From positions 1,163 through 65,162 of the forward strand of contig JAQVAY010000001.1 of the NCBI GenBank assembly GCA_028690575.1: DNA of 64,000 nucleotides. The letters are read 5' to 3'. The DNA comes from Bacilli bacterium (GTDB lineage: Bacteria > Bacillota_I > Bacilli_A > RFN20 > CAG-826). A program made the position numbers and the translations under genes. The notes beneath the pieces were generated by a model. That model worked only from the letters and a program-made list of their open reading frames with translations, was not told the DNA's origin and ran no database searches. This document shows positions 1 through 64,000 of this stretch, in pieces (positions within the stretch are counted from its first letter, which is position 1; every line of letters begins with the position of its first letter).

Positions 1-307
1 CCGCAAATCCATAGCGACCTTTGTGATCACCAATGACAACGAGAGCGGTAAATTTCATGCGGCGTCCACCTTTGACGGTTTTGCTGACGCGGTTGATGAA
101 AACTACACGATCATCGAATTCTTTTGGTTCATTGCGGCGGTCAGGGCGTTTTCCACCTTGACGAGGACCACGGCGATCACCGCGAGGACCGCGACGATCG
201 TTGGAGCGAGGAGCTTGACCCGCGTCTGGTTTAGCTTCGACTGGGGCTTCAGCAGTGACTTTGGCGTCATCGGCTTCAACACCGACGATTTTCTTTTCTT
301 CTTCCAC
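1..307 (-). CDS. rpsE: 30S ribosomal protein S5, N-terminal part (C-terminus runs off the window edge). GTG start, preceded by GGAGG.
   Basis: The minus-strand translation reads ...[37 protein letters not shown], typical of S5. An R/G-rich N-terminus and the position after rplR in the spc operon agree. Confidence 0.8.
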
Positions 308-321
308 TATTGATTTCCTCC

Positions 322-678
322 TTAGAATACTAAGCCAGCTTCACGAGCGGCTTCAGCTAACGCTTTGATACGACCATGATAGATATATCCGGATCGATCG
401 AAGACGATGGTTTTTATTTTGAGAGCAATCGCTTTTTCCGCGATGTCTTTTCCGACGAGTTTGGCTCCTTGGATGTTTCCGCCGTTTTCACTTTTTAAAG
501 CGACAGTGGAGGAACTTACTAAGGTGAGACCTTTGACGTCGTCGATGAGTTGTGCCTCAATATTCTTATTAGAACGATAGACACATAATCTTGGTTTGTC
601 CGCAGTTCCAGAAATTTTGGTTCTGACACGGGCATGACGTCTCAAACGAGAGACATTCTTTGGTTCTTTTTTTACCAT
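322..678 (-). CDS. rplR: 50S ribosomal protein L18
   Basis: Six-frame ORF of 118 aa with L18-like sequence ([16 protein letters not shown]); spc operon order. Confidence 0.9.
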
Positions 679-698
679 AATTATTTCCTACCTTTCTA

Positions 699-1244
699 TT
701 AAGCTTTTGCAGTGGCTCGTTTGCCTTCTTTTGTAGCAACGAACTCACCTTTGTAACGAATACCTTTGCCAAGATATGGCTCTGGTGGGCGAACTCCGCG
801 AATGAGAGCAGATGTTTGGCCGACCGCTTGCTTATTGACGCCACTGACTTCAATGTGAGTAGGGTCAATAATTTTAATGGCCACGCCTGGTTCTGGTTCG
901 ATTACCACTGTGTGGCTATAACCGGCCCAGAGTTCAACGGCTTTGCCTTTTAAGGCAGCTTTGAATCCAATACCGACCATCTCGATTACTTTGGCATAGC
1001 CTTTAGTAACTCCGACGATAGCGTTGGCGACATTAGCGCGGGTAGTTCCGTGATTTTGTTTGGTTTGTTTCTCTTCGTTCAAGCGGACGAAGGACATGAT
1101 GTTACCATCAACTTTCACTTCGATGCCGGAATTGATGAGGACGTCTTCTTCACCTTTTGGGCCTTTGACGTGCATGACACCTGGTTTAATTTCGTAGGTG
1201 ACACCAGCAGGGATTTCAATATGTTTATTTCCAATACGTGACAT
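699..1244 (-). CDS. rplF: 50S ribosomal protein L6. Start moved to the internal ATG (MSRIGNK), which is preceded by GGAGGAAG.
   Basis: MSRIGNKHIEIPAGV is the typical L6 N-terminus; the ORF-track start would overlap rpsH. Confidence 0.9.
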   Translation of the reverse strand: MSRIGNKHIEIPAGVTYEIKPGVMHVKGPKGEEDVLINSGIEVKVDGNIMSFVRLNEEKQTKQNHGTTRANVANAIVGVTKGYAKVIEMVGIGFKAALKGKAVELWAGYSHTVVIEPEPGVAIKIIDPTHIEVSGVNKQAVGQTSALIRGVRPPEPYLGKGIRYKGEFVATKEGKRATAKA

Positions 1245-1255
1245 ATATCTTCCTC

Positions 1256-1648
1256 CTACCAAACGTAAGCGATTACTTCACCACCGATACCAAGAGTACG
1301 AGCTTTTGCGTCAGTCATAACTCCTTGTGAGGTGGAAATAATTGCGATACCTAAACCCTTGAGAACGCGTGGGAGTTTCTCAACTCCGACTTGAACTCTC
1401 AACCCTGGTTTAGAGATTTTTTTAACTCCGGAGATAACACGTGTGCCATCACCAGCGTATTTTAAGGTAATTGATAATTCCTTTTTTACTTCACCCTTGA
1501 CTTTATATTCAACGATGAAACCTTCTTCTTTTAAGATCTTGGCAATTTCAGCTTTCATCTTGCTAGAAGGCATTTTGACACTTTCGTATTGTAATTGATT
1601 AGCATTGCGGATTCTTGTGAGCATATCCGCGATTGGATCAGTCATCAT
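1256..1648 (-). CDS. rpsH: 30S ribosomal protein S8
   Basis: [15 protein letters not shown] is the S8 signature N-terminus. Confidence 0.92.
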
Positions 1649-1669
1649 AATTAATCGATATCCTCCTTT

Positions 1670-1855
1670 TTACCAAGATGCTTTTTTCATGCCGGGAATT
1701 TCGCCCTTGTAAGCGAGTTCTCTTAAGCAAATGCGGCAGAGATGGAATTTTGAATAGACAGAGTGAGGACGTCCACAACGTTCACAACGTGTATATTCTC
1801 TAACCTTAAACTTTTGAGGTCTAGATTGACGAACTTTTTGACTTGTTTTTGCCAT
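1670..1855 (-). CDS. rpsZ: 30S ribosomal protein S14 type Z (zinc-binding, 61 aa)
   Basis: 61 aa with a C-x2-C...C-x2-C zinc motif ([20 protein letters not shown]); lies between rplE and rpsH. Confidence 0.9.
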
Positions 1856-1869
1856 GTTATTCTCCTCTC

Positions 1870-2598
1870 TTATCTATGGAATGGCACGCCCAATAATTCT
1901 AATAATGAGTATGCTTCCTTATCCGTTTTTGCAGTAGTGACAACAACGATGTCCATACCGCGAACCTTCGCCACTTTATCGAAATCGATTTCGGGGAAGA
2001 TTAATTGTTCTTTAATTCCGAATGTGTAATTGCCACGGCCATCAAAGGCATTGCGGGAAACACCACGGAAGTCACGAACGCGAGGGAGAGCGATGGAAAT
2101 TAACTTATCGAAGAAATCCCACATTCTCAAACCTCTTAAGGTTACTTTGCAACCAATTTCCTGTCCTTCTCTTAATTTGAAGGTAGCAATGGATTTTTTC
2201 GCTTTGGTAATGACTGGTTTTTGACCAGTAATTGCGGTTAGTTCAGCGACAGCTTCTTCTAATCGTTTGCTATCTTGGGTGGCATCGCCAACACCAATGT
2301 TAATAACGATTTTCTCTAAGCCTGGAATTTCCATAACTGAGGTATATTTGTATGTTTCATGCAAAGATTTTTTTACTTCGCTTTCATAGCGAGCTTTAAG
2401 TCTGTTGACTACTTTAGCAGCTTTGTTACCGGTGGATGCTTTTTTAGCGGCTGGCTTCTTGGCTTTTGGAGCTTCAACGACTTCAACTTTTACTTCTTCA
2501 GCAACAGGAGCAACTTCTTTTGCAACCTTTGCTTTTGGGGCAGCGCTAGGAGATTTCTTAGCAGCTGGCTTTTTGACAACTTTTATTTCTTCGGCCAT
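1870..2598 (-). CDS. rplE: 50S ribosomal protein L5 with a roughly 55-aa K/A/P/E-rich N-terminal extension. Start trimmed to the ATG after GGAGGT, 13 nt downstream of the rplX stop.
   Basis: The canonical L5 core begins at [12 protein letters not shown]; the ORF-track start would overlap rplX by 98 nt. Confidence 0.88.
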
Positions 2599-2611
2599 AA
2601 CTAATACCTCC

Positions 2612-2917
2612 TTATAGCACTTGTCCGCTCTTCTTAGCAAAACGGACTTTCTTTCCTTTGACTTCTTTATGACCAACGCGTGTTGGTTTTTTGGTCTTAG
2701 GATCTTCAAGCATCACATTACTAGCGTCGATTGGAGCGTAAACTTCAACGATGCTACCTTCTGGACTAGCTTGTGTTGGTTTTTTGTGTTTCTTACGAAC
2801 GTTAACATTCTCAACGACAACACGATTGGTTTCAGGAATGACTTTTTGAATCACACCAGTTTTGCCTTTATCGCGGCCGGCGATGACGATAACTTTATCG
2901 CCTTTCACTAAATTCAT
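2612..2917 (-). CDS. rplX: 50S ribosomal protein L24
   Basis: [21 protein letters not shown], a KOW-domain L24 signature. Confidence 0.92.
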
Positions 2918-2929
2918 AATGGTAACCTC

Positions 2930-3307
2930 CTATAACACTTCGGTAGCGAGGGAGACAATTTTCATGAATCCATCGACACCAGTTTCACGTAACTCACGTG
3001 CCACGGGTCCAAAGACACGTGTGCCCACGGGTACGTTTTCTTCAGTAATAATCACTACGGCATTATCAGCGAATGAGATCGTTGAACCGTCGCGACGACC
3101 GACAGCTTTTTTAACACGGACGATAACGCATCTAACGATATCACCCTTTTTCACTTTGCTATTTGGGACAGCATCTTTAACGGCAGCGAGGACGACATCG
3201 CCTAAGCTGCTGGTTTTACGATGACTACCACCATAGAGGTTGAAAGCACGAACTGAACGAGCCCCACTGTTGTCAGCAACAACGAGGTTTGTTTCCTTTT
3301 GAATCAT
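2930..3307 (-). CDS. rplN: 50S ribosomal protein L14
   Basis: [17 protein letters not shown] is the L14 signature; 125 aa. Confidence 0.95.
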
Positions 3308-3309
3308 AC

Positions 3310-3777
3310 TTATTCTTCCTCCTTTTTCTCTTGGGAAGCTTTCTTAGCCGCTACTTTCTTCGCCGCAGGTTTCTCAGCAGGTTCTTCTGCCTTGACTTCT
3401 TCGACTTGAGTTTTTACTTCTTCGACTACTTCCACTACTGGTTGTTCTTTTTCTGGAAGTTGAGCTTCGAGAATTTCTTCTTTTAATTCAGCTTCTGCTT
3501 GTTTAATTGATAATTCAGCTTTTTTATCGATGCTTACTAAACGGAAACGTTTTGTAGCACTGAGGCGACGGGTTTCCATAATGGTCACGGTATCGCCGAC
3601 TTTAGCTTCGTTATTTTCATCGTGAGCGTAGTATTTTTTACTATATTTCACGCGTTTTCCATAGATTGGGTGCTTCCTATGGGTGCCAACTTGGACGACA
3701 ATTGTCTTGTCATTCTTATCGCTGACGACCACACCTTGAATAGTGCGTCTTGCCTGGGTTTCTCTTTCCATAGACAA
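3310..3777 (-). CDS. rpsQ: 30S ribosomal protein S17 with a roughly 70-aa acidic/lysine-rich C-terminal extension
   Basis: S17 core ([19 protein letters not shown]...RFRLVSI) followed by an EEVK/AKK low-complexity tail; 155 aa against about 85 aa normally. Confidence 0.9.
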
Positions 3778-3785
3778 TATCCTCC

Positions 3786-3983
3786 TTATTTGCTTTCTAG
3801 TTCTCTTTCGCGGAGAACCATGTTGATGCGAGCGATATCTTTGCGAACGACAATGACATCCTCACCTCTTGGTAGAGCTCCAACCGCTTTCTTGCGACGG
3901 AGTTCGAAGAGTTGTTCTTTGAGCGAGTATAATTTGTCTTTTAAGTCGCTCGTGGTTAATTCACGTACTTCATTAATTTTCAT
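3786..3983 (-). CDS. rpmC: 50S ribosomal protein L29
   Basis: 65 aa, coiled-coil L29-like; lies between rplP and rpsQ. Confidence 0.85.
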
Positions 3984-3986
3984 AAA

Positions 3987-4400
3987 TTATTCCTCACCTT
4001 TCTTTACAACTTTACATTTGATTGGGAGTTTGTACGCAGCGAGGCGTAACGCTTCTCTCATATCTTCGGCTTCACAGCCTGCCATTTCAAACATGACAGT
4101 GCCGGCCTTAACAACAGCCACCCAGTCTTCTGGATTTCCTTTACCGGAACCCATACGTACTTCGGCTGGTTTCTTGGTTTTTGCTAACTGTGGGAAAATT
4201 CTGATCCAGATTTGTCCACCGCGTTTTGTGTAACGAGCAAGGACAACACGGGCTGACTCGATTTGACGAGTAGTGATCCATGCACCTTCTAGAGCTTCGA
4301 GACCATATTCACCAAAGGCAACGGTTAAACAGGAAGTCGCTTTTCCTTCATATCTAATGATATGTGGGCGACGATACTTAACTCTTTTTGGTTGTAACAT
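3987..4400 (-). CDS. rplP: 50S ribosomal protein L16
   Basis: [13 protein letters not shown]... with RMGSGKG and the other L16 signatures. Confidence 0.95.
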
Positions 4401-4402
4401 GA

Positions 4403-5083
4403 CTATTCTCCTTTCCCTTCAGAAGATTTCTTTTGAAGTTCGGGGCGAATTTCTCCGCGACAGATCCACACTTTGATACCTAAACGACCATAGGTGGTAG
4501 CGGCTTCAGCAACGGCGTAGTCGATATCGCTACGTAAGGTATGTAGAGGGATAATTCCTTCTTTATATCCTTCGCTACGGGCAATATCAGCACCAGCTAA
4601 ACGTCCAGAGATTAAGGTACGGCAACCTTTAGCGCCGGCTTTGCGAACTCTTTGGATAGCTTTCTTTTGGGCAGTTCTGAATGAGGCTCTTTCTTCAATT
4701 TGCTTAGCAATGGAGCAAGCGACGATACGAGCATCGAGATCAGGGTTCTTCACTTCGACGACATCGACACGGACTTCACCACCGCTAATTAATTTGTTCA
4801 AATCTTCTTTAATTTTGTTGATGTTCTTGCCATCTTGACCGATAACCACACCAGGGCGAGCCACAAAGATCATAACAACGACTTTGTAACCTTTATCTGT
4901 TTTGGTTCTTTCGATTTCAATGTGGGAGAGCATCGCATCTTTTAGGTTCGCTTCGAGATATTGACGAATCTTAATATCTTGATTGAGGAACACATGGTAT
5001 TCTTGGTCATCGGCGTACCAACGAGAATTCCAATTCTTGTTGATGCCAATTCGCATACCTATTGGACTAACTTTTTGACCCAT
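4403..5083 (-). CDS. rpsC: 30S ribosomal protein S3
   Basis: [18 protein letters not shown] is the S3 KH-domain signature. Confidence 0.95.
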
Positions 5084-5094
5084 TGTAATTCCTC

Positions 5095-5613
5095 CTATTT
5101 CATTTTAACTACCACAGTAATGTGGGAGCTTCTCTTCACTAAACCGGAAGCAGAACCTTTTGCTCTCGGTAAGAAGCGTTTCATTCTTAAGCCATCGCAC
5201 GCGTATATTTCAGAGATGAATAAGCGATCGGCATCCATCCCGAAGTTGTTAGTAGCATTGGCGGCCGCTGATTTGATGGTTTTGATGACTGGCTCGCTTG
5301 CAGCGCGATTAACGTTTGCGAGGATACCAAGTGCAACTTTGACGTCTTTTCCGCGGACTAAGTCGATTACCAAGCGAACTTTACGAGGAGTGACGCGAAC
5401 GTTCTTGGAGATTGCTTGCGCCTCTGTTGGGGTTGGTTTTTTTGGTTTTTCAACTTTCTTTGGCTCTTCTTTAGCCACAGCCTTGGCTTTCTTGACCGCG
5501 GGTTTCTTTGCTTTAGGAGTTTCAACTACTTCAGTGGCCTTAACTTCTTCAACTGGAGCGGCTGCTTCTTTAACAACTGCTTTCTTAGAAGTGGCTTTCT
5601 TTTCTGTTGCCAT
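5095..5613 (-). CDS. rplV: 50S ribosomal protein L22 with a roughly 60-aa K/A/E-rich N-terminal extension
   Basis: The L22 core (RVTPRKVRLVIDLVRGK...SHITVVV) is preceded by an AKK/PKK low-complexity stretch. Confidence 0.9.
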   Translation of the reverse strand: MATEKKATSKKAVVKEAAAPVEEVKATEVVETPKAKKPAVKKAKAVAKEEPKKVEKPKKPTPTEAQAISKNVRVTPRKVRLVIDLVRGKDVKVALGILANVNRAASEPVIKTIKSAAANATNNFGMDADRLFISEIYACDGLRMKRFLPRAKGSASGLVKRSSHITVVVKMK

Positions 5614-5624
5614 ATTTATTCCTC

Positions 5625-5912
5625 CTATTTAGCCGCGGCGGACTTATCAGTCGCACCACTACCGTGACCGGTGAACTTGCGGGTAGGTGAAAATTCACCT
5701 AATTTATGACCGACCATATCTTCAGTGATATAGACAGTGATGTGTTCTTTTCCGTTATAAACAGCAAAGGTGAGACCGACAAATGATGGATAAATTGTTG
5801 AACGACGAGACCAAGTCTTAATGATTTCCTTTTTGTGGGAAGCATTAAGTCTTTCGACCTTTTTCATCAATGATTCATCGACGAAGGCACCTTTTTTCAA
5901 ACTTCTTGCCAT
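5625..5912 (-). CDS. rpsS: 30S ribosomal protein S19
   Basis: [19 protein letters not shown] is the S19 signature. Confidence 0.95.
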
Positions 5913-5927
5913 AATCAGTTTCCTCCT

Positions 5928-6761
5928 TTACTTACCGTTCCGGCGACGGATTATTAACTTGCCGGATGATTTCTTCGCATCTCTAGTTTTCACGCCAAGA
6001 GCGCGTTTGCCCCAAGGTGTACGTGGTGCGTCGCGTCCAATAGGGGACTTGCCTTCACCACCGCCATGTGGGTGATCGACTGGGTTCATTGCGGAACCAC
6101 GGACGGTTGGTCTCATACCTAACCATCTATTCTTGCCCGCTTTTCCTTTGTTAATGAGGTTCCAATCTCCGTTACCGACAGTACCAACAGTGGCACGGCA
6201 GTCTCCTAAGACTTTTCTCATTTCTCCGGAAGCGAGACGAAGCATTACGTATTTTCCTTCATTACCAAGGACTTGAGCGGCAGTGCCGGCTGCGCGGCAT
6301 AATTGACCGCCTTTACCTGGTTCTAGTTCAACGTTATGAACGAATGTACCTTCAGGAATATTCTTTAAGCACATTGCATTTCCAGGCATGATATCAACGA
6401 CTTCACCAGATAAAACTTTGTAGCCGATTTTGATATCTTTTGGCGCGAGAATGTATCGTTTTTCACCATCGATGTAGGTAATTAAACAGATATTTGCGTT
6501 GCGGTTTGGATCATACTCGATGGTTTTCACAGTTGCTGGGATGTTGTCTTTATTACGCTTGAAGTCAACTAAACGATATTTGCGTTTATGACCTCCACCA
6601 ATGTGGCGGCAGGTGATGACACCTTGATTATTACGTCCGCCTGACTTGGATAATGATACTAATAGACTTTTCTCAGGAGTGTTCGTTGTGATTTCACCAA
6701 ATGTCGAGTTTGTCATGTTCCTACGGCTTGCTGACGTAGGTTTGTAAGTTCTGATAGACAT
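5928..6761 (-). CDS. rplB: 50S ribosomal protein L2
   Basis: 277 aa with the [14 protein letters not shown] and GGGHKR motifs. Confidence 0.95.
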
Positions 6762-6797
6762 TTGTCTTCCTCCTATAATTTGGAATTAACCATTAGG

Positions 6798-7142
6798 TTA
6801 TTCCTTGAAGAGGTCGATGGCTTCGCCTTCTGCAATTGAAACCACGGCCTTCTTATATCCAGAGATTGAACCAGCATAACGGGTTCCTCTGGTTGTATCC
6901 TTGCTACGAACATTGCTGACTTTGACATCAACGACTTTCACTTTGAATAATCTTTGGAAAGCTAATTTGATATCGGTCTTGTTTGCTGAGGCGAGGACTT
7001 TGACTGTGACTTTGTTCTCATTTTGCATGAGAGCCATACTCTTTTCTGTAATTACAGGTTTGAGAATGACTTGGAAGTCTTTATCAGTCGCTTTTTTGAA
7101 GTTTGCGGAAGTTTTTACTTCAGCTTTCTTTTTGGCTGCCAT
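6798..7142 (-). CDS. rplW: 50S ribosomal protein L23 with a roughly 20-aa N-terminal extension
   Basis: VILKPVITEKSM is the L23 core. Confidence 0.9.
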   Translation of the reverse strand: MAAKKKAEVKTSANFKKATDKDFQVILKPVITEKSMALMQNENKVTVKVLASANKTDIKLAFQRLFKVKVVDVKVSNVRSKDTTRGTRYAGSISGYKKAVVSIAEGEAIDLFKE

Positions 7143-7143
7143 A

Positions 7144-7782
7144 TTACTTTAATGCCTCCTCTACTTCTTTCACTGCTTCTTTGCTCATGATTACGTGATT
7201 GACATTAAGTAAATCGGTAACACTTACATTGTCCGCAGTCACAACTCTTGCGTAACCAACATTGCGGGAAGCTTTGAAAATATCCATATCAATTGCTTTA
7301 ACGACAACGAGGGTTTTAGAATCAGCCTTTAGGGCTTCAAGGAAGGAGACAAATGCTTTTGTTTTTCCTTCTTCGAATTTGATGCTATCAATAACCTTTA
7401 GACCATCTTTAACTTTTAATGTTAAGGCGCTCTTTAAGGCTAAGTTGTGTTCTTTTTTGTTTTGAGAAATCTTGTAGTTTTGATTTCCCACTGGTCCGAA
7501 GACCGTTCCGCCTCCAACCCAGATTGGCGAGCGGCTTGAACCAGCACGAGCACGACCGGTTCCTTTTTGTCTCCATGGTTTTTTACCACCACCACTGACT
7601 TCGTGACGAACTTTTGTCTTTGCGGTTGCTTGACGGGAGTTCGCTTGATCGACTTGAACGGCGTCGAACATCGCTTGTTGGTGTGGTTCGATTCCGAAGA
7701 CGCTAGCATCTAATGCAATTTTGGAAACTTCTGCGCCAGTCATATCGTAGACTTTGACGCTAACTGATTTCTTTTCTGCCAT
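7144..7782 (-). CDS. rplD: 50S ribosomal protein L4
   Basis: 212 aa, L4-like; sits between rplC and rplW. Confidence 0.9.
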   Translation of the reverse strand: MAEKKSVSVKVYDMTGAEVSKIALDASVFGIEPHQQAMFDAVQVDQANSRQATAKTKVRHEVSGGGKKPWRQKGTGRARAGSSRSPIWVGGGTVFGPVGNQNYKISQNKKEHNLALKSALTLKVKDGLKVIDSIKFEEGKTKAFVSFLEALKADSKTLVVVKAIDMDIFKASRNVGYARVVTADNVSVTDLLNVNHVIMSKEAVKEVEEALK

Positions 7783-7803
7783 GTTCTAGTTCTCCTTCCG
7801 TTC

Positions 7804-8553
7804 CTATTCAACTTTTGCTGCTTCGGCAACGGCAACTTCTTCAACAGGAGCTACTTCTGAGATAACTTCTGCAACGTCAGAGGCTTTGCGAACGAGCAAA
7901 TTTTTGATTACTTTTGGATTTTTGACATCCTTAACTGCGCTTCTAATAGTCACAATTGCTTTTTTGGTTCCTGGAATTCCACCCTTAATGAGGATGTAGT
8001 TCTTTTCAGTGTTGACATCCACAACGTAGAGGTTCAACAGAGTGACTGACTCGTTTCCGTAGTGTCCAGACATGTGCTTTCCAGGCATAACACCATGGTT
8101 GTAACGACCATTGTTTGCAAATGATCCTTGTCCGCGATGGTAACCAGATCCGTGACCTTTAGGACCAATCTTTTGGTTCCAGCGTTTAATGACACCAGAG
8201 AAGCCGTGTCCTTTTCCTGTTCCAACGACATCAACGACATCGCCTTTTTTGAATAAGTCGGCGGTAATGGCATCACCTAATTGGTAGCCAGCCATTTCAT
8301 CTCCTCTTAATTCAGCGTGAACTTGGTGTGGGACTGTGTTGGCTTTTTTAGCGATTCCAACTTCACATTTGTTAGCACGAGAAGCTTTTAATTCCTCATA
8401 GCCCACTTGTACTGCCACATAACCGTGTTTTTCTAATGTTTTAACTTGGGTGACAATGTTTGGTAAGACTTCAACGACGGTAACGGGATACATTGTTCCA
8501 TCTTCAGCGAAGACTTCAGTCATGCCCATTTTTCGGCCTAATATTGCTTTCAT
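7804..8553 (-). CDS. rplC: 50S ribosomal protein L3 with a roughly 35-aa acidic/alanine-rich C-terminal tail
   Basis: [15 protein letters not shown] is the L3 signature; 249 aa against about 210 aa normally. Confidence 0.9.
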
Positions 8554-8567
8554 TTTGTCTTACCTCC

Positions 8568-8879
8568 TTATAGTTTGATTTCGATATCAACTCCAGATGG
8601 TAGATCGAGATTTTTTAATGCGTCGATTGTTTCTTTCTTGGGATTGGTAATATCGATAATACGTTTGTGTGTACGAATTTCAAATTGCTCACGAGAATCT
8701 TTGTACTTGTGAACCGCTCTTAAAATCGTATAGACTTGCTTTTCCGTCGGGAGCGGAATGGGACCTAAAACGGTCGCCCCAGTTTTTTTCGCTGCATCAA
8801 CAATCTTGCCAGCACTCAAATCGAGATTAGCATGATCATAAGCTTTTAAGCGAACCCGAATCTTGGTAACTTTTGCCAT
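8568..8879 (-). CDS. rpsJ: 30S ribosomal protein S10. Start trimmed to MAKVTKIRV, preceded by GGAGGAAATTTC.
   Basis: S10 signature [10 protein letters not shown]...DIEIKL; it is the first gene of the S10 operon. Confidence 0.9.
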
Positions 8880-9012
8880 GAAATTTCCTCCTATATCATT
8901 TTCAGGCTTTGACTTTTGTTCCCTCTGCACGAATTCCCTGATACCCGTTTCATGACAACGCCTGTGGGTGTATCAGCAACCTCGCACATCAACGCGAACC
9001 GTCAACATGAAA

Positions 9013-9042
9013 AATATACTCCTATACACGTGAGCGTGTCAA
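9013..9042 (-). promoter_or_regulatory. Candidate sigma-A promoter of the S10 operon: TTGACA, 18 nt, TATATT on the minus strand. It is followed by a roughly 125-nt leader containing a CUGAUAC...GUAUCAG stem.
   Basis: Hexamers read from the reverse complement of 9013-9042; positions are approximate. Confidence 0.4.
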
Positions 9043-9173
9043 TAACTTTTAATAAATTAATAAATGATGCACTTTTAAGTCTATCTGAGTGCAATAAATG
9101 CTCATTAAAGCATAAAAAAATGGCCGTATTTTGTAAAAAAAGCCGATTTTTTTGTTAACTTTTTTGCAATTAA

Positions 9174-9809
9174 CTACTGTTTTTTGCTCTTTCGGTTTTG
9201 GTGATTTTGATATGAGAAAATGCAGCCACAATACTCTTGAAAATACATGTCTTGTTCTTTGATAATCAACAATGATTTTTCGTATCCATTGTCCTTTTTG
9301 AAATCTGCATAAAGCCATTTAGTTTTTTGATGGCTTTTTTGCAAGTCCTCGCCAATTTGGTTAATGTCTTCGGCGTTTTTGTACCGAGATATGGTCATCA
9401 CAGTTCCGTAATAATCAAAACCTTTAGACTCAGCGTAATCGAAACCGGCCGTTAATCTTTTCTTAAAACAAGCGCGACATCTCTCATGACCTTCCGCCAT
9501 GTTTCCATACTTCAGCAAATCTTTCATGTAGGTTGCATTATCATATGGTTCTTCAATCAAAGTTACTTTTGGGCACACGTCCCCAATATAGTCTTTTAAT
9601 TCTTTGAGACGCCGATAGTACTCTTCTTCAGGATAAATATTCGAATTATTATACATTACTGAAATTTTGAAAAAAGGAGCAAGTTCTTTAAATGGTATAG
9701 TGAAACAAGGCCCGCAACAAGCGTGCAATAAAAGAGATGGCTTATGTGAAATATCAATCAAATCAAGGGTATTTCGCAAAATCTTTTGATAATTCTTTCT
9801 ATTTGCCAT
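9174..9809 (-). CDS. queH: Epoxyqueuosine reductase QueH (DUF208)
   Basis: HACCGPC motif and a C-x-x-C pair; located next to queA and tgt. Start trimmed to MANRK because the longer ORF overlaps queA. Confidence 0.75.
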   Translation of the reverse strand: MANRKNYQKILRNTLDLIDISHKPSLLLHACCGPCFTIPFKELAPFFKISVMYNNSNIYPEEEYYRRLKELKDYIGDVCPKVTLIEEPYDNATYMKDLLKYGNMAEGHERCRACFKKRLTAGFDYAESKGFDYYGTVMTISRYKNAEDINQIGEDLQKSHQKTKWLYADFKKDNGYEKSLLIIKEQDMYFQEYCGCIFSYQNHQNRKSKKQ

Positions 9810-10829
9810 AAATGAACATTGCATCTCCAAAAGAAAAGAAACGATATTTTTTATCGACAGCGTGTTGATAAGCAAGGAGGGCAAAATCACGATCCATAAA
9901 AGCGGATACTAACATAAGCAAAGTAGACTTGGGGAGATGAAAATTTGTGACCAAAGCATCAACAACTTTGAATTTATATCCTGGCTGAATGAATATATTA
10001 GTAGACTCCCTTGTGGGTTTAAAAATACCATACTTTGAATAGTTTGCTTCCAGTGTTCTTACAGTAGTTGTTCCAACAGCAATGATTCGTTTTTTGCTTT
10101 CTTTTGCTGCGTTTAATATAACGCTAGATGATTCACTTATCTCATAAAGCTCACTATGCATTAGATGATCTTTGGTGTCAGTAACTTGAACGGGTCTAAA
10201 GGTTCCGAGACCAATATGAAGAGTGATATCAACAATCTGGACGCCAATCTTTTTTAATTCTTCAAAAATATCATCGGTAAAATGGAAACCTGCAGTCGGA
10301 GCAGCTGCGCTTCCTTCTAATTTTGCATAAACTGTTTGATAACGATCATTTGTGGTTATTTGTTTTTTGATGTACGGAGGAAGTGGCATTTTGCCTAATT
10401 TATCCAAAACTTCTAAAAATATACCTTGGTAGATAAACCGAAAAACTCTTAAGCCTTCATTTTTTTCTTCAATGCATTCAGCAATTAATTCGCCATCCCC
10501 AAAAATTACTCTAGAACCTATTTTAAGCGATTTTGCAGGTCTGCATAAGCATTCCCAGTCATCATTGATAATTTGTTTTAAAAGTAGAAGTTCACAGTGC
10601 GCACCAGTTTTTTCTTTTATGCCTAATAAGCGAGCAGGAATAACCTTGGTGTTGTTTCTAACCAAAACGTCTCCCTTATGGAAATATTTAATAATTTCAT
10701 AAAAATGTTCATCCTTTAATGTCTTCTCTCCATAATTGACGGCGAGTAGACGAGAATGATCACGTTTATCAGCCGGCTTTTGAGCAATAAGATCCTCAGG
10801 AAGAGGAAAATCAAATAGATTAATATCCA

Positions 10830-10830
<1 letters not shown>
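9799..10830 (-). CDS. queA: S-adenosylmethionine:tRNA ribosyltransferase-isomerase
   Basis: MDINLFDFPLPEDLIAQKPA is the QueA N-terminus; 343 aa. Confidence 0.9.
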
Positions 10831-11966
<1,136 letters not shown>

Positions 11967-11976
11967 TTAAACATTA

Positions 11977-12525
11977 TCATAGTTTAAAAGCAAGATTCTG
12001 ATTCGCTCGTATGAGTTTCATAAAGGTTTCCTGTTTTCTAAGAAACATAAACAAAATATAACCAGCAATCATTACCGCTAATTCTCCAAGAGCAACAGTT
12101 CCAGCATAAAACCAAAACGAAACAGAGGAATCAACAAAGAGATAGAGCATCAAACCAACAATCAATCCATTTGAAACGATTGGGTAAACGAGAGATACCA
12201 AAAGTATTTTTGAATAAGCAATGAGAAGGCAGGAAATCAAAGTCGCTAGAGTTCCGAACACAATGTCAAAAATTGAAACAGATGAAAACAAGTTAGCTAC
12301 GAGACATCCGATTGTAAGACCAATAACATAATCTTTCCGAAAAAAGCAAAGTAAAACCATTATTTCAGCAACGCGAAATTGAATTGGCCCATATGAAAAT
12401 TGGTAGGTTATTAATGTCAAAACAGCATATAATGCGGCAATTATGCCGTTACTGGCTATGTCTTTAATTGAAAGTTTCAAAATTCTTTCCTCCTTGTTTT
12501 TTGAGTGGTTAGGCAAGGACAACAC
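11977..12525 (-). CDS. Small polytopic membrane protein, possibly a queuosine-precursor transporter (QueT-like ECF S-component)
   Basis: About 5 TM helices and 182 aa; the call rests on genomic context with queH-queA-tgt, not on recognised motifs. Confidence 0.4.
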   Translation of the reverse strand: MLSLPNHSKNKEERILKLSIKDIASNGIIAALYAVLTLITYQFSYGPIQFRVAEIMVLLCFFRKDYVIGLTIGCLVANLFSSVSIFDIVFGTLATLISCLLIAYSKILLVSLVYPIVSNGLIVGLMLYLFVDSSVSFWFYAGTVALGELAVMIAGYILFMFLRKQETFMKLIRANQNLAFKL

Positions 12526-12532
12526 TCTATAA

Positions 12533-13441
12533 TTAATTGATTAGCTGAAGAATGAGAGAGCAGATATCTAAGACTTTGATATCTTTATTCAGTTTCTGTT
12601 CAATTGTATTGGTCACTGCAATATCGACAATATTGGCCTGCTTGAATTTTTTAATATTATGATTGGAAAACACAGCATGACTGGCTCCAATTAATACTTT
12701 TTTTGCTCCATGTTGATATAAAAGGTTTGTGGCTGAGATAATTGTGCCGCCTGTGTCAATAATGTCATCGATAATAATGCAAACCTTATCTTTAACTAGT
12801 CTATTATCAACAACAAGGTGTTCGGCAACATTTGCCTTTGGTCTTACTTTATCGAGAATCACTTTTACTTCTCCTACTGTTCCGACTAAGGCATCCGCTC
12901 GATTATTAGCTCCGTGATCTGGAGAAACGATAACAACATCATTTTTTCTCAAGTTATTTTCTTTCATGTAGTTTAAATAATAATCAATGAATATGCTACT
13001 TGTGCTTACACTTTTGATTGATCTTTTAAAGAAGCTCTCAATAACTGGATGATGTAAATCAAATGTAGTCAATGAATCATAATGGGCGGTTTCAATAATT
13101 TTGCTAACCACTTCACAGCTGACTGGTTCATTGATCCAGCTGACTCTTTCTTGTCGAGAATATCCAAAATAAGGAATAAACAATTGAATAGATTTGGCAC
13201 CAGAACGATTAATAGAATCTAACAACAAAAGTAATTCAAAAATACGTTCATGAGCATTTTTATATGTTGATTCAATTACAATAGCGTCTTTTCCTTTTAC
13301 ATTAGAAAGTGTTTTCACAAGTACTTCGCCATCAGCGAACCGAGTAATCGAAATGCGTCCTAGGTTAGCATCAAGTTTTTCCGCAAGTTCGCGTGCTAAC
13401 TTTTTATTTTGAGATAGGGAAAAAACGATGTAATTTTTCAT
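12533..13441 (-). CDS. prs: Ribose-phosphate pyrophosphokinase
   Basis: PRPP-binding DDIIDTGGT motif; 302 aa. Confidence 0.9.
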   Translation of the reverse strand: MKNYIVFSLSQNKKLARELAEKLDANLGRISITRFADGEVLVKTLSNVKGKDAIVIESTYKNAHERIFELLLLLDSINRSGAKSIQLFIPYFGYSRQERVSWINEPVSCEVVSKIIETAHYDSLTTFDLHHPVIESFFKRSIKSVSTSSIFIDYYLNYMKENNLRKNDVVIVSPDHGANNRADALVGTVGEVKVILDKVRPKANVAEHLVVDNRLVKDKVCIIIDDIIDTGGTIISATNLLYQHGAKKVLIGASHAVFSNHNIKKFKQANIVDIAVTNTIEQKLNKDIKVLDICSLILQLIN

Positions 13442-13445
13442 AAAA

Positions 13446-14063
13446 TTAACGATAGTGTTTTACAACAGTTAAAGCGATTTTTTTGTTGATAAATGATTGC
13501 TCAACATCAGCTCTTTTTTGATCAATCGCTATTCCTTTTGAATCTAAGTATTTAGTAAATTCGCGACAATAGAACCAATACCAAATACCAACTTTTTCGA
13601 AAGTTTTTTTCTCATCGTAAGTATCGTAAATTTGTGGTAAATAATACAGCTTATTTTCGTAGTATTTATAATTTATTGGGTCAAAACTTAAAAGAATTTT
13701 GGCGCTTTTCATATACCAATTATCGATAAAAATTGCGACAAAATATTCATCTGACAAATCATTCTGTAAAAGAACATCAAGAACAGTTGGCCCAGGAATA
13801 TACTCTTCGACAATGATATGAGTTTTTTTATCGTGGCAATAAATCTTTGGCGAAATAATGCCAGAGACGGATAATTTGTGAGCAGAATTTACATATCTCT
13901 CATAACCATCGACATCTTGTCCAAAATCTTTAAGGAAAAAAATCCTGTTTTTTCGAGTAACTTTTTTGCTTCGCTCTCCAAGCGGTTCAATAACCTCGAA
14001 GATTTTTCGTTTAATTTCAATTTGTTGGTTCATAATGCAATTATTATATGTCATTTGGCTCAT
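13446..14063 (-). CDS. Hypothetical protein with a minimal protein-kinase-like fold
   Basis: FFLKDF (VAIK-like lysine), IVEEYIPG (hinge-like), SFDPINY (HGDxxxN-like) and IYD are visible in this order. Confidence 0.5.
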   Translation of the reverse strand: MSQMTYNNCIMNQQIEIKRKIFEVIEPLGERSKKVTRKNRIFFLKDFGQDVDGYERYVNSAHKLSVSGIISPKIYCHDKKTHIIVEEYIPGPTVLDVLLQNDLSDEYFVAIFIDNWYMKSAKILLSFDPINYKYYENKLYYLPQIYDTYDEKKTFEKVGIWYWFYCREFTKYLDSKGIAIDQKRADVEQSFINKKIALTVVKHYR

Positions 14064-14130
14064 TTAACAAATAGGATTTTCTTTAAAGAAACTCTTTCTA
14101 ATTGTGCTAGTATTTATTTACGAGGTTTTT

Positions 14131-15324
14131 ATGAAAAATATTCAACGATTTATACGATATGCCCAGATTGACACACAAGCTGATGAAAATAGTTCAACCA
14201 TTCCTTCCACTGAAAAGCAGAAGAATCTTTCATCTTTACTCGTAAACGAATTAAAGGAGTTAGGTCTTTCTGATGCTTTTATGGATGAGTACGGGGTCGT
14301 TTATGGCCACTTGCCCGGCGAAGGAGACAAGATTGGTTTTAATTCTCATGTTGATACTGCTTTGGAAGTGACTGGAACGAATTGCCAACCAAAAATTATT
14401 GAAAAGTATGATGGGAAAGACATTAAACTCAATGAAAAGTATGTTCTATCTGCTAAACAATTTCCTAACCTTTTGAAATGTGTCGGGAAAGATTTAGTTG
14501 TTACTAATGGAGAGTCTTTGCTCGGAGCGGATGACAAAGCTGGAATTGCTATCATTATGTCTGCTTTAGAATATTTCCATAAAAACCCTTCAGAAAAGCA
14601 CAAAAATATATCGGTTGCCTTCACACCCGATGAAGAAATTGGTTTAGGCTCTGCACATTTTGATTTGAATAAAATGAACGCCGATTACGCTTTTACTATT
14701 GATGGTAGCTCTATTGATTGCATTGATTACGAAAACTTTAATGCCGCATCGGCAAAAATATTTATTCGTGGGGTGGCGGTTCATCCTGGAGAAGGAAAAA
14801 ACACTTTAATTAACGCAATATTGATTTTGAATGAGCTAATTTCCGCCTTGCCTGCAAAGGAAACGCCATATGATGCAAAAGAGGATGAAGGCTATTGGCA
14901 CATTAATAATTTAAATGGCACAAGTGAGTCTGCTCAATTAGATATGATTTTGCGAGATTTTGATGAACTAAAATTACAACAAAGAATTTTATTGATTAAT
15001 GAAATAGCGGGCAACCTTAAAAAGAAATATCCGAAGATTTCCGTTGATGTAGAAATAAAGAGGCAATATGAAAATATGAAACCTTATGTCGAAAAAGATC
15101 CTCGCCCAGTTCAACTTGCCAAAAAATCTTTACTCAAGAATGGAATTGCCCCTAGAAGCACCAAAATTCGGGGAGGAACCGATGGAGCGGCCTTCTCCAA
15201 AATGGGATTAGTGACTCCTAATCTTGGTACAGGAAGTTACAACCACCACGGGCGATATGAATATATCGTAATTCAAGAATTCGAAAAAATGGTTGATGTC
15301 GTAATCGATATGATGAGGTTATAA
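14131..15324 (+). CDS. pepT: Peptidase T (tripeptide aminopeptidase, M20B)
   Basis: MKNIQRFIRYAQIDTQ and the M20 metal-site residues; start after a GAGG site. Confidence 0.85.
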   Translation: MKNIQRFIRYAQIDTQADENSSTIPSTEKQKNLSSLLVNELKELGLSDAFMDEYGVVYGHLPGEGDKIGFNSHVDTALEVTGTNCQPKIIEKYDGKDIKLNEKYVLSAKQFPNLLKCVGKDLVVTNGESLLGADDKAGIAIIMSALEYFHKNPSEKHKNISVAFTPDEEIGLGSAHFDLNKMNADYAFTIDGSSIDCIDYENFNAASAKIFIRGVAVHPGEGKNTLINAILILNELISALPAKETPYDAKEDEGYWHINNLNGTSESAQLDMILRDFDELKLQQRILLINEIAGNLKKKYPKISVDVEIKRQYENMKPYVEKDPRPVQLAKKSLLKNGIAPRSTKIRGGTDGAAFSKMGLVTPNLGTGSYNHHGRYEYIVIQEFEKMVDVVIDMMRL

Positions 15325-15327
15325 ACA

Positions 15328-16263
15328 ATGGAAAAGAAAAAAATAATTATTGATTGTGATCCTGGTCACGATGACGCTATCGCGCTTCTCTTAGCGGCTT
15401 GTTCTTCAAAGATTAAATTGCTTGGTATTTCGGTTTCTTCAGGAAATCAAACGATTGAAAAAACATCTCGAAATACTTTGAATATCTGTCGCTATTTCGA
15501 CATTAAAGTTCCAATAGCAGTTGGTTGCTCGCGCCCTTTGGTCAGTGAACCGATGATTTGTGAAGAAGTTCACGGGAAAAGTGGTTTAGACGGCTTTGAT
15601 TTCCCTAAATACGAAGACAAATTTGATTCAAGAAACGGGGCAAGTCTTATTGTCGATTTGTTATTAAAGAATGAAGGTGTCACTGTTGTAACAACAGGTC
15701 CAATGACTAATTTAGCACTAGCACTAAGACTAAAACCCGAAATTGTTCACCATATCAAAGAGATTATTTTTATGGGTGGATCCGTGGATAATGGCAATGT
15801 TTCTCCAGCAGCTGAATTCAATATTTTAGTGGATGCAGAAGCTGCTCACATTGCATTACATTCTGGAGTTCCAATCAAAATGATTGGTTTGAATGTTACT
15901 AGAAAAGTTTTAGTGACAGATGAGATAATCAATAGAGCTTTTACTATTGGAAATAAGAAATCCATTTTCTTTGCCAAATTAATGCGTGTCTTCTTAGATA
16001 ATCAGAAAAAAGCATTCCATATCGTCGGAGCACCTCTCCATGACCCAGTGACAATCGCTTCTTTGATTGATGATTCTTTAGTTAGTTATCAAAGCATGAA
16101 TGTCGAAATTGATATATCCCATGGTAATAGTCATGGCAGAACAAATTGCGATGTGTTTGATTATTTACATGCCCCTAAAAATTGTCTCGTTGGCATGAAT
16201 ATTGATGTTAAGAAGTTTTGGAACCAAATTTTCAATTGCTTAAGGAGTAAATCTCATGAGTAA
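15328..16263 (+). CDS. Ribonucleoside hydrolase (IU-NH family)
   Basis: DCDPGHDDA N-terminal aspartate cluster. Confidence 0.85.
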   Translation: MEKKKIIIDCDPGHDDAIALLLAACSSKIKLLGISVSSGNQTIEKTSRNTLNICRYFDIKVPIAVGCSRPLVSEPMICEEVHGKSGLDGFDFPKYEDKFDSRNGASLIVDLLLKNEGVTVVTTGPMTNLALALRLKPEIVHHIKEIIFMGGSVDNGNVSPAAEFNILVDAEAAHIALHSGVPIKMIGLNVTRKVLVTDEIINRAFTIGNKKSIFFAKLMRVFLDNQKKAFHIVGAPLHDPVTIASLIDDSLVSYQSMNVEIDISHGNSHGRTNCDVFDYLHAPKNCLVGMNIDVKKFWNQIFNCLRSKSHE

Positions 16264-17143
16264 AATTCTCGTAATTGGCAGTCTAAGCATTGATAACGTA
16301 ACATACACTAAAGTCCTTCCAGGGCCAGGAACAACAGTTTTTGGTGAATCGTTCTTATCAAACATTGGAGGAAAAGGCGCTAATCAAGCTTGTGCAGCCA
16401 CTTTTCTTGGTGGAGATGTAACGTTTTTTGGTTCAATTGGAAAAGATCAAAACGGGGACTATATTTCATCCTTTCTAAAGTCGTTAGGAGTTAAGGGGGT
16501 TCTAAAAAGATCTTCCAAACAAACTGGAGTAGCCAGTATTACTCTTGATACATTCACAAAAGAAAACCGAATCATTATCGTTCCGGGTGCAAACATGGAT
16601 ATAACGAAAAAGGACATTGAGTTTATTTTGAATAAAGAAAAGGACATAAAATACCTTCTTATTCAATTAGAAAATCCAGTCGATACCGTTTGCTTTGCTT
16701 TAAAAAAAGCAAAAGAATTGGGTCTCACCACCATTCTTAATCCCGCTCCTTATCATGAATTACCCGACGATGTTTTTCCTTTTATCGATTATTTTATTCC
16801 TAATGAACATGAACTTGCTAGTTTTGTTGGAAAACAAAATGCGGATTATCAGGAAGCGGCTAGGGTGCTATTGAAAAAGGGTTTAAAGAATCTTATTGTT
16901 ACGCTTGGCAAAAACGGGTCCCTTTTCATTAATAGAGAAGCGCAAATAAAAATTGAACCCATCAAAGTTGACGCAATTGATACAACAGCGGCTGGCGATA
17001 GCTTTCTTGGCGCGTTTGTAACTGCTTTAAGCCAGGATAAAAGCATTAAACAGGCAATGGAGTTCGCCAACCGTTGTAGCGCAATCACGGTTACTCGAAA
17101 AGGCGCTATCGTTTCATTACCAAAATTAGAGGAAGTTATATAG
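16256..17143 (+). CDS. rbsK: Ribokinase
   Basis: GGKGANQA and DTTAAGDSF motifs of the PfkB/ribokinase family. Confidence 0.85.
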   Translation: MSKILVIGSLSIDNVTYTKVLPGPGTTVFGESFLSNIGGKGANQACAATFLGGDVTFFGSIGKDQNGDYISSFLKSLGVKGVLKRSSKQTGVASITLDTFTKENRIIIVPGANMDITKKDIEFILNKEKDIKYLLIQLENPVDTVCFALKKAKELGLTTILNPAPYHELPDDVFPFIDYFIPNEHELASFVGKQNADYQEAARVLLKKGLKNLIVTLGKNGSLFINREAQIKIEPIKVDAIDTTAAGDSFLGAFVTALSQDKSIKQAMEFANRCSAITVTRKGAIVSLPKLEEVI

Positions 17144-17804
17144 TTTGGTTTTTATTGCTCAAGCTAACAATGGATACTAAAGCAGTTCTTCTTGTTTTGC
17201 AGAGTTTCAAATCATCAGATAAGGATAAATATGTCGCTTCAGAAATGTTGTCACATAAGGTTGAAAGAATGTATTTTTCGTTTTGAAGTTCCAATATAAA
17301 AGAATCGTAGTGAGTAAGATCGTCTATTTCATAACGATTTGGAACAAAGTTTGAATCATTGCTTCTTTTAAAAGCACATTCCTTTAAAGACCAAATTTTC
17401 ATGAGTTTTTCATTTTTAGCATTTTGATATTTATCTTTTTCTTTTTTCGATAAAATAATCGATTTAAATTTATTGGGATCATCAATTGTTTTGATTTTTT
17501 GAATATCAACACCAATAGGATAATCACTCACCGCAACCACAACGATATTCCCACTATGAGAAAGTGAAAAATTATACCCCTCAAGAATCCATTTTCCGTT
17601 ATTCTTTTTTTGAAAATTTAGTGTGCTTTTTCCAAGGCCAAAAGTTTTGGATAGTGCGTATTCAAGTAGCTTCCAAACATAAAATTTTTGTTCTTTTACA
17701 TCGGAATTGCGGCATTTTTCAATTTCTTCTTTCCTCAAAGAACAATAAATATCCTCGTTGTAAGGAAAAGGATATTTTGCTATATATACATTACAATTAG
17801 TCAT
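17136..17804 (-). CDS. Sfp-type 4'-phosphopantetheinyl transferase
   Basis: GVDIQKI and WSLKECAFK motifs (PPTase motifs 2 and 3); 222 aa. Confidence 0.7.
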   Translation of the reverse strand: MTNCNVYIAKYPFPYNEDIYCSLRKEEIEKCRNSDVKEQKFYVWKLLEYALSKTFGLGKSTLNFQKKNNGKWILEGYNFSLSHSGNIVVVAVSDYPIGVDIQKIKTIDDPNKFKSIILSKKEKDKYQNAKNEKLMKIWSLKECAFKRSNDSNFVPNRYEIDDLTHYDSFILELQNEKYILSTLCDNISEATYLSLSDDLKLCKTRRTALVSIVSLSNKNQTI

Positions 17805-17941
17805 GTTTTATTTCTTTTTTATTTGGTTTCTTATCATTAGATTTGGTTTTTGAAACCTTTTTTAATTATAGAGGATTTTTCCAATAAAAAGAATACGCGT
17901 GTGTCCAGAATTGTGTTTCTCAAATATATTCAAGACTAGAA

Positions 17942-17972
17942 ATTGATAATGCTCACAAAAAAAGTGATATAA
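17942..17972 (+). promoter_or_regulatory. Candidate promoter: TTGATA, about 19 nt, extended -10 TGaTATAAT, ending roughly 7 nt before the CBS-gene ATG. This implies a leaderless mRNA.
   Basis: Read directly from the sequence; positions approximate. Confidence 0.4.
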
Positions 17973-17979
17973 TTTATAT

Positions 17980-18381
17980 ATGAACGTGTTGTTCTTTTTA
18001 ACTCCTAAAAATAATGTGGAATACCTACACGATACTTTTTCAGTTAGGCAAGCTCTTGAAAAAATGGAGCATCATCGTTACTCGTCAATTCCCGTTATCG
18101 ATAAAGAAGGTCGCTATGTTGAAACATTATCTACAAGTGATTTCTTATGGTTCATTAAAGGTAAAAATCTTAATCTTGAAATGTGTGAAAAAATTACTAT
18201 TAAAGAGATACAGCCATATCGATCAAATATTTCTATTCGAATTGACAAAGATGTGAGTGATTTAATCGACTTAATCGTGAATCAAAATTTTGTTCCTGTT
18301 GAAGATGATAAAGGCGTTTTCATCGGCATCATTACCAGAAAATCAGTCATGGACTACCTAGCAAAGAAACATAAAGATTAA
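17980..18381 (+). CDS. CBS-pair domain protein
   Basis: Two CBS-like repeats (SIPVIDKEGRYVETLSTSDFL and FVPVEDDKGVFIGIITRKSVMDYL). Confidence 0.7.
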   Translation: MNVLFFLTPKNNVEYLHDTFSVRQALEKMEHHRYSSIPVIDKEGRYVETLSTSDFLWFIKGKNLNLEMCEKITIKEIQPYRSNISIRIDKDVSDLIDLIVNQNFVPVEDDKGVFIGIITRKSVMDYLAKKHKD

Positions 18382-18700
18382 TAACCATGTTTTTTATATA
18401 AAGGATTCACAAATCAATGCAATAAAGATTTGTCGATTGGTTAGTTTTGTTAAAAAATGCAAATATGTTCAATTTTTAGATTAACTAAGCAAGTGTTGTT
18501 ATTCATTTTGCTCCTAAAGTAAAAAAATTGCCTGTTCATAAATGTGCATCCCACTCCAAAAAATAACGAATGTATCTTATTTACTAAGCGTTTTTATAAT
18601 AAGTTTTTTTCTTTGTTTAAGAAAAGCACAAAGGTGGTATGAAAATAAAAAATGGCAAGTATAATGGTCTTAACAGAGTTTATTTCAAATAAGAAAGAAG

Positions 18701-20659
18701 TTGTTTTATAAAATCATGGCGAAAATTCGTCTAGCAGAAAAAAATGATGCGTTGTTTTTGAAAAGTCTTGAGCAAAGGTGCTTTCCTGAGTCTCGTCAAG
18801 CTTCCTCCTCGTCTTTGAAACATAGTATGAGTAGTCATCACCAGTCAGTATTAATACTGGAAAACGATGATGATGTTCTTGTAGGAAGTGCGGTTGTATT
18901 TAAATTTAAAAAGACATGGCGGATATATTCTATTTCAATTCTGCCCGAATTTCAAAGACTCGGGCTCGGGCGATTTATAATGGAAAAGATTATTGAGAAA
19001 GCTAAGGAGTGTGGAATTCACTGCATTTCTTTGGAAGCTGATCACTGTAATAAAAAATTAATTGCCTGGTATAGGGCTTTTGGATTTTCTAAAGTCAAAA
19101 TATTGAAAGATTTCTATGGGAGCGGAGAAGATGCTGAAAAGATGTCTCTTCAACTAAAAAACGAGACTTCAGAAAAAGAATACCTTGCAAATATAGCCGT
19201 GGTAGATCATGAATACCCTTGGTTAAAGCAAATACCGAATCTAGAAGTAGTAAATATCCATCAATTTCTCAATGAAGAGAAATACCAAAATGCCAAAGAT
19301 TTACGAGTATTTAATCTTTGTTCTTCTCTCGGCTACCAAACACTAGGATATTATGTTTCCTTATTAGCAACCGCACGCGAGTTTCGACCAATACCTACAG
19401 TAGCAACTCTCGAAGATGCGCTTGACCAAACGATTACTGAATCAATAGGCGAAGAAGTTTTTGATGCTATTCAGGAAGCATTTAAACAAAATAGTAAAAA
19501 AGAAGTTAATTTCCGTATTATCTTTGGACAAAGCCACCCACCACGTTATGAAAAACTTGCTAAAACAATACTTCGTCTTTTCGAAGCGCCATTATTAGAA
19601 GTAACTTTTGTCAAAGAGCGAGTATGGAAATTAAAAAAAATCCAAATCCTTACTCTCAGCGACATTGTTGTTGATGAAGGAACGATTAAAGATGCCAAAA
19701 AATATTTTTCCCATAACCGATTTGCTATATCAAAAATCAAACAATACAAGTTTGATTTAGCTATTTTAATTGACCCAAAAGAACCCGCTGCTCCATCAGG
19801 TAAAACAGCTCTTGATAAATTTATCGATGCCGCCAAAAAAGTCGGATTCTACGTCGAATTTATCACTAAAGAAGACTATTCAAGAATCCCCCAATTTGAC
19901 GCTCTTTTTATACGGGCTACAACCAATGTTGATAATTATACTTATCAATTCTCACGCTATGCTTATTCTGAAGGGCTCGCTGTTATCGATGATCCTTGGT
20001 CTATTCTGAAATGCGCCAACAAGCTCTATTTCCATGAGTGCATGAGAAGCCACAATCTTCCTACTCCCAAAACTTTGATAGTTAGTGTTAAAACACCAAT
20101 CGAAAAAATAATATCGACATTCGATTTTCCGATTATTTTAAAAAGACCAGATAGTTCATCTTCTCTCGGTGTCTACAAAGTAACCGACGAAAAAGAATTA
20201 AGGATGAGAATGAGAGACCTTTTCCATAAGAGCGCCTTAATCATCGCTCAGGAATATATTCCCAGTGCATTCGATTGGAGAATTGGAATATTGGAAGGTA
20301 AACCACTTTATGCTTGCAAATACTATATGGCAAGAGACCACTGGCAAATTTATAACTGGAATACCAATAAATCTAATGCCACAGTAGGCGCGGTAGAAAC
20401 TTTTCTAATAGAAGATGCTCCCCAAGAGGTAGTTGAAACTGCTTTAAAGGCCGCTAATGCAATTGGTGATGGATTCTATGGTGTTGATTTGAAATCCAAA
20501 GATGGCAAAGTATATATTATTGAAGTAAATGATAACCCGAGCATCGATCGTCATTGGGAAGATGAAATTTTGGGCGATAAATTATATATTCAAATAATGG
20601 AAAATATCATGTCAAGAATTGAAAGAGCAAGACAGGATAAAATAAAAAAACTGATCTAA
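18701..20659 (+). CDS. Bifunctional RimI-like GNAT N-acetyltransferase / RimK-like ATP-grasp amidoligase (Ngg-like architecture). The likelier start is the ATG near 18716 (MAKIRL); the ORF-track start is a TTG.
   Basis: N-terminal GNAT (QRLGLGRFIM...YGSGEDAEKMSL), a central pre-ATP-grasp region and a C-terminal ATP-grasp (IILKRP...GVYKV...EYIP...YIIEVNDNPS). Confidence 0.75.
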   Translation: MFYKIMAKIRLAEKNDALFLKSLEQRCFPESRQASSSSLKHSMSSHHQSVLILENDDDVLVGSAVVFKFKKTWRIYSISILPEFQRLGLGRFIMEKIIEKAKECGIHCISLEADHCNKKLIAWYRAFGFSKVKILKDFYGSGEDAEKMSLQLKNETSEKEYLANIAVVDHEYPWLKQIPNLEVVNIHQFLNEEKYQNAKDLRVFNLCSSLGYQTLGYYVSLLATAREFRPIPTVATLEDALDQTITESIGEEVFDAIQEAFKQNSKKEVNFRIIFGQSHPPRYEKLAKTILRLFEAPLLEVTFVKERVWKLKKIQILTLSDIVVDEGTIKDAKKYFSHNRFAISKIKQYKFDLAILIDPKEPAAPSGKTALDKFIDAAKKVGFYVEFITKEDYSRIPQFDALFIRATTNVDNYTYQFSRYAYSEGLAVIDDPWSILKCANKLYFHECMRSHNLPTPKTLIVSVKTPIEKIISTFDFPIILKRPDSSSSLGVYKVTDEKELRMRMRDLFHKSALIIAQEYIPSAFDWRIGILEGKPLYACKYYMARDHWQIYNWNTNKSNATVGAVETFLIEDAPQEVVETALKAANAIGDGFYGVDLKSKDGKVYIIEVNDNPSIDRHWEDEILGDKLYIQIMENIMSRIERARQDKIKKLI

Positions 20660-20678
20660 AAAAGATGGATCCCAGCGT

Positions 20679-20694
20679 TGTTCTAATTTATTAG
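20679..20694. promoter_or_regulatory. Perfect 7-2-7 palindrome TTCTAATTTATTAGAA upstream of a TTGCGT-16-TATAAT promoter of the ferritin gene; candidate Fur/PerR-family operator
   Basis: Palindrome seen directly in the sequence; regulator assignment is inference from its position before an iron-storage gene. Confidence 0.3.
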
Positions 20695-20797
20695 AACTAG
20701 TGAAATATGTTTTGCGTAAAGCATATTGCTTTTTATAATGATGGCAATAGTCTAAAATATTTGTGAAGGTCGAAAGACTTTCAGAAAGAAGAAAATT

Positions 20798-21313
20798 ATG
20801 CTTAACAAAAAAATTGAAAAATTAATTAATGAACAAATTCAAAAGGAACTCTTCAGCAGTTACCTTTATTTAGAAATGTCTAACTACTATGAAGAAAAAG
20901 GACTAAAAGGCTTCGGCCATTATTTCCTAGTTCAAGCCCAAGAAGAAAGAGATCATGCACTTTACTTCAGGGACTATTTGCTTCATAGAAACGCCAGAGT
21001 TGTCTCCTTGAAGATTGATGCTCCTTTTGGAGATTATAAAGATTTGAGAGAACCTCTCGTTGTGCAAATAAAACACGAGCAAGAAGTGACCAAATCAATC
21101 GAAAACATCCTCGAAACTGCAATCAAGGAAAAAGATTACGGCACTCAAGAATTCTTACAATGGTTTATTAAAGAACAAGTTGAAGAAGAGAGCAATGCTG
21201 AAAATCTCTTGGCTGAATTTGATTTCCTTGCGGATGATAAGGCTGCATTAATTGGTTATGATGGTCATCTCCATGGACGCGCCTATCATAAATCAACTCC
21301 AGATTTAGACTAG
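20798..21313 (+). CDS. ftnA: Non-heme ferritin
   Basis: Ferroxidase-centre residues (E...EERDHA, QEV) and ferritin-like length. Confidence 0.85.
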   Translation: MLNKKIEKLINEQIQKELFSSYLYLEMSNYYEEKGLKGFGHYFLVQAQEERDHALYFRDYLLHRNARVVSLKIDAPFGDYKDLREPLVVQIKHEQEVTKSIENILETAIKEKDYGTQEFLQWFIKEQVEEESNAENLLAEFDFLADDKAALIGYDGHLHGRAYHKSTPDLD

Positions 21314-21335
21314 TCTTTAAACCATTATCAAACGG

Positions 21336-21360
21336 ACCACGATTCTTTCGTGGTTTTTTT
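21336..21360 (+). terminator. Rho-independent terminator after ferritin (ACCACG-loop-CGTGGT followed by T7)
   Basis: Hairpin plus T-run. Confidence 0.55.
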
Positions 21361-21466
21361 AAATCTTTAGTGGACAGATTTCTTTCGATTGCAGAAATGT
21401 TGTCGAAATTTGACCTCATCATCAACTCGTGATACTATCCTAGTATAATCTAAAGAGGCATTAATT

Positions 21467-21799
21467 ATGGGAAACAAAAGTATGCTTTGGTTTTGGCTCG
21501 TTGGAGCTGGCGCGATTGTCGTTGATTTTATCGGCTTTATTGTCGTGTTTGTAGCCGTCCTTACGGCTGTGCAATCTGGTGTGACCAACCCATATGCTAT
21601 TTTGTATGGAAGTATGTTTATATGGACAGTTGTAATTGGCATACTTTCCACTGTTCAGTTAATAATGGGTATTATTCATTTGGTTTTCTATTCAAAAAAC
21701 GAATTCGCGAGCGATTCGAAAGTTGGACATGCTTTATACCAACTCTTTTTCGGACTAGGTATTATTGGTTTAATAATCGTTCTAGTCATAAATCAGTAA
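21467..21799 (+). CDS. Small membrane protein (3 TM), hypothetical
   Basis: Hydrophobic 110-aa ORF with an AAAGAGG site. Confidence 0.55.
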   Translation: MGNKSMLWFWLVGAGAIVVDFIGFIVVFVAVLTAVQSGVTNPYAILYGSMFIWTVVIGILSTVQLIMGIIHLVFYSKNEFASDSKVGHALYQLFFGLGIIGLIIVLVINQ

Positions 21800-21842
21800 A
21801 ATTCATTTAAGCAAATGCGCAAAAGTTGTTTTTATTAAGAAA

Positions 21843-21863
21843 AAGACTCATTTTTTGAGTCTT
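21843..21863. terminator. Hairpin AAGACTCA-TTTTT-TGAGTCTT with A/T runs on both sides. Likely terminates tRNA-Ala (minus strand) and possibly the plus-strand membrane-protein gene.
   Basis: Inverted repeat with T-run on the minus strand. Confidence 0.5.
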
Positions 21864-21921
21864 AATTCTTTTAATTTATTAATCGAAATCTGCCATTTAG
21901 GCAAATCGTTTTTTTCTCATT

Positions 21922-21997
21922 TGGTGGATCTGACCGGGATCGAACCGGCTACCTCCTCGTTGCGAACGAGGCGCTCTCCCAGATGAGCTACAGACCC
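21922..21997 (-). tRNA. tRNA-Ala, anticodon CGC, 76 nt with encoded CCA
   Basis: Manually folded cloverleaf: acceptor GGGTCTG/CAGATCC with a G3:U70 alanine identity pair, discriminator A73, anticodon loop TTCGCAA, T-loop TTCGATC. It is highly similar to E. coli tRNA-Ala. Confidence 0.85.
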
Positions 21998-22063
21998 ATT
22001 TTTGACCGGCCCGATTATTTTACTTTCTTTTAATGACCTTTTCAATACTTTGGTTGATGCTTT

Positions 22064-23194
22064 TTAATCATTGAAAACACTGATATCTATTTCCATCTCT
22101 TCCTTTGTTCCACCAGCGTGATGGCCTTTATGCGCAACAAACTTTTCAGGACTTATTTCATTTGATGCGTAGAGGCAATAAACACCTTTGGCAATCGCGA
22201 TGAAGTCGCCAATAAAATTATAGGAGGCTGGGTGAGGTTGGCCTTTGCCAAAGAGTTCGTCTTTAAATACTGACTCCCTATTAATTAATTCAAAATGTTC
22301 CCCATAGTATTTGTTGAACAAGGAAGCAAATTCATCTTTCTTATTTGGCTTAACAAAGAAATTAACAACTCGCTTTTCGAAAGATAGGGGAAGATATAAT
22401 AAATTCTGTAGATCCTTATGCTCACAAATATCAAGATATTTGACATCAATTAAACCATGATCAGCAAAAGTAAAGAATATGGTATCTGAATTATTTTTCA
22501 CTATTTTTTTAACAAATCTTTGGATCTTTTTAATAACAAAATGGACCATAAAGTGGTCGACACCATAATGATGAATATAACCATCAGGAAGGGTCCAATA
22601 AAAATACACAAAAACTTTTTCGCTTTCCTTTAAAGCTTCGTTAATTATTTTTCGAGATTTTACGAGATTTGTTGCATTGCTATTCGATCTTACTTTTTGC
22701 GGAAAAATATCAAATACATTAACTGAAGAATTGGCCTTTTTTATTTGTTGGAATATGTTTTCATAAGGGCACTTTTCAGCAATGATTAGATTATCTTTAT
22801 CCCTAACAAGTGATCCGTCGCTACTTCTTGTATTTCTAAAAACCTCAATATCGCATTTAAATTCTTCAAAATATTGACTCCATGATAGCCAGCCAGTCTC
22901 GATAGGAAACTTTCCTGATAAAAACCCATTCGTTGAAGCAACTGTTGTCGGAGGAAAAGTAGCATCTATTGTTGTTAAATAATGTGAACGAATAACACCT
23001 TTTGTTTTTAAGTGTTTATCGATAATATACTTGCCAAGTCCATCAAAAAGCATGACAACAACTTTGTTGTGCCCTTGGAGTTTTTGGTCAATTTCAGGAA
23101 TTGTTTCGTGCCAAGTGGGGGCAGAAAAGTGTTTCAATAAGGAGTTAGAAAAGTTGACGATTGTATGATTATTTTTCAGTTCCATTTTCATCAT
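22064..23194 (-). CDS. Alkaline-phosphatase superfamily protein (type I phosphodiesterase / nucleotide pyrophosphatase family)
   Basis: MLFDGLG and FPPTTVASTNGFLSGKFP motifs similar to the NPP catalytic region. Confidence 0.55.
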   Translation of the reverse strand: MMKMELKNNHTIVNFSNSLLKHFSAPTWHETIPEIDQKLQGHNKVVVMLFDGLGKYIIDKHLKTKGVIRSHYLTTIDATFPPTTVASTNGFLSGKFPIETGWLSWSQYFEEFKCDIEVFRNTRSSDGSLVRDKDNLIIAEKCPYENIFQQIKKANSSVNVFDIFPQKVRSNSNATNLVKSRKIINEALKESEKVFVYFYWTLPDGYIHHYGVDHFMVHFVIKKIQRFVKKIVKNNSDTIFFTFADHGLIDVKYLDICEHKDLQNLLYLPLSFEKRVVNFFVKPNKKDEFASLFNKYYGEHFELINRESVFKDELFGKGQPHPASYNFIGDFIAIAKGVYCLYASNEISPEKFVAHKGHHAGGTKEEMEIDISVFND

Positions 23195-24416
23195 CCGTTA
23201 ATTCAACATAAGATTCATTTTGTGTGTCTTCGATTTCGCCAAGTTTACTGTTTCCTCTAATGGCTTCGAATTTGTTATTAATCTTGTTCACACGCGTATC
23301 TAATTGCTCTCTTGATTTTGTCGTTTTTTCTAAGCTATCAGAGAATTTGTCCCATTCACGGGCAAACATTTCAAAGTCTTTACTTAAACGTCTGAGCTGA
23401 CGATTAATTTCTTCAACATTCTTTGCTCTCTCCACTTGAATTTTAACCATATTTATGGTCACAAGTATGGCGGGTAGTGTGCTTGGAGAGGTTAAAACAA
23501 CTTTTTTATCTCGAGCATAATCTATAACATCACGGCAATTGTGATGAATAAACGCAAAAACTCCATCATTAGGAATGAACATTAAAGCCTCAGGAGCAGT
23601 TTTTCCTTCAACAATATATTTGTCCTTAATGGCAGTAATGTGCTTCTTTACAGCATTAGCAAAATCTTTTGTTAGGCTTGTTTTTTCTTCTTCAGATTGA
23701 GCATCAAACATACGAGCGTAATCTTTGAATGGGAATTTTGAGTCAATGCAAATCATATGATTGGGTTCGGGCATGAAAACGACCGCATCAGCACGCACAT
23801 CATCGCCGTCCTTTACCTTTTTCAATGTGTATTGTTCTTGGTAACAGCCCTCCGTATCGCCGAAAACATTATGGAGAACCATGCTCAATTGATATTCGCC
23901 ATATTGGCCTCGCGATTGATTGCCCTCTAGAACTTGTTTTAAAGAAACAACATCTTTTGATAAGTTTTCAATGTTCTTTTGCGCCGCATCAATGGCTTGG
24001 AGTCTCTCTCTAACTTGTGCCATGGATTCATTAGTAGTCTTGAATCCCTCAGACAATTTATCATCAACTTTTTTATTTATAAGGGCGATTTTCTCTTCCA
24101 TCTGTCTATTGAGTGCGTCAAAGCGGGTGTTAAGAGACTCAGAAATGGATTTTTGAAAGCGTTCCAACTTCTCATTGTTAACTTCGCTGTTTTTAATGGT
24201 TTGTTCGCTCACTTTGCCCATTTCTTTAACAACCGATAGTTCAATATCTCCTTTAATTTGAGAACTGAGTAAATCAATTTGCTTTTCAAGAGCTCCAATT
24301 TCTTTTAAATCAATTTTTGTTTCGATTGGTTGGGGTTTTCTTTTTACAATGACAAAAAGCAAAACAATAACCACCACCAAAGACAATGAAGACAAAATAA
24401 TTGTTGCGATTTCCAT
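23169..24416 (-). CDS. rmuC: DNA recombination protein RmuC
   Basis: N-terminal TM helix, long coiled-coil and a C-terminal RmuC nuclease-like domain. Confidence 0.85.
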   Translation of the reverse strand: MEIATIILSSLSLVVVIVLLFVIVKRKPQPIETKIDLKEIGALEKQIDLLSSQIKGDIELSVVKEMGKVSEQTIKNSEVNNEKLERFQKSISESLNTRFDALNRQMEEKIALINKKVDDKLSEGFKTTNESMAQVRERLQAIDAAQKNIENLSKDVVSLKQVLEGNQSRGQYGEYQLSMVLHNVFGDTEGCYQEQYTLKKVKDGDDVRADAVVFMPEPNHMICIDSKFPFKDYARMFDAQSEEEKTSLTKDFANAVKKHITAIKDKYIVEGKTAPEALMFIPNDGVFAFIHHNCRDVIDYARDKKVVLTSPSTLPAILVTINMVKIQVERAKNVEEINRQLRRLSKDFEMFAREWDKFSDSLEKTTKSREQLDTRVNKINNKFEAIRGNSKLGEIEDTQNESYVELTDDENGTEK

Positions 24417-24542
24417 ATCTTTCTAAACTCCTTATAACCTCAAATTATCATATAAATGATACCACATTATTAATTGATAATAGAAATATTGGTTTTCCTT
24501 AATGAAAAAAGGCAGTGCTTTCTTATAGAATGTAGATACAGT

Positions 24543-25793
24543 ATGACATTAGAACAAAGAAACATTATTGTAATCGATTTAAAGGCGTTTTATTCCTTTG
24601 TCGAATGTGTTGATCGCGGATTAGATCCTTGGTCTACTCCTTTAGTGGTCGCAGACAAAGAACGAGGGAAAAACACGATTGTTTTATCCGTCTCCCCATT
24701 TCTAAAATCTCAAGGAATACCTTCAAGACTAAGAGTTAAAGAACTTCCCGATAAATTTGACTATATATATGCCAAGCCAAGAATGGAAAGATACATTGAG
24801 ATGTCTACCAAGGTAATCGATATATTTTTGGATTTTGTCAGCAAAGATGATATTCATGTTTATTCAATTGACGAGGCGTTTTTAGACATAAGTAGCTATT
24901 TAAACTATTACCAAAAATCAGCCATCGAGCTTACCGAAATGATTTTACGTACTATTAAAGAAAAAACCAGTTTAGGTGCAACCGCCGGCATTGGAGATAA
25001 CTTTTTTTTAGCTAAAGTCGCCCTTGACATTTTTGCAAAAAAAGAGAAAAACGGCGTTGCAATCATAAGACAAAAAGATGTAAAAACTAAACTTTGGAAA
25101 GTTGCTCCTTTAAGCAAAATATGGGGTATTGGGGCTCGAACTGAAGAGAAATTGAATAAATTTGGTATTTTTTCAGTGAAAGATCTCGCTTTATCGTCGC
25201 TACAATTTTTGATGAATAATTTTGGAGTCATGGGTGAACAATTGTATAATCACGCTAACGGAATAGATGAGTCAGATATTCATGAAAAATATATTCCAGA
25301 ATCAACCAGTTTAACTATCGGACAAGTGTTATTTAAGGATTTCAACAAATCAAATATTACAACCATTATTCGCGAAATGTGTGATGACCTTTCCGAGAGA
25401 CTAAGAAAAGAAAATAAAAAGGCTGCTCGCGTTTCGCTTTATATCGGATATTCAAAAGAACAGGGCGGTTTTTCTCGCCAAGCGACACTTCTAAACGCAA
25501 CCGACGAAACACCAAAGTTATATGAGGCGCTTTTAGAGATTTTTAGTAACCATATACAAGATAGACCTATTCGCAATGTCGGTATGAGTTTTTCTTCGCT
25601 TACAAATTCGGAACATCAGCAATTAAATATATTTGAAGATCAATACAAACAAATAAAAAGCAGGGAATTATTATTCGCCATCGACGCCATACATCAGAAA
25701 TATGGTAAGAATGTTTTATTGAGGGCGTCTGCATTAACTGAAGATAGCACAGCCAAAGAAAGACATGAGCAGATTGGAGGTCACCATCGATGA
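24543..25793 (+). CDS. Y-family DNA polymerase (UmuC/DinB-type, YqjW/UvrX-like). Start trimmed to MTLEQRN.
   Basis: IIVIDLKAFYSFVE and SIDEAFLD catalytic motifs. Confidence 0.85.
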   Translation: MTLEQRNIIVIDLKAFYSFVECVDRGLDPWSTPLVVADKERGKNTIVLSVSPFLKSQGIPSRLRVKELPDKFDYIYAKPRMERYIEMSTKVIDIFLDFVSKDDIHVYSIDEAFLDISSYLNYYQKSAIELTEMILRTIKEKTSLGATAGIGDNFFLAKVALDIFAKKEKNGVAIIRQKDVKTKLWKVAPLSKIWGIGARTEEKLNKFGIFSVKDLALSSLQFLMNNFGVMGEQLYNHANGIDESDIHEKYIPESTSLTIGQVLFKDFNKSNITTIIREMCDDLSERLRKENKKAARVSLYIGYSKEQGGFSRQATLLNATDETPKLYEALLEIFSNHIQDRPIRNVGMSFSSLTNSEHQQLNIFEDQYKQIKSRELLFAIDAIHQKYGKNVLLRASALTEDSTAKERHEQIGGHHR

Positions 25794-26101
25794 GTGATAG
25801 AGGAATGAAAAAATGGCTGGCGTACCGCTCTTTAGTGGAACAAACTCCATCCATCGAAAATAATTATGCCAAAAGAGAAAAAGTGGAAAAACCTCTAATC
25901 TCGCAAGACGAAGCAGAGAACATTAATAATATTCTCACTAATTATCAGGGAGAAGCTTTGATTGTTTTGTTTTACCGCAACGGCAAAGTATGTGAAGAAG
26001 AGATAGTTATTAAAAAAATTGATTCATATGAAAGAAAACTCGTCACATCAAGTAGACGAGTAATCCGTTTTAATGAAATTGTTAATTTAAAGATTAAATA
26101 G
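25790..26101 (+). CDS. YolD-like protein (UmuD-like accessory of Y-family polymerases)
   Basis: DRGMKKW N-terminal motif, about 100 aa, translationally coupled (ATGA overlap) to the polymerase gene. Confidence 0.6.
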   Translation: MSDRGMKKWLAYRSLVEQTPSIENNYAKREKVEKPLISQDEAENINNILTNYQGEALIVLFYRNGKVCEEEIVIKKIDSYERKLVTSSRRVIRFNEIVNLKIK

Positions 26102-27320
26102 CCCAGTTTCCATCTTTGAAAATATGTGTCTTGTGTCCGTTTTTGTCTTCTCCAACAATATTTAAATCTCGCGTCCCAACCATGAAATCAACATGGATCA
26201 TTGAACTATTGATTCCATGGGCTTTCACTTCATCGGCGCTCATTTCTTCAGAATCAGGCAGGAGTTCTCTAAAACCAATTCCAACAGCGAAATGGCAAGC
26301 TGCGTTTTCATCAAATAAAGTGTTATAGAACAAAGTATTTGATTGTCTAATAGGCGAGTCGTATGGGACAAGGGCTACTTCGCCCAACATTCCCGCTCCT
26401 TCATCCATAGACACCATTTTTTCTAACAAACTTTGGTTTTTCCTGGCGGAAACTTTACTAACCTTACCGTTTTCAAATGTAATGCTAAATTCGTCAATTA
26501 TCTCGCCGTTATAGCTTAATGGTTTTGAGGCAACAAGAGTTCCCTCACAACGACCAGCATAGGGTGTAGTAAATACTTCTTCTGAAGGAATGTTAGGATT
26601 AAACTCACCCTTGTTAGGAATATTTTCTACTCCTCCACCCCAACGAACTCCAGGAATTAATTCTACAGAAAAGTCAGTTCCGTTAGATGATTTGTAATAG
26701 AGTTTATGAAGTTTTAAGTTCTCGAGTTTGTTTCTTTGATTGATTAAGAATTCATTATGTTTTTCCCAATTAACAATGGGGTCGTTCCCATCAACTCGCG
26801 AAGTAAGAAGAATCATGTCCCATAGTTTATCGATAGCGTCATTCCCTTTTAAATCAGGAAAAACTTTTTCCGCCCATCTCAAACCTGGAACGGCGGCGAT
26901 ACACCACTTGTATTTGCTTTCGAGTTGGTCGATATACTTTTTAACTTTTCTATATGTCTTGCTTCTTGCTTGGCTAAGCTTCTTTTGATTAACGCCTTTC
27001 ATAGCATCTGGATCATCTGAAATGATGTGTAAAATAGTAGGTAACTTTTTAAGTCGATATTTGTATCTAGCCAATGCAATTGAATTTACATCGCCTAATG
27101 TCGAGACCTTTTCATATTTATATGACAGTTTTGCAACTGGGTCATGAGTCCAACGTACTTCCACTTCTTTTGCGCCTGCTTTGTAGCATTCTTCCACGAC
27201 GATTGTGACAAAGTCGGGTTGATCGAGTTGGGCATTAATCCAAACGATTTCCCCTTTTTCGACATTTATTCCTTTGCGTACAATTAGTCTTGCGTAATCT
27301 TGTAATAATTTTTGGTTCAT
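26094..27320 (-). CDS. Aminopeptidase, M29 family (PepS/AmpS-like)
   Basis: 408 aa with M29-family sequence character. Confidence 0.8.
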   Translation of the reverse strand: MNQKLLQDYARLIVRKGINVEKGEIVWINAQLDQPDFVTIVVEECYKAGAKEVEVRWTHDPVAKLSYKYEKVSTLGDVNSIALARYKYRLKKLPTILHIISDDPDAMKGVNQKKLSQARSKTYRKVKKYIDQLESKYKWCIAAVPGLRWAEKVFPDLKGNDAIDKLWDMILLTSRVDGNDPIVNWEKHNEFLINQRNKLENLKLHKLYYKSSNGTDFSVELIPGVRWGGGVENIPNKGEFNPNIPSEEVFTTPYAGRCEGTLVASKPLSYNGEIIDEFSITFENGKVSKVSARKNQSLLEKMVSMDEGAGMLGEVALVPYDSPIRQSNTLFYNTLFDENAACHFAVGIGFRELLPDSEEMSADEVKAHGINSSMIHVDFMVGTRDLNIVGEDKNGHKTHIFKDGNWAI

Positions 27321-27396
27321 ATTTAAACTCCTTAGTGATTATAGAGTATATATTATACTGCATAGCCTGTATATAATAGTAAAGGAGGCATCAAAA

Positions 27397-28134
27397 ATGA
27401 AAAGTTTATATAAACGTTTTAAATGGTTAATAATTGTCTTAGGTCTCGTCGTATTTTCTCTTGGCCTCATTGTTTTAATAATTTCGATTAATAATAAAGA
27501 CATGTTCGATATAGTTTCCTACATCATTGCGGGGTATTGTTTTGCAATCGCATTGTTTAATCTTTTAGTTACCATATTATTAGAAAGAAAAGATGGTTAT
27601 AACGGCATAAGCATCAACCTTCTTTTCAGTGGATTGTTAATAGGCATTGGAATCGCACTCCTTGATAGCCAAATTATCAATGTGTTGGTTAATGTGTTGG
27701 TTAATTTCTTGCCGGCATTGTTTTTTGCACTCGCTGGTGTCGTATTAATAAAGTTCGTTTTGCTTGTTGCTGACAAAAACACAAGACGTGCTTATAGTTC
27801 TTGGGCAATTGCATTAATTTTATGGACGATGTTTTTAACACTTGGAATTGTTGTTTTAGTAAACAAATTAGATAATAACGCAGACTCACTAGAGACCTTT
27901 ATATTCGCTATCATCGGCATTGTTGTCATGCTTATTGGCTTGCTTGTTGCTACTTACGGCATTGTTTTAATCGTTCGTTCCAAAGAAAAACTCGAGAAGA
28001 AACCTATTAAGAAATCAAAGAAAAAAGCGAATGGTGCCGAGATCGATTCAACCAAAGAAATTGGCGAACCAAAACTTGTTGAACCCAAAGACGTCGTAGA
28101 TATCCAAACTCCGGTCATTAAAGAAGATAAATAA
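27397..28134 (+). CDS. Membrane protein with a K/E-rich C-terminal tail (DUF308/HdeD-like repeats)
   Basis: Multiple TM helices; contains an in-frame tandem 12-nt duplication. Confidence 0.55.
   Translation: MKSLYKRFKWLIIVLGLVVFSLGLIVLIISINNKDMFDIVSYIIAGYCFAIALFNLLVTILLERKDGYNGISINLLFSGLLIGIGIALLDSQIINVLVNVLVNFLPALFFALAGVVLIKFVLLVADKNTRRAYSSWAIALILWTMFLTLGIVVLVNKLDNNADSLETFIFAIIGIVVMLIGLLVATYGIVLIVRSKEKLEKKPIKKSKKKANGAEIDSTKEIGEPKLVEPKDVVDIQTPVIKEDK
27679..27705 (+). repeat. Tandem 12-nt repeat AATGTGTTGGTT, about 2.3 copies, encoding NVLVNVLV
   Basis: Seen directly in the sequence. Confidence 0.7.
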
Positions 28135-28150
28135 ACTTATACTAAAGAAA

Positions 28151-28174
28151 AAACACTTCAATTTTGAAGTGTTT
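28151..28174. terminator. Bidirectional hairpin AAACACTTC-loop-GAAGTGTTT between two convergent genes
   Basis: Inverted repeat flanked by A/T runs. Confidence 0.5.
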
Positions 28175-28190
28175 ATTGTGTCTTTTTGTC

Positions 28191-28436
28191 TTAAACGCCG
28201 GTCCCTGCTTGAATTAATTTAATAATAACAGCCAGTATGAAGAATATGATGGCAACAATAAGAGTGAGGATAGAAACTACTTTCTCAGCTCCTCTTTCTT
28301 TCGTTTTCACGAAAACATTTAATCCACCGCCAGTGATGGCGCCAGAAGCACCTTCAGATTTTCCACCTTGCAACAGAGTAAGGATAATGATCACAATAGC
28401 GACCGCTAATAAGACCCAGTCATACCAATCTAACAT
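28191..28436 (-). CDS. secG: Preprotein translocase subunit SecG
   Basis: 81 aa, two TM helices and a LLQGGKSEGASGAITGGG glycine-rich loop. Confidence 0.75.
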   Translation of the reverse strand: MLDWYDWVLLAVAIVIIILTLLQGGKSEGASGAITGGGLNVFVKTKERGAEKVVSILTLIVAIIFFILAVIIKLIQAGTGV

Positions 28437-28505
28437 ATATGTTCATCCTTTCTATTGATTGCTTAATAATAATAAATAAAACTCGACAATAAGGCAAACA
28501 AAACA

Positions 28506-30500
28506 TTATTGAATGTTCGTTTTCATTTCGAGAACGATATCGCGCAATTCAGCGGCTCTTTCAAAATCAAATTCTTGAGCTGCTTGTTTCATTTGCTTCT
28601 CTAATTCTTTAATTCGCTTATTGATTTCGGTTCTCGAACCATGTTTTGTGAGCTTAATCATTTCATCAATTTCATTCTCAGTATTATGAATTGGCAAACG
28701 AATTTCTTTAATAATTGTTCGAGGCACTATCCCGTTTTCTTCATTGAAATCATTTTGAATTTTTCTACGACGGTTTGTTTCGTCGATAGCGATTCGCATT
28801 GAATCAGTCATGTTATCAGCATACATCACAACCAATCCGTGTTGATTTCTCGCTGCTCGCCCAATAATTTGAATTAGCGAACGTGAACTTCTTAAGAATC
28901 CTTCTTTATCTGCGTCCAAGATTGTAACGAGTGATACTTCAGGTATATCTAATCCCTCTCTCAGCAAATTAATGCCAACAAGGACATCATATTTTCCTTT
29001 TCTGAGCTGATAGATAATTTCACTTCTTTCGAGTGTTTTTGTTTCATGATGTAGATATACAACTTTTATGCCTCTCTCTTTAAGAAATGAGGTTAAATCC
29101 TCCGCCATGCGAATAGTAAGAGTTATAATCATAGTGCGCTCATTATTCTTAACTCTTTGATTAATTTCAGATAAAAGGTCATCAATTTGCCCAATTGTTT
29201 TTCTTACTTCAACTCGTGGATCAAGCAAACCGGTTGGGCGAATAATTTGTTCAACAATCGGCCCATCAGATTTGTTCTTTTCATAGTCTCCAGGAGTTGC
29301 GCTTGTGCAAATAACAGTGGGCATCATTTTTTCAAATTCTTCAAACTTAAGTGGTCTGTTATCTAAAGCTGATGGCAAACGAAAACCATATTCAACTAGG
29401 TTAGTTTTTCTAGCTAAATCTCCGTTATACATGCCGTGCAATTGAGGAAAAGTAACATGTGACTCATCAATAAAAAGTAAAAAATCATCAGGGAAATAGT
29501 CTAAAAGACAAAATGGTCTTTCACCGGGTTTTCTTTTGTCAATGTGGCGAGAATAGTTTTCAATTCCAGGACACATGCCAAATTCTTGCATGCTTTCCAT
29601 ATCTTGATTTGTCCGATTTTCTAGTCGCTCTGCTTCTAATAATTTTCCACTTTCTCTAAAGAACTTCAAACGCTCACTTAATTCGACTTTAATAGTTTCA
29701 CATGCTTCCTTAATTCTCTTCCTAGTTGAAGCATGATCATAAGCAGGGAAAATAGGATATGTATGGTAATTATTTTTTATCTCGCCAGTAAGCAAATCAA
29801 CGAGCATAATCTTTTCAACTTCATCGCCAAAGGTGTCAATTCTAATGACATGGTTGTCTTCAGAGTTGGCGGGTATTACTTCAATAATATCTCCGCGAAC
29901 ACGGAAGGTTCCAGGGGCGGCATCTAAATTGTTTCTCTTGTATTGAGCATCAACTAATTTTTTAAAAAAATCAGACCGGTTAATTGTTTCTCCAACTCGA
30001 ACATTGAAGACTAAATTTTTATACTCGTCAGGATCGGTCAAACCATAGATAGAGGCCACCGAAGCAATGATAATGGTGTCGCGTCTTTCAATGATGGAAT
30101 TTATGGCGGATGTTCTTAACATTTCAATTTCTTCATTCATGACCGCACTTTTATCAATATAGGTATCTGATTTTGGAATATAAGCTTCGGGTTGATAGAA
30201 ATCGAAGTTTGAAACAAAGTATTCAACACGATTATGAGGGAAAAGATCTTGGAATTCGGAATAAAGTTGTCCAGCAAGGGTTTTATTATGGACTAAAACA
30301 AGAGCAGGTCGTTGAACCTGTTGAATTATATTGGCCATCGTAAAAGTCTTTCCCGTGCCAGTGGCACCGAGAAGAACTTGGAACTTCCGATTATTCGAAA
30401 TGCCATCAACAAGTTTTTCAATCGCTTGAGGCTGATCTCCAGTTGGTTTGAATGATGATACTAGTTCAAATTTGTGTTGTTCGTCCATTCGTTCCTCCAT
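28506..30500 (-). CDS. uvrB: Excinuclease ABC subunit B
   Basis: 664 aa with helicase motifs (GATGTGKT) and a C-terminal UVR domain. Confidence 0.95.
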
Positions 30501-30505
30501 CGAAT

Positions 30506-31528
30506 TTATTCCTTTTTCGTCTTTTTCTTAGAAAAAATTTTCTTAAAGCCTTCGCCATAAACGGCGTTGGTTTGAGTAAATGTGATAAAAGCATTAGGGT
30601 CAGTTTTAACAATGAAGTCACGAATTCTTATATATTGGCTCTTATCAAAAACAACGCTTAGAATGACTCTTTCGTCACCCTTATATCCGCCTTGGGCGTG
30701 AATAATAGTGGCACCTCTACCGAGTACATCCTGCACATAAGCACTAATTTCTTTCCACTTGGAGGATATTATTTCTACCTTGTAACTGGTTTGAGCACCT
30801 ATGTAGACATATTCAATTAAAATTGCAGTAATAAACGCGGAGAGAATACCACATAAGCATTGAACAAGGAATGTTGAATCTTGAGGAAGCAATATAACCA
30901 AACCAACAAAAACGATTATTCCATCGATCAAAAAACTTCCAACGGATTGTTTGATGTTCAAATACTTATTCATGACAAAGTTGATGACATCAACACCACC
31001 CGAGCTTCCTCCACCCACAAAAGTAATAGAGACACCCGCTCCGACAATGACGCCACCGGTAATGGCGGCGAGTAAAATCGACCCAACATCTTCCACATTA
31101 GAAAGAATAGCGGTCGAAATATTAATGCACCACTCGCTTACATAGGGCATAAATGAAAGGAATGCTGTGGCAATAGGGACCATGATGGTTGATAGGAGTG
31201 TCTTAATAGCAAAGTCCTTGCCGATAAAGATTAAACCAATAATCCACAAAATTATCGAAAGAGAAGCAGTCGTAATGTTATAAACAAGGACCTTGTCACT
31301 ATCTTTGAAGAATGACTGAACGATGATGGATATTCCATTTAATCCACCAGCGTTAATCATTGCGGGACTAAGGAAAACAACGTTTCCAAAGGCTAGTAAA
31401 AACGAGCCAATGACAACAACGAAAATCTGCAAAGCATAATTTTTGAGATTAATTTTTGAAATTATTTTGTTCATTTTCTTTAGCCTCCTTTTGTAAATAG
31501 GCATAGATGAATCCTTCAATGTATCCAT
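30506..31528 (-). CDS. YitT-family membrane protein (DUF161 plus DUF2179); start uncertain because the ORF overlaps prfB
   Basis: Polytopic N-terminal region and soluble C-terminal domain typical of the YitT/YqfU family. Confidence 0.65.
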
Positions 31529-32571
31529 CCATCACTGCGCCGACATTAGTTTCTTCGTAATCAGTGCGATTATCTTTAACTAATGTGTAGGGACAGAAAA
31601 CATATGATCTAATTTGACTGCCCCATTCAATGTTTTTCTTTTCTCCGACGATGCCTTTGATGGCGTTATTTCGCTTTTCTAATTCGAGTAAATATAGTTT
31701 TCCTTTGAGCATTTGTATCGCAACTTCGCGATTAGACAGCTGACTTCTTTCCATTTGACATGACACAACGATACCAGTGGGCAAATGCGTTATGCGGACA
31801 GCGGTCTCAACTTTATTGACATTTTGTCCTCCCGCTCCACCACTTCGATAAGTATCTACTTTTAAATCAGCATCGTTTATTTGAATGTCTATATTGTCAT
31901 TTTTAAATTCTGGAACAACATTTACCGAGGCAAACGAAGTATGCCTTCTTTTATTTGAGTCAAAGGGTGAGATACGAACCAATCGGTGAACGCCCTTTTC
32001 GCTTTTTAATAAACCATAAGCGTGTGGTCCGCTGATCTTGAAAGTCACTGATTTTATACCGGCTTCTTCGCCTGGTTCATTATATATTTGAGCTACTTTT
32101 AGGTCCTTAATGCCTGCAAAACAAAGATACATTCGATAAAGCATATCCGCCCAATCTTGTGCTTCTGTTCCACCAGCCCCAGGGTGTATCTCAACAATGG
32201 CATTTAAGTTATCGAACTCTCCTCGGAAAAGAATCTGCAGTTCAAATTCCTTGGCGTCCTTTGCAAGTAAGTCTAATTGTTTTTCGATTTCGTCAAAAAA
32301 TGATTCATCCCCTAAAGAAAGGAGCTCTTGTATATCAAGAGTACTTTTTGATAATTGGCGAAATTTTCCAACCAAATCTTTGCAATATTTTAAACGAGAT
32401 ATAATATTTAGAGCGCTACTCGAGTTGTCCCAAAAATCAGGGCGATTGCTCTTCTCTGTTAATTGTTCAACTTCTAGATCTAACTTATCAAAGTCAAAGG
32501 GAAGACCCGAGTTGGCGAATTCGATCACCAACAGCACAAAGTTGTTGTTTCAATGCAACGATGTCTTTCAT
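31449..32571 (-). CDS. prfB: Peptide chain release factor 2 with a programmed +1 frameshift (CTT TGA C) at about 32494-32499
   Basis: ATG at 32571, then [25 protein letters not shown] and an in-frame TGA. The +1 frame continues [11 protein letters not shown]... and carries the SPF and GGQ motifs. Confidence 0.9.
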
Positions 32572-34995
32572 TTATTTACCTTCTCCAGTATTAGCGTTAT
32601 CGGGTTGTTTAGAATTATTAACATTAGGTTGTTGAACATCCACCACATCGGAAGGATTTTCTTCTTTATCTTTTGGTTCAACTTTCACGTTTAAAAGATT
32701 TAAAACAGCATCAACAGAGGCGATCTCTAAAGTTTCTTTGAACATTCGATAACCTTCGTTAACATAATCCTGTAAAGGATTCACGTTTGCATAACTGCGA
32801 AGGTGAATACCTTCTCTTAGCCTTGCCATCGCATCAATGTGTTTAGTCCAATTTTGGTCGATTGTATGTAAAATAATAGCTCTTTCAAGCCTTTCACCAA
32901 CCTCTGGAGCCCATTCCTTTTTACGTTCGTCATAGCGGTCATGGAGAACATCACCTAAATCAGGCCCACAATCCTCAACGGGGGATTCATCGTATAGATT
33001 TTTCTTAATCGAACCACTCGGTAAAAATCTTGGTTCAACTTGTTTTATAAGCAAATCTCCGGAAACCAATTGCTCACGGGTTCCAAGTGGAATTGCCTTA
33101 TTAGCTAAGAAATTTCCTGTTGTAGTAAAAACTTCATTAACGATATCTTTGATATCTCTACCTTCGATAATGCGATCTCTCTTGTCATAGACAATTTGTC
33201 TTTGCTTTGCAAGAACATCGTCATAGTCCAACAAGTTTTTACGAATATCAAAGTTCATACCTTCAATCTTTTTTTGAGCTCCAGTAATCATGTTGCTGAC
33301 CATCTTCATTTCAAGAGCTTCATCACCAAATTGTTTTTGAATCCAATCGCGGTACTTATCGGCCGCGAAACGAATTAATAAAGTATCATCAAAAGAAACG
33401 TAGAAACGAGAGAAACCAGGATCGCCCTGACGTCCACCACGTCCTCTAAGTTGATTATCAATACGTCTTGATTCATGCCTTTCAGTGCCGAAAACACACA
33501 AACCACCAAGGGCTCTCACTTCGTCATTAATTTTAATATCAGTTCCACGACCCGCCATGTTGGTAGCAAGCGTGATGTGACCTTTTTCACCAGAGTGAGC
33601 AATGATTTCAGCTTCTCTAGCATTGTTTTTAGCGTTTAACATTTCATGAGGCAAACCGGCAGCAGTCAAAAGAGCTGAAATCTCTTCAGATGACTCAACT
33701 GAAACGGTACCAACAAGAATTGGTTGGCCTTTTTCATGTCTTTCTTTTACCTCTTTGATTAAAGCAGCAAGCTTTGGTCCCTTGTGGGCATAGACATAAT
33801 CGAGGGCATCAATACGCATGATAGGCTTGTTGGTAGGAATACAAACAACACGCATATTGTAAATTTTTCTAAATTCTTCTTCTTCGGTTTTTGCGGTTCC
33901 GGTCATACCAGACATTTTTTTGAATAAGCGGAAGAAATTCTGATAGGTAATAGTGGCCATGGTAATTGTCTCTTGTTTGATGGTGACGTTTTCTTTGGCT
34001 TGAACAGCTTGGTGCAAACCATCAGACCATTCACGACCAGGTAAAACACGTCCGGTAAATTGGTCAATAATTTGGATTTGACCTTCACCATCGACTAAAT
34101 AGTCGACATCGCGAATCATAATATAATTGGCTTTTAAGGCATTATGAATTCTATGAACTAAATCAGCAAACTCTGGATCATATAGATTTTTGATTCCAAA
34201 CATTCTTTCCGCTTTTTTATTTCCATCATCAGTAAGGTTGACGGTTTTTTCTTTGACATCAATGACAAAGTCAACTCCCTTTCTAAGAGCCTTACAAAAA
34301 CGATCAGCAACAGTATATTGAGAGGCTGATGTTTTGGCGCCACCAGAAATAATTAAAGGGGTCCTCGATTCATCAATCAAAATAGAGTCAGCTTCGTCGA
34401 CAATGCAATAATGGAGTCCTCTTAAGACTCTGTGTTCCATATCGACGGCCATGTTATCTCGGAGATAGTCAAATCCTAACTCAGAGTTCGTTGTATATGT
34501 GATATCACATAAGTGTGCTTCTCTTTTTTCGGAAGTTGTTTTTTCTCGAAGATTTACCCCAACGGTCAAGCCTAAAAATCTATAGATTTGTCCCATCCAT
34601 TCGGCGTCACGTTTTGATAAGTATTCATTAACAGTAACAACATGGGCACCTTTGCCTGTCAATGCGTTCAAATATACAGCCATTGTGGCGGTTAAAGTTT
34701 TTCCTTCGCCGGTCTTCATTTCAGCGACATCTCCAGCGTTTAAAACTAAAGCACCAATTACTTGAACTTTGTAAGGAAATTCCCCAAGTGTTCTTTTCGC
34801 AGCTTCACGAGCAACAGCAAAGGCCTCGAATTTGATATCGTCCAGCGTTTTGCCTTTAGCTAATAAATCTTTGAAGTAAACTGTCTTGGCTCGAAGTTCT
34901 TCATTGCTAAGGGATGACATCTTATCTTCATAAGCCAATACCTTGCCAGCTTCTCTTTCGTATTGTTTTAGTCTTCTTTTGTCGAAAAAACCCAT
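32572..34995 (-). CDS. secA: Preprotein translocase ATPase SecA
   Basis: 807 aa with SecA DEAD-motor motifs. Confidence 0.95.
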   Translation of the reverse strand: MGFFDKRRLKQYEREAGKVLAYEDKMSSLSNEELRAKTVYFKDLLAKGKTLDDIKFEAFAVAREAAKRTLGEFPYKVQVIGALVLNAGDVAEMKTGEGKTLTATMAVYLNALTGKGAHVVTVNEYLSKRDAEWMGQIYRFLGLTVGVNLREKTTSEKREAHLCDITYTTNSELGFDYLRDNMAVDMEHRVLRGLHYCIVDEADSILIDESRTPLIISGGAKTSASQYTVADRFCKALRKGVDFVIDVKEKTVNLTDDGNKKAERMFGIKNLYDPEFADLVHRIHNALKANYIMIRDVDYLVDGEGQIQIIDQFTGRVLPGREWSDGLHQAVQAKENVTIKQETITMATITYQNFFRLFKKMSGMTGTAKTEEEEFRKIYNMRVVCIPTNKPIMRIDALDYVYAHKGPKLAALIKEVKERHEKGQPILVGTVSVESSEEISALLTAAGLPHEMLNAKNNAREAEIIAHSGEKGHITLATNMAGRGTDIKINDEVRALGGLCVFGTERHESRRIDNQLRGRGGRQGDPGFSRFYVSFDDTLLIRFAADKYRDWIQKQFGDEALEMKMVSNMITGAQKKIEGMNFDIRKNLLDYDDVLAKQRQIVYDKRDRIIEGRDIKDIVNEVFTTTGNFLANKAIPLGTREQLVSGDLLIKQVEPRFLPSGSIKKNLYDESPVEDCGPDLGDVLHDRYDERKKEWAPEVGERLERAIILHTIDQNWTKHIDAMARLREGIHLRSYANVNPLQDYVNEGYRMFKETLEIASVDAVLNLLNVKVEPKDKEENPSDVVDVQQPNVNNSKQPDNANTGEGK

Positions 34996-35124
34996 AATTG
35001 CTTCACCAACACAACGAGTTGTGCCTTTCTAATACATAAATGTTTGCGCATTTGCCTTCCTATCTTATCATTCAAATCCACATTAGTCTAATACTATTAT
35101 ATAGATTAGGGTAAATAAAAAGGT

Positions 35125-35784
35125 TCATTTTAAATACGTTTTGCTCATTACCAAAACCTTAATTTTCTTTGGCCGTAAGCTTTTTATTAACTCAATCATT
35201 CCAAGAACTGTTGCTCCGGTTGTATAAACATCATCTATGATAAGAATTTTTTTACCATACAAACTTTTTTTACTATTTAGTTTCAAACTTCTTATTGCCC
35301 CTTTTCTTGCTTTAGCGTTAAGCTCGACTTGTTTGTAATCAAAAGCTTTCTCAATTATAGGAAGCATAGGTAAATTAAGACATTTAAATATTACTTGAAC
35401 ATGATTAAATTCTCTTTCTTCATCATCTGATTTTGAAGAAGGGGCTGGAATTAGATAATAATCATGATATAGAAGGTGAAGTTCATCTTTAAAACGATCA
35501 AGAAATACTTCTGCTAGTTCGATATCATAACAGCCCTTTAACTGATACAAGAGAGTCCTTATCTCCTCATCATATTTGTATAAAGCTAAAGCATCAATAT
35601 TTCCGATACGAAATTTTAAAAAAAGGGGATGTAATTTATTCTCACATTTTTCACAGACACAATAATGTTTGTTAAAAAAGATATGCAAATTCCAGTTATG
35701 TATGGGTTTTAAACAGATTTTGCAGATTTTTGTTTGCTCCTTCGATGGTTCTAATACACTTTTCAATTTCAACATTATTTTCAT
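35125..35784 (-). CDS. comFC: Competence protein ComFC (phosphoribosyltransferase-like with an N-terminal zinc finger)
   Basis: CxxC...CxxC N-terminus and a C-terminal PRTase motif ILIIDDVYTTGAT. Confidence 0.75.
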   Translation of the reverse strand: MKIMLKLKSVLEPSKEQTKICKICLKPIHNWNLHIFFNKHYCVCEKCENKLHPLFLKFRIGNIDALALYKYDEEIRTLLYQLKGCYDIELAEVFLDRFKDELHLLYHDYYLIPAPSSKSDDEEREFNHVQVIFKCLNLPMLPIIEKAFDYKQVELNAKARKGAIRSLKLNSKKSLYGKKILIIDDVYTTGATVLGMIELIKSLRPKKIKVLVMSKTYLK

Positions 35785-36868
35785 TTGTAAGAAAAATCAC
35801 CTTTCCTTCCGGTTCTTCTTTCTTTCTCCCCACTCTCCCAGCAATTTGAATCAAAGAATCGGAAGAATAGATATTGTGGTTTGCTTGAAAAACAATAACT
35901 TGTAGACCTTTAATTGTTACTCCTCTTTCTAAAACAGCGGTTGTTATCAAATATTTAATTTTTTTGTCTTTAAAATCTTTAATTATTCTTTCTCTATTTT
36001 TTCTTTTTGAATGAACATAATTACCACCCCTAATAAAAAAATTTAGACTATCGAATAACTCTTCACAAATCTTAATTGTAGGGGTAAAAACAAAAATGAA
36101 TTTTCCATTTTTTAAATATTCCTTAATTAACCTATAACATTTTATTTTTTGTATAATTTTTGGCAAGACAAATACTTCTGGAACCGGAAGTGGATAGCGG
36201 TGAAATCTAGAAAAAAGTTCTAGTACATGCCCTCCTTCCTTTTTAAAAGCATCTATAAAATTTCGTGAGGGGGTGGCGGAGAGCATAATGTAGTTTCCTT
36301 TCACAGAACGACGAAAAAAGGTGTTCAAAACTTCATTGTCTTGAAATGGGAAAGCGTCAATTTCATCAATTATTAATAAATCAAAATAACGAGGATAGCG
36401 ATAAAGTTGATGAGTCGTGCAACATATTAAGTCAGCGGTTAGTATTTTTGAATTTCCACCATAAACAAGCGCAACAGTATTTTTGCTAAAAATATTCCTA
36501 AAGCGATCACACAACTCAATAATTACATCCCTTCTCGGAACCGTAAATCCGACTTTTTTACCCTTTGACAGGGCGTAAGCAATTACTCTCAAAGTAATCT
36601 CGGTTTTTCCTGATCCACAAACTGCATATACAAGTGAATTTATTCTTTTTTGATAATTGCTAAGCAGATCTTCGGACAATCTTGCTTGTTCTTCCGTAAG
36701 TTCATAGTTCAGATTCCACACAACATCTTTTTCTTGTTCCTCAGTAGAAGCCGCCTCTTGGCCGCGAAAAGAAATGCATTTGCGGCAGTAATATTTGCCG
36801 TTTCGTTTGCCAATTGTATTTTCATCTGAATTACCACAGATGGGACAAATAAAAGAAAAAGCACCCAT
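35696..36868 (-). CDS. comFA: Competence helicase ComFA (DEAD/DEAH box)
   Basis: N-terminal zinc ribbon, GSGKT and DEID helicase motifs. Confidence 0.8.
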   Translation of the reverse strand: MGAFSFICPICGNSDENTIGKRNGKYYCRKCISFRGQEAASTEEQEKDVVWNLNYELTEEQARLSEDLLSNYQKRINSLVYAVCGSGKTEITLRVIAYALSKGKKVGFTVPRRDVIIELCDRFRNIFSKNTVALVYGGNSKILTADLICCTTHQLYRYPRYFDLLIIDEIDAFPFQDNEVLNTFFRRSVKGNYIMLSATPSRNFIDAFKKEGGHVLELFSRFHRYPLPVPEVFVLPKIIQKIKCYRLIKEYLKNGKFIFVFTPTIKICEELFDSLNFFIRGGNYVHSKRKNRERIIKDFKDKKIKYLITTAVLERGVTIKGLQVIVFQANHNIYSSDSLIQIAGRVGRKKEEPEGKVIFLTNENNVEIEKCIRTIEGANKNLQNLFKTHT

Positions 36869-36904
36869 ATTTATTAAGAGTGCTTTTATTGATGAAAAGT
36901 GTAA

Positions 36905-37345
36905 TTAATCTTCGATTTCTTTTATCAATTCGACTCGTGTGGCATGCCTTCCACCTTCGAAAGGAGTGCTTAAGAAGATGTCAACTCTTCTAAGAACATC
37001 GTTCAATTCCATGAATTTTTGTCCAAAAGCAATCATGTTGCAATCATTATGTTGTCTCATGAGACGAGTTACTTCGTCACTATAGCCAATTCCACAGCGA
37101 ATGCCTTTAACTTTGTTAGCGGTGATAGCGACGCCCTCTCCAGTTGTGCAAACAACGATTCCATAATCACAAACGCGTGCAGCAACAAGATGCGCAGCTG
37201 CTTCTGCGTAATGAGGATAATGACATGACTCCGAGGTGTAAGTTCCTACATCTGTTACTTCATGCCCTTGTTCTTTAAGATATTTGACGATTTCGTTTTT
37301 ATATTCAAGTCCACCATGATCTGAACCAATAGAAATTTTAAGCAT
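36905..37345 (-). CDS. rpiB: Ribose-5-phosphate isomerase B
   Basis: 146 aa, RpiB/LacAB family (GSDHGG, CGTG). Confidence 0.85.
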   Translation of the reverse strand: MLKISIGSDHGGLEYKNEIVKYLKEQGHEVTDVGTYTSESCHYPHYAEAAAHLVAARVCDYGIVVCTTGEGVAITANKVKGIRCGIGYSDEVTRLMRQHNDCNMIAFGQKFMELNDVLRRVDIFLSTPFEGGRHATRVELIKEIED

Positions 37346-38192
37346 AATTCTTTCCTCCTCTTTTTATTATATAAAGAAAACGCATTTTGTTATGCATATC
37401 TTTTGAAAATATCACTTTTGCATTCGGATAATATTTGTCCACTATCTCTGCCAAAGGCTTTTCCATATCTTCGCCGATTTCAAATAATAACAAGCCATTT
37501 TCATTTAGAACTGCATCAGATTTTTTTATTATCTCTTCATAAAAAAATGTTGATGGTTTAGCTAACAAAGCCAGGTGTGGTTCGTATTTCCAAACCTGTT
37601 CATCTATTTCTTCATGATTTTGTATATATGGCGGGTTGGATATAACTACATCAACCTTAATGCCTTTTTGAATAAGAGGATCCAACAAGTTTCCTCTAAG
37701 AAAAGTAATCTCGGAACTTTTTGCGTTGCGTCGAGCAACTTTGAGACATTCATCGTCAATGTCAGTTCCATAAATAGTCGCGAAAGGAAAATATTTTTTT
37801 AACGTGACCGCAATACACCCCGAACCAGTACATATATCAGCAATAGAAAGATTGCCAGATGTTGAAAAAGCTTTTTCAATCAACAGTTTGGCGCTTATGA
37901 CAAGTTCTTCAGTCTCTTGCCTTGGTATGAGTACATGGGGATTAACTTCGAAATATTGATCGATGAAATTGGCATAACCCAAAACATATTGGAAAGGTTC
38001 TCCCTTTTTCACTCGTTCAATTTTTTTAAGCAGATCGTCATAATTATTACAAGGCAAATCAAAGGATTTATATAAGGATATTTCATCCCAAAAACCATTA
38101 GCATCATTCAAAAGACTCTTGATGACTAATCGGGTGAGATATTTGTTGTTAGATTTTAATAAATTAAAATAAACTTCACGGTTGGTTGGCAT
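37338..38192 (-). CDS. prmC: Release-factor glutamine N5-methyltransferase PrmC/HemK. Start trimmed to MPTNREV.
   Basis: NPPY motif (VISNPPYIQ); immediately downstream of prfA. Confidence 0.85.
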   Translation of the reverse strand: MPTNREVYFNLLKSNNKYLTRLVIKSLLNDANGFWDEISLYKSFDLPCNNYDDLLKKIERVKKGEPFQYVLGYANFIDQYFEVNPHVLIPRQETEELVISAKLLIEKAFSTSGNLSIADICTGSGCIAVTLKKYFPFATIYGTDIDDECLKVARRNAKSSEITFLRGNLLDPLIQKGIKVDVVISNPPYIQNHEEIDEQVWKYEPHLALLAKPSTFFYEEIIKKSDAVLNENGLLLFEIGEDMEKPLAEIVDKYYPNAKVIFSKDMHNKMRFLYIIKRGGKNYA

Positions 38193-38193
38193 A

Positions 38194-39267
38194 TTATTCA
38201 CTCGCCAATTTACTTGACTGATCAAAATGGATTAGGGCTTCAATAACTTCCTCAATGTCCCCTTCCATCACTCGGTCTAATTTTTGAATAGTAAAACCAA
38301 TACGATGATCTGTAACGCGATTTTGTGGATAGTTGTAAGTTCTAATTTTTTCAGAGCGTTCTCCAGTGCCGACTTTTAGTTTTCTTTCGCTTCCAATTTT
38401 TTCTTGTTGTTCAGCAAGAGCGGCGGAGTACATTTTTGTTCTTAACATTTGCATTGCAATTTCACGGTTCTGGATCTGAGATTTCTCAGTTTGGCAGGCC
38501 ACTACGATACCAGTAGGAAGGTGAGTAATTCTAACTGCAGATTCAGTTTTATTGACGTTTTGTCCGCCTGCACCTTGGCTATGATAAGTATCGACTTGCA
38601 AATCATTTGTATTAATTTGGACATCAATTTCTTCGGCTTCAGGCATTACTAACACAGTAGCAGTTGAGGTGTGAATTCTTCCGCCGGCTTCTGTCTTAGG
38701 AACGCGTTGAACACGATGAGCGCCACTTTCAAATTTCATCTTTGAATAGACGTTTTTCCCACTAATTTTAAAAGAGACAATCGAGAAACCGCCAGCTTCG
38801 GAAGGGCTCTCATCCAGCATTTTTATTTTCCAATTTTGTGATTCAGCATATCTGGTATACATTCTAAAAAGATCGCCAGCAAAAATATTGGCTTCATCTC
38901 CTCCAACTGCTCCACGAATTTCAACAATAATGTCTTTCTCATCGTTAGGATCTTTCGGAAGCAATAGTTGTTTCAATTGTTCTTCAATTTCCACTAACGA
39001 ATTTTCTAAGCGCTTTACTTCTTCTTTTCCCATTGTGGAAATATCGATATCATTGTCATGGACCATTTCATTTGCGTCATCGAGATCGGATAAGGTCTTT
39101 TTGTACTGCAAAAAAACGGCTACTTGAGGATCTAGTGTTGCTCTTTCTTTAGAAATCTCACGAAAATGAGTGATATCACGAACCACTTTTTCATCCATCA
39201 ATTCCTCATCAATTTCTTTGAGCCGTCTTTCAGCGGACTCGAGACGTTGATACATGCTTTTTTCCAT
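38194..39267 (-). CDS. prfA: Peptide chain release factor 1. Start trimmed to MEKSMYQRLE after a GTGAGGA site.
   Basis: GGQ motif and PxT-type tripeptide region; 357 aa. Confidence 0.9.
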   Translation of the reverse strand: MEKSMYQRLESAERRLKEIDEELMDEKVVRDITHFREISKERATLDPQVAVFLQYKKTLSDLDDANEMVHDNDIDISTMGKEEVKRLENSLVEIEEQLKQLLLPKDPNDEKDIIVEIRGAVGGDEANIFAGDLFRMYTRYAESQNWKIKMLDESPSEAGGFSIVSFKISGKNVYSKMKFESGAHRVQRVPKTEAGGRIHTSTATVLVMPEAEEIDVQINTNDLQVDTYHSQGAGGQNVNKTESAVRITHLPTGIVVACQTEKSQIQNREIAMQMLRTKMYSAALAEQQEKIGSERKLKVGTGERSEKIRTYNYPQNRVTDHRIGFTIQKLDRVMEGDIEEVIEALIHFDQSSKLASE

Positions 39268-39404
39268 AAAAATCCTCACTTTAGGCGATATGTATTCTAC
39301 CATATAGTGAAATAAAGAAAAAGGCTCAATTGGTTTATTTAATATTCATATTAAGGCTTTTATCGACGGTCCTTTTTGTGTATAATTTGATATGGTAACT
39401 AATT

Positions 39405-41117
39405 ATGGCATATAAAGCTCTTTACAGAAAATATCGACCAAATACATTTGATGAGGTTGCTGGTCAGCAACATATTGTTAAAACAATTAAGAACGCTCTT
39501 GCAACAGGAAAAATTGCTCATGCGTATCTTTTTGCTGGACCTCGCGGTACAGGAAAAACTACGATGGCTAAGCTTCTGGCAAAAGCTCTCAATTGTGATG
39601 AAGGTATCGGAAAACAATGCAATGAATGCAAAAATTGCATTGCAATAAACGAAGGAACCCATCCAGACGTTTTAGAAATTGACGCTGCAAGTAATAATGG
39701 CGTTGATGAAGTTCGCGATTTAATTGATAAAGTCAAATACAGCACTATTTTAGGCAAATATAAGGTTTATATTATCGATGAAGTCCATATGATGACCACT
39801 GGGGCATTTAATGCTTTGCTAAAAACATTAGAAGAGCCACCAGAGCATGTCATATTCATTTTGGCCACTACTGAACCTCATAAAATTTTGCCAACTATTT
39901 TATCTCGCTGCCAAAGATACGATTTTTCCAAAGTAAGCGATGATGATATCCGCAATAGATTAAAAGACATTCTCGAAAAAGAAAATGTCGTTTATAACGA
40001 GGCTGCTATCAATTTAATAATTAAATTATCTGAAGGAGGAATGAGGGACGCTCTCTCAATTCTCGATCAAGTTTTGGCATATTCAAGTAATCGTTTGATT
40101 GAAGATGATGTTTTAGATATCTTCGCTCTTGAATCAACAACAGAAAAAGTTGAATTATTAACCTCAATTGGCAAAGGCGATTTCACTGATGTGCTGGATA
40201 GACTAAAATCTTATGTTTCTCGAGGCACAGATATTAAGCGATTAACTGATGATTTATTGGTTCTTTTAAAAGATGTGTTGATATATAGGGCAACTAACCG
40301 TTTTGACTTTGTGGAGCAACTTAATAAGAAAGAAATATCAGCTCTTTCCAGTCTTTTCAATGAAAAACAAACCATAGAAATGATTGATATATTAATGAAC
40401 GCTCTAAAAGATTATAAAAACGTTACTTCTATCACTCCAATTTTTGAAGTTATGTTGTTAAAATTGTCCTCGCTAAAATTTGAAAAAAAGGAACCTGTCA
40501 CTGAAGTAAAAGAAGCGGCTGTTTCTGAAATTAAAGAAGAAAAAGTGATTGAAAATGCCGCAGAAATCTCTCCAATTGCCCTTAAAGAGGAACCTGTTGT
40601 GAAAGAAAAAGTCGAAGTAAAAAAACAAGAAGTTGTTGAAGAACCCACCTTCTCATTTTCATCCGTTGTATTGAACGAAAAACCCCTCATTTTGAATGGC
40701 GCTGAGCATGAAGAAAGCTATGCTATCGATGATAATATGATGATTAAAATAATGGCAACAAGCAAAAAAGAGATCAAAACAGCTTTACTTGACAGCTGGA
40801 AGAAGATCAAGCAATTAAATGGTCACCCAGTATTAGACAAAGCTTCAATGCTTCTTATAGATGGTCACCCTTTAGTGGCAGGAAACAAAATTTTAATTTT
40901 GGAATATCCTCTCGATAAGGCTGTAACAAAAGTTAACACACAAATTAATCAAAAAGACATACAAAATGTTATTTTTAACATGTTTGGAAGAAAAATGTTT
41001 GTTTACGCTGTTTCCCGTAGAGAATCGATTCGACTTCAAAAAATGTATATGGATTTGGTACAAGTGAACAAACTTCCCAAAATTAGCGATATCAGTCTTG
41101 AATTCAAAGGAGAATAA
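39405..41117 (+). CDS. dnaX: DNA polymerase III subunit tau/gamma
   Basis: Walker A GPRGTGKTT, Zn module CxxC...CxxC and the SRC motif. Confidence 0.92.
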   Translation: MAYKALYRKYRPNTFDEVAGQQHIVKTIKNALATGKIAHAYLFAGPRGTGKTTMAKLLAKALNCDEGIGKQCNECKNCIAINEGTHPDVLEIDAASNNGVDEVRDLIDKVKYSTILGKYKVYIIDEVHMMTTGAFNALLKTLEEPPEHVIFILATTEPHKILPTILSRCQRYDFSKVSDDDIRNRLKDILEKENVVYNEAAINLIIKLSEGGMRDALSILDQVLAYSSNRLIEDDVLDIFALESTTEKVELLTSIGKGDFTDVLDRLKSYVSRGTDIKRLTDDLLVLLKDVLIYRATNRFDFVEQLNKKEISALSSLFNEKQTIEMIDILMNALKDYKNVTSITPIFEVMLLKLSSLKFEKKEPVTEVKEAAVSEIKEEKVIENAAEISPIALKEEPVVKEKVEVKKQEVVEEPTFSFSSVVLNEKPLILNGAEHEESYAIDDNMMIKIMATSKKEIKTALLDSWKKIKQLNGHPVLDKASMLLIDGHPLVAGNKILILEYPLDKAVTKVNTQINQKDIQNVIFNMFGRKMFVYAVSRRESIRLQKMYMDLVQVNKLPKISDISLEFKGE

Positions 41118-41121
41118 AAAT

Positions 41122-41424
41122 ATGAACATGCAACAAATGATGATGCAGGCGCAAAAATTACAAAGAGAGCTCAATAAAGCTATGAGCGAACTAGAAACAA
41201 AAGAATTCACTTTAACTAAAGGTGGAGCAATTACTGTAACTTTACTTGGCTCACATGAACTTAAATCTGTTGAGATTAAAGAAGATTTTTTAAATTCCGA
41301 AAATAAAGAGATGATTGAAGATTTAATCGTCATAACAATTAATGAGATTATACAAATGATTGAGACAGCTCGTGGTGACATCAACGAAAAAATTACTGGA
41401 AGAAGAACTGGATTGGGAATGTAG
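41122..41424 (+). CDS. ybaB: Nucleoid-associated protein YbaB/EbfC
   Basis: Roughly 100 aa, MNMQQMMMQAQKLQ N-terminus; conserved dnaX-ybaB-recR order. Confidence 0.85.
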   Translation: MNMQQMMMQAQKLQRELNKAMSELETKEFTLTKGGAITVTLLGSHELKSVEIKEDFLNSENKEMIEDLIVITINEIIQMIETARGDINEKITGRRTGLGM

Positions 41425-42021
41425 ATGGAAAAATTAAAAGCATTAGAAAGAGTTGAAGATTCACTCGCTAAACTACCAAGTGTAGGTAAAAAATCCGCCG
41501 AAAGGATGGCCTATGCCATGCTTGAGATGGATGATGATGATTTGAATGAATTTTCTGATGCAGTTAAAAGCCTCAAATCCTCAATTCATGTTTGCCCAAT
41601 ATGCGGGAATCTGACTGAATCATCTATTTGCGATATTTGTGGTGATTCATCAAGAGACAAAACATTAATGATGGTCGTTTCTTATTCTAAAGATTTGATT
41701 GCTTTTGAAAAAGCGGGTAGTTTTCATGGACTTTATCACATTCTTGGTGGAACAATTTCTGTTTCTAAAGGAAAAAACATTGATGATTTATCAATTCCTC
41801 AACTGATTAGTCGTCTAAAAGAGGGGAAAATTAGCGAGGTCGTTATTGCGACAAACCCAACCATTGATGGAGAGACAACCGCTTTGTATTTAGCAAGGGT
41901 TATTGAACCGATGAATATCCGAGTGACTCGTTTAGCCTATGGTTTACCAATGGGAGGCAATCTCGATTATGCTGATTCTCTCACTTTATCAAAGGCTCTT
42001 GAGGGTCGTACAAAAATATAA
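41425..42021 (+). CDS. recR: Recombination protein RecR
   Basis: HhH motif, C4 zinc finger (CPICGNLTESSICDIC) and a Toprim domain. Confidence 0.9.
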   Translation: MEKLKALERVEDSLAKLPSVGKKSAERMAYAMLEMDDDDLNEFSDAVKSLKSSIHVCPICGNLTESSICDICGDSSRDKTLMMVVSYSKDLIAFEKAGSFHGLYHILGGTISVSKGKNIDDLSIPQLISRLKEGKISEVVIATNPTIDGETTALYLARVIEPMNIRVTRLAYGLPMGGNLDYADSLTLSKALEGRTKI

Positions 42022-42032
42022 AGGGGAAATTT

Positions 42033-42653
42033 ATGTTTATCACACTTGAAGGACCTGAAGGTTCAGGAAAAACTACTGCTGTTGAATTTGCAGTTAACAA
42101 ATTACTTGAAATGGGCTACGAAATTGTTCGAACCCGTGAACCTGGTGGCACCATTATCAGCGAACAAATACGGAATGTTATCCTTGATAAAGCCAATACC
42201 GCCATGGACGCGCGAACCGAAGCTCTTTTATATGCTGCTAGCCGTAGACAGCACCTTGTCGAAAAAATATGGCCAGCTTTAAAAGCGGGAAAAATTGTCA
42301 TATGTGATCGCTATTTAGATTCTTCTTTAGCCTACCAAGGTGGAGCACGTGAACTTGGCATTGAGGAAGTATTAAAAGTTAATTTATTTGCTACCGAGAA
42401 CACTTGGCCAGACTTAACGCTACTTTTTGATATTGATCCAATCATTGGGTTGTCTCGCATAAGCAGCAACAATCAAAGAGAAGTTAATCGTTTAGATCTA
42501 GAAAAACTTGATTTTCACAAAAAAGTACGCGCTACATTTTTGAAATTGGCGAAGCAATATCCAGAGAGATACGCTATTATTGATGCCAGCAAATCAAGAG
42601 AAGAAGTAGCAAATGCTACTCTTGATGCAATATTATCAAGACTATGCAAATAG
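42033..42653 (+). CDS. tmk: Thymidylate kinase
   Basis: P-loop GPEGSGKTT and DRY motif. Confidence 0.88.
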   Translation: MFITLEGPEGSGKTTAVEFAVNKLLEMGYEIVRTREPGGTIISEQIRNVILDKANTAMDARTEALLYAASRRQHLVEKIWPALKAGKIVICDRYLDSSLAYQGGARELGIEEVLKVNLFATENTWPDLTLLFDIDPIIGLSRISSNNQREVNRLDLEKLDFHKKVRATFLKLAKQYPERYAIIDASKSREEVANATLDAILSRLCK

Positions 42654-43636
42654 GTGATTATTTAAAAAAATATCAACCAATAATTTACCAAACTTTTGTT
42701 AATTCATTAGAGAGGGATACTCTTTCCCATGCATATTTGCTATCCGGACAACCGGGTACTCCATTATTTGAAAGCGCAAAATATCTCGCCAAAACAATCA
42801 TGTGTGACTCCCCTTCACCACTCGCTTGCAACAACTGTATAACTTGTTTGAGAATTGATGATAATAACTACCCTGATTTTATTGTCTATGATGGCTCTTC
42901 GCAGACAATCAAAAAAGAAGAAGTGGTTTCAATAGAAACACAGTTTGACAAGACTGCTTTTGAAAGCAAGGGAATCATGATTTATATTCTCCACTTAGTG
43001 GAAAATATGACGCCCGTCGCTGTTAATTCCATACTTAAATTTCTCGAAGAACCAGGCAACCACATTTATGCTTTCTTAACTACCAATAACGAAAGTGGCG
43101 TTTTGCCAACTATTATTTCGCGTTGCCAAGTTATGAGATTAAAGTTGGTGGATAGAGGATCAATTATCAAAGAGACAATTGACAAAGGCGTTAGTCAAGA
43201 TGATGCTGAACTGCTTTCCTACTTCTATAACGATTCCGATTTAATCATTCAATTTCTAAGCGACAAAAACGAAGAAAGTTCGTATCAAGATGCTAAGAAT
43301 GGTTTTGTCTCTCTTTTAGAGGTTCTTGAAAAAGATAAGGGAACTGAAGCAGTTTATATTTGTGAAACAAATATCATCCCTAAAATGAAATCAAAAGAGT
43401 CAACGCGACTTTTTCTTGATATACTAATACAGGCTTTTGAAGACATGATAAGTATTAAACATGATAAAGAGCCAATCTTGAAAAGCTATAATTCTGCCCT
43501 TTCTTATTTGGCAGAGAAAATGCAAAATATCGAAAATGTTTTGCAAGAAATATTGAAATGTAGAAATCTTATTAACTTAAACGTAAATACATCGTTGTTA
43601 ATTGATCACTTAATATTTCAAATTATTAAGGAGTGA
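42644..43636 (+). CDS. holB: DNA polymerase III delta-prime subunit
   Basis: AAA+ clamp-loader-like with a degenerate P-loop; placed after tmk. Confidence 0.8.
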   Translation: MQIGDYLKKYQPIIYQTFVNSLERDTLSHAYLLSGQPGTPLFESAKYLAKTIMCDSPSPLACNNCITCLRIDDNNYPDFIVYDGSSQTIKKEEVVSIETQFDKTAFESKGIMIYILHLVENMTPVAVNSILKFLEEPGNHIYAFLTTNNESGVLPTIISRCQVMRLKLVDRGSIIKETIDKGVSQDDAELLSYFYNDSDLIIQFLSDKNEESSYQDAKNGFVSLLEVLEKDKGTEAVYICETNIIPKMKSKESTRLFLDILIQAFEDMISIKHDKEPILKSYNSALSYLAEKMQNIENVLQEILKCRNLINLNVNTSLLIDHLIFQIIKE

Positions 43637-44523
43637 ACATTATGGATAATGAATTTCAAAACGAAAATATAGAAGACATTTCTCTTTTTGACCACTATGT
43701 TGGTATTCAATTCTTTTCTACTCCAAGAATCTATTTTTTTGGAACAAAGGATTTGACTTTAGCATTGGGAGATAAAGTAATTGTCGAGACCATCAAGGGT
43801 CTTGAATTAGGCGTTGTGGCCACTGAGCCAATTGATATTAACAAGTATAAGGCTTCAATCGGTTTGAAACCTGTTATTAGAGCCGCTACCGATGTCGACA
43901 TACGTTTAAGTGAGAGTAACAAAAGAGACGCCGCTCACGCTTTAGAAATATGCAAAAGCGAAGCTGATAAATTAAATCTCCCTATGAACTTAATATCTTG
44001 TGAATTCACCCTTGATAAATCAAAAGTTTTGTTTTCCTATTTGGCTGATGAGCGTGTTGACTTCAGAGAACTATTGAAAAATTTAGCTTCTCGTCTCCAC
44101 ACCAGAATCGAATTGAGACAAATCGGCTCCCGTGATAAAGCTAAGATGGTTGGTGGAATTGGCGTTTGTGGTCTTCCACTTTGCTGTGCAACATTTTTGA
44201 ATGAATTCGATGGCATTTCAATTAGCAGAGCCAAGAATCAAATGTTAGCGATTAACATTCCAAAGTTAAGCGGTCATTGTGGAAAATTATTATGCTGTTT
44301 AAAATACGAGGATGAAGCTTATTCCGAAGCGAAAAAATTGTATCCTGAACTTGGCAGCAAGTTGTTTATTAATAAACTCGAGTACACTATTACGAATATT
44401 AATGTCATATCCGGAATCATAAAAATTGAAAATCGCGAGGATGTGAAATTTATGCCTTTTGAAGAGTTAAAGAAACAGGCTTACTTTGTAAAAAAGAAGG
44501 TCTATGACGATGATAAGAACTAA
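43633..44523 (+). CDS. ricT: PSP1 C-terminal domain protein YaaT/RicT
   Basis: Conserved cysteine cluster GVCGLPLCC...CGKLLCCLKYE. Confidence 0.8.
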   Translation: MNIMDNEFQNENIEDISLFDHYVGIQFFSTPRIYFFGTKDLTLALGDKVIVETIKGLELGVVATEPIDINKYKASIGLKPVIRAATDVDIRLSESNKRDAAHALEICKSEADKLNLPMNLISCEFTLDKSKVLFSYLADERVDFRELLKNLASRLHTRIELRQIGSRDKAKMVGGIGVCGLPLCCATFLNEFDGISISRAKNQMLAINIPKLSGHCGKLLCCLKYEDEAYSEAKKLYPELGSKLFINKLEYTITNINVISGIIKIENREDVKFMPFEELKKQAYFVKKKVYDDDKN

Positions 44524-45355
44524 AAGTTTTGACAATACCGACCCTATTTTATATTTAATTGCTACTCCAATTGGAAATCTTTCGGAAATTTCTGAACGCG
44601 CTCTAGAAGTGTTAAGAAATGTGGATTTTGTTGCTGCTGAAGACACACGAAACGCACGCTCTCTATTATTTCATTATGGCATCAAAAAAGATTGTATTTC
44701 AGTTAGAGAGCATAACGAGGTCCAGGCTTCTTTAAGTATCATCAGTCTCTTGAGAGAGGGCAAAAAAATTGCTTATATGTCTGATGCTGGTTACCCAGGA
44801 ATCAGTGATCCAGGTTATATATTGGTGAATAAAGCTATTGAAAGTGGGATAAAAGTCTCCACCATTTCTGGTAGTTCAGCTTTTTTAAATGCTTTAGTAT
44901 CTTCTGGTTTACCAACTAATCATTTTTACTTTTTTGGTTTTGTTTCTCCTAAAGAGAAGGAAGCCATCGACCAGTTAACGAATTTAAAAGAAATGAAAGA
45001 TACCCTAATTTTTTACGAAAGTCCCCACCGTCTTTTCAAGACTTTGCGAATCATGGAAAAAGTATTTGGAAATAGAGAAATTGTAATTGCCCGTGAGCTC
45101 ACCAAAATCAATGAAGAATATATTCGTGGAAAAATTAAAGAAATTTTTGATTTAGAACAAGAAGGCCTAAAGGGTGAAATGGTTGTTTTAGTGTCTGGAA
45201 GTCTTGAAGAAAAAGTCATCGATGACGAAACTTTAAAGCATAGAGTTGGTCTATTAAACAAAAAAGGGTTATCAACAAAAGACGCGATAGAAATAACCAG
45301 CGAGGAATTTAGTGTCAATAAGAACTATATCTATGACCTCGTTCATAAAAAGTAA
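44504..45355 (+). CDS. rsmI: 16S rRNA (cytidine1402-2'-O)-methyltransferase
   Basis: Tetrapyrrole-methylase fold N-terminus LYLIATPIGNLSEIS. Confidence 0.85.
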   Translation: MTMIRTKSFDNTDPILYLIATPIGNLSEISERALEVLRNVDFVAAEDTRNARSLLFHYGIKKDCISVREHNEVQASLSIISLLREGKKIAYMSDAGYPGISDPGYILVNKAIESGIKVSTISGSSAFLNALVSSGLPTNHFYFFGFVSPKEKEAIDQLTNLKEMKDTLIFYESPHRLFKTLRIMEKVFGNREIVIARELTKINEEYIRGKIKEIFDLEQEGLKGEMVVLVSGSLEEKVIDDETLKHRVGLLNKKGLSTKDAIEITSEEFSVNKNYIYDLVHKK

Positions 45356-45420
45356 TCACTTCAAGCATATAGAGATGTTTGTTGGCTCTATTTCTTTAAG
45401 AAATACTGTTTTTCTTGCAA

Positions 45421-45449
45421 ATGGGTAATCATTTTTCTATGATAGGAAA
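45421..45449 (+). promoter_or_regulatory. Candidate sigma-A promoter TTGCAA-17-TATGAT upstream of typA
   Basis: Read directly from the sequence. Confidence 0.45.
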
Positions 45450-45474
45450 CGCGTCATTTTAAGGAGGGTTTAAA

Positions 45475-47301
45475 ATGGAAATCAGAAATGTTGCTATTAT
45501 CGCTCATGTTGACCATGGCAAAACTACTCTTGTTGATCAGCTTTTAAGAACGGCCGGAGCTTTCAGAAGTAATGAAGAAGTTGAAACCCGTGTGATGGAT
45601 TCCAACGACATTGAGAGAGAGCGTGGCATTACAATTTTAGCGAAGACTACTTCAATTACTTATCACAATACCCACATCAATATTCTCGACACTCCTGGCC
45701 ACGCCGATTTCGGAGGCGAAGTTGAAAGAATTATGAACATGGTGGATGGGTGTTTACTTCTCGTTGATGCTTTTGAAGGAACGATGCCTCAAACACGTTT
45801 TGTTCTCAAAAAGGCCCTTCAAGCCCATATCAAACCAATTGTCATTATCAACAAAATTGATCGCGCTAATGCGGATATTAAAAGTGCAGTAGATCAAGTT
45901 CTTAATTTATTTATTGATTTAGGAGCTCCGGATGAGTTTTTAGATTTTCCAATCGTCTATGCCTCTGCTTTAAAGGGGACAAGCTCGATATCACCTAATC
46001 CAAAGAGTCAAAAAGCTGGAATGGATGCCATTTTAGAAACTATTATCAGTGAAATACCCGCTCCACAAACTAATATTAATGCCCCATTTCAGATGCAAAT
46101 TTCTTTGCTAGATTACAACGATTTTGTTGGAAGAATTGGCATTGGAACTATTAAAAAAGGCACTGTGCATATTGACGATATGGTCACTGTTGCCCGTTTG
46201 GATGGATCAAAAAAACAATTTAAAGTAATGAAGCTATTTGGATATGAAACTACTCATCGTTTAGAGGTTGAATCTGCTTCTGCTGGCCAAATTGTGGCTA
46301 TCGCAGGTTTGCCAGATATCAATGTTGGAGAAACCATTTGTTCATCTTCTCTTGTCGAACCTTTGCCTCCGATAAAACTTGATGAACCCACTATTCAGAT
46401 GACTTTTGGCACAAATTCTTCTCCCTTTGCCGGGCAAGAAGGAAAACAATTAACTGCTCGAAAAATTGAAGAAAGACTTTTTAAGGAAACTCAAAAAGAT
46501 GTCGCCTTAAGAGTTAATAGAATTCCAAAATCTGAGTCATGGATTGTTTCAGGCAGAGGAGAACTACACCTTTCTATTTTAATAGAAAACATGAGGAGAG
46601 AATCCTTTGAACTCGAGGTTTCAAAACCAAGAGTTATTATCAAGGAAATTGATGGCGTGAAAAGCGAACCTTATGAAGATTTGACTATTGATGTCCCCAA
46701 CGAATTTGTTGGAGATGTTATGACTAGTATCGGAAGTAGAGGCGGAGAATTAATCTCCATGGAACCAAGAGAGTCAGTTACTATTCTAGAATACGTTATA
46801 GCCTCTCGCGGATTAATTGGCTATTCTACAATATTCATGTCTTTAACTAAGGGCTACGGCATATTGTCTCACACTTATCGTGAATATCGAGAAATGAGCA
46901 ACATTGATCTTGGACAAAGGCCGATTGGCGTGCTTGTTGCGACAGAATCCGGTCAAGCAACTCCTTACTCAATGCAGCACATTGAGGAGAGAGGAACAAT
47001 GTTTATTGAGCCAGGAACGATGGTTTATGAAGGAATGATTGTTGGAGAAAACCGCTACCCTATTGATCTAGCAGTCAATGTCACAAATAAAAAAGCCTTA
47101 ACGAACATGAGAAGTTCAAATAAAGATAATACTGTTGTTTTAAAAACGCCTAGGAGAATGTCCTTGGAAAGTTGCTTAGATTATATTAACGCTGATGAGC
47201 TTGTTGAAATCACTCCCTCGACATATAGAATGCGAAAGAAAATTCTTAACACAGTCGAGCGAAAGAAAAATGATTCTCACAGTAGAAATTCCGAAGAGTA
47301 G
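45475..47301 (+). CDS. typA: Translational GTPase TypA/BipA
   Basis: AHVDHGKTT and DTPGHADF G-motifs; 608 aa. Confidence 0.92.
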
Positions 47302-47319
47302 AAAAAAATCTACTTTTTT
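47297..47319 (+). terminator. Hairpin AGTAGA-A6-TCTACT followed by a T6 run, after typA
   Basis: Inverted repeat plus T-run. Confidence 0.5.
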
Positions 47320-48235
47320 ATAAGAAAAGATTGGAAAATTCTTTTGGCATTGGAGAAGTAAACTTAAGAATTTTTCCTGTATCAGGATGCTTGAGTTCCA
47401 AGCAGTAAGCATGAAGCCCAAGTCTTTTTAAAGGATCAGAGGGATTACCATATTTATCATCTCCGATAACATGATGGCCTAAATCGCCCAAGTGAACGCG
47501 GATTTGATTCTTTCTTCCTGTCTCAATATTTACATCCAACAAGGAATATTGCTCCGATTCCTGTATTACTTCATAATTAGTGACAGCAAATTGACCATCA
47601 GATGGTTTTTTTGATGAATACATCATGTTTTGTTTGTTTTTCTTTAGATAAGATTTGATGGTTCCCTTGGGTTCTTCCATCTTTCCTTCAACAATCGCGT
47701 AGTAACCGCGTTTAATAACAAGTTCATTCCAGTGATCCTGTAATTTATTTTGAATATTGGAATTTTTGGCCACCATAAGAACTCCGGAGGTATCCTCATC
47801 AAGTCTGTGGACAACAAAAACTCTATTGTGTTTGTCTTTTTGTTGTACATAATCAGACAGCATTCGATAAGCAGTTGATCCTTTTTCATTATCCGAGGCT
47901 ACGGAAAGTAATCCGCTTGGCTTGTTAATCACAATGATTTCCGAATCTTCATAAAGAATTGGCAAATTGCTTCTTGTTTTCTTTCTAATAGGAGAGGAAG
48001 AAATAATTATTGTATCGCCAGGAACTAATTTAAAATTAAATTGACTTACAGGTGCCCCATCGACAGTAACGCGATGAGAGGACAATAAAGATTTAACAGA
48101 GTTTCTAGATTGACTAGGAAAAGATTCCAGTAAAAACTGCAAAAGTTCGCACTGTTTTTTTACAGGAAATTGTTTCAAATTACGATAATCTTTTTTTACT
48201 ACTTTTGTAGTATGTTTTTTGTCATTTTTGTTCAT
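47318..48235 (-). CDS. rluD: RluA-family 23S rRNA pseudouridine synthase with an S4 domain (RluD-like)
   Basis: HRLDEDTSGVLMVAKN catalytic motif. Confidence 0.8.
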   Translation of the reverse strand: MNKNDKKHTTKVVKKDYRNLKQFPVKKQCELLQFLLESFPSQSRNSVKSLLSSHRVTVDGAPVSQFNFKLVPGDTIIISSSPIRKKTRSNLPILYEDSEIIVINKPSGLLSVASDNEKGSTAYRMLSDYVQQKDKHNRVFVVHRLDEDTSGVLMVAKNSNIQNKLQDHWNELVIKRGYYAIVEGKMEEPKGTIKSYLKKNKQNMMYSSKKPSDGQFAVTNYEVIQESEQYSLLDVNIETGRKNQIRVHLGDLGHHVIGDDKYGNPSDPLKRLGLHAYCLELKHPDTGKILKFTSPMPKEFSNLFL

Positions 48236-49106
48236 TCTTTAAATTAACTTTCCTAATAATCATATCAACCACCGCCTTGGCGACGTTTAACCTAGTAATA
48301 TTTTCAAATTCTTCGAAAAAAGCGTTGGAGTTCATTTCGCATAACATAAGCTCTCCATCATTGTCGAGTAAATCCAAACCAGCATATTCAATATTAAATA
48401 ATTGGTTAATTTTTTCTGCAAAATCTACATATTTTTTCATATCCGGTATTATTTCACCGCTAGCATTTTCTCCGTAATTGCTTCGGAAATCCCGTGCGTT
48501 TTTTCGAAAAAAGGCGCCGAATACTTTTCCATCAATAATTAACACACGAATTGATTTTCCCGCTGATGAAGATATGTATTTTTGAAACACAATTGGGTTG
48601 CGGCAAATTTCGGCATAAAGTTTTGCCAATTCATCGTAATTATTAACAAGATAAACGCCTTCACCTAAAGAACCATAAACTTTTTTAACAACCATTGGAT
48701 ACCCAAGTTCACCCTCGACTTTTTTTAAAAAAGAAAGGTGGGTTTCCCTAAGCCCGTAGTAAACTAGTGGCCCAGATATTGTTGTTGGCATTGGAATATC
48801 GTGATCGGCACAGGCAATAAATGTCAACATCTTATCATCGCAAAGTTTGATAAAATCAGCTCTATTAAATAAATGGTATCCTGCTTTTTCTAATAATCTA
48901 GCCAAGTAGATATCTTTATCCATGTAGATGACAAAATCTGCTTTAGGAAGGTTAATTTTTACATTATTGTCTTTTATTGATGCAAGTGTCCCGTTATTAA
49001 CAAAAACTTCAATGTCAACAGAAGCTTTTTTGAACTCTTCTGACAATCGAGCGACTTTATGAGCGTTGTGTCCAATTTCTTGATTTACGATAAATAATCC
49101 ATTCAT
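48222..49106 (-). CDS. RimK-family ATP-grasp ligase
   Basis: ATP-grasp motifs (MVVKKVYGSLGEGVYLV, EMNSNAFFEE); 294 aa. Confidence 0.7.
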   Translation of the reverse strand: MNGLFIVNQEIGHNAHKVARLSEEFKKASVDIEVFVNNGTLASIKDNNVKINLPKADFVIYMDKDIYLARLLEKAGYHLFNRADFIKLCDDKMLTFIACADHDIPMPTTISGPLVYYGLRETHLSFLKKVEGELGYPMVVKKVYGSLGEGVYLVNNYDELAKLYAEICRNPIVFQKYISSSAGKSIRVLIIDGKVFGAFFRKNARDFRSNYGENASGEIIPDMKKYVDFAEKINQLFNIEYAGLDLLDNDGELMLCEMNSNAFFEEFENITRLNVAKAVVDMIIRKVNLKNEQK

Positions 49107-49204
49107 AGTATTAATTATATTAATATTTACAACATTAAGCCATTAAAAAACATTTTACTTTTCTCATAAAAATATTTTTCTTTATTAAAAAATTATTAAT
49201 CTAA

Positions 49205-49702
49205 TCAGTAAATATTTCGACGAATGAATTTTTGCTTTTCTTGGTTATATGTTTTCAAATCACTTTTTGCATTGATTAGCTGCGTTTTAAAATCCGCATA
49301 TTGCTTTGATAAATTAGAATTCTCAGAAAGAATTTTCACCATTTTCATCATTTTGCGATATGTCGCCCCATTGTATTTAGTCAGATGGATAATGTATTCA
49401 TGCCCATCATCACCAATCTTATAAAAAACAAGATTTTCAAGATTCGAGTACTGAGTGAAAAAAGTATATTTATTAAACAAAAGAATGTCCTTAACAGTAA
49501 AGATATCTAAAGGATTTTCAATTCCTATTACTATGTCAATAATTGGACGAGCAACAAGCCCATCAACGGCTGTTGAACCAATATGATTAATGTGGGAGAT
49601 TATTTTAGGTGGAATTAACGAAAGAAGTATCTTTTTTTCACACGAAAAAAGGTTTTTCCATCGAAAGTCGTAATACGATAAACGGGGAGAGTTTATTGCC
49701 AT
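49205..49702 (-). CDS. GrpB-family (UPF0157) nucleotidyltransferase-fold protein
   Basis: HIGSTAVDGLVARPIIDIV motif. Confidence 0.6.
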   Translation of the reverse strand: MAINSPRLSYYDFRWKNLFSCEKKILLSLIPPKIISHINHIGSTAVDGLVARPIIDIVIGIENPLDIFTVKDILLFNKYTFFTQYSNLENLVFYKIGDDGHEYIIHLTKYNGATYRKMMKMVKILSENSNLSKQYADFKTQLINAKSDLKTYNQEKQKFIRRNIY

Positions 49703-49794
49703 ACTTTAATTCTACACACAGACCTAAGCTGTGTACATTTATTTATTTTTGTTAATGAGAGAATAACATTTTATTGCTAAATATCATTAATGAA

Positions 49795-49935
49795 CTAGGC
49801 ACCATCTATATTTTTATCGCAAATCGATTCCTGGTTGTTCGAGCTATTTTCATTCTTTTTTTCTCGAAACATATCAATATCTTCGCCTGTAAGATATCTT
49901 GATTTTCTTCGGCGATTTCTTTTATTTTCTTTCAT
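49795..49935 (-). CDS. Possible 46-aa basic small ORF (MKENKRNRRRKSRYLTGEDIDMF...). It is translationally coupled to the upstream kinase gene by an ATGA overlap.
   Basis: Below the ORF-track length cut-off; found by manual translation. No obvious RBS because of the coupling. Confidence 0.2.
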   Translation of the reverse strand: MKENKRNRRRKSRYLTGEDIDMFREKKNENSSNNQESICDKNIDGA

Positions 49936-51494
49936 CTGAATTTTTTGCCAAAATGATATAAATCTTTATGAATGTTTTTTAATTGTGGATACATCTTCAA
50001 ATAAACTTTCTTATAAAGGTATTCATATTGTTGATGGGCTTTTGGATCAGGAATATAGGTGTTGGTTTTGTGCGACATTTCTTTGGTTGCTTCCTGAATG
50101 GAAGAGAATTCTCCCAAGGCCGTGAAACAACAAATAGCCGATCCCAATGATGTTGTTTCAAAAGTTTGGACTCTTGAAACTGGCAAACCGAATATATCAG
50201 CGGTAATTTGGCATATGGCAGAGCTCTGTGAACCGCCACCAGAAATCATAAGGCTAGAAATACTGTGGCGTTGCGATTTTTCAATTTCTTCCAACCCTTC
50301 TCTCAGGGCATAAGCAATTCCTTCTAATATAGCCCTATATAAATGCTCGCGTGTATGAACTTCCGAGAATCCAACAATTGAACCCTTTGACATAGGCCGA
50401 GAGAGACTGGGCCCCCAATATGGTTGGAGAACTAAGCCATCGGACCCTGGAGATATTTCATATAGTTTTGAATTCAATAATTCTTCAACAGCTAAGCTTT
50501 GAATCTTGGCTTCATCAACAAGTTCAGAAGCAAATTCTTTGCTAAACCAAGTCAGCATCCAGTATCCTCGATAAACTTGTACTTCCATATTGTAATAGCC
50601 AGGAACAGCAGCTGGATAAGAAGGAAGAAATTTTTGTGGTTCATAATATCGAGTGTTTGAAACTTCGATTGTAGATGCAGTTCCATAGGAAATCGCCCCA
50701 ATATCGCGTGATAAAGCACCTAACCCAACTGTTTCGCAAGCTTTATCAGAACCAGTTGCAATAACAACAATGCCTTTCGGAAGTCCACACTCTTCGGCAA
50801 GTGAATCAAGAATCGTACCAATTTCCTCACCAGGTTGTTTTAATTCGCACAGCATTCGAGATGGAATACCAAAAATGAGGGATTTTAAATGTCCTTCTTT
50901 ATACCATTCTTTTTTTGGGAAATTTATGGGGTAATGACCGGTCATTGATGCAGCTGAATCACATAATTTTCCGGTAAGTTTATAGGTTAAATATGTTGAA
51001 ATATTAACGTATTTTACAGTCTTGGACCATGTCTCTGGTTCATTTTCTTTTAACCAGTGAGCAATTGTTCGTCTTCGATTTAAATCAACAGTATCCTTCA
51101 TCCCAACAAGCCAAAACGCAACGCGATGAAGCCAGGGTAATTTTTCATCAGCTCTTGCCATTCGTTGGTCAAGCCAAAGAATGCATCTCCTAATTGGCTT
51201 GTAATTTTTATCAAGTTGAACAGAAGAATCTCTAAATGTCGTTATTGTGGAACCGATTATTTGCCCGAGCTTTTCTTTGTTTTCAACAACTAATTTTTTT
51301 AAGCAAAAAATGAGATAATCATAATAAAAATCTGGGTCTTGTTCGGCGAATCCTTTTTCCAAAGAAATATACACAGGCTCGTAATGCTTCTTTACTATGG
51401 CAACGATATTACCTTTTTTGTCAATTAGGGAAGTTCGAAGTGATTGAGTTCCAAAATCAATACTTAGAATTAATGGATTTTTAAGCATAGGCAT
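49932..51494 (-). CDS. FGGY-family carbohydrate kinase
   Basis: N-terminal LSIDFGTQSLRTSL and FGGY C-terminal motifs; 520 aa. Confidence 0.8.
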   Translation of the reverse strand: MPMLKNPLILSIDFGTQSLRTSLIDKKGNIVAIVKKHYEPVYISLEKGFAEQDPDFYYDYLIFCLKKLVVENKEKLGQIIGSTITTFRDSSVQLDKNYKPIRRCILWLDQRMARADEKLPWLHRVAFWLVGMKDTVDLNRRRTIAHWLKENEPETWSKTVKYVNISTYLTYKLTGKLCDSAASMTGHYPINFPKKEWYKEGHLKSLIFGIPSRMLCELKQPGEEIGTILDSLAEECGLPKGIVVIATGSDKACETVGLGALSRDIGAISYGTASTIEVSNTRYYEPQKFLPSYPAAVPGYYNMEVQVYRGYWMLTWFSKEFASELVDEAKIQSLAVEELLNSKLYEISPGSDGLVLQPYWGPSLSRPMSKGSIVGFSEVHTREHLYRAILEGIAYALREGLEEIEKSQRHSISSLMISGGGSQSSAICQITADIFGLPVSRVQTFETTSLGSAICCFTALGEFSSIQEATKEMSHKTNTYIPDPKAHQQYEYLYKKVYLKMYPQLKNIHKDLYHFGKKFR

Positions 51495-51667
51495 TCCTCA
51501 CAAAAGCTTTTCTTTGTTTGTCAAAACAATAACATATTAACACATACATTATGCGCGAAAATGTAAAAACTAAGCAATTTTATGGCGTTTATATAAGGCT
51601 GTGTGATAGTATTGTATCGCTGGTGTGGTGCATAGCACTACACTTTCAGACCTATAGGAGGAAAATT

Positions 51668-54307
51668 ATGGCTGAAAAAAAATATGTTTACGCCTTTGAA
51701 GAAGCTTACGGTTTAGGTAAAGAAATTCTTGGTGGAAAAGGCGCCGGCCTTGCAGAAATGACACATATTGGTGTTCGTATTCCAGAAGGTTTTACTATTT
51801 CTACTGAAGTATGTGCATTATTTTATGAAAATGGCAAAAAATTGCCTGAATATGTTGTCAATGCAATTTTTGAATCGATTAAAGGCATCGAAAAGAAGAC
51901 AGGAAAAGTATTTGGTGGAGATCACAATCCATTGCTAGTCTCTGTCCGTTCTGGTGCAAGAGCTAGTATGCCTGGCATGATGGATACCATCTTAAACTTG
52001 GGTTTAAATGACACTACTGCCGCTACTTTAGCGAAAGAAACAGGCAACGAAAGATTCGCAATGGATTCTTATCGCCGTTTTATCTTAATGTTCACAAACA
52101 TAGCAAAAGGGCACCCACGCGATGCAATGGACAAAATGTTGCATGACTTAAAAGTTCAACATGGTTATAAACTCGATACTGAAGTTACAACCGAACAATT
52201 AAGAGAACTAGTTGCCAAGTACAAAGCTTACTATAAAAATATCTTTGGTACAGATTTCCCAACTGATCCAAAAATTCAATTATTGGAAGCTGTCTCCGCT
52301 GTTTTCAGAAGTTGGGACAACCCAAGAGCGAACGTTTATCGTATGATGAACAACATCCCATATTCATGGGGCACTGCTGTTAACGTTCAATCAATGGCCT
52401 TTGGTAACAAGGGTGAAACTTCTGGTACTGGTGTCGCCTTCTCTCGTAACCCAGGAACTGGTGAAAACGTTATCTCCGCTGAATATTTACCAAACGCTCA
52501 AGGTGAAGATGTTGTCGCTGGTATACGCACTCCATTACACATCGACGAATTAAAAGCGAGAATGCCAAAAGTTTATGAAGAGTTTGTCAAAACTATCAAA
52601 ATCATGGAAAAGCATTACCGCGATATGCAAGACATGGAATTCACTGTTGAAGAAGGTGTCTTATATTTCTTACAAACTCGTAATGGCAAGAGAACCCCTG
52701 CCGCTGCTTTAAAGATTGCCTGCGATCTCGTTGATGAAGGCTTAATAACTGAAAAAGAAGCCGTCACTCGTATTGACGCTGGTTCTTTCGATAAATTGTT
52801 ACTCCCGGGATTTGATAAAGATGCTCTTGCAGTCACCAAACCAATCGCTACTGGATTAGCTGCTGGTCCTGGTGCTGGAACTGGTGCTATCGCCTTCACA
52901 GCCGAGGAAGCTGAGAAGAGACATCTCGCTGGCGAAAAAGTTATTCTTGTGCGTGCCGAGACTTCGCCTGAAGACATCGTTGGAATGGTTGCCGCTCAAG
53001 GCATTCTTACCGCTCGTGGCGGTATGACCTCGCACGCGGCCGTCGTTGCTCGTGGTATGGGCAAATGCTGCATCAGTGGATGTTCTGCTGCGATTATCAA
53101 CGAAGAAAAGAGAACTCTCACCATTGGCAAACAAGTTTTTACTGACAAGGATATTTTATCCTTAGATGGAAATACTGGTAATGTCTATGTTGGCGCTATT
53201 AAGACTGTCGCCCCTGACTTAACTTCTGGATATTTCGGAAGATTAATGGCTTGGGTTGATCAATATCGTGAACTTAATGTCAGAACAAACGCTGATACTC
53301 CACGAGACGCGAAACAAGCTAGAGTTTTCGGCGCTGAAGGCATCGGCTTATGCCGTACTGAACACATGTTCTTTGCTAAAGACAGAATCTTCTCTATGAG
53401 AAAAATGATTCTTGCTGATACCCTTGAAGAACGCGAAGCCGCTCTCGCTGAAATTGAACCAATGCAACAAGATGATTTCGAAGGATTGTTCGAAACCATG
53501 GGCGAATTTAACGTTACTATCCGTTTATTAGACCCACCACTTCATGAGTTCCTACCACAAGAACCATCACTAATTGAAGAATTAGCAGTTGCTACTGGTA
53601 GATCCGTTCAACAAATCAAAGATAGAATCGCTGATTTACACGAATCTAACCCAATGATGGGTCACCGTGGATGCCGTTTGGACGTCACTTATCCAGAAAT
53701 CGGCAAAATGCAAACTAGAGCCATCATTAAGGCTGCTATCAATGTCAGCAAGAAGACCGGAAAATTAGTTATTCCAGAAATCATGATTCCACTTGTTTTA
53801 GACGAGAAAGAATTGAAGTTCGTTAAGAACATCATCACCGAAGTTGCCGATGGCCTCATTGCCAAATCCGGTTTAAACATGAAATACCATGTTGGAACTA
53901 TGATCGAAATTCCACGAGCCGCTCTCTTATCCGATGAAATCGCTAAAGAAGCAGAATTCTTCTCATTTGGTACAAATGACTTAACTCAAATGACCTTTGG
54001 TTTCTCCCGTGATGATGCTGGTAAGTTCTTGCCTCACTACTATTCCAACAAGATATTTGAAGAGGATCCATTTAAGACCCTTGACCAAAACGGTGTTGGC
54101 AAATTAATTGAAATGTCGGTCAAACTCGGCCGAGCAACCAGACCAAGTCTCCACATCGGAGTCTGTGGCGAAACTGGAGGCGATCCAAAATCTATCGAGT
54201 TCTATCACAAAGCTGGATTAGATTATGTCTCTTGTTCTCCATTCCGTGTCCCAGTTGCTAGACTAGCTGCTGCTCAAGCCGCAATTCTCTTCCCAAGAAA
54301 GAAATAA
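51668..54307 (+). CDS. ppdK: Pyruvate, phosphate dikinase. Start trimmed to MAEKKYVYAFEE after a TAGGAGG site.
   Basis: Phosphohistidine region GGMTSHAAVVARGMGK and PEP-utilising C-terminal domain. Confidence 0.92.
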   Translation: MAEKKYVYAFEEAYGLGKEILGGKGAGLAEMTHIGVRIPEGFTISTEVCALFYENGKKLPEYVVNAIFESIKGIEKKTGKVFGGDHNPLLVSVRSGARASMPGMMDTILNLGLNDTTAATLAKETGNERFAMDSYRRFILMFTNIAKGHPRDAMDKMLHDLKVQHGYKLDTEVTTEQLRELVAKYKAYYKNIFGTDFPTDPKIQLLEAVSAVFRSWDNPRANVYRMMNNIPYSWGTAVNVQSMAFGNKGETSGTGVAFSRNPGTGENVISAEYLPNAQGEDVVAGIRTPLHIDELKARMPKVYEEFVKTIKIMEKHYRDMQDMEFTVEEGVLYFLQTRNGKRTPAAALKIACDLVDEGLITEKEAVTRIDAGSFDKLLLPGFDKDALAVTKPIATGLAAGPGAGTGAIAFTAEEAEKRHLAGEKVILVRAETSPEDIVGMVAAQGILTARGGMTSHAAVVARGMGKCCISGCSAAIINEEKRTLTIGKQVFTDKDILSLDGNTGNVYVGAIKTVAPDLTSGYFGRLMAWVDQYRELNVRTNADTPRDAKQARVFGAEGIGLCRTEHMFFAKDRIFSMRKMILADTLEEREAALAEIEPMQQDDFEGLFETMGEFNVTIRLLDPPLHEFLPQEPSLIEELAVATGRSVQQIKDRIADLHESNPMMGHRGCRLDVTYPEIGKMQTRAIIKAAINVSKKTGKLVIPEIMIPLVLDEKELKFVKNIITEVADGLIAKSGLNMKYHVGTMIEIPRAALLSDEIAKEAEFFSFGTNDLTQMTFGFSRDDAGKFLPHYYSNKIFEEDPFKTLDQNGVGKLIEMSVKLGRATRPSLHIGVCGETGGDPKSIEFYHKAGLDYVSCSPFRVPVARLAAAQAAILFPRKK

Positions 54308-54327
54308 TTGGGTAAGAAAAACAAAAT

Positions 54328-54361
54328 AAAAGCTCAAGGCAATTTGCTCTTGAGCTTTTTT
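54328..54361. terminator. Bidirectional terminator AAAGCTCAAG-loop-CTTGAGCTTTTTT between ppdK and glcK
   Basis: Strong inverted repeat flanked by A- and T-runs. Confidence 0.6.
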
Positions 54362-54380
54362 ATTAAATAAATTAATAAGA

Positions 54381-55313
54381 CTATTGTTTAAAGAATAGTG
54401 AAGCTGCTCCAACAACACCAGCATTATACCCAAGTTTTCCTACTAAAATCTCAACGGTAGGAGAATGAGGAAAACCATATGATCTCTCTTCGCAATAATT
54501 TTTCAAACGAGAGGTTAAATAACCGCCTTCTTTAGAAACACCACCACATAAAATAACTGCGTCAGGTCTAAAAATGTTGCAAAGATTTAGAATTCCCTCT
54601 CCTAAATAGTGAATATAGTTTCGGACAACTTCTTGAGCATAGCGATCGCCTATTTTTGCGGCAGAAAACGCTACTTTTGCATCAACTTCATCGAGGGAAG
54701 TAATACCTTTCCACATTAGTGAATCAGGATGTTGCTCCATTTGCTTTTTAGTATCTGTGATAAGGGCAGTAGCTGAAGCATATGTTTCAAGGCAGCCGTG
54801 TCTTCCACATCCACATGGTCTACCGTCAATTTCGATAACCATGTGACCAATTTCTGCACCTTTTCCTTCATTTCCTTCATATAATTTTCCATCTAAGACT
54901 AATCCACCTCCGACACCGGTTCCAAGAGTTAAAACAACTATGTTATGGAGTTGTTTCGCTACTCCGAATGTTGCTTCGCCAGAGGCGGCAGCATTGGCAT
55001 CGTTTGTTATATGAACAGGCAGATCGAGGGCCTTTTCAATCATTTCTTTAATATGGACATTTGTCCACCCAATATTTGGTGCGAATTCAACCACACCAGT
55101 ATCAGAATCAACTGTTCCAGGGCAACCTATTCCCACCCCATTAATATTGGGGTAATTGATTTTTTTTATTTGTATTATTAATTTGTTAATTGTTTCTTCA
55201 GGAGTTTCTCCACTTTCAACAGGAAGAGTGAAAAAATCCTGAATGTCCCCTTTTGGAGTAACAACCGCGCCTTTGATGAATGTGCCACCAATATCAATTC
55301 CAATTGCGTTCAT
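54381..55313 (-). CDS. glcK: ROK-family glucokinase; start approximate
   Basis: GIDIGGT and ROK zinc motif HMVIEIDGRPCGCGRHGCLE. Confidence 0.8.
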   Translation of the reverse strand: MNAIGIDIGGTFIKGAVVTPKGDIQDFFTLPVESGETPEETINKLIIQIKKINYPNINGVGIGCPGTVDSDTGVVEFAPNIGWTNVHIKEMIEKALDLPVHITNDANAAASGEATFGVAKQLHNIVVLTLGTGVGGGLVLDGKLYEGNEGKGAEIGHMVIEIDGRPCGCGRHGCLETYASATALITDTKKQMEQHPDSLMWKGITSLDEVDAKVAFSAAKIGDRYAQEVVRNYIHYLGEGILNLCNIFRPDAVILCGGVSKEGGYLTSRLKNYCEERSYGFPHSPTVEILVGKLGYNAGVVGAASLFFKQ

Positions 55314-55342
55314 TTTAAAAAACCCCACATTTCTTAATTATT

Positions 55343-55597
55343 TTAATCGTTTTTAATCGGTAATTTGAAGAAAACGAAATTATTGTCTCCATCAATATAA
55401 CCAACTTCTTTTCCATTAATGATAATAGAACAATCCTCATCAATATAACCAATCTCTCGATTAAGAATTGACATTATTCCATCATCAGTAATAGAAGCAA
55501 ATTTTTTTCCTCTTATGAAAAGCTCATTCTCTCCAATATATCCGACAAGTTCTTTATCGAGAAAGATATTGCGACCGAAAGAATCTATAATGAGCAT
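55343..55597 (-). CDS. Small hypothetical protein of 84 aa built from three roughly 16-aa repeats centred on GYI(G/D)(E/G)(N/D)
   Basis: Repeats LDKELVGYIGENELFI, LNREIGYIDEDCSIII and NGKEVGYIDGDNNFVF; stop overlaps the glmU start region. Confidence 0.4.
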   Translation of the reverse strand: MLIIDSFGRNIFLDKELVGYIGENELFIRGKKFASITDDGIMSILNREIGYIDEDCSIIINGKEVGYIDGDNNFVFFKLPIKND

Positions 55598-57006
55598 TAT
55601 TTTTTCGAGGCCTCTTTTTTGGCTTTCGCTTTGTTCATAAAAGTTGTATAACCATGTTCAATTTCGACTTGTCGAGCTCTCGCAATAACAAGTGAGTCTT
55701 CCTTAACGTCCTTAGTGATGGTTGAACCAGCAGCAGTAAAGGATGAATCTTCAACTTTCAATGGCGCAACAAGAATTGTTCCACTTCCTAAAAAGACATT
55801 TTTTCCAATTTCGGTGTGCATTTTGTTGAAACCATCGTAGTTAGCAGTAATTGTTCCGCAACCAACATTTGTTTTCTCACCAATTTGACAATTACCTAAA
55901 TATGTGAGGTGTGCGGCTTTCACGCCATCGTTAAGCTCTGTATTCTTAAGTTCAACAAAGTTGCCGACTCTACAATGATTAGCAACAATTGTTCCCGCTC
56001 TCATTTTGGTGAAGGGACCAATTTCGTTATAACTTCCAATTTTTGAATCTGAAATCCATGAGGATTGAATAACATTATCATCACCAATTTCAACAGTATC
56101 TAAAAAGGTGTTTGGTCCTATTGTGTTGGCTTCGCCAATTTTGCATTTACCGAAGATAGTTGTGTTTGGAAGAATAACTGTGTCTTTTCCAATTTCAACA
56201 TCTGGAGAAATGTAAGTTGAGTCAGGGTCTTCCATTGAGACGCCGGACATCATAAGTCTATGATTAATTCTTTTTCTAATAACCTTCCCTGCATAGGAGA
56301 GCTGAACACGATCATTAATACCGAAAACCTCGACTGCGTTTTCAACAACATATGCTCCAACTTTTTTGCCATTTCTTTTAAAGATGCCAACTAAATCGGT
56401 TAAATAATATTCTCGTTGCGAATTATCTGCTGTAAGTTGATTGATATATTCAAACAAGAATTTATTATCAAAAATATAAAGACCGGCATTCACTTCGCGA
56501 ATATCTTTTTCATCTTCAGAACAATCCTTGTCTTCTTTGATTGCTAAAACATAATTGCTTTTTGAGTCACGAATAATTCTTCCGTACCCATCTGGTTTTT
56601 CTAATACAGAAGTGACAATTGTAAGATGGTTTTTAATTTTTTTGTGTACTTTAAAAATGTGCTCAATGGTCTCCGTGGTAACAAGAGGAGTGTCGCCACA
56701 AATAACCAAAGTTGATCCTTCTTTGTCTTTTAACAGTTCTTTTACTTGCAAAACAGCATTACCTGTTCCAACTAGGTCTTTTTGCCAAATAACTTTTGCC
56801 CGATCTTCAACTAATTTTTTAGTAACTTCCCCACCAAAACCAACAACAACCACAATTTCTTTCATTCCAACAGGCAAGATGGCATCAATCACATAATTTA
56901 CGAGGGCTTTCCCTAAAATCGGATAAGACACTTTTGATCTTTCAGGGTCGCGAGATTTCATTCTCGTTCCTTTTCCAGCTGCCAATACAATTGCATAATA
57001 ATTCAT
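55597..57006 (-). CDS. glmU: Bifunctional GlcN-1-P acetyltransferase / UDP-GlcNAc pyrophosphorylase
   Basis: LAAGKGTRMKS and C-terminal left-handed beta-helix hexapeptide repeats. Confidence 0.92.
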   Translation of the reverse strand: MNYYAIVLAAGKGTRMKSRDPERSKVSYPILGKALVNYVIDAILPVGMKEIVVVVGFGGEVTKKLVEDRAKVIWQKDLVGTGNAVLQVKELLKDKEGSTLVICGDTPLVTTETIEHIFKVHKKIKNHLTIVTSVLEKPDGYGRIIRDSKSNYVLAIKEDKDCSEDEKDIREVNAGLYIFDNKFLFEYINQLTADNSQREYYLTDLVGIFKRNGKKVGAYVVENAVEVFGINDRVQLSYAGKVIRKRINHRLMMSGVSMEDPDSTYISPDVEIGKDTVILPNTTIFGKCKIGEANTIGPNTFLDTVEIGDDNVIQSSWISDSKIGSYNEIGPFTKMRAGTIVANHCRVGNFVELKNTELNDGVKAAHLTYLGNCQIGEKTNVGCGTITANYDGFNKMHTEIGKNVFLGSGTILVAPLKVEDSSFTAAGSTITKDVKEDSLVIARARQVEIEHGYTTFMNKAKAKKEASKK

Positions 57007-57018
57007 AATTCAATACCC

Positions 57019-57873
57019 CTATTTCATTATTTTAGTTATCTCTACGACATAATCGTCTTCGAGTTTTCTTGCGATATTTTTAATCAAAGAAAGGTTCGTG
57101 CTTAGCGCAATAACCGCGCTTCCAGAACCAGTCATCGTAACAATGTTCAATCCCATTTTTTCTAACTTTTGTTTGATTACCTTTATTTCAGGAACAATCT
57201 TTGAGGCTGGCTCCTCTAAAGAATTAACTATGGACTCAGCCAATAATTTGTCGTCCCCTTCAGCTAGAGCTTGGATAACACTATCCACATTCCCAGTAAC
57301 CAAGTCTATTCCGTCTGATGCCTCAAAAACATCGTGAGTTGAGCATCCTCTTTCAGGTTTAACTATCAAAACAAAATAGTTATTTTTAATAGTTATCGGT
57401 TCAAATTCTCCTCCGGTTCCGCGGCATCTAGCGGGTTTGCAGGGAATGAAAAACGGAACATCTGATCCAAGTTGCTTTGCAAGTTCAATGAGTTCCTCAG
57501 TAGGAATTCTTAAATTGAGAAACTTATCAACGCCTTTTAAAACAAAAGCAGCATTTGAAGAACCGCCACCTAAGCCTGCTTGCATAGGAATTACCTTGTG
57601 AATAATAACTCGGAATTTCTTTTTAATTCCATATTTTTTCTGAATTAAACTTAAGGCAGATGAGGCAATATTGTGACGAACCTTCACTCCAGAAAAATCA
57701 TCAAGGGTGACAAAATTATTATCGGCGTTTTTGACCTCATTTATAAGAAGAGAGTCGTGTAGTTCAATGGGAACCATTACCATGTCTAAATCATGAAAAC
57801 CATCTTCCCGTCGGCTAAGCACATTCAGGCATATGTTTATTTTTGCAAAACTTCGAATAACTAAATCTTTCAT
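57019..57873 (-). CDS. ispE: 4-diphosphocytidyl-2-C-methyl-D-erythritol kinase
   Basis: GHMP kinase motif PMQAGLGGGSSNAA. Confidence 0.85.
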   Translation of the reverse strand: MKDLVIRSFAKINICLNVLSRREDGFHDLDMVMVPIELHDSLLINEVKNADNNFVTLDDFSGVKVRHNIASSALSLIQKKYGIKKKFRVIIHKVIPMQAGLGGGSSNAAFVLKGVDKFLNLRIPTEELIELAKQLGSDVPFFIPCKPARCRGTGGEFEPITIKNNYFVLIVKPERGCSTHDVFEASDGIDLVTGNVDSVIQALAEGDDKLLAESIVNSLEEPASKIVPEIKVIKQKLEKMGLNIVTMTGSGSAVIALSTNLSLIKNIARKLEDDYVVEITKIMK

Positions 57874-57942
57874 AAATTCAAATAATTATAATTATTACAC
57901 CTTTGTTCATCAACACATTTTAACTAATTTAATAATAATTAA

Positions 57943-58773
57943 TTAATCCTTCTTTATTGTATCATTTAGTTTAATAGTTTTATAGATGGTCAGATACTGA
58001 AAAGGGGTAAGTTGTTCAGGTCTAAATGTGGATTGGATGCCTAAATCACCACATATTTTCACCGCTAAGGATTTATCTTTTACAAATGAAGAGAGGTTAT
58101 TGAGAATCGTTTTTCTTCGATTCAAAAAAAGTTGTTTTGCTAAAAAATAGGTGCCATAGCAATCATCTCGGTCAATTTTACCATTTAATTGAATTTCAAA
58201 AACAATTGAATCGCACTTTGGAGCAGGATAGAAAGAACCTGCTTTTACTACAAAGAGCTTTTTTGGTTCACCAAGCAAATGAACTAGGACAGAAACAGCT
58301 CCATAATCTCCTCCAGTGAAAGCGGAGAAGCGAGCGAAGGCTTCGGCCTGACACATCAAAACCAATTTTTGGCATAATTTACCGTTCAATAACAAAAATG
58401 TGATTAATTCGGTTGTAATATTGTAGGGTAGATTGCCAATTATCTTGGAATACTTCGAAATATCAATTTTTCTAATATCATTGTTTATTAATTTAATAAT
58501 CGGAGAATCGCCATACACTTCATCCAAAAACTTAATCATTCTAAAATCAATGTCTACAGCATCGCACGGAGAATCTTTAAAGGAAATAAAATGAGTAAGG
58601 GACCCTAATCCAGGACCAATTTCTAAAATATAGTCATTTTCTTTTATTTCTAATTTGTCAACTATGCGTGAAGCAATTTCTGATTCGATAAGAAAGTTCT
58701 GACCATAGTCTTTTTCAGGTTTTAAGTTTAATTTTTTTGTAATTTCGAAAATGTTTGTTCTATTTATGAGCAT
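57943..58773 (-). CDS. rsmA: 16S rRNA (adenine1518/1519-N6)-dimethyltransferase
   Basis: GQNFL, EIGPGLGSLT and NLPYNI motifs. Confidence 0.9.
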   Translation of the reverse strand: MLINRTNIFEITKKLNLKPEKDYGQNFLIESEIASRIVDKLEIKENDYILEIGPGLGSLTHFISFKDSPCDAVDIDFRMIKFLDEVYGDSPIIKLINNDIRKIDISKYSKIIGNLPYNITTELITFLLLNGKLCQKLVLMCQAEAFARFSAFTGGDYGAVSVLVHLLGEPKKLFVVKAGSFYPAPKCDSIVFEIQLNGKIDRDDCYGTYFLAKQLFLNRRKTILNNLSSFVKDKSLAVKICGDLGIQSTFRPEQLTPFQYLTIYKTIKLNDTIKKD

Positions 58774-59291
58774 AATCTTTCTCCAACAATTTTGATTATT
58801 TCTTCTCTAGTATAATTGAGAGAGTTTAATCGTTCTGTAAGCTTTTTCATATTCACAGTTCCGACCGGTACTTTTTTTGAAAAAATAGTACGATTGTTTT
58901 TGGTATTTAGACCAATAGAGCTCAAAAAAGAAACTGTAATATCGTTGTGTTTTAAAGATTTTTCCGACAAATATCCATTCAAAACTCTAACAATTTCGTC
59001 TTTTTCACATTCAGCAATTCCATGTTTTTTCTTTTTACTGCGGAAAATCTTTTTTGCAAAAATGTTAATAGAATTAGGAATTTTAAGTCTTGCTCGAATT
59101 GTTTCCCCAGGCTCGTCTGGATCGGTTATTACCAACACTTGTTTTATCTTAGAAGCCGCTTCCAAATAGGCAATTTCCGACTTCGGTAATTCATATCCGT
59201 TAGTAATTACGTATTCAGACATAATAAAGGATGACAAAAATGCTACATCAGTTTTTCCTTCTACAACAATAATTCCATTAAAATAAAACAT
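58764..59291 (-). CDS. rnmV: Ribonuclease M5 (Toprim). Start trimmed to MFYFNGIIVVEG.
   Basis: IVVEGKTD and VLVITDPDEPGE Toprim motifs. Confidence 0.8.
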   Translation of the reverse strand: MFYFNGIIVVEGKTDVAFLSSFIMSEYVITNGYELPKSEIAYLEAASKIKQVLVITDPDEPGETIRARLKIPNSINIFAKKIFRSKKKKHGIAECEKDEIVRVLNGYLSEKSLKHNDITVSFLSSIGLNTKNNRTIFSKKVPVGTVNMKKLTERLNSLNYTREEIIKIVGERLCS

Positions 59292-59295
59292 ATTT

Positions 59296-60075
59296 TTACA
59301 CGTGAAACATTTTACAAGAATTTTGATACAGAACATCAATAATGTGTTTTTTGGATATTTTTTTAATTCTTGCGATTTCATCAACAACAAGGGCAATATT
59401 CTTTGGAACATTAGTTGTTCCTCTTAACGGATGAGGCGATAAATAAGGGGCATCGGTTTCTACAACAATCTTTTCAAGTGGCGCTTCTTCGCAAATTTCT
59501 TTTATTTTTTTTGCGTTAGTGAAGGTTAATGTCCCACCTAAACCAATTAAAAGGCCTAAGTTTAATACTTCTGGTAAAGATTCAAGACTTCCAGAGTAGC
59601 AATGCATGACCCCTCCCATTTTTGGCTTATATTCTTTGAGAATTTCTAAACAATCTTCAAAAGCTTCTCGATTATGTATAGTTATCGGTTTACAGTGTTC
59701 ATTCGCTATTTTTATCTGACGAATAAAAAAATCTTTTTGAATTTTTCTTTCTTCAATTGTCTTATTCCAATGATAATCGAGCCCAATTTCTCCAACAGCC
59801 ACTACTTTAGGATGAGAAATATAAGACATTACTTCTTTATATTCTTCTTCAGTTGCATTAAAAACATTGCTTGGATGGAAGCCTATTGCTGCATAGATTT
59901 CCGAATATTTTTCCGCAAGATGAACTGCACTAATTGAACTATTTTTGTCCCATCCAACAACTAACAACTTGTTAACGCCAACTTTTTTTGCTTCTTCAAG
60001 AATTTCATCAATAGAAGAAAACAAGGCATCATCGTTAAGGTGGCAATGAGTATCGAAAATCATATTATTTTCCAA
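59296..60075 (-). CDS. tatD: TatD-family deoxyribonuclease
   Basis: FDTHCHL N-terminus and metal-site residues. Confidence 0.85.
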   Translation of the reverse strand: MENNMIFDTHCHLNDDALFSSIDEILEEAKKVGVNKLLVVGWDKNSSISAVHLAEKYSEIYAAIGFHPSNVFNATEEEYKEVMSYISHPKVVAVGEIGLDYHWNKTIEERKIQKDFFIRQIKIANEHCKPITIHNREAFEDCLEILKEYKPKMGGVMHCYSGSLESLPEVLNLGLLIGLGGTLTFTNAKKIKEICEEAPLEKIVVETDAPYLSPHPLRGTTNVPKNIALVVDEIARIKKISKKHIIDVLYQNSCKMFHV

Positions 60076-61393
60076 CGCAAAATCTCGCGAATATTTCTTT
60101 AGAAATATCCACTTGATTAGTTTCTCCTAATATTTCTAGAATAGATTCATAAGCATCTCTAATTGAGACCGCCACCAAATCAATTGGTAAATCGTTTAAG
60201 GAATCTTCTTTGGCTTTTTGCAAAGAATCTTTCGCTCTTTCTAGCAAGCCTATTTGACGTGCGTTGTTAAGCGCAGGTTGCTGGAAAGATTGGTCATCAA
60301 GACCTAGTGTTTTATATATCTCATCAACCAGGGGGCTAATGTCTTTCTTTAGAGCAGAAACATAAAGTCCACTGCCTTGATTAACAATCTTTTTATCGCT
60401 TTTGTTAAAAACAATAATTCTATTAATTCCCTCAGTAATATCCAAAATAGCTCGATCTTCTAAGTCTTCTTTTTCACTTGCATCGAGAACCACTATTACT
60501 AGTTCAGCTTTTTTAATTGATGCTTTGGCTTTTTCAACACCAATTGATTCTACAACATCTCTCGAGTCGCGAATTCCAGCGGTGTCTAATAGGTGCAAAA
60601 CCACACCTTTGAGATTTACATCGCCTTCAACGATGTCTCGCGTCGTTCCTGCGATATCCGTTACAATAGCTTTATCTTCACCAATTAAAGCGTTCAAAAG
60701 GGATGATTTTCCAACATTAGGTTTTCCAACAATAGCAACTTTGATTCCATCTTTAATAATCTTTGCTTTTTGACCGTCCGATATCAATTTGCTAATACTT
60801 GCATTAATGGCGTCAACGTGTTCCACGACTTTTTCTTTGTTGGCGATTTCAATATCTTCATATTCTGGAAAATCAATATTTACTTCAATTAGGGATAAAA
60901 TATCGGCAATTTTTGATTTGATAGGTTGAATTATTTGAGTGACTTCTCCTTCTAATGAAAGGATAGAAAGTTTTTTTGCTTCCTGTGTGGTCGCATTAAT
61001 GACATCGTTGATTGATTCAGCTTGAATAAGGTCAATTTTATTGTGGAAAAAAGCTCTTGAAGAAAATTCTCCATTTGTTGCTAGACGAGCCCCATGCTTC
61101 AAAGAAAGGGTGATGATTTGGTTAACGATTAACATCGAACCGTGACAAATAATTTCTACCGAATCTTCACCAGTAAAACTTTTTGGGCCTTTATAAACCA
61201 ATAAAATTACTTGGTCTATTTTTTCTTCCCCATCTATGATGGTTCCATAAAATATAGTTTTTTCTTTGGCTTCACTTATGTCTTTTGTAAACATATGAGA
61301 AACAATTTCAAAACAATCATCACCAGATAACCGAATGATGGCTAACGCTGATTTTAATGGCGGTGTCGCCAACGCAACAATTGTTTCAAACAT
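60065..61393 (-). CDS. mnmE: tRNA modification GTPase MnmE
   Basis: G-domain GKPNVGKSSL and C-terminal CxGK. Confidence 0.9.
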   Translation of the reverse strand: MFETIVALATPPLKSALAIIRLSGDDCFEIVSHMFTKDISEAKEKTIFYGTIIDGEEKIDQVILLVYKGPKSFTGEDSVEIICHGSMLIVNQIITLSLKHGARLATNGEFSSRAFFHNKIDLIQAESINDVINATTQEAKKLSILSLEGEVTQIIQPIKSKIADILSLIEVNIDFPEYEDIEIANKEKVVEHVDAINASISKLISDGQKAKIIKDGIKVAIVGKPNVGKSSLLNALIGEDKAIVTDIAGTTRDIVEGDVNLKGVVLHLLDTAGIRDSRDVVESIGVEKAKASIKKAELVIVVLDASEKEDLEDRAILDITEGINRIIVFNKSDKKIVNQGSGLYVSALKKDISPLVDEIYKTLGLDDQSFQQPALNNARQIGLLERAKDSLQKAKEDSLNDLPIDLVAVSIRDAYESILEILGETNQVDISKEIFARFCVGK

Positions 61394-61411
61394 AAATACC
61401 TTTCAAAGTGT

Positions 61412-61432
61412 AAAAAGCACCCTAAGGGCGCT
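61412..61432 (-). terminator. Hairpin AGCGCCC-UUA-GGGUGCU plus U-run, downstream of jag on the minus strand
   Basis: Inverted repeat; lies between jag and mnmE. Confidence 0.5.
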
Positions 61433-61437
61433 TAATA

Positions 61438-62037
61438 CTAATCAACATAAATGATTTGGACTTGTCGATGGGTTCCTTCACCTACAGACTCGGTTCGGAT
61501 GTTTGACAATCCGGTACAAGCATTGTGAACCGCTCTTCTTTCATCTGCTGGCATTGGATCAAAGATGTATGTCTCGTGAGTCTTCTGCACATCGTGAGCA
61601 GCTCTACGAGCGATGCGTGATAGTCTAATATATTTGCTGTCTTTATATCCATTAATATCTAGCAAGATTCTAAATCTCTTGTGGAAGTGGTTGGAGACCG
61701 CCAATTTTGTTAATTCGTTTAAAGCTTGGAGTGTCTTGCCGTTCTTTCCGATTAAAACTGGGTTATGGGCAGAATCAACTGTGATGCGAATAATGTCATT
61801 ATCGTAAACTGATTGTACAGCTGACTCGATTTCTAAATTATCAACAACTTCGAGGATATAATCCTCAGCGTATTTAATAACATCAGCAATTTCATAAATT
61901 TGAACAACGATTTTTTTCGAGAAGAGACCTTTTTTCTTATCGCTGACAATGTAAATCAGTTGATCGACAGGTACATTGAGTTCTTCGGCAGCGTTGCTTA
62001 AAGCTTCTTCTGCAGTTTTTCCTTGATATTCTTTCAT
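61438..62037 (-). CDS. jag: Jag/KhpB (KH and R3H domain RNA-binding protein)
   Basis: KH region (LIGKNGKTLQALNEL) and C-terminal R3H; conserved yidC-jag order. Confidence 0.8.
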   Translation of the reverse strand: MKEYQGKTAEEALSNAAEELNVPVDQLIYIVSDKKKGLFSKKIVVQIYEIADVIKYAEDYILEVVDNLEIESAVQSVYDNDIIRITVDSAHNPVLIGKNGKTLQALNELTKLAVSNHFHKRFRILLDINGYKDSKYIRLSRIARRAAHDVQKTHETYIFDPMPADERRAVHNACTGLSNIRTESVGEGTHRQVQIIYVD

Positions 62038-62042
62038 TTCAT

Positions 62043-63611
62043 TTACCTTCTTTTTTTAGTTTTTCGCTCAGTAATCAAATGAGTAACTAACGACTGAACG
62101 ATTGAGTACATGGCACCGAATAACCAATAGGCGCCCATGCCAGATGCGAGTGAGAAACCCATGAAGATGATCATGGCTAACATGATATATGTGAACCACT
62201 TCATCTTATTATCGGTACTAGCTTGAGATGGGTTTTTACTTAATTTTGGGATATTCTTTCCTTTTTTCTTTTGTAGCCATCTTGGCAAGAGCATGGAAAC
62301 CGCTTGAGCGGCCGCCATTAGCACGAAAAGAATTGTGGCTGTCAATCCGCCCATTCCTCCGGCAGTTGTCCAAGAAGCAGCGTTAAACATAGTGGCGCTA
62401 ATAGAGTCACTTAGTCTTAATCCAAATAATTGACCAGATGAAAGGATAGCTGCGCTTTGCATAGCACCCCACACGCAGATAAACACAGGAAATTGAATTA
62501 ACATAACAAGAATTGAAGTCAACGGATTGATTTTATTCTTCTTATATAGTCTCGCTGTTTCTTCACTCAACCTTTGCTTATCCATTTTATTGGTATTAGC
62601 ATTCGGATATTTTGCCTGAATCTTGGCGACGTCAGGTTGCAAGCGAGTCATCATAGCGGTTGATTTTTGTTGTTTAAATGTAACGAACAACATTAGTGTT
62701 CTAACAATAATTGTGACAATCAAAATTGACAAAATTGATGCCCATCCAGTTCCTACCGCAGCAAAGGCCGAAGCAAGAACGTCAATTAAAGCAGCGATTG
62801 GCCAAACAAATAAGAATTCGAGCAATCCCTTCCAGCTAGTCCATGGTTTGGCTTGGATTTCAGCTGGTAAAGAATGAACGCCATAAGTGCCATAATCGCC
62901 AGAATTAATTGCCAAACAAGAACGATAAGAAGAAATGTAACTATTCATCTTCGTTTTATAAAATGAAACATAGTCATTTGTTGCCGCTTCATCAATATTG
63001 CTTAGTGAAGAGCGAACTTCCTGATTATAAATATCCCAGTTTGTCCATAAAACTTTTTTGCTGTTTGCAGAGTCTTCATATTTGATGTACCCATATTTAT
63101 CGAGTAATCCTTTGTTGTTCGAATAATCATCATATTGATCAGCAGGACAAAGGAGTGATCCGGCATCTTGAAAATCTATATGTTTTAAAGTGTCGTCAAT
63201 AACAATCTCTGTTCCAATTAATGGATCAATATCGGCGCGAGCTTTTTCAATTGTTTTATTTAAAACAACTTGATCAAATGTTTTAAAATAGTTTAACGAA
63301 GGAGAGCGAATATAAGCTTCTTCGGCAGCTGTGTTGATTTTGTTAATATATTTAGCGTTAACTTCATCAAAGCTGGCAGTAAAAACTAAGTTAGTTGAAT
63401 ATTCTTCTCCGTTAACTGTAACTGTTAGTTCCTCGGCGCCTTCCGGTTTGTCCACTGTATCTTCGTAATAAGCTGTCACACCATAATCAAATAGATAGAG
63501 AATGTGGGCTTTGTCCGTAACAGAGCAGAACGAAGCAGTACAACTAGTTAAAATTAAAACTCCCGCCGCAAGTGCAAGACCGCTTAAACCAAATTTTAAA
63601 CTTTTTTTCAT
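62043..63611 (-). CDS. yidC: Membrane protein insertase YidC, long lipoprotein form
   Basis: Lipobox LTSC, large extracytoplasmic domain and a C-terminal YidC/Oxa1 core. Confidence 0.85.
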   Translation of the reverse strand: MKKSLKFGLSGLALAAGVLILTSCTASFCSVTDKAHILYLFDYGVTAYYEDTVDKPEGAEELTVTVNGEEYSTNLVFTASFDEVNAKYINKINTAAEEAYIRSPSLNYFKTFDQVVLNKTIEKARADIDPLIGTEIVIDDTLKHIDFQDAGSLLCPADQYDDYSNNKGLLDKYGYIKYEDSANSKKVLWTNWDIYNQEVRSSLSNIDEAATNDYVSFYKTKMNSYISSYRSCLAINSGDYGTYGVHSLPAEIQAKPWTSWKGLLEFLFVWPIAALIDVLASAFAAVGTGWASILSILIVTIIVRTLMLFVTFKQQKSTAMMTRLQPDVAKIQAKYPNANTNKMDKQRLSEETARLYKKNKINPLTSILVMLIQFPVFICVWGAMQSAAILSSGQLFGLRLSDSISATMFNAASWTTAGGMGGLTATILFVLMAAAQAVSMLLPRWLQKKKGKNIPKLSKNPSQASTDNKMKWFTYIMLAMIIFMGFSLASGMGAYWLFGAMYSIVQSLVTHLITERKTKKRR

Positions 63612-63946
63612 TCGTTTTTTCCAATCTGTACAAGTACTAATTCACTTAAAAGTGATTTGTTGGTTTGGTAGTCGTTATCAAGAAAATTTTTCTTAACTAT
63701 AATAACTAGGTCAAATGACGCTTTGTTATAGTCAAACATGCTATCAGACATTGCTCTAACTTGTCGTTTGATTCGGTTACGGACAACAGCGTTTCCAACT
63801 TTGGAAGAGACAGAGATCCCAACCCTCATATAAGGCAGGTTGGTCGGTGCAAAATGCACAACATATGATCGATTACTCTTTGCGCGTCCGCCATGAATAA
63901 TTAAAGCAAACTGCTTATTGGCTTTTATTCTATTAACAACTTTCAT
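63608..63946 (-). CDS. rnpA: RNase P protein component
   Basis: 112 aa, basic, with a VRNRIKRQVR (RNR-motif) region. Confidence 0.85.
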   Translation of the reverse strand: MKVVNRIKANKQFALIIHGGRAKSNRSYVVHFAPTNLPYMRVGISVSSKVGNAVVRNRIKRQVRAMSDSMFDYNKASFDLVIIVKKNFLDNDYQTNKSLLSELVLVQIGKNE

Positions 63947-63957
63947 TTACCCTCGAC

Positions 63958-64000
63958 TATGCAGAAAGGGATTTTCTGCCTTTTGCTCTGCGACGAGCAA
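63958..64000 (-). CDS. rpmH: 50S ribosomal protein L34, C-terminal fragment (N-terminus beyond the window edge)
   Basis: The minus-strand translation ends ...ARRRAKGRKSLSA followed by a stop. Confidence 0.75.

Follow-up and report, generated by a model that had tools for sequence, protein, structure and literature searches.

Described systems and the relation to Ngg

Ngg (SMb20482 / PA3460) carries an N-terminal GNAT domain and a C-terminal ATP-grasp domain in one polypeptide, and its gene is operonic with those of an AsnO amidotransferase and an M42 peptidase. In mammals, NAT8L makes N-acetylaspartate, and RIMKLA or RIMKLB then makes N-acetylaspartylglutamate. RimK and LysX/ArgX act on protein C-termini (those of S6 and LysW, respectively), and the target of RimI is the N-terminus of a protein. 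The RLAN–RimK family (PF14401 + PF08443), the members of which are annotated as 'RimK family protein', was reportedly predicted only through comparative genomics, by Iyer et al. in Mol Biosyst in 2009. Our literature searches found no paper describing the product of any member of this family.

The gene studied here lies in a stretch of DNA of 64,000 nucleotides that was analysed as a whole (the window). Its product has, like Ngg, an N-terminal GNAT domain and a C-terminal ATP-grasp domain in a single polypeptide, and the sequence-only reading had assigned it to an Ngg-like family. A true Ngg orthologue that makes N-acetylglutaminylglutamine, and that either does not need AsnO or relies on one encoded at another place in the genome, would have this general layout, and an M20/M42-like peptidase gene located four genes upstream (approximately 14104–15324; 14125–15321 scanned) bears a loose resemblance to the M42 peptidase described for the NAGGN cluster (PMC8070244). 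However, the comparison with Ngg, which was made through the TIGR03103 HMM (Ngg equivalog, 547 positions) and not with the Ngg sequence itself, yielded only 13.4 bits (E 0.02) for the GNAT segment, against a cutoff of 569, and this match covered just 62 GNAT residues (model positions 157–218 of 547). TIGR03103 did not match the RLAN segment and was outside the best 25 families in the scan of the full-length protein. The window protein has an RLAN domain between the GNAT and ATP-grasp domains, whereas Ngg lacks this domain, and the 547-position model contains no counterpart of RLAN and leaves no room for it. A tblastn search against plasmids gave a match to a glutathione-synthetase-like ATP-grasp protein in Sinorhizobium, not to Ngg.

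Neither of the operon partners of Ngg is found at the window gene. The absence of an AsnO neighbour, which had been noted previously, was confirmed: no AsnO or asparagine-synthase-type gene is adjacent to the gene or present in the flanking ORFs scanned, none was found among the ten other window ORFs of at least 400 aa (eleven such ORFs with the fusion gene), and none is adjacent in about 30 loci of the clade to which the gene belongs. Orthology to Ngg is refuted by the HMM result, and we consider this explanation hardly tenable; the likeness is one of general architecture only.

Ngg nevertheless provides a plausible mechanistic analogue, being described in PMC8070244, which cites Sagot 2010 on this point, as an enzyme that both N-acetylates and forms the peptide bond. 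We favour, with a probability of roughly 0.45, the view that the enzyme encoded by the window gene makes, by itself, a short acidic peptide that is N-acetylated. It would be an analogue of Ngg and of NAT8L plus RIMKLA that arose independently of both. The mammalian enzymes are two separate, distantly related proteins, whereas the window enzyme is a single fusion. The suggestion of a synthetase for an unknown N-acyl dipeptide, put forward earlier as a fallback, remains the most plausible putative function.

Start codon and modules of the fusion protein

The ORF listing gives an ORF at 18701–20659 on the forward strand, corresponding to 652 aa counted from the TTG at 18701. All 108 aligned homologues (108/108) begin at the residue matching the ATG at 18716 (M-x-x-I-R...), and the real product is therefore 647 aa long, with ATG 18716 and not TTG 18701 as the true start. 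The ORF described in the sequence-only reading thus exists, but its product is shorter than the stated 652 aa. The coding sequence of the GNAT–RLAN–RimK-type fusion protein, as defined by the ORF listing, the alignment of 108 homologues and the domain matches, extends from 18716 to 20659 (forward strand), including a TAA stop codon at 20657–20659.

Pfam analysis revealed that the 647-aa protein consists of a RimI-like GNAT domain, followed by RLAN and then by a complete RimK/LysX-type ATP-grasp domain. The AlphaFold2 model (pLDDT 86) contains three modules, with low-confidence linkers at residues 150–156 and 337–345. The fusion of a GNAT domain to a RimK-type ATP-grasp domain is therefore real, as had been claimed: the Pfam search for the two folds found both (Acetyltransf_1 at residues 20–129, E 3.7e-17; RimK, Dala_Dala_lig_C and ATP-grasp_3 models at residues 438–618, E 1e-8 to 1e-13), plus RLAN. 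PADLOC found no match to defence systems, and a defence-system reading of the gene was rejected.

The GNAT domain (residues 1–149; 18716–19162, forward strand) is a RimI/NAT-like N-alpha-acetyltransferase domain, as judged from Acetyltransf_1, the rimI HMM and the alignment to 2cnm. Its closest relatives are N-alpha-acetyltransferases, i.e. RimI and the archaeal/eukaryotic NATs, and its top PDB match is RimI (2cnm, E 5.7e-10). In the alignment to 2cnm, residues E103 and Y115 of RimI, which we take to be the general base and the general acid, respectively, of the Salmonella enzyme, correspond to E107 and Y119; neither of these two residues varies in the 108 homologues, nor do G85 and Y134. RimI is a free protein of about 150 aa, whereas the window GNAT domain is fused to a ligase, and the isolated GNAT segment scored 58.9 bits with the NCBIfam rimI equivalog (TIGR01575), under its cutoff of 86.4 bits.

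In the acetyl-CoA-binding motif of the GNAT domain (Q/R-x-x-G-x-G/A), the first glycine is not constant within the clade. This would fit a GNAT domain that does not cap the substrate but senses acetyl-CoA for regulation or works as a Fem-like aminoacyl transferase, with a non-acetylated product, such as a glutathione-like compound or oligo-glutamate. A non-acetylated product is already presumed for the operon of the unfused relatives, which lack a GNAT domain and have a GCS2 ligase as partner. However, the equivalents of the RimI catalytic Glu/Tyr pair and the last glycine of the pyrophosphate-binding loop are invariant in the 108 sequences, and the nearest relatives are bona fide acetyltransferases, making a GNAT domain without capping activity distinctly improbable.

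The RimK/LysX-type ATP-grasp ligase domain (residues 346–647; 19751–20656, forward strand) is complete, according to the Pfam and NCBIfam matches, Foldseek and the conserved residues. The best ATP-grasp families were the RimK-family alpha-L-glutamate ligases, MptN and LysX. The protein scored 80.6 bits with NCBIfam rimK_fam (TIGR00768), under the cutoff of 143.4 bits, and 71.3 bits with MptN. In Foldseek comparisons, residues ~345–647 gave target-normalised TM-scores of 0.75 to 0.83 against whole LysX/ArgX/RimK chains. The expected residue set is present (ATP-binding Lys, hinge Q/E and Mg-binding D...E-x-N), with K476, Q512, E603 and N605 invariant in the 108 homologues and D591 kept in at least 90% of them. 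Given the invariance of these ATP/Mg2+ residues and of the RimI-type catalytic pair, both activities are under selection. The protein thus has the fold and the ATP/Mg residues of its best-scoring family, that of RimK (the S6 poly-alpha-L-glutamate ligase), MptN and CofF, but it differs from RimK in falling below the family cutoff and in carrying the additional RLAN and GNAT domains. Its identity to LysX/ArgX, the LysW ligases, is only 16–18%, and the setting of these enzymes (a LysW-like carrier gene and a lysine/arginine biosynthesis context) is missing around the window gene.

The middle segment had been labelled a pre-ATP-grasp domain. This label is wrong. The ATP-grasp domain at residues ~345–647 already has its own N-terminal (pre-ATP-grasp) subdomain. 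The segment directly N-terminal to it is RLAN (PF14401: residues 187–324, E 1.1e-36, 126.2 bits versus a gathering cutoff of 25 bits), a highly conserved extra module without the ATP-grasp catalytic motif. The domain was delimited with PF14401 and the structure model as a truncated ATP-grasp-like fold at residues 157–336 (19184–19723, forward strand). On the basis of structure only, RLAN may be considered ATP-grasp-like, as a degenerate half ATP-grasp. An origin by internal duplication of the ATP-grasp domain was rejected: hhalign aligned RLAN in register with the ATP-grasp domain of the same protein, but not significantly (E 0.26). The role of RLAN is probably in substrate binding or oligomerisation.

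As RimK, LysX/ArgX and RimI all modify proteins, a protein substrate is equally compatible with homology. The enzyme could be a fused RimI/RimK-type modifier, as was also considered in the sequence-only reading, extending a protein at a carboxylate with a tail of oligo-glutamate or another peptide and acetylating a protein amino group, with the ribosomal bS6/bS18 pair, or a substrate encoded elsewhere, as candidate targets. The best family and PDB matches of the GNAT domain are to RimI, and the nearest solved ATP-grasp folds are those of RimK, acting on S6, and of LysX/ArgX, acting on the carrier protein LysW; the large extra RLAN could serve as a protein-docking domain, and, on the ribosome, bS6 pairs with bS18 as a heterodimer. 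However, the scores obtained with the RimI and RimK models are well under their cutoffs, the fused gene has no conserved neighbour encoding a small substrate or a carrier, and the GCS2 and FGase partners of the unfused relatives belong to small-peptide/amino-acid chemistry. No rpsF was identified among the window ORFs scanned. We consider modification of a protein to be a rather doubtful alternative to synthesis of a small N-acetylated peptide.

The RLAN–RimK family and the putative product of the fused clade

The RLAN–RimK family comprises 363 clusters at 50% identity, from at least 598 species of many phyla, and its RLAN and ATP-grasp domains are homologous to those of the window protein, which is 36–46% identical to the 'RimK family protein' of Legionella, Azospirillum and Pseudomonas over residues ~158–640. 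In a neighbour-joining tree of the RLAN + ATP-grasp core, the fused sequences formed a single clade inside the family. On sequence grounds, the gene is a member of this clade, in which RLAN–RimK proteins carry a fused GNAT domain. More than 100 full-length fused homologues were found (45–93% identity), mostly in Bacilli, Acholeplasmataceae, Izemoplasmataceae and Liberiplasma, but also in marine Bacteroidota and Verrucomicrobiota. The gene had been regarded as unusual in a low-GC Bacillota/Mollicutes-like genome, a view at odds with this distribution, most of the homologues coming from Bacilli and Mollicutes-like MAGs. Liberiplasma polymorphum, a species that is named and formally entered in the taxonomy, carries a gene of the fused clade, and the culturable hosts include Liberiplasma, Draconibacterium and Maribellus. 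The hosts of this clade display a marine/saline bias, which is anecdotal.

The unfused members have operon partners, in the order C39-like peptidase, RLAN–RimK, GCS2 carboxylate-amine ligase and FGase amidohydrolase. In 50 unfused loci, the C39-like peptidase was found at position −1 in 26, GCS2 was no more than four genes away in 33 (at +1 in 30), and FGase was no more than four genes away in 22 (at +2 in 18). This operon occurs in Legionella, Pseudomonas, Thiobacillus and others. In contrast, all three partners are absent from 24 of 24 fused loci, including that of the window. The fused clade has lost the three partners and has an added N-terminal GNAT domain. As the operon is a feature of the unfused subgroup, the place of the fused protein in the wider family stands.

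No conserved neighbour of the fused gene was detected across the 24 loci, and the gene looks monocistronic. Nothing in the gene context, for instance a transporter or regulator for osmolytes, hints at a metabolic role. The order of genes around the window gene (M20 peptidase, nucleoside hydrolase, PfkB, PPTase, CBS, fusion gene and ferritin) is syntenic in close relatives. In a relative with 79% protein identity, CBS is upstream with one gene between, and PPTase and ferritin are nearby but not adjacent. None of these three genes is near the fusion gene in relatives at 68% identity or in more distant ones, and they were therefore rejected as functional partners. The locus had been described as the most accessory-looking of the window, but this description is not consistent with the synteny in close relatives or with the GC content of the gene, which is that of the window background.

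The favoured small-peptide synthetase would be a stand-alone, cytosolic and bifunctional enzyme. Its ATP-grasp domain would convert a carboxylate to an acyl-phosphate and then join an amino acid to it. To our knowledge, every characterised RimK/LysX-type enzyme uses L-glutamate or another acidic amino acid, and the residue added would therefore most likely be L-glutamate or another acidic one. The GNAT domain would take acetyl-CoA as donor and acetylate the same substrate at its alpha-amino group; the expected product is a dipeptide or oligopeptide bearing an N-acetyl group, N-acetyl-X-Glu(n). The enzyme would thus work like Ngg or the mammalian NAT8L and RIMKLA pair, with an independent origin and without the AsnO amidation step. 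N-acetylation may be what the fused clade has in place of the gamma-glutamyl-type N-acylation provided by GCS2 in the unfused operon. What we infer here is which substrate is used, which of the two reactions comes first and that the product is a small molecule.

The family has already been catalogued and is clearly enzymatic but uncharacterised, and the window gene is an additional member. In the fused clade, the whole predicted pathway (acetyl capping and peptide-bond formation) would be contained in one monocistronic gene, and this clade would therefore provide the easiest entry point to the product of the RLAN–RimK family. A result for the fused clade would reveal a small N-acetyl peptide or a protein modification, new in either case, and would also make clearer what the C39/GCS2/FGase operon does. 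We suggest, very tentatively, that the fused clade makes an undescribed N-acetylated acidic peptide, possibly a new compatible solute or signalling metabolite, by an Ngg-independent route in which RLAN is a built-in substrate-handling module. If true, this metabolite would belong to wall-less, low-GC Bacilli and to marine Bacteroidota/Verrucomicrobiota.

The region upstream of the fusion gene

With the start at ATG 18716, the upstream intergenic gap extends over 334 nt (18382–18715). This region had been described as an untranslated AT-rich leader of roughly 330 nt, but several results argue against this interpretation. The search of the whole window with Rfam at gathering thresholds returned only a tRNA, and at E values of up to 10 the region 18300–18800 gave only chance matches. 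The gap folded no better than shuffled sequence (z +0.43), and its small ORFs, of no more than 40 aa, are unsupported and attributable to chance only. A riboswitch or other structured leader was rejected on these grounds. Furthermore, conservation of the gap is confined to its last ~130 nt, and the distal ~200 nt already differ in the relative whose protein is 93% identical.

The conserved part includes a TATAAT −10 box (18660–18665, forward strand), about 50 nt before ATG 18716, which is invariant in four relatives of 68–93% protein identity. Together with a weak −35 region, a poor match at about 18637–18642 on the same strand, it constitutes a probable promoter at 18637–18665 (forward strand). 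A consensus promoter scan did not report this TATAAT, because the −35 box is poor, and the promoter call therefore rests on conservation only. The segment before it (18382–18636, forward strand), which had been counted as part of the leader, is a non-conserved AT-rich intergenic spacer, as indicated by its divergence and by the Rfam and folding results. The annotation of the window is thus corrected in that the gene is not Ngg, its start is shifted by 15 nt and the regulatory leader is dropped. The long 'leader' is most likely an ordinary promoter region, with a predicted transcription start at about 18672, and, given the position of the invariant TATAAT, the 5' UTR is probably only about 45 nt long.

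Domain architecture, catalytic residues and comparison with Ngg

The six-frame ORF list contained one long ORF at 18701..20659 (+), with 652 aa counted from a TTG codon. In homologue alignments (18, later 108 sequences), all the proteins start at the Met of ATG 18716 (M-x-x-I-R...), so the fusion protein has 647 aa. Pfam searches identified Acetyltransf_1 at residues 20–129 (E 3.7e-17), RLAN ("RimK-like ATPgrasp N-terminal domain", PF14401) at residues 187–324 (E 1.1e-36), and the RimK, D-Ala-D-Ala-ligase-C and ATP-grasp_3 models at residues 438–618, confirming the GNAT and RimK-type ATP-grasp architecture proposed in the sequence-only reading. The "pre-ATP-grasp" domain of that reading is indeed present between the two enzyme domains, but it corresponds to RLAN, an additional module. 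The NCBIfam matches were all below threshold (rimK_fam, 80.6 bits vs. a cutoff of 143.4; MptN, LysX and rimI).

The AlphaFold2 model, based on the 108-sequence alignment (mean pLDDT 86), consisted of three modules, with low-confidence linkers at residues 150–156 and 337–345. In Foldseek searches against the PDB, residues ~345–647 aligned to D-Ala-D-Ala ligases and matched whole LysX, ArgX and RimK chains (target-normalised TM-score 0.75–0.83), indicating that the C-terminal module is an entire ATP-grasp, N-subdomain included. A profile–profile comparison of RLAN with this ATP-grasp placed the N-subdomains in register at a non-significant E value (0.26), and the RLAN residues invariant in the 108 homologues (N200, Q208, G211, Y212, S215, R221, D234 and W304) differ from the ATP-grasp catalytic set. 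In our reading, RLAN is an ATP-grasp-like module that is degenerate, has no catalytic role and is under strong constraint; it may act as a substrate-binding or assembly domain.

The invariant ATP-grasp columns of the 108 homologues, K476 (the ATP-binding lysine within "ILKxPD"), Q512, E603 and N605, line up with the corresponding ligase motifs of LysX and Ddl; D591 is shared by at least 90% of the sequences. In the GNAT domain, G85, E107, Y119 and Y134 are invariant, and alignment with Salmonella RimI (2cnm, E 5.7e-10) matched E107 and Y119 to RimI E103 and Y115, the catalytic base and acid. Given these invariant catalytic residues, both activities appear to have been maintained by selection. 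One polypeptide combines two enzyme domains with intact catalytic residues and a conserved ATP-grasp-like module. Beside these residues, a regulatory or non-acetylating GNAT is quite improbable, and we rank it below the possibility of a protein substrate.

The label "Ngg-like" attached to this protein did not hold. Our comparison is based on TIGR03103, an equivalog model for Ngg with 547 positions and a 569-bit cutoff, which matched the isolated GNAT segment with 13.4 bits (E 0.02, model positions 157–218), did not match the isolated RLAN segment, and was outside the 25 best NCBIfam families for the full-length protein. Since the GNAT core lies at ~157–218 of this model, too little of Ngg is left to accommodate both an RLAN of 180 residues and an ATP-grasp of 300 residues. 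Ngg is encoded alongside an AsnO amidotransferase and an M42 peptidase, according to the passage of PMC8070244 citing Sagot et al. 2010. As had been noted for AsnO, neither gene adjoins the fusion gene, and neither turned up in the remaining window ORFs with 400 aa or more or in the flanking ORFs scanned. In view of the TIGR03103 scores, it is extremely doubtful that the fusion protein is a true Ngg orthologue. A Sinorhizobium tblastn match was rejected as Ngg, being a glutathione-synthetase-like ATP-grasp.

Distribution and single origin of the GNAT fusion

A search of a 5.8-billion-protein collection yielded 2,825 matches. Among the 120 best, over 100 were full-length (~645 aa, 45–93% identity) with the same Pfam architecture; those with a name are "GNAT family N-acetyltransferase". 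Their sources are Bacilli MAGs, Acholeplasmataceae, Izemoplasmataceae, Clostridia and Liberiplasma polymorphum. Contrary to what had been supposed, the gene is therefore not unusual for a low-GC Bacillota/Mollicutes-like genome. A scan with one genome per GTDB species placed relatives in at least 598 species, the full-length fused form also occurring in marine Bacteroidota (Draconibacterium, Saccharicrinis, Prolixibacteraceae, Maribellus, Mangrovimonas, Carboxylicivirga and Mariniphaga), Balneolaceae, Spirochaeta, Verrucomicrobiota and Kiritimatiellales. GNAT-less homologues ("RimK family protein", 36–46% identity over residues ~158–640) were found by tblastn on plasmids and chromids of Legionella, Azospirillum, Pseudomonas, Tistrella and Aeromonas. 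When 1.84 billion cluster representatives were searched exhaustively with HMMER, the family amounted to 363 clusters (E ≤1e-30); about 13 of the best 150 were full-length fused forms and most others had ~490 aa.

In a neighbour-joining tree of the shared RLAN and ATP-grasp core, all the fused sequences formed one clade, with a Bacilli/Mollicutes and a Bacteroidota/Spirochaeta branch and an unfused Cytophagales group as sister, showing that the GNAT fusion had a single origin. P0224 (984 aa), P0230 (975 aa) and P0238 (827 aa) are far longer homologues than either form, and in Thiobacillus thioparus (locus L046, 10120–12690) the RimK-type and GCS2 genes were called as a single 856-aa frame. Such cases may reflect further fusions or ORF-calling artefacts.

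Gene context and proposed function

We called and clustered ORFs in 50 unfused and 24 fused loci. The unfused gene lies in a conserved operon, in the order C39-like papain-fold peptidase (~243 aa, position −1 in 26 of the 50 loci), RLAN-RimK, GCS2 glutamate-cysteine-ligase-family protein (~415 aa, within four genes in 33 loci and at +1 in 30) and FGase N-formylglutamate-amidohydrolase-family protein (~240 aa, within four genes in 22 and at +2 in 18). Pfam confirmed all three partners, and a Legionella record carries the same annotation for GCS2 and FGase. The four-gene operon occurs in Legionella, Nitrosomonas, Thiobacillus, Planctomycetes, Cytophagales and others (e.g., loci L008, 41–3232; L032, L041, L057, L074–L076 and others, ~9250–13450). 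Around the fused gene (24 loci), conservation of neighbours ended with very close relatives, and the Pfam-annotated contexts in the relatives with 93%, 79%, 68% and ~47% protein identity were wholly different. The GCS2, FGase and C39 partners have thus been lost in the fused clade, in which the gene is apparently a stand-alone, monocistronic unit.

Characterised RimK-family and LysX-type ligases convert a carboxylate to an acyl-phosphate and then join it to the alpha-amine of Glu or alpha-aminoadipate, both acidic amino acids. As the GNAT domain falls in the N-alpha-acetyltransferase group, we propose that the fusion protein would synthesise a short acidic peptide capped by N-acetylation, N-acetyl-X-Glu(n), with acetyl standing in for the N-acyl (gamma-glutamyl-type) group presumed from GCS2 in the unfused operon. 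Its chemistry would follow the logic of Ngg and of NAT8L plus RIMKLA, arrived at independently. We assign this reading a tentative probability of about 45%; a synthetase of an unknown N-acyl peptide, the fallback of the sequence-only reading, remains the best hypothesis. The main rival, RimI/RimK-like tagging of a protein such as bS6/bS18 or another, is consistent with the closest solved relatives acting on proteins, and we consider it rather unlikely. Many fused-clade hosts in the GTDB scan bear marine or saline taxon names, an anecdotal observation compatible with an osmolyte role of the proposed peptide.

The fusion gene belongs to a catalogued, functionally uncharacterised family, and RLAN is already a Pfam entry. 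Full-text literature searches identified no functional study of RLAN, PF14401, "RimK family protein" or the operon composition, and no paper on the function of the C39-like/RLAN-RimK/GCS2/FGase operon. The family is large, clearly enzymatic and experimentally tractable; the window locus adds nothing beyond features already in hundreds of database entries.

Upstream region and neighbourhood in the window

The CBS gene stop at 18381 leaves a 334-nt gap before ATG 18716, described previously as a long leader. This description was not supported: Rfam gave nothing, either with gathering thresholds or with the limit relaxed to E 10, folding was no better than for shuffled sequence (z +0.43), and conservation with the 93% relatives was confined to the proximal ~130 nt. 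In relatives down to 68% identity, the sole invariant block was TATAAT (18660–18665), with a conserved CAGAGTT after it. This conservation is most simply explained by a sigma-70-type −10 box whose −35 partner is poor, which would place the transcription start near 18672, with a 5' UTR of ~45 nt, the other ~250 nt probably being plain AT-rich spacer.

The neighbourhood is housekeeping, with a ribosomal protein operon, QueH/QueA/Tgt/QueT, Prs, M20 peptidase, nucleoside hydrolase, PfkB kinase, PPTase and CBS protein upstream, and ferritin, tRNA, phosphodiesterase, RmuC, DinB, UvrB, SecA and more downstream. GC at the fusion gene (0.32–0.36) equals the window background, and the genes lie in the same order as in the 93% relative; nothing marks the locus as horizontally acquired or, contrary to the earlier suggestion, as accessory. 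PADLOC gave no match. The one exception to synteny is a 409-aa Fer4_20 and Pyr_redox_2 gene resembling GltD, the glutamate-synthase small subunit, between the fusion gene and ferritin in the 93% relatives (L001, 10017–11246; also L002 and L003). The window has a mere 139-nt gap there (20660–20797), the ferritin-proximal ~95 nt of which are conserved. A perfect palindrome at 20680–20697 (GTTCTAAT-TT-ATTAGAAC), ~100 nt before the start of ferritin (20798) and missing from the 93% relative, may represent an operator bound by a metal or peroxide regulator, or else a remnant of the insertion/deletion at this site.

The best model for the CBS-pair protein (17980–18381, +) was the cyclic-di-AMP-binding CbpB (79.6 bits vs. 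a cutoff of 125); its gene precedes the fusion gene in relatives with at least 79% identity, another gene intervening at 79%. The higher-GC block of the window (0.41–0.47) is the ribosomal protein operon (L6, L5, S3, L2, L4, L3; 1–9000, −), followed by the queuosine cluster (QueH, QueA, Tgt, QueT) and Prs (9177–13441, −). The sole Rfam match in the window was a tRNA gene (21925–21997, −; 60.3 bits), between a 110-aa membrane-protein ORF and a phosphodiesterase-family gene.

Follow-up and report, generated by a model that had tools for sequence, protein, structure and literature searches.

In the dnaX cassette of E. coli and other enterobacteria (Rfam family RF00382, the DnaX frameshift element), the heptamer A_AAA_AAG is flanked by AGGGAG on the upstream side and by a stem-loop on the downstream side, and the ribosome shifts into the -1 frame with an efficiency of about 50%. 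The same heptamer, when it occurs in phase, is counter-selected in E. coli. Bare V_VVA_AAG heptamers tested in this host give about 0.3% frameshifting and at most about 3.7% in the best 3' context, and some proven frameshift sites function without known stimulators (PMC4066793). The shiftiness of A_AAA_AAG requires a single tRNA-Lys(UUU), a situation found in only about half of bacteria (PMC5009743). Transcriptional slippage is a second route by which dnaX can be recoded, with the gene of Thermus as a known target (PMC3711429) and further poly-A variants of dnaX on record (PMC5009743). In Bacillus subtilis, Staphylococcus aureus and Streptococcus pyogenes, dnaX yields tau alone (PMC3290774).

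The dnaX gene compared here with these systems belongs to a 64,000-nucleotide stretch of DNA (the window, meaning the whole stretch that was analysed), all close relatives of which are Bacilli. Pfam matches in the encoded protein comprise DNA_pol3_delta2 (PF13177, residues 20-177), DNAX_ATPase_lid (PF22608, residues 182-228), DNA_pol3_gamma3 (PF12169, domain III, residues 233-357) and a weak DnaX_C (PF20964, residues 479-531), and the E. coli gamma/tau structures in the PDB match it at E=1e-74. The architecture of a clamp-loader subunit is present, with an AAA+ module, a lid, domain III, a C-terminal tau domain that is folded over residues 418-570 in the AlphaFold2 model, and the dnaX-ybaB-recR context, which extends to the gene order dnaX-ybaB-recR-tmk-holB. 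Domain architecture, neighbourhood and affiliation with the Bacilli are shared with the tau-only dnaX genes of B. subtilis, S. aureus and S. pyogenes. As judged from the sequence, the likeness extends to a single ORF that appears to carry no recoding signals; no difference from these genes was identified, and an incidental heptamer would be the sole peculiarity.

This heptamer is formed by dnaX codons 360-362, GAA AAA AAG (40482-40490), and the features around it are collected in the table below. The preliminary description had noted that it stands in the codon phasing of the E. coli site, which is borne out by comparison with E. coli GCA AAA AAG, and that the -1 frame adds G-T-C-H before a TGA, which is read directly from the sequence and predicts a product of 362+4=366 aa. 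TGA acts as a stop in this genome, as it terminates 7 of the 62 window ORFs and raises no in-frame problems. The +1 frame past the A-run reads AGG AAC CTG TCA CTG AAG TAA (RNLSLK) and stops after six codons.

Table. Features of the dnaX locus bearing on the heptamer (positions are those of the window)
Feature	Position	Strand	Basis or remark
dnaX (DNA polymerase III subunit tau)	39405..41117	+	570 aa, single uninterrupted ORF (ORF list)
Last domain III helix, residues 344-355	40434..40469	+	AlphaFold2 model, H344-355
A7 homopolymer containing the heptamer	40483..40489	+	Sequence
A AAA AAG heptamer, X_XXY_YYZ phase	40484..40490	+	Last base of E360, then K361 and K362
Disordered Lys/Glu-rich linker, residues 361-415	40485..40649	+	pLDDT <50 (AlphaFold2 model)
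Hypothetical -1 tail GGA ACC TGT CAC TGA (G-T-C-H-stop)	40490..40504	+	Sequence
AAAA run	40508..40511	+	One extra A in same-species metagenome contig L166
Second in-phase slippery-type heptamer A AAA AAA (GTA AAA AAA CAA, V405 K406 K407)	40619..40625	+	Sequence

The location of the heptamer at the end of domain III, also claimed in the preliminary description, agrees with the Pfam boundary, the modelled last helix and the low pLDDT of the following residues. Residue 354 is the last of the invariant LLKL motif and 357 the last of the domain III match, and the heptamer lies five residues past the last helix, at the start of a disordered linker whose fraction of Lys plus Glu is 0.38, compared with 0.16 in the rest of DnaX. 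The equation of this site with the gamma truncation point does not hold, because the E. coli shift site is found at codons ~428-430 of the 431-aa gamma, ~57 residues past domain III (the crystallised domains I-III are the 373-aa chain 1jr3_A), whereas the site here follows domain III by ~5 residues and is not positionally homologous. Gene family, heptamer, codon phase and an early -1 stop are shared with the E. coli cassette, although this stop comes after four codons here and after one in E. coli, and the hypothetical product would likewise be a tau truncated past domain III.

The gene is most likely an ordinary Firmicute-type dnaX that yields full-length tau from one ORF, with the heptamer being incidental and not a programmed recoding signal. 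A chance Lys-Lys codon pair is the preferred reading because helper signals are missing, the heptamer was repeatedly lost in sister species, and its frequency is that expected by chance. It would arise from the Glu-Lys-Lys that opens the Lys/Glu-rich linker in a genome of 37% G+C with GAA and AAA as preferred codons.

Helper signals were sought on both sides of the heptamer. The 30 nt upstream (gttgttaaaattgtcctcgctaaaatttga) contain no GGAG, GAGG or AGGA as an SD-like stimulator, whereas the E. coli control carries AGGGAG with a 10-nt spacer. Single-sequence folds were run on 121, 70 and 40 nt, of which the 40-nt window was taken as the fair comparison, since the E. coli control is only weakly significant at 70 nt (z=-1.21). 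Over the 40 nt downstream of the heptamer, the dnaX studied here folds with -5.0 kcal/mol (z=+0.16) into a 6-bp hairpin beginning 21 nt away, in contrast to -19.7 kcal/mol (z=-2.35) and a hairpin beginning 6 nt away in E. coli. Longer downstream folds are not unusually stable, with z=+0.68 in the window and between -0.71 and +0.99 in all six heptamer-bearing relatives. In the comparison with E. coli the relatives fold at -0.2 to -1.8 kcal/mol, and the RNAalifold consensus of the six heptamer-bearing sequences contains no conserved base pair. RF00382 matched nothing at E<=1 within 40300-40700, nor anything at the gathering score across the whole window or in 11 related loci, whereas E. coli as the positive control scores 96.8 bits. 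The upstream sequence and the folds bear out the earlier remark that no convincing stem-loop or SD-like stimulator could be identified.

Considering that both the upstream SD-like element and the downstream hairpin are missing, whatever -1 slippage occurs would be low-level and not programmed. It would presumably amount to a sub-percent to few-percent level at most, and to less still if the organism has tRNA-Lys(CUU); the window has a single tRNA gene, tRNA-Ala(CGC), and the related loci contain none. Any 366-aa gamma-like product would then be a trace by-product that is not under selection as a subunit, and a functional gamma is probably absent.

The frequency of the heptamer matches what chance predicts, and the caveat of the preliminary description, that it may have arisen by chance in an A-rich lysine-codon context, has become the best-supported reading. 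Counting both strands, the window has 90 copies of AAAAAAG, and A_AAA_AAG stands in phase in 9 of its 62 long ORFs, where synonymous-codon shuffles predict 10.0 +/- 2.9. In the 767 family genes, 79 in-phase copies were observed versus 78.1 expected (ratio 1.01), so the heptamer is neither avoided nor enriched in this lineage, which argues against marked slipperiness here and is an indirect hint that AAG is not made shift-prone by a lone tRNA-Lys(UUU). The linkers of 132 non-redundant dnaX genes contain it 13 times (15.0 expected). With the protein kept fixed, synonymous shuffling of dnaX brings the heptamer back to codons 360-362 in 11.5% of the trials (P=0.115), and the early stop is commonplace: a -1 stop lies within four codons at 46% of dnaX positions, the median -1 run being five codons. 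The possibility that canonical X_XXY_YYZ heptamers are favoured in dnaX linkers family-wide was rejected, as they are depleted there (76 observed versus 109.9 expected).

Codon 362 is AAG in six of ten genus-level lineages (the window, L161, L162, L164, L081 and L082) and AGG, leading to K362R, in the other four (L001, L002, L163 and L165). The neighbour-joining tree requires at least three independent AAG/AGG flips, and the two nearest GTDB species representatives both carry A AAA AGG. The heptamer is common by descent to lineages up to ~28% apart in DnaX protein (the window versus L081/L082); it is absent beyond the genus and missing from every relative at <=68% identity, and the linker region is unalignable outside the genus. 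The distance to the -1 stop is four codons in the window, L161 and L162, seven in L082, 10 in L164 and 13 in L081; L081, L082, L161 and L164 stem from anaerobic digester and gut samples. The preliminary description had named loss of the heptamer in close relatives as evidence against frameshifting; such loss was found in part, with the heptamer kept in six lineages and replaced in four, among them the nearest two. Unlike the heptamer of the E. coli cassette, the one described here is therefore not conserved among sister species.

Local synonymous conservation at codons 357-363 is the one residual signal, and it is weak. The third positions of codons 357, 358, 360, 361 and 362 show zero synonymous changes across the 10 lineages, and in excess synonymous identity this 7-codon window ranks third among 492 (z=2.75). 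The peak is dominated by the rare Leu codon CTA at 357, dropping to rank 22 of 492 when CTA is left out, and two unrelated regions of dnaX score as high.

Among the alternatives to an incidental heptamer, the highest-rated one is a selected, low-efficiency -1 frameshift that needs no stimulators, in which tandem tRNA-Lys slippage on A_AAA_AAG would produce the 366-aa gamma-like subunit (domains I-III) in part of the genus. The correct phase, a sensible position directly past domain III, the early -1 stop, retention in six of the ten lineages despite that protein divergence, the third-ranked synonymous peak, and the precedent of proven sites with no established stimulator (PMC4066793) are consistent with it. 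However, the AAG-to-AGG change breaks the heptamer in the remaining four lineages through at least three independent flips, stimulators are absent, the dnaX linkers of the family are not enriched, the -1 stop position varies among lineages, in-phase A_AAA_AAG is not avoided, and the Firmicute dnaX genes tested to date make tau only. Weighed together, these points leave such a frameshift very improbable, and the claim of an E. coli-type frameshift giving a gamma-like subunit is not upheld, given the absent stimulators, the negative RF00382 search, the AGG lineages and the chance-rate occurrence. A bolder version, rated slightly lower again, is that this uncultured gut or digester Bacilli genus makes a ~41 kDa gamma-like DnaX of domains I-III by stimulator-independent -1 slippage at a site placed exactly where domain III meets the linker and toggling between AAG (on) and AGG (off) from one sister species to the next.

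If frameshifting were real here, tau/gamma production by this route would be extended to the Bacillota, whose replicase is thought to be tau-only, and a bare heptamer would be able to act as a selectable recoding site. A PolC-type (Bacillota) replisome would thereby have its first gamma subunit, and recoding would be shown to be evolutionarily labile in this instance. At present the case serves as a worked negative: in an A-rich genome, the protein sequence by itself lets a perfect E. coli-type heptamer arise by chance in the correct gene, phase and location about one time in nine, which is a warning not to call recoding sites in low-G+C genomes on the strength of heptamers alone.

A different account, which is very unlikely, attributes the synonymous conservation to another role in RNA or DNA: the stretch CTA AAA TTY NNA AAA ARG GA would be maintained, for example, as an SD-like AAGGA/AGGGA pause site at the junction of domain III and linker, and the heptamer would be a by-product. 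All 10 lineages have G as the third base of codon 362 and GA directly after it, even though AAG accounts for just 23% of Lys codons and AGG for 7% of Arg codons, and every one of the nine Leu-bearing lineages retains CTA, a rare codon (8.5% of those for Leu). Nevertheless, the statistics are weak and similar to those of the two unrelated peaks, the SD-like motif has no start codon after it, 40250-40750 contains no promoter-like or terminator-like site, and neither an Rfam match nor a conserved structure was found. The G of codon 362 is also explained by single-step mutation between AAG and AGG together with avoidance of an A8 run. Two specific candidates of this kind were rejected: an internal translation start after the SD-like AAGGAA, as ATG, GTG and TTG are absent within range in the window and relatives, and an internal promoter or terminator near the conserved TAAAAT/AAGGA stretch, as that same interval yielded none.

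The least probable of the accounts is transcriptional slippage of the Thermus type, with RNA polymerase stuttering on the A7 run so that mRNAs with gained or lost A residues lead to early termination. An A-run in the vicinity of the gamma/tau junction, followed by early stops in the -1 (GTCH) and +1 (RNLSLK) frames, is shared with dnaX of Thermus thermophilus (A9 run) and with the two-ORF dnaX genes of GeneTack (poly-A of 7-10 A), dnaX is an established target as described above, and runs of at least 7 A are 2- to 2.5-fold under-represented in all three phases in the family, so long A-runs appear costly. Against this, the documented cases have 9-10 A (PMC3711429, PMC5009743) whereas this is an A7 within a single ORF; the run is one of 49 of at least 7 A in the 62 window ORFs, compared with only four that reach 8 A and no run that reaches 9 A, which indicates that A7 is clearly tolerated; its length is not conserved, being reduced to A6 or A5 in L161 and the four AGG lineages; and nearby stops are common in a 37% G+C gene. 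A further proposal, that the four AGG lineages use A AAA AGG as a 'hungry-codon' slip site on account of the rarity of AGG, was dismissed and has no supporting signal.

Two minor observations concern the linker itself. In the same-species metagenome contig L166 (4.6x coverage), the extra A, in the AAAA run that lies 18 nt past the heptamer, splits dnaX into ORFs of 374 aa and 190 aa; the 374-aa DnaX-like protein (P0019) was considered as a natural gamma and rejected, the extra A being most likely an assembly or sequencing error. In addition, a second in-phase slippery-type heptamer, A AAA AAA, occurs in the same linker 45 codons downstream of the first, and its -1 frame again stops after four codons.

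The dnaX gene of the window is probably a tau-only gene (tau being full-length DnaX) that carries an incidental heptamer, the best-supported reading of the site. In the window (36.9% G+C), TGA is used as a stop codon, and the 62 long ORFs end in 39 TAA, 16 TAG and 7 TGA. The gene order is prfA/prmC (minus strand) followed by dnaX-ybaB-recR-tmk-holB, and the protein matched the E. coli gamma/tau structures with E=1e-74. Gut, rumen and digester samples supplied all the close relatives, which are uncultured Bacilli or MAGs labelled 'Erysipelotrichaceae'. As the preliminary description stated, dnaX codons 360-362 read GAA AAA AAG, which places A AAA AAG in the X_XXY_YYZ phase of E. coli, and the -1 frame continues with GGA ACC TGT CAC TGA, giving a stop after four codons.

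Features at and around the dnaX heptamer
Feature	Position	Strand	Basis or remark
dnaX, 570-aa DnaX	39405..41117	+	ORF
DNA_pol3_delta2	DnaX residues 20-177		Pfam
DnaX ATPase lid	DnaX residues 182-228		Pfam
DNA_pol3_gamma3 (domain III)	DnaX residues 233-357		Pfam
DnaX_C	DnaX residues 479-531		Pfam, weak match
A AAA AAG	40484-40490	+	codons 360-362
A AAA AAA (GTA AAA AAA CAA)	40619-40625	+	second in-phase slippery-type heptamer, same linker
Antisense ORF, 92 aa	40412-40690	-	over dnaX linker
Antisense ORF, 51 aa	40473-40628	-	over dnaX linker
tRNA-Ala, anticodon CGC	21922-21997	-	no other RNA gene detected in the window (64 kb)

An AlphaFold2 model of DnaX built from a 46-sequence alignment (mean pLDDT 77) placed the final domain III helix at residues 344-355, a linker with pLDDT <50 at 361-415, and a folded C-terminal domain from about residue 418 on. 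Lys and Glu make up 38% of the linker and 16% of the remaining DnaX. The proposed location at the end of domain III is thus borne out, whereas its equivalence to the E. coli site is not: the latter lies at codons ~428-430, ~57 residues past the crystallised domains I-III (373 aa), and is not homologous to codons 360-362. The second heptamer in this linker also meets a -1 stop after four codons. Both antisense ORFs are low-complexity, Phe/Ser-rich mirror images of Lys/Glu codons and very probably not genes.

No part of the dnaX observation exceeds expectation. The window contains 90 AAAAAAG copies on both strands; 58 lie on the sense strand of the 62 long ORFs, and nine of these, in nine different genes, are in the shift-prone phase, compared with 10.0 +/- 2.9 expected from within-gene synonymous codon shuffling. 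When the synonymous codons of dnaX were shuffled, the heptamer reappeared at codons 360-362 in 11.5% of shuffles and anywhere in the gene in 16.8%, and 46% of dnaX positions have a -1 stop within four codons. These counts uphold the earlier caveat of a chance occurrence. Among 132 non-redundant dnaX genes, the linkers held 13 in-phase A_AAA_AAG versus 15.0 expected, and the 17 codons around the domain III end held three versus 1.3 (P=0.12), all three phylogenetically linked. Canonical X_XXY_YYZ heptamers of any kind were depleted in dnaX linkers (76 observed versus 109.9 expected).

Among dnaX genes, recoding is known from the enterobacterial cassette, from slippage on A9 in Thermus and from two-ORF genes with poly-A (PMC3711429, PMC5009743). 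The E. coli cassette, used as a positive control, displayed AGGGAG 10 nt 5' of the heptamer, a hairpin from 6 nt on within the 40 nt 3' of it (-19.7 kcal/mol, z=-2.35, 5/200 shuffles as good), and 96.8 bits against RF00382, the Rfam model of the DnaX frameshift element. The window site, in contrast, lacks all three, in agreement with the preliminary description, which had noted no convincing stimulator. No SD-like element occurs in the 30 nt upstream, the best downstream stem-loop (6 bp, 21 nt away) reaches -5.0 kcal/mol with z=+0.16, and Rfam gave no match at E<=1 at the site and none in the whole window or 11 related loci. The suggested structure prediction revealed no significant fold: longer downstream folds scored z=+0.68 and z=-0.71, five other heptamer-bearing relatives ranged from z -0.37 to +0.99, the 40-nt downstream folds of three such relatives reached -0.2 to -1.8 kcal/mol, and RNAalifold on six heptamer-bearing sequences predicted zero pairs. 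No promoter-like or terminator-like sites were found in 40250-40750.

For conservation, 151 full-length dnaX genes were taken from 160 related loci, and the DNA of six further dnaX clusters was added via protein search and contig look-up. Below ~68% protein identity the linker is not alignable and the motif is absent; in-phase A_AAA_AAR occurs at scattered linker positions in 25 of 152 dnaX genes. At 58% identity, locus L008 reads ACA AAA AAA at codons 360-362, an A AAA AAA at residue number 361 in an unrelated linker, which is an independent chance event in a Lys-rich junction. The genus-level clade (10 lineages, 72-100% protein identity) shares CTA AAA TTY NNA AAA ARG GAN. Codon 362 is AAG, with the heptamer intact, in the window, L161, L162, L164, L081 and L082, including lineages with GTA (L161) or CAA (L164) at codon 360. 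It is AGG (K362R), with the heptamer broken, in L163, L165 and the two nearest GTDB species representatives, L001 and L002 (88-90% identity). With three outgroups as the root, the neighbour-joining tree required at least three independent AAG/AGG changes. The distance to the -1 stop is four codons in the window, L161 and L162, and 10, 13 and 7 in L164, L081 and L082. The same-species DnaX variants P0001 and P0003 carry E367V at the protein level; if a GAA->GTA change underlies it, the -1 TGA would be lost and the hypothetical -1 tail would lengthen from 4 to 12 codons.

Neither the heptamer nor its stop is thus conserved, with AGG in 4/10 lineages and stop distances of 4-13 codons. The proposed functional E. 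coli-type frameshift is not sustained, given the missing stimulators, the loss in four of ten lineages and the chance-level counts, and the heptamer is probably not a real recoding feature. A selected frameshift that dispenses with stimulators, for which the correct phasing and early stop might speak, is improbable. Bare V_VVA_AAG yields ~0.3% frameshifting in E. coli and at most ~3.7% with optimal 3' context (PMC4066793), so slippage here would make the 366-aa product a minor by-product even in the most favourable case.

Some other role for the conserved nucleotides is likewise improbable. Codons 357-363 (40473-40493) are almost invariant in nucleotides among the 10 lineages, up to 28% apart in protein, while residues 360 (E/V/Q/R) and 362 (K/R) vary within them. 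Scored by synonymous identity between pairs of the 10 lineages in windows of seven codons, this stretch ranked third of 492 (0.90 observed versus 0.59 expected, z=2.75). The excess is owed chiefly to CTA, a rare Leu codon at 357 (8.5% of Leu codons) that is kept in 9/9 lineages with Leu at this position; a start one codon later, at residue 358, gave rank 22 (z=1.85), and the unrelated dnaX regions 36-42 and 508-514 equalled or exceeded the score. In all 10 lineages codon 362 ends in G, with AAG being only 23% of Lys and AGG 7% of Arg codons. A single mutational step, AAG<->AGG, could account for this without function, as could avoidance of AAA, possibly disfavoured there because it would lengthen the run to A8, which the window's genes almost never reach. 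No function was found for 40473-40493, and its residual signal is weak.

Transcriptional slippage on the A7 run deserves little credence. Genes of the window contain 49 A-runs of >=7, four of >=8 and none of >=9. In 767 genes of the window's family (window and L001-L160), A7 is under-represented 2- to 2.5-fold in every codon phase (ratios 0.39, 0.39 and 0.55). Together with the run counts, this points to an abrupt tolerance limit at A7 in this lineage. In the same-species metagenome contig L166 (five mismatches in 1713 nt, coverage 4.6x), AAAAA within 3601-3642 stands for AAAA at window 40508-40511, 18 nt downstream of the heptamer. The extra A splits dnaX into a 374-aa ORF (P0019, ending ...EVKRSGCF) and a 190-aa ORF resuming at residue 381; though formally a two-ORF dnaX, it probably reflects an indel from sequencing or assembly. 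A labile, stimulator-independent gamma (the shorter, frameshifted form in E. coli) in a PolC-type replisome is highly implausible. In B. subtilis, S. aureus and S. pyogenes, dnaX produces only tau (PMC3290774).

E. coli genes are strongly depleted of in-phase A_AAA_AAG, and A7 and U7 are under-represented there in all three phases (PMC4066793). Shift-phase AAAAAAG in the 767 family genes showed no such depletion (79 versus 78.1 expected, ratio 1.01), which suggests that E. coli-like counter-selection of A_AAA_AAG is absent from this lineage. About half of bacteria have a single tRNA-Lys (PMC5009743), and the absent avoidance fits a putative dedicated tRNA-Lys(CUU) reading AAG.
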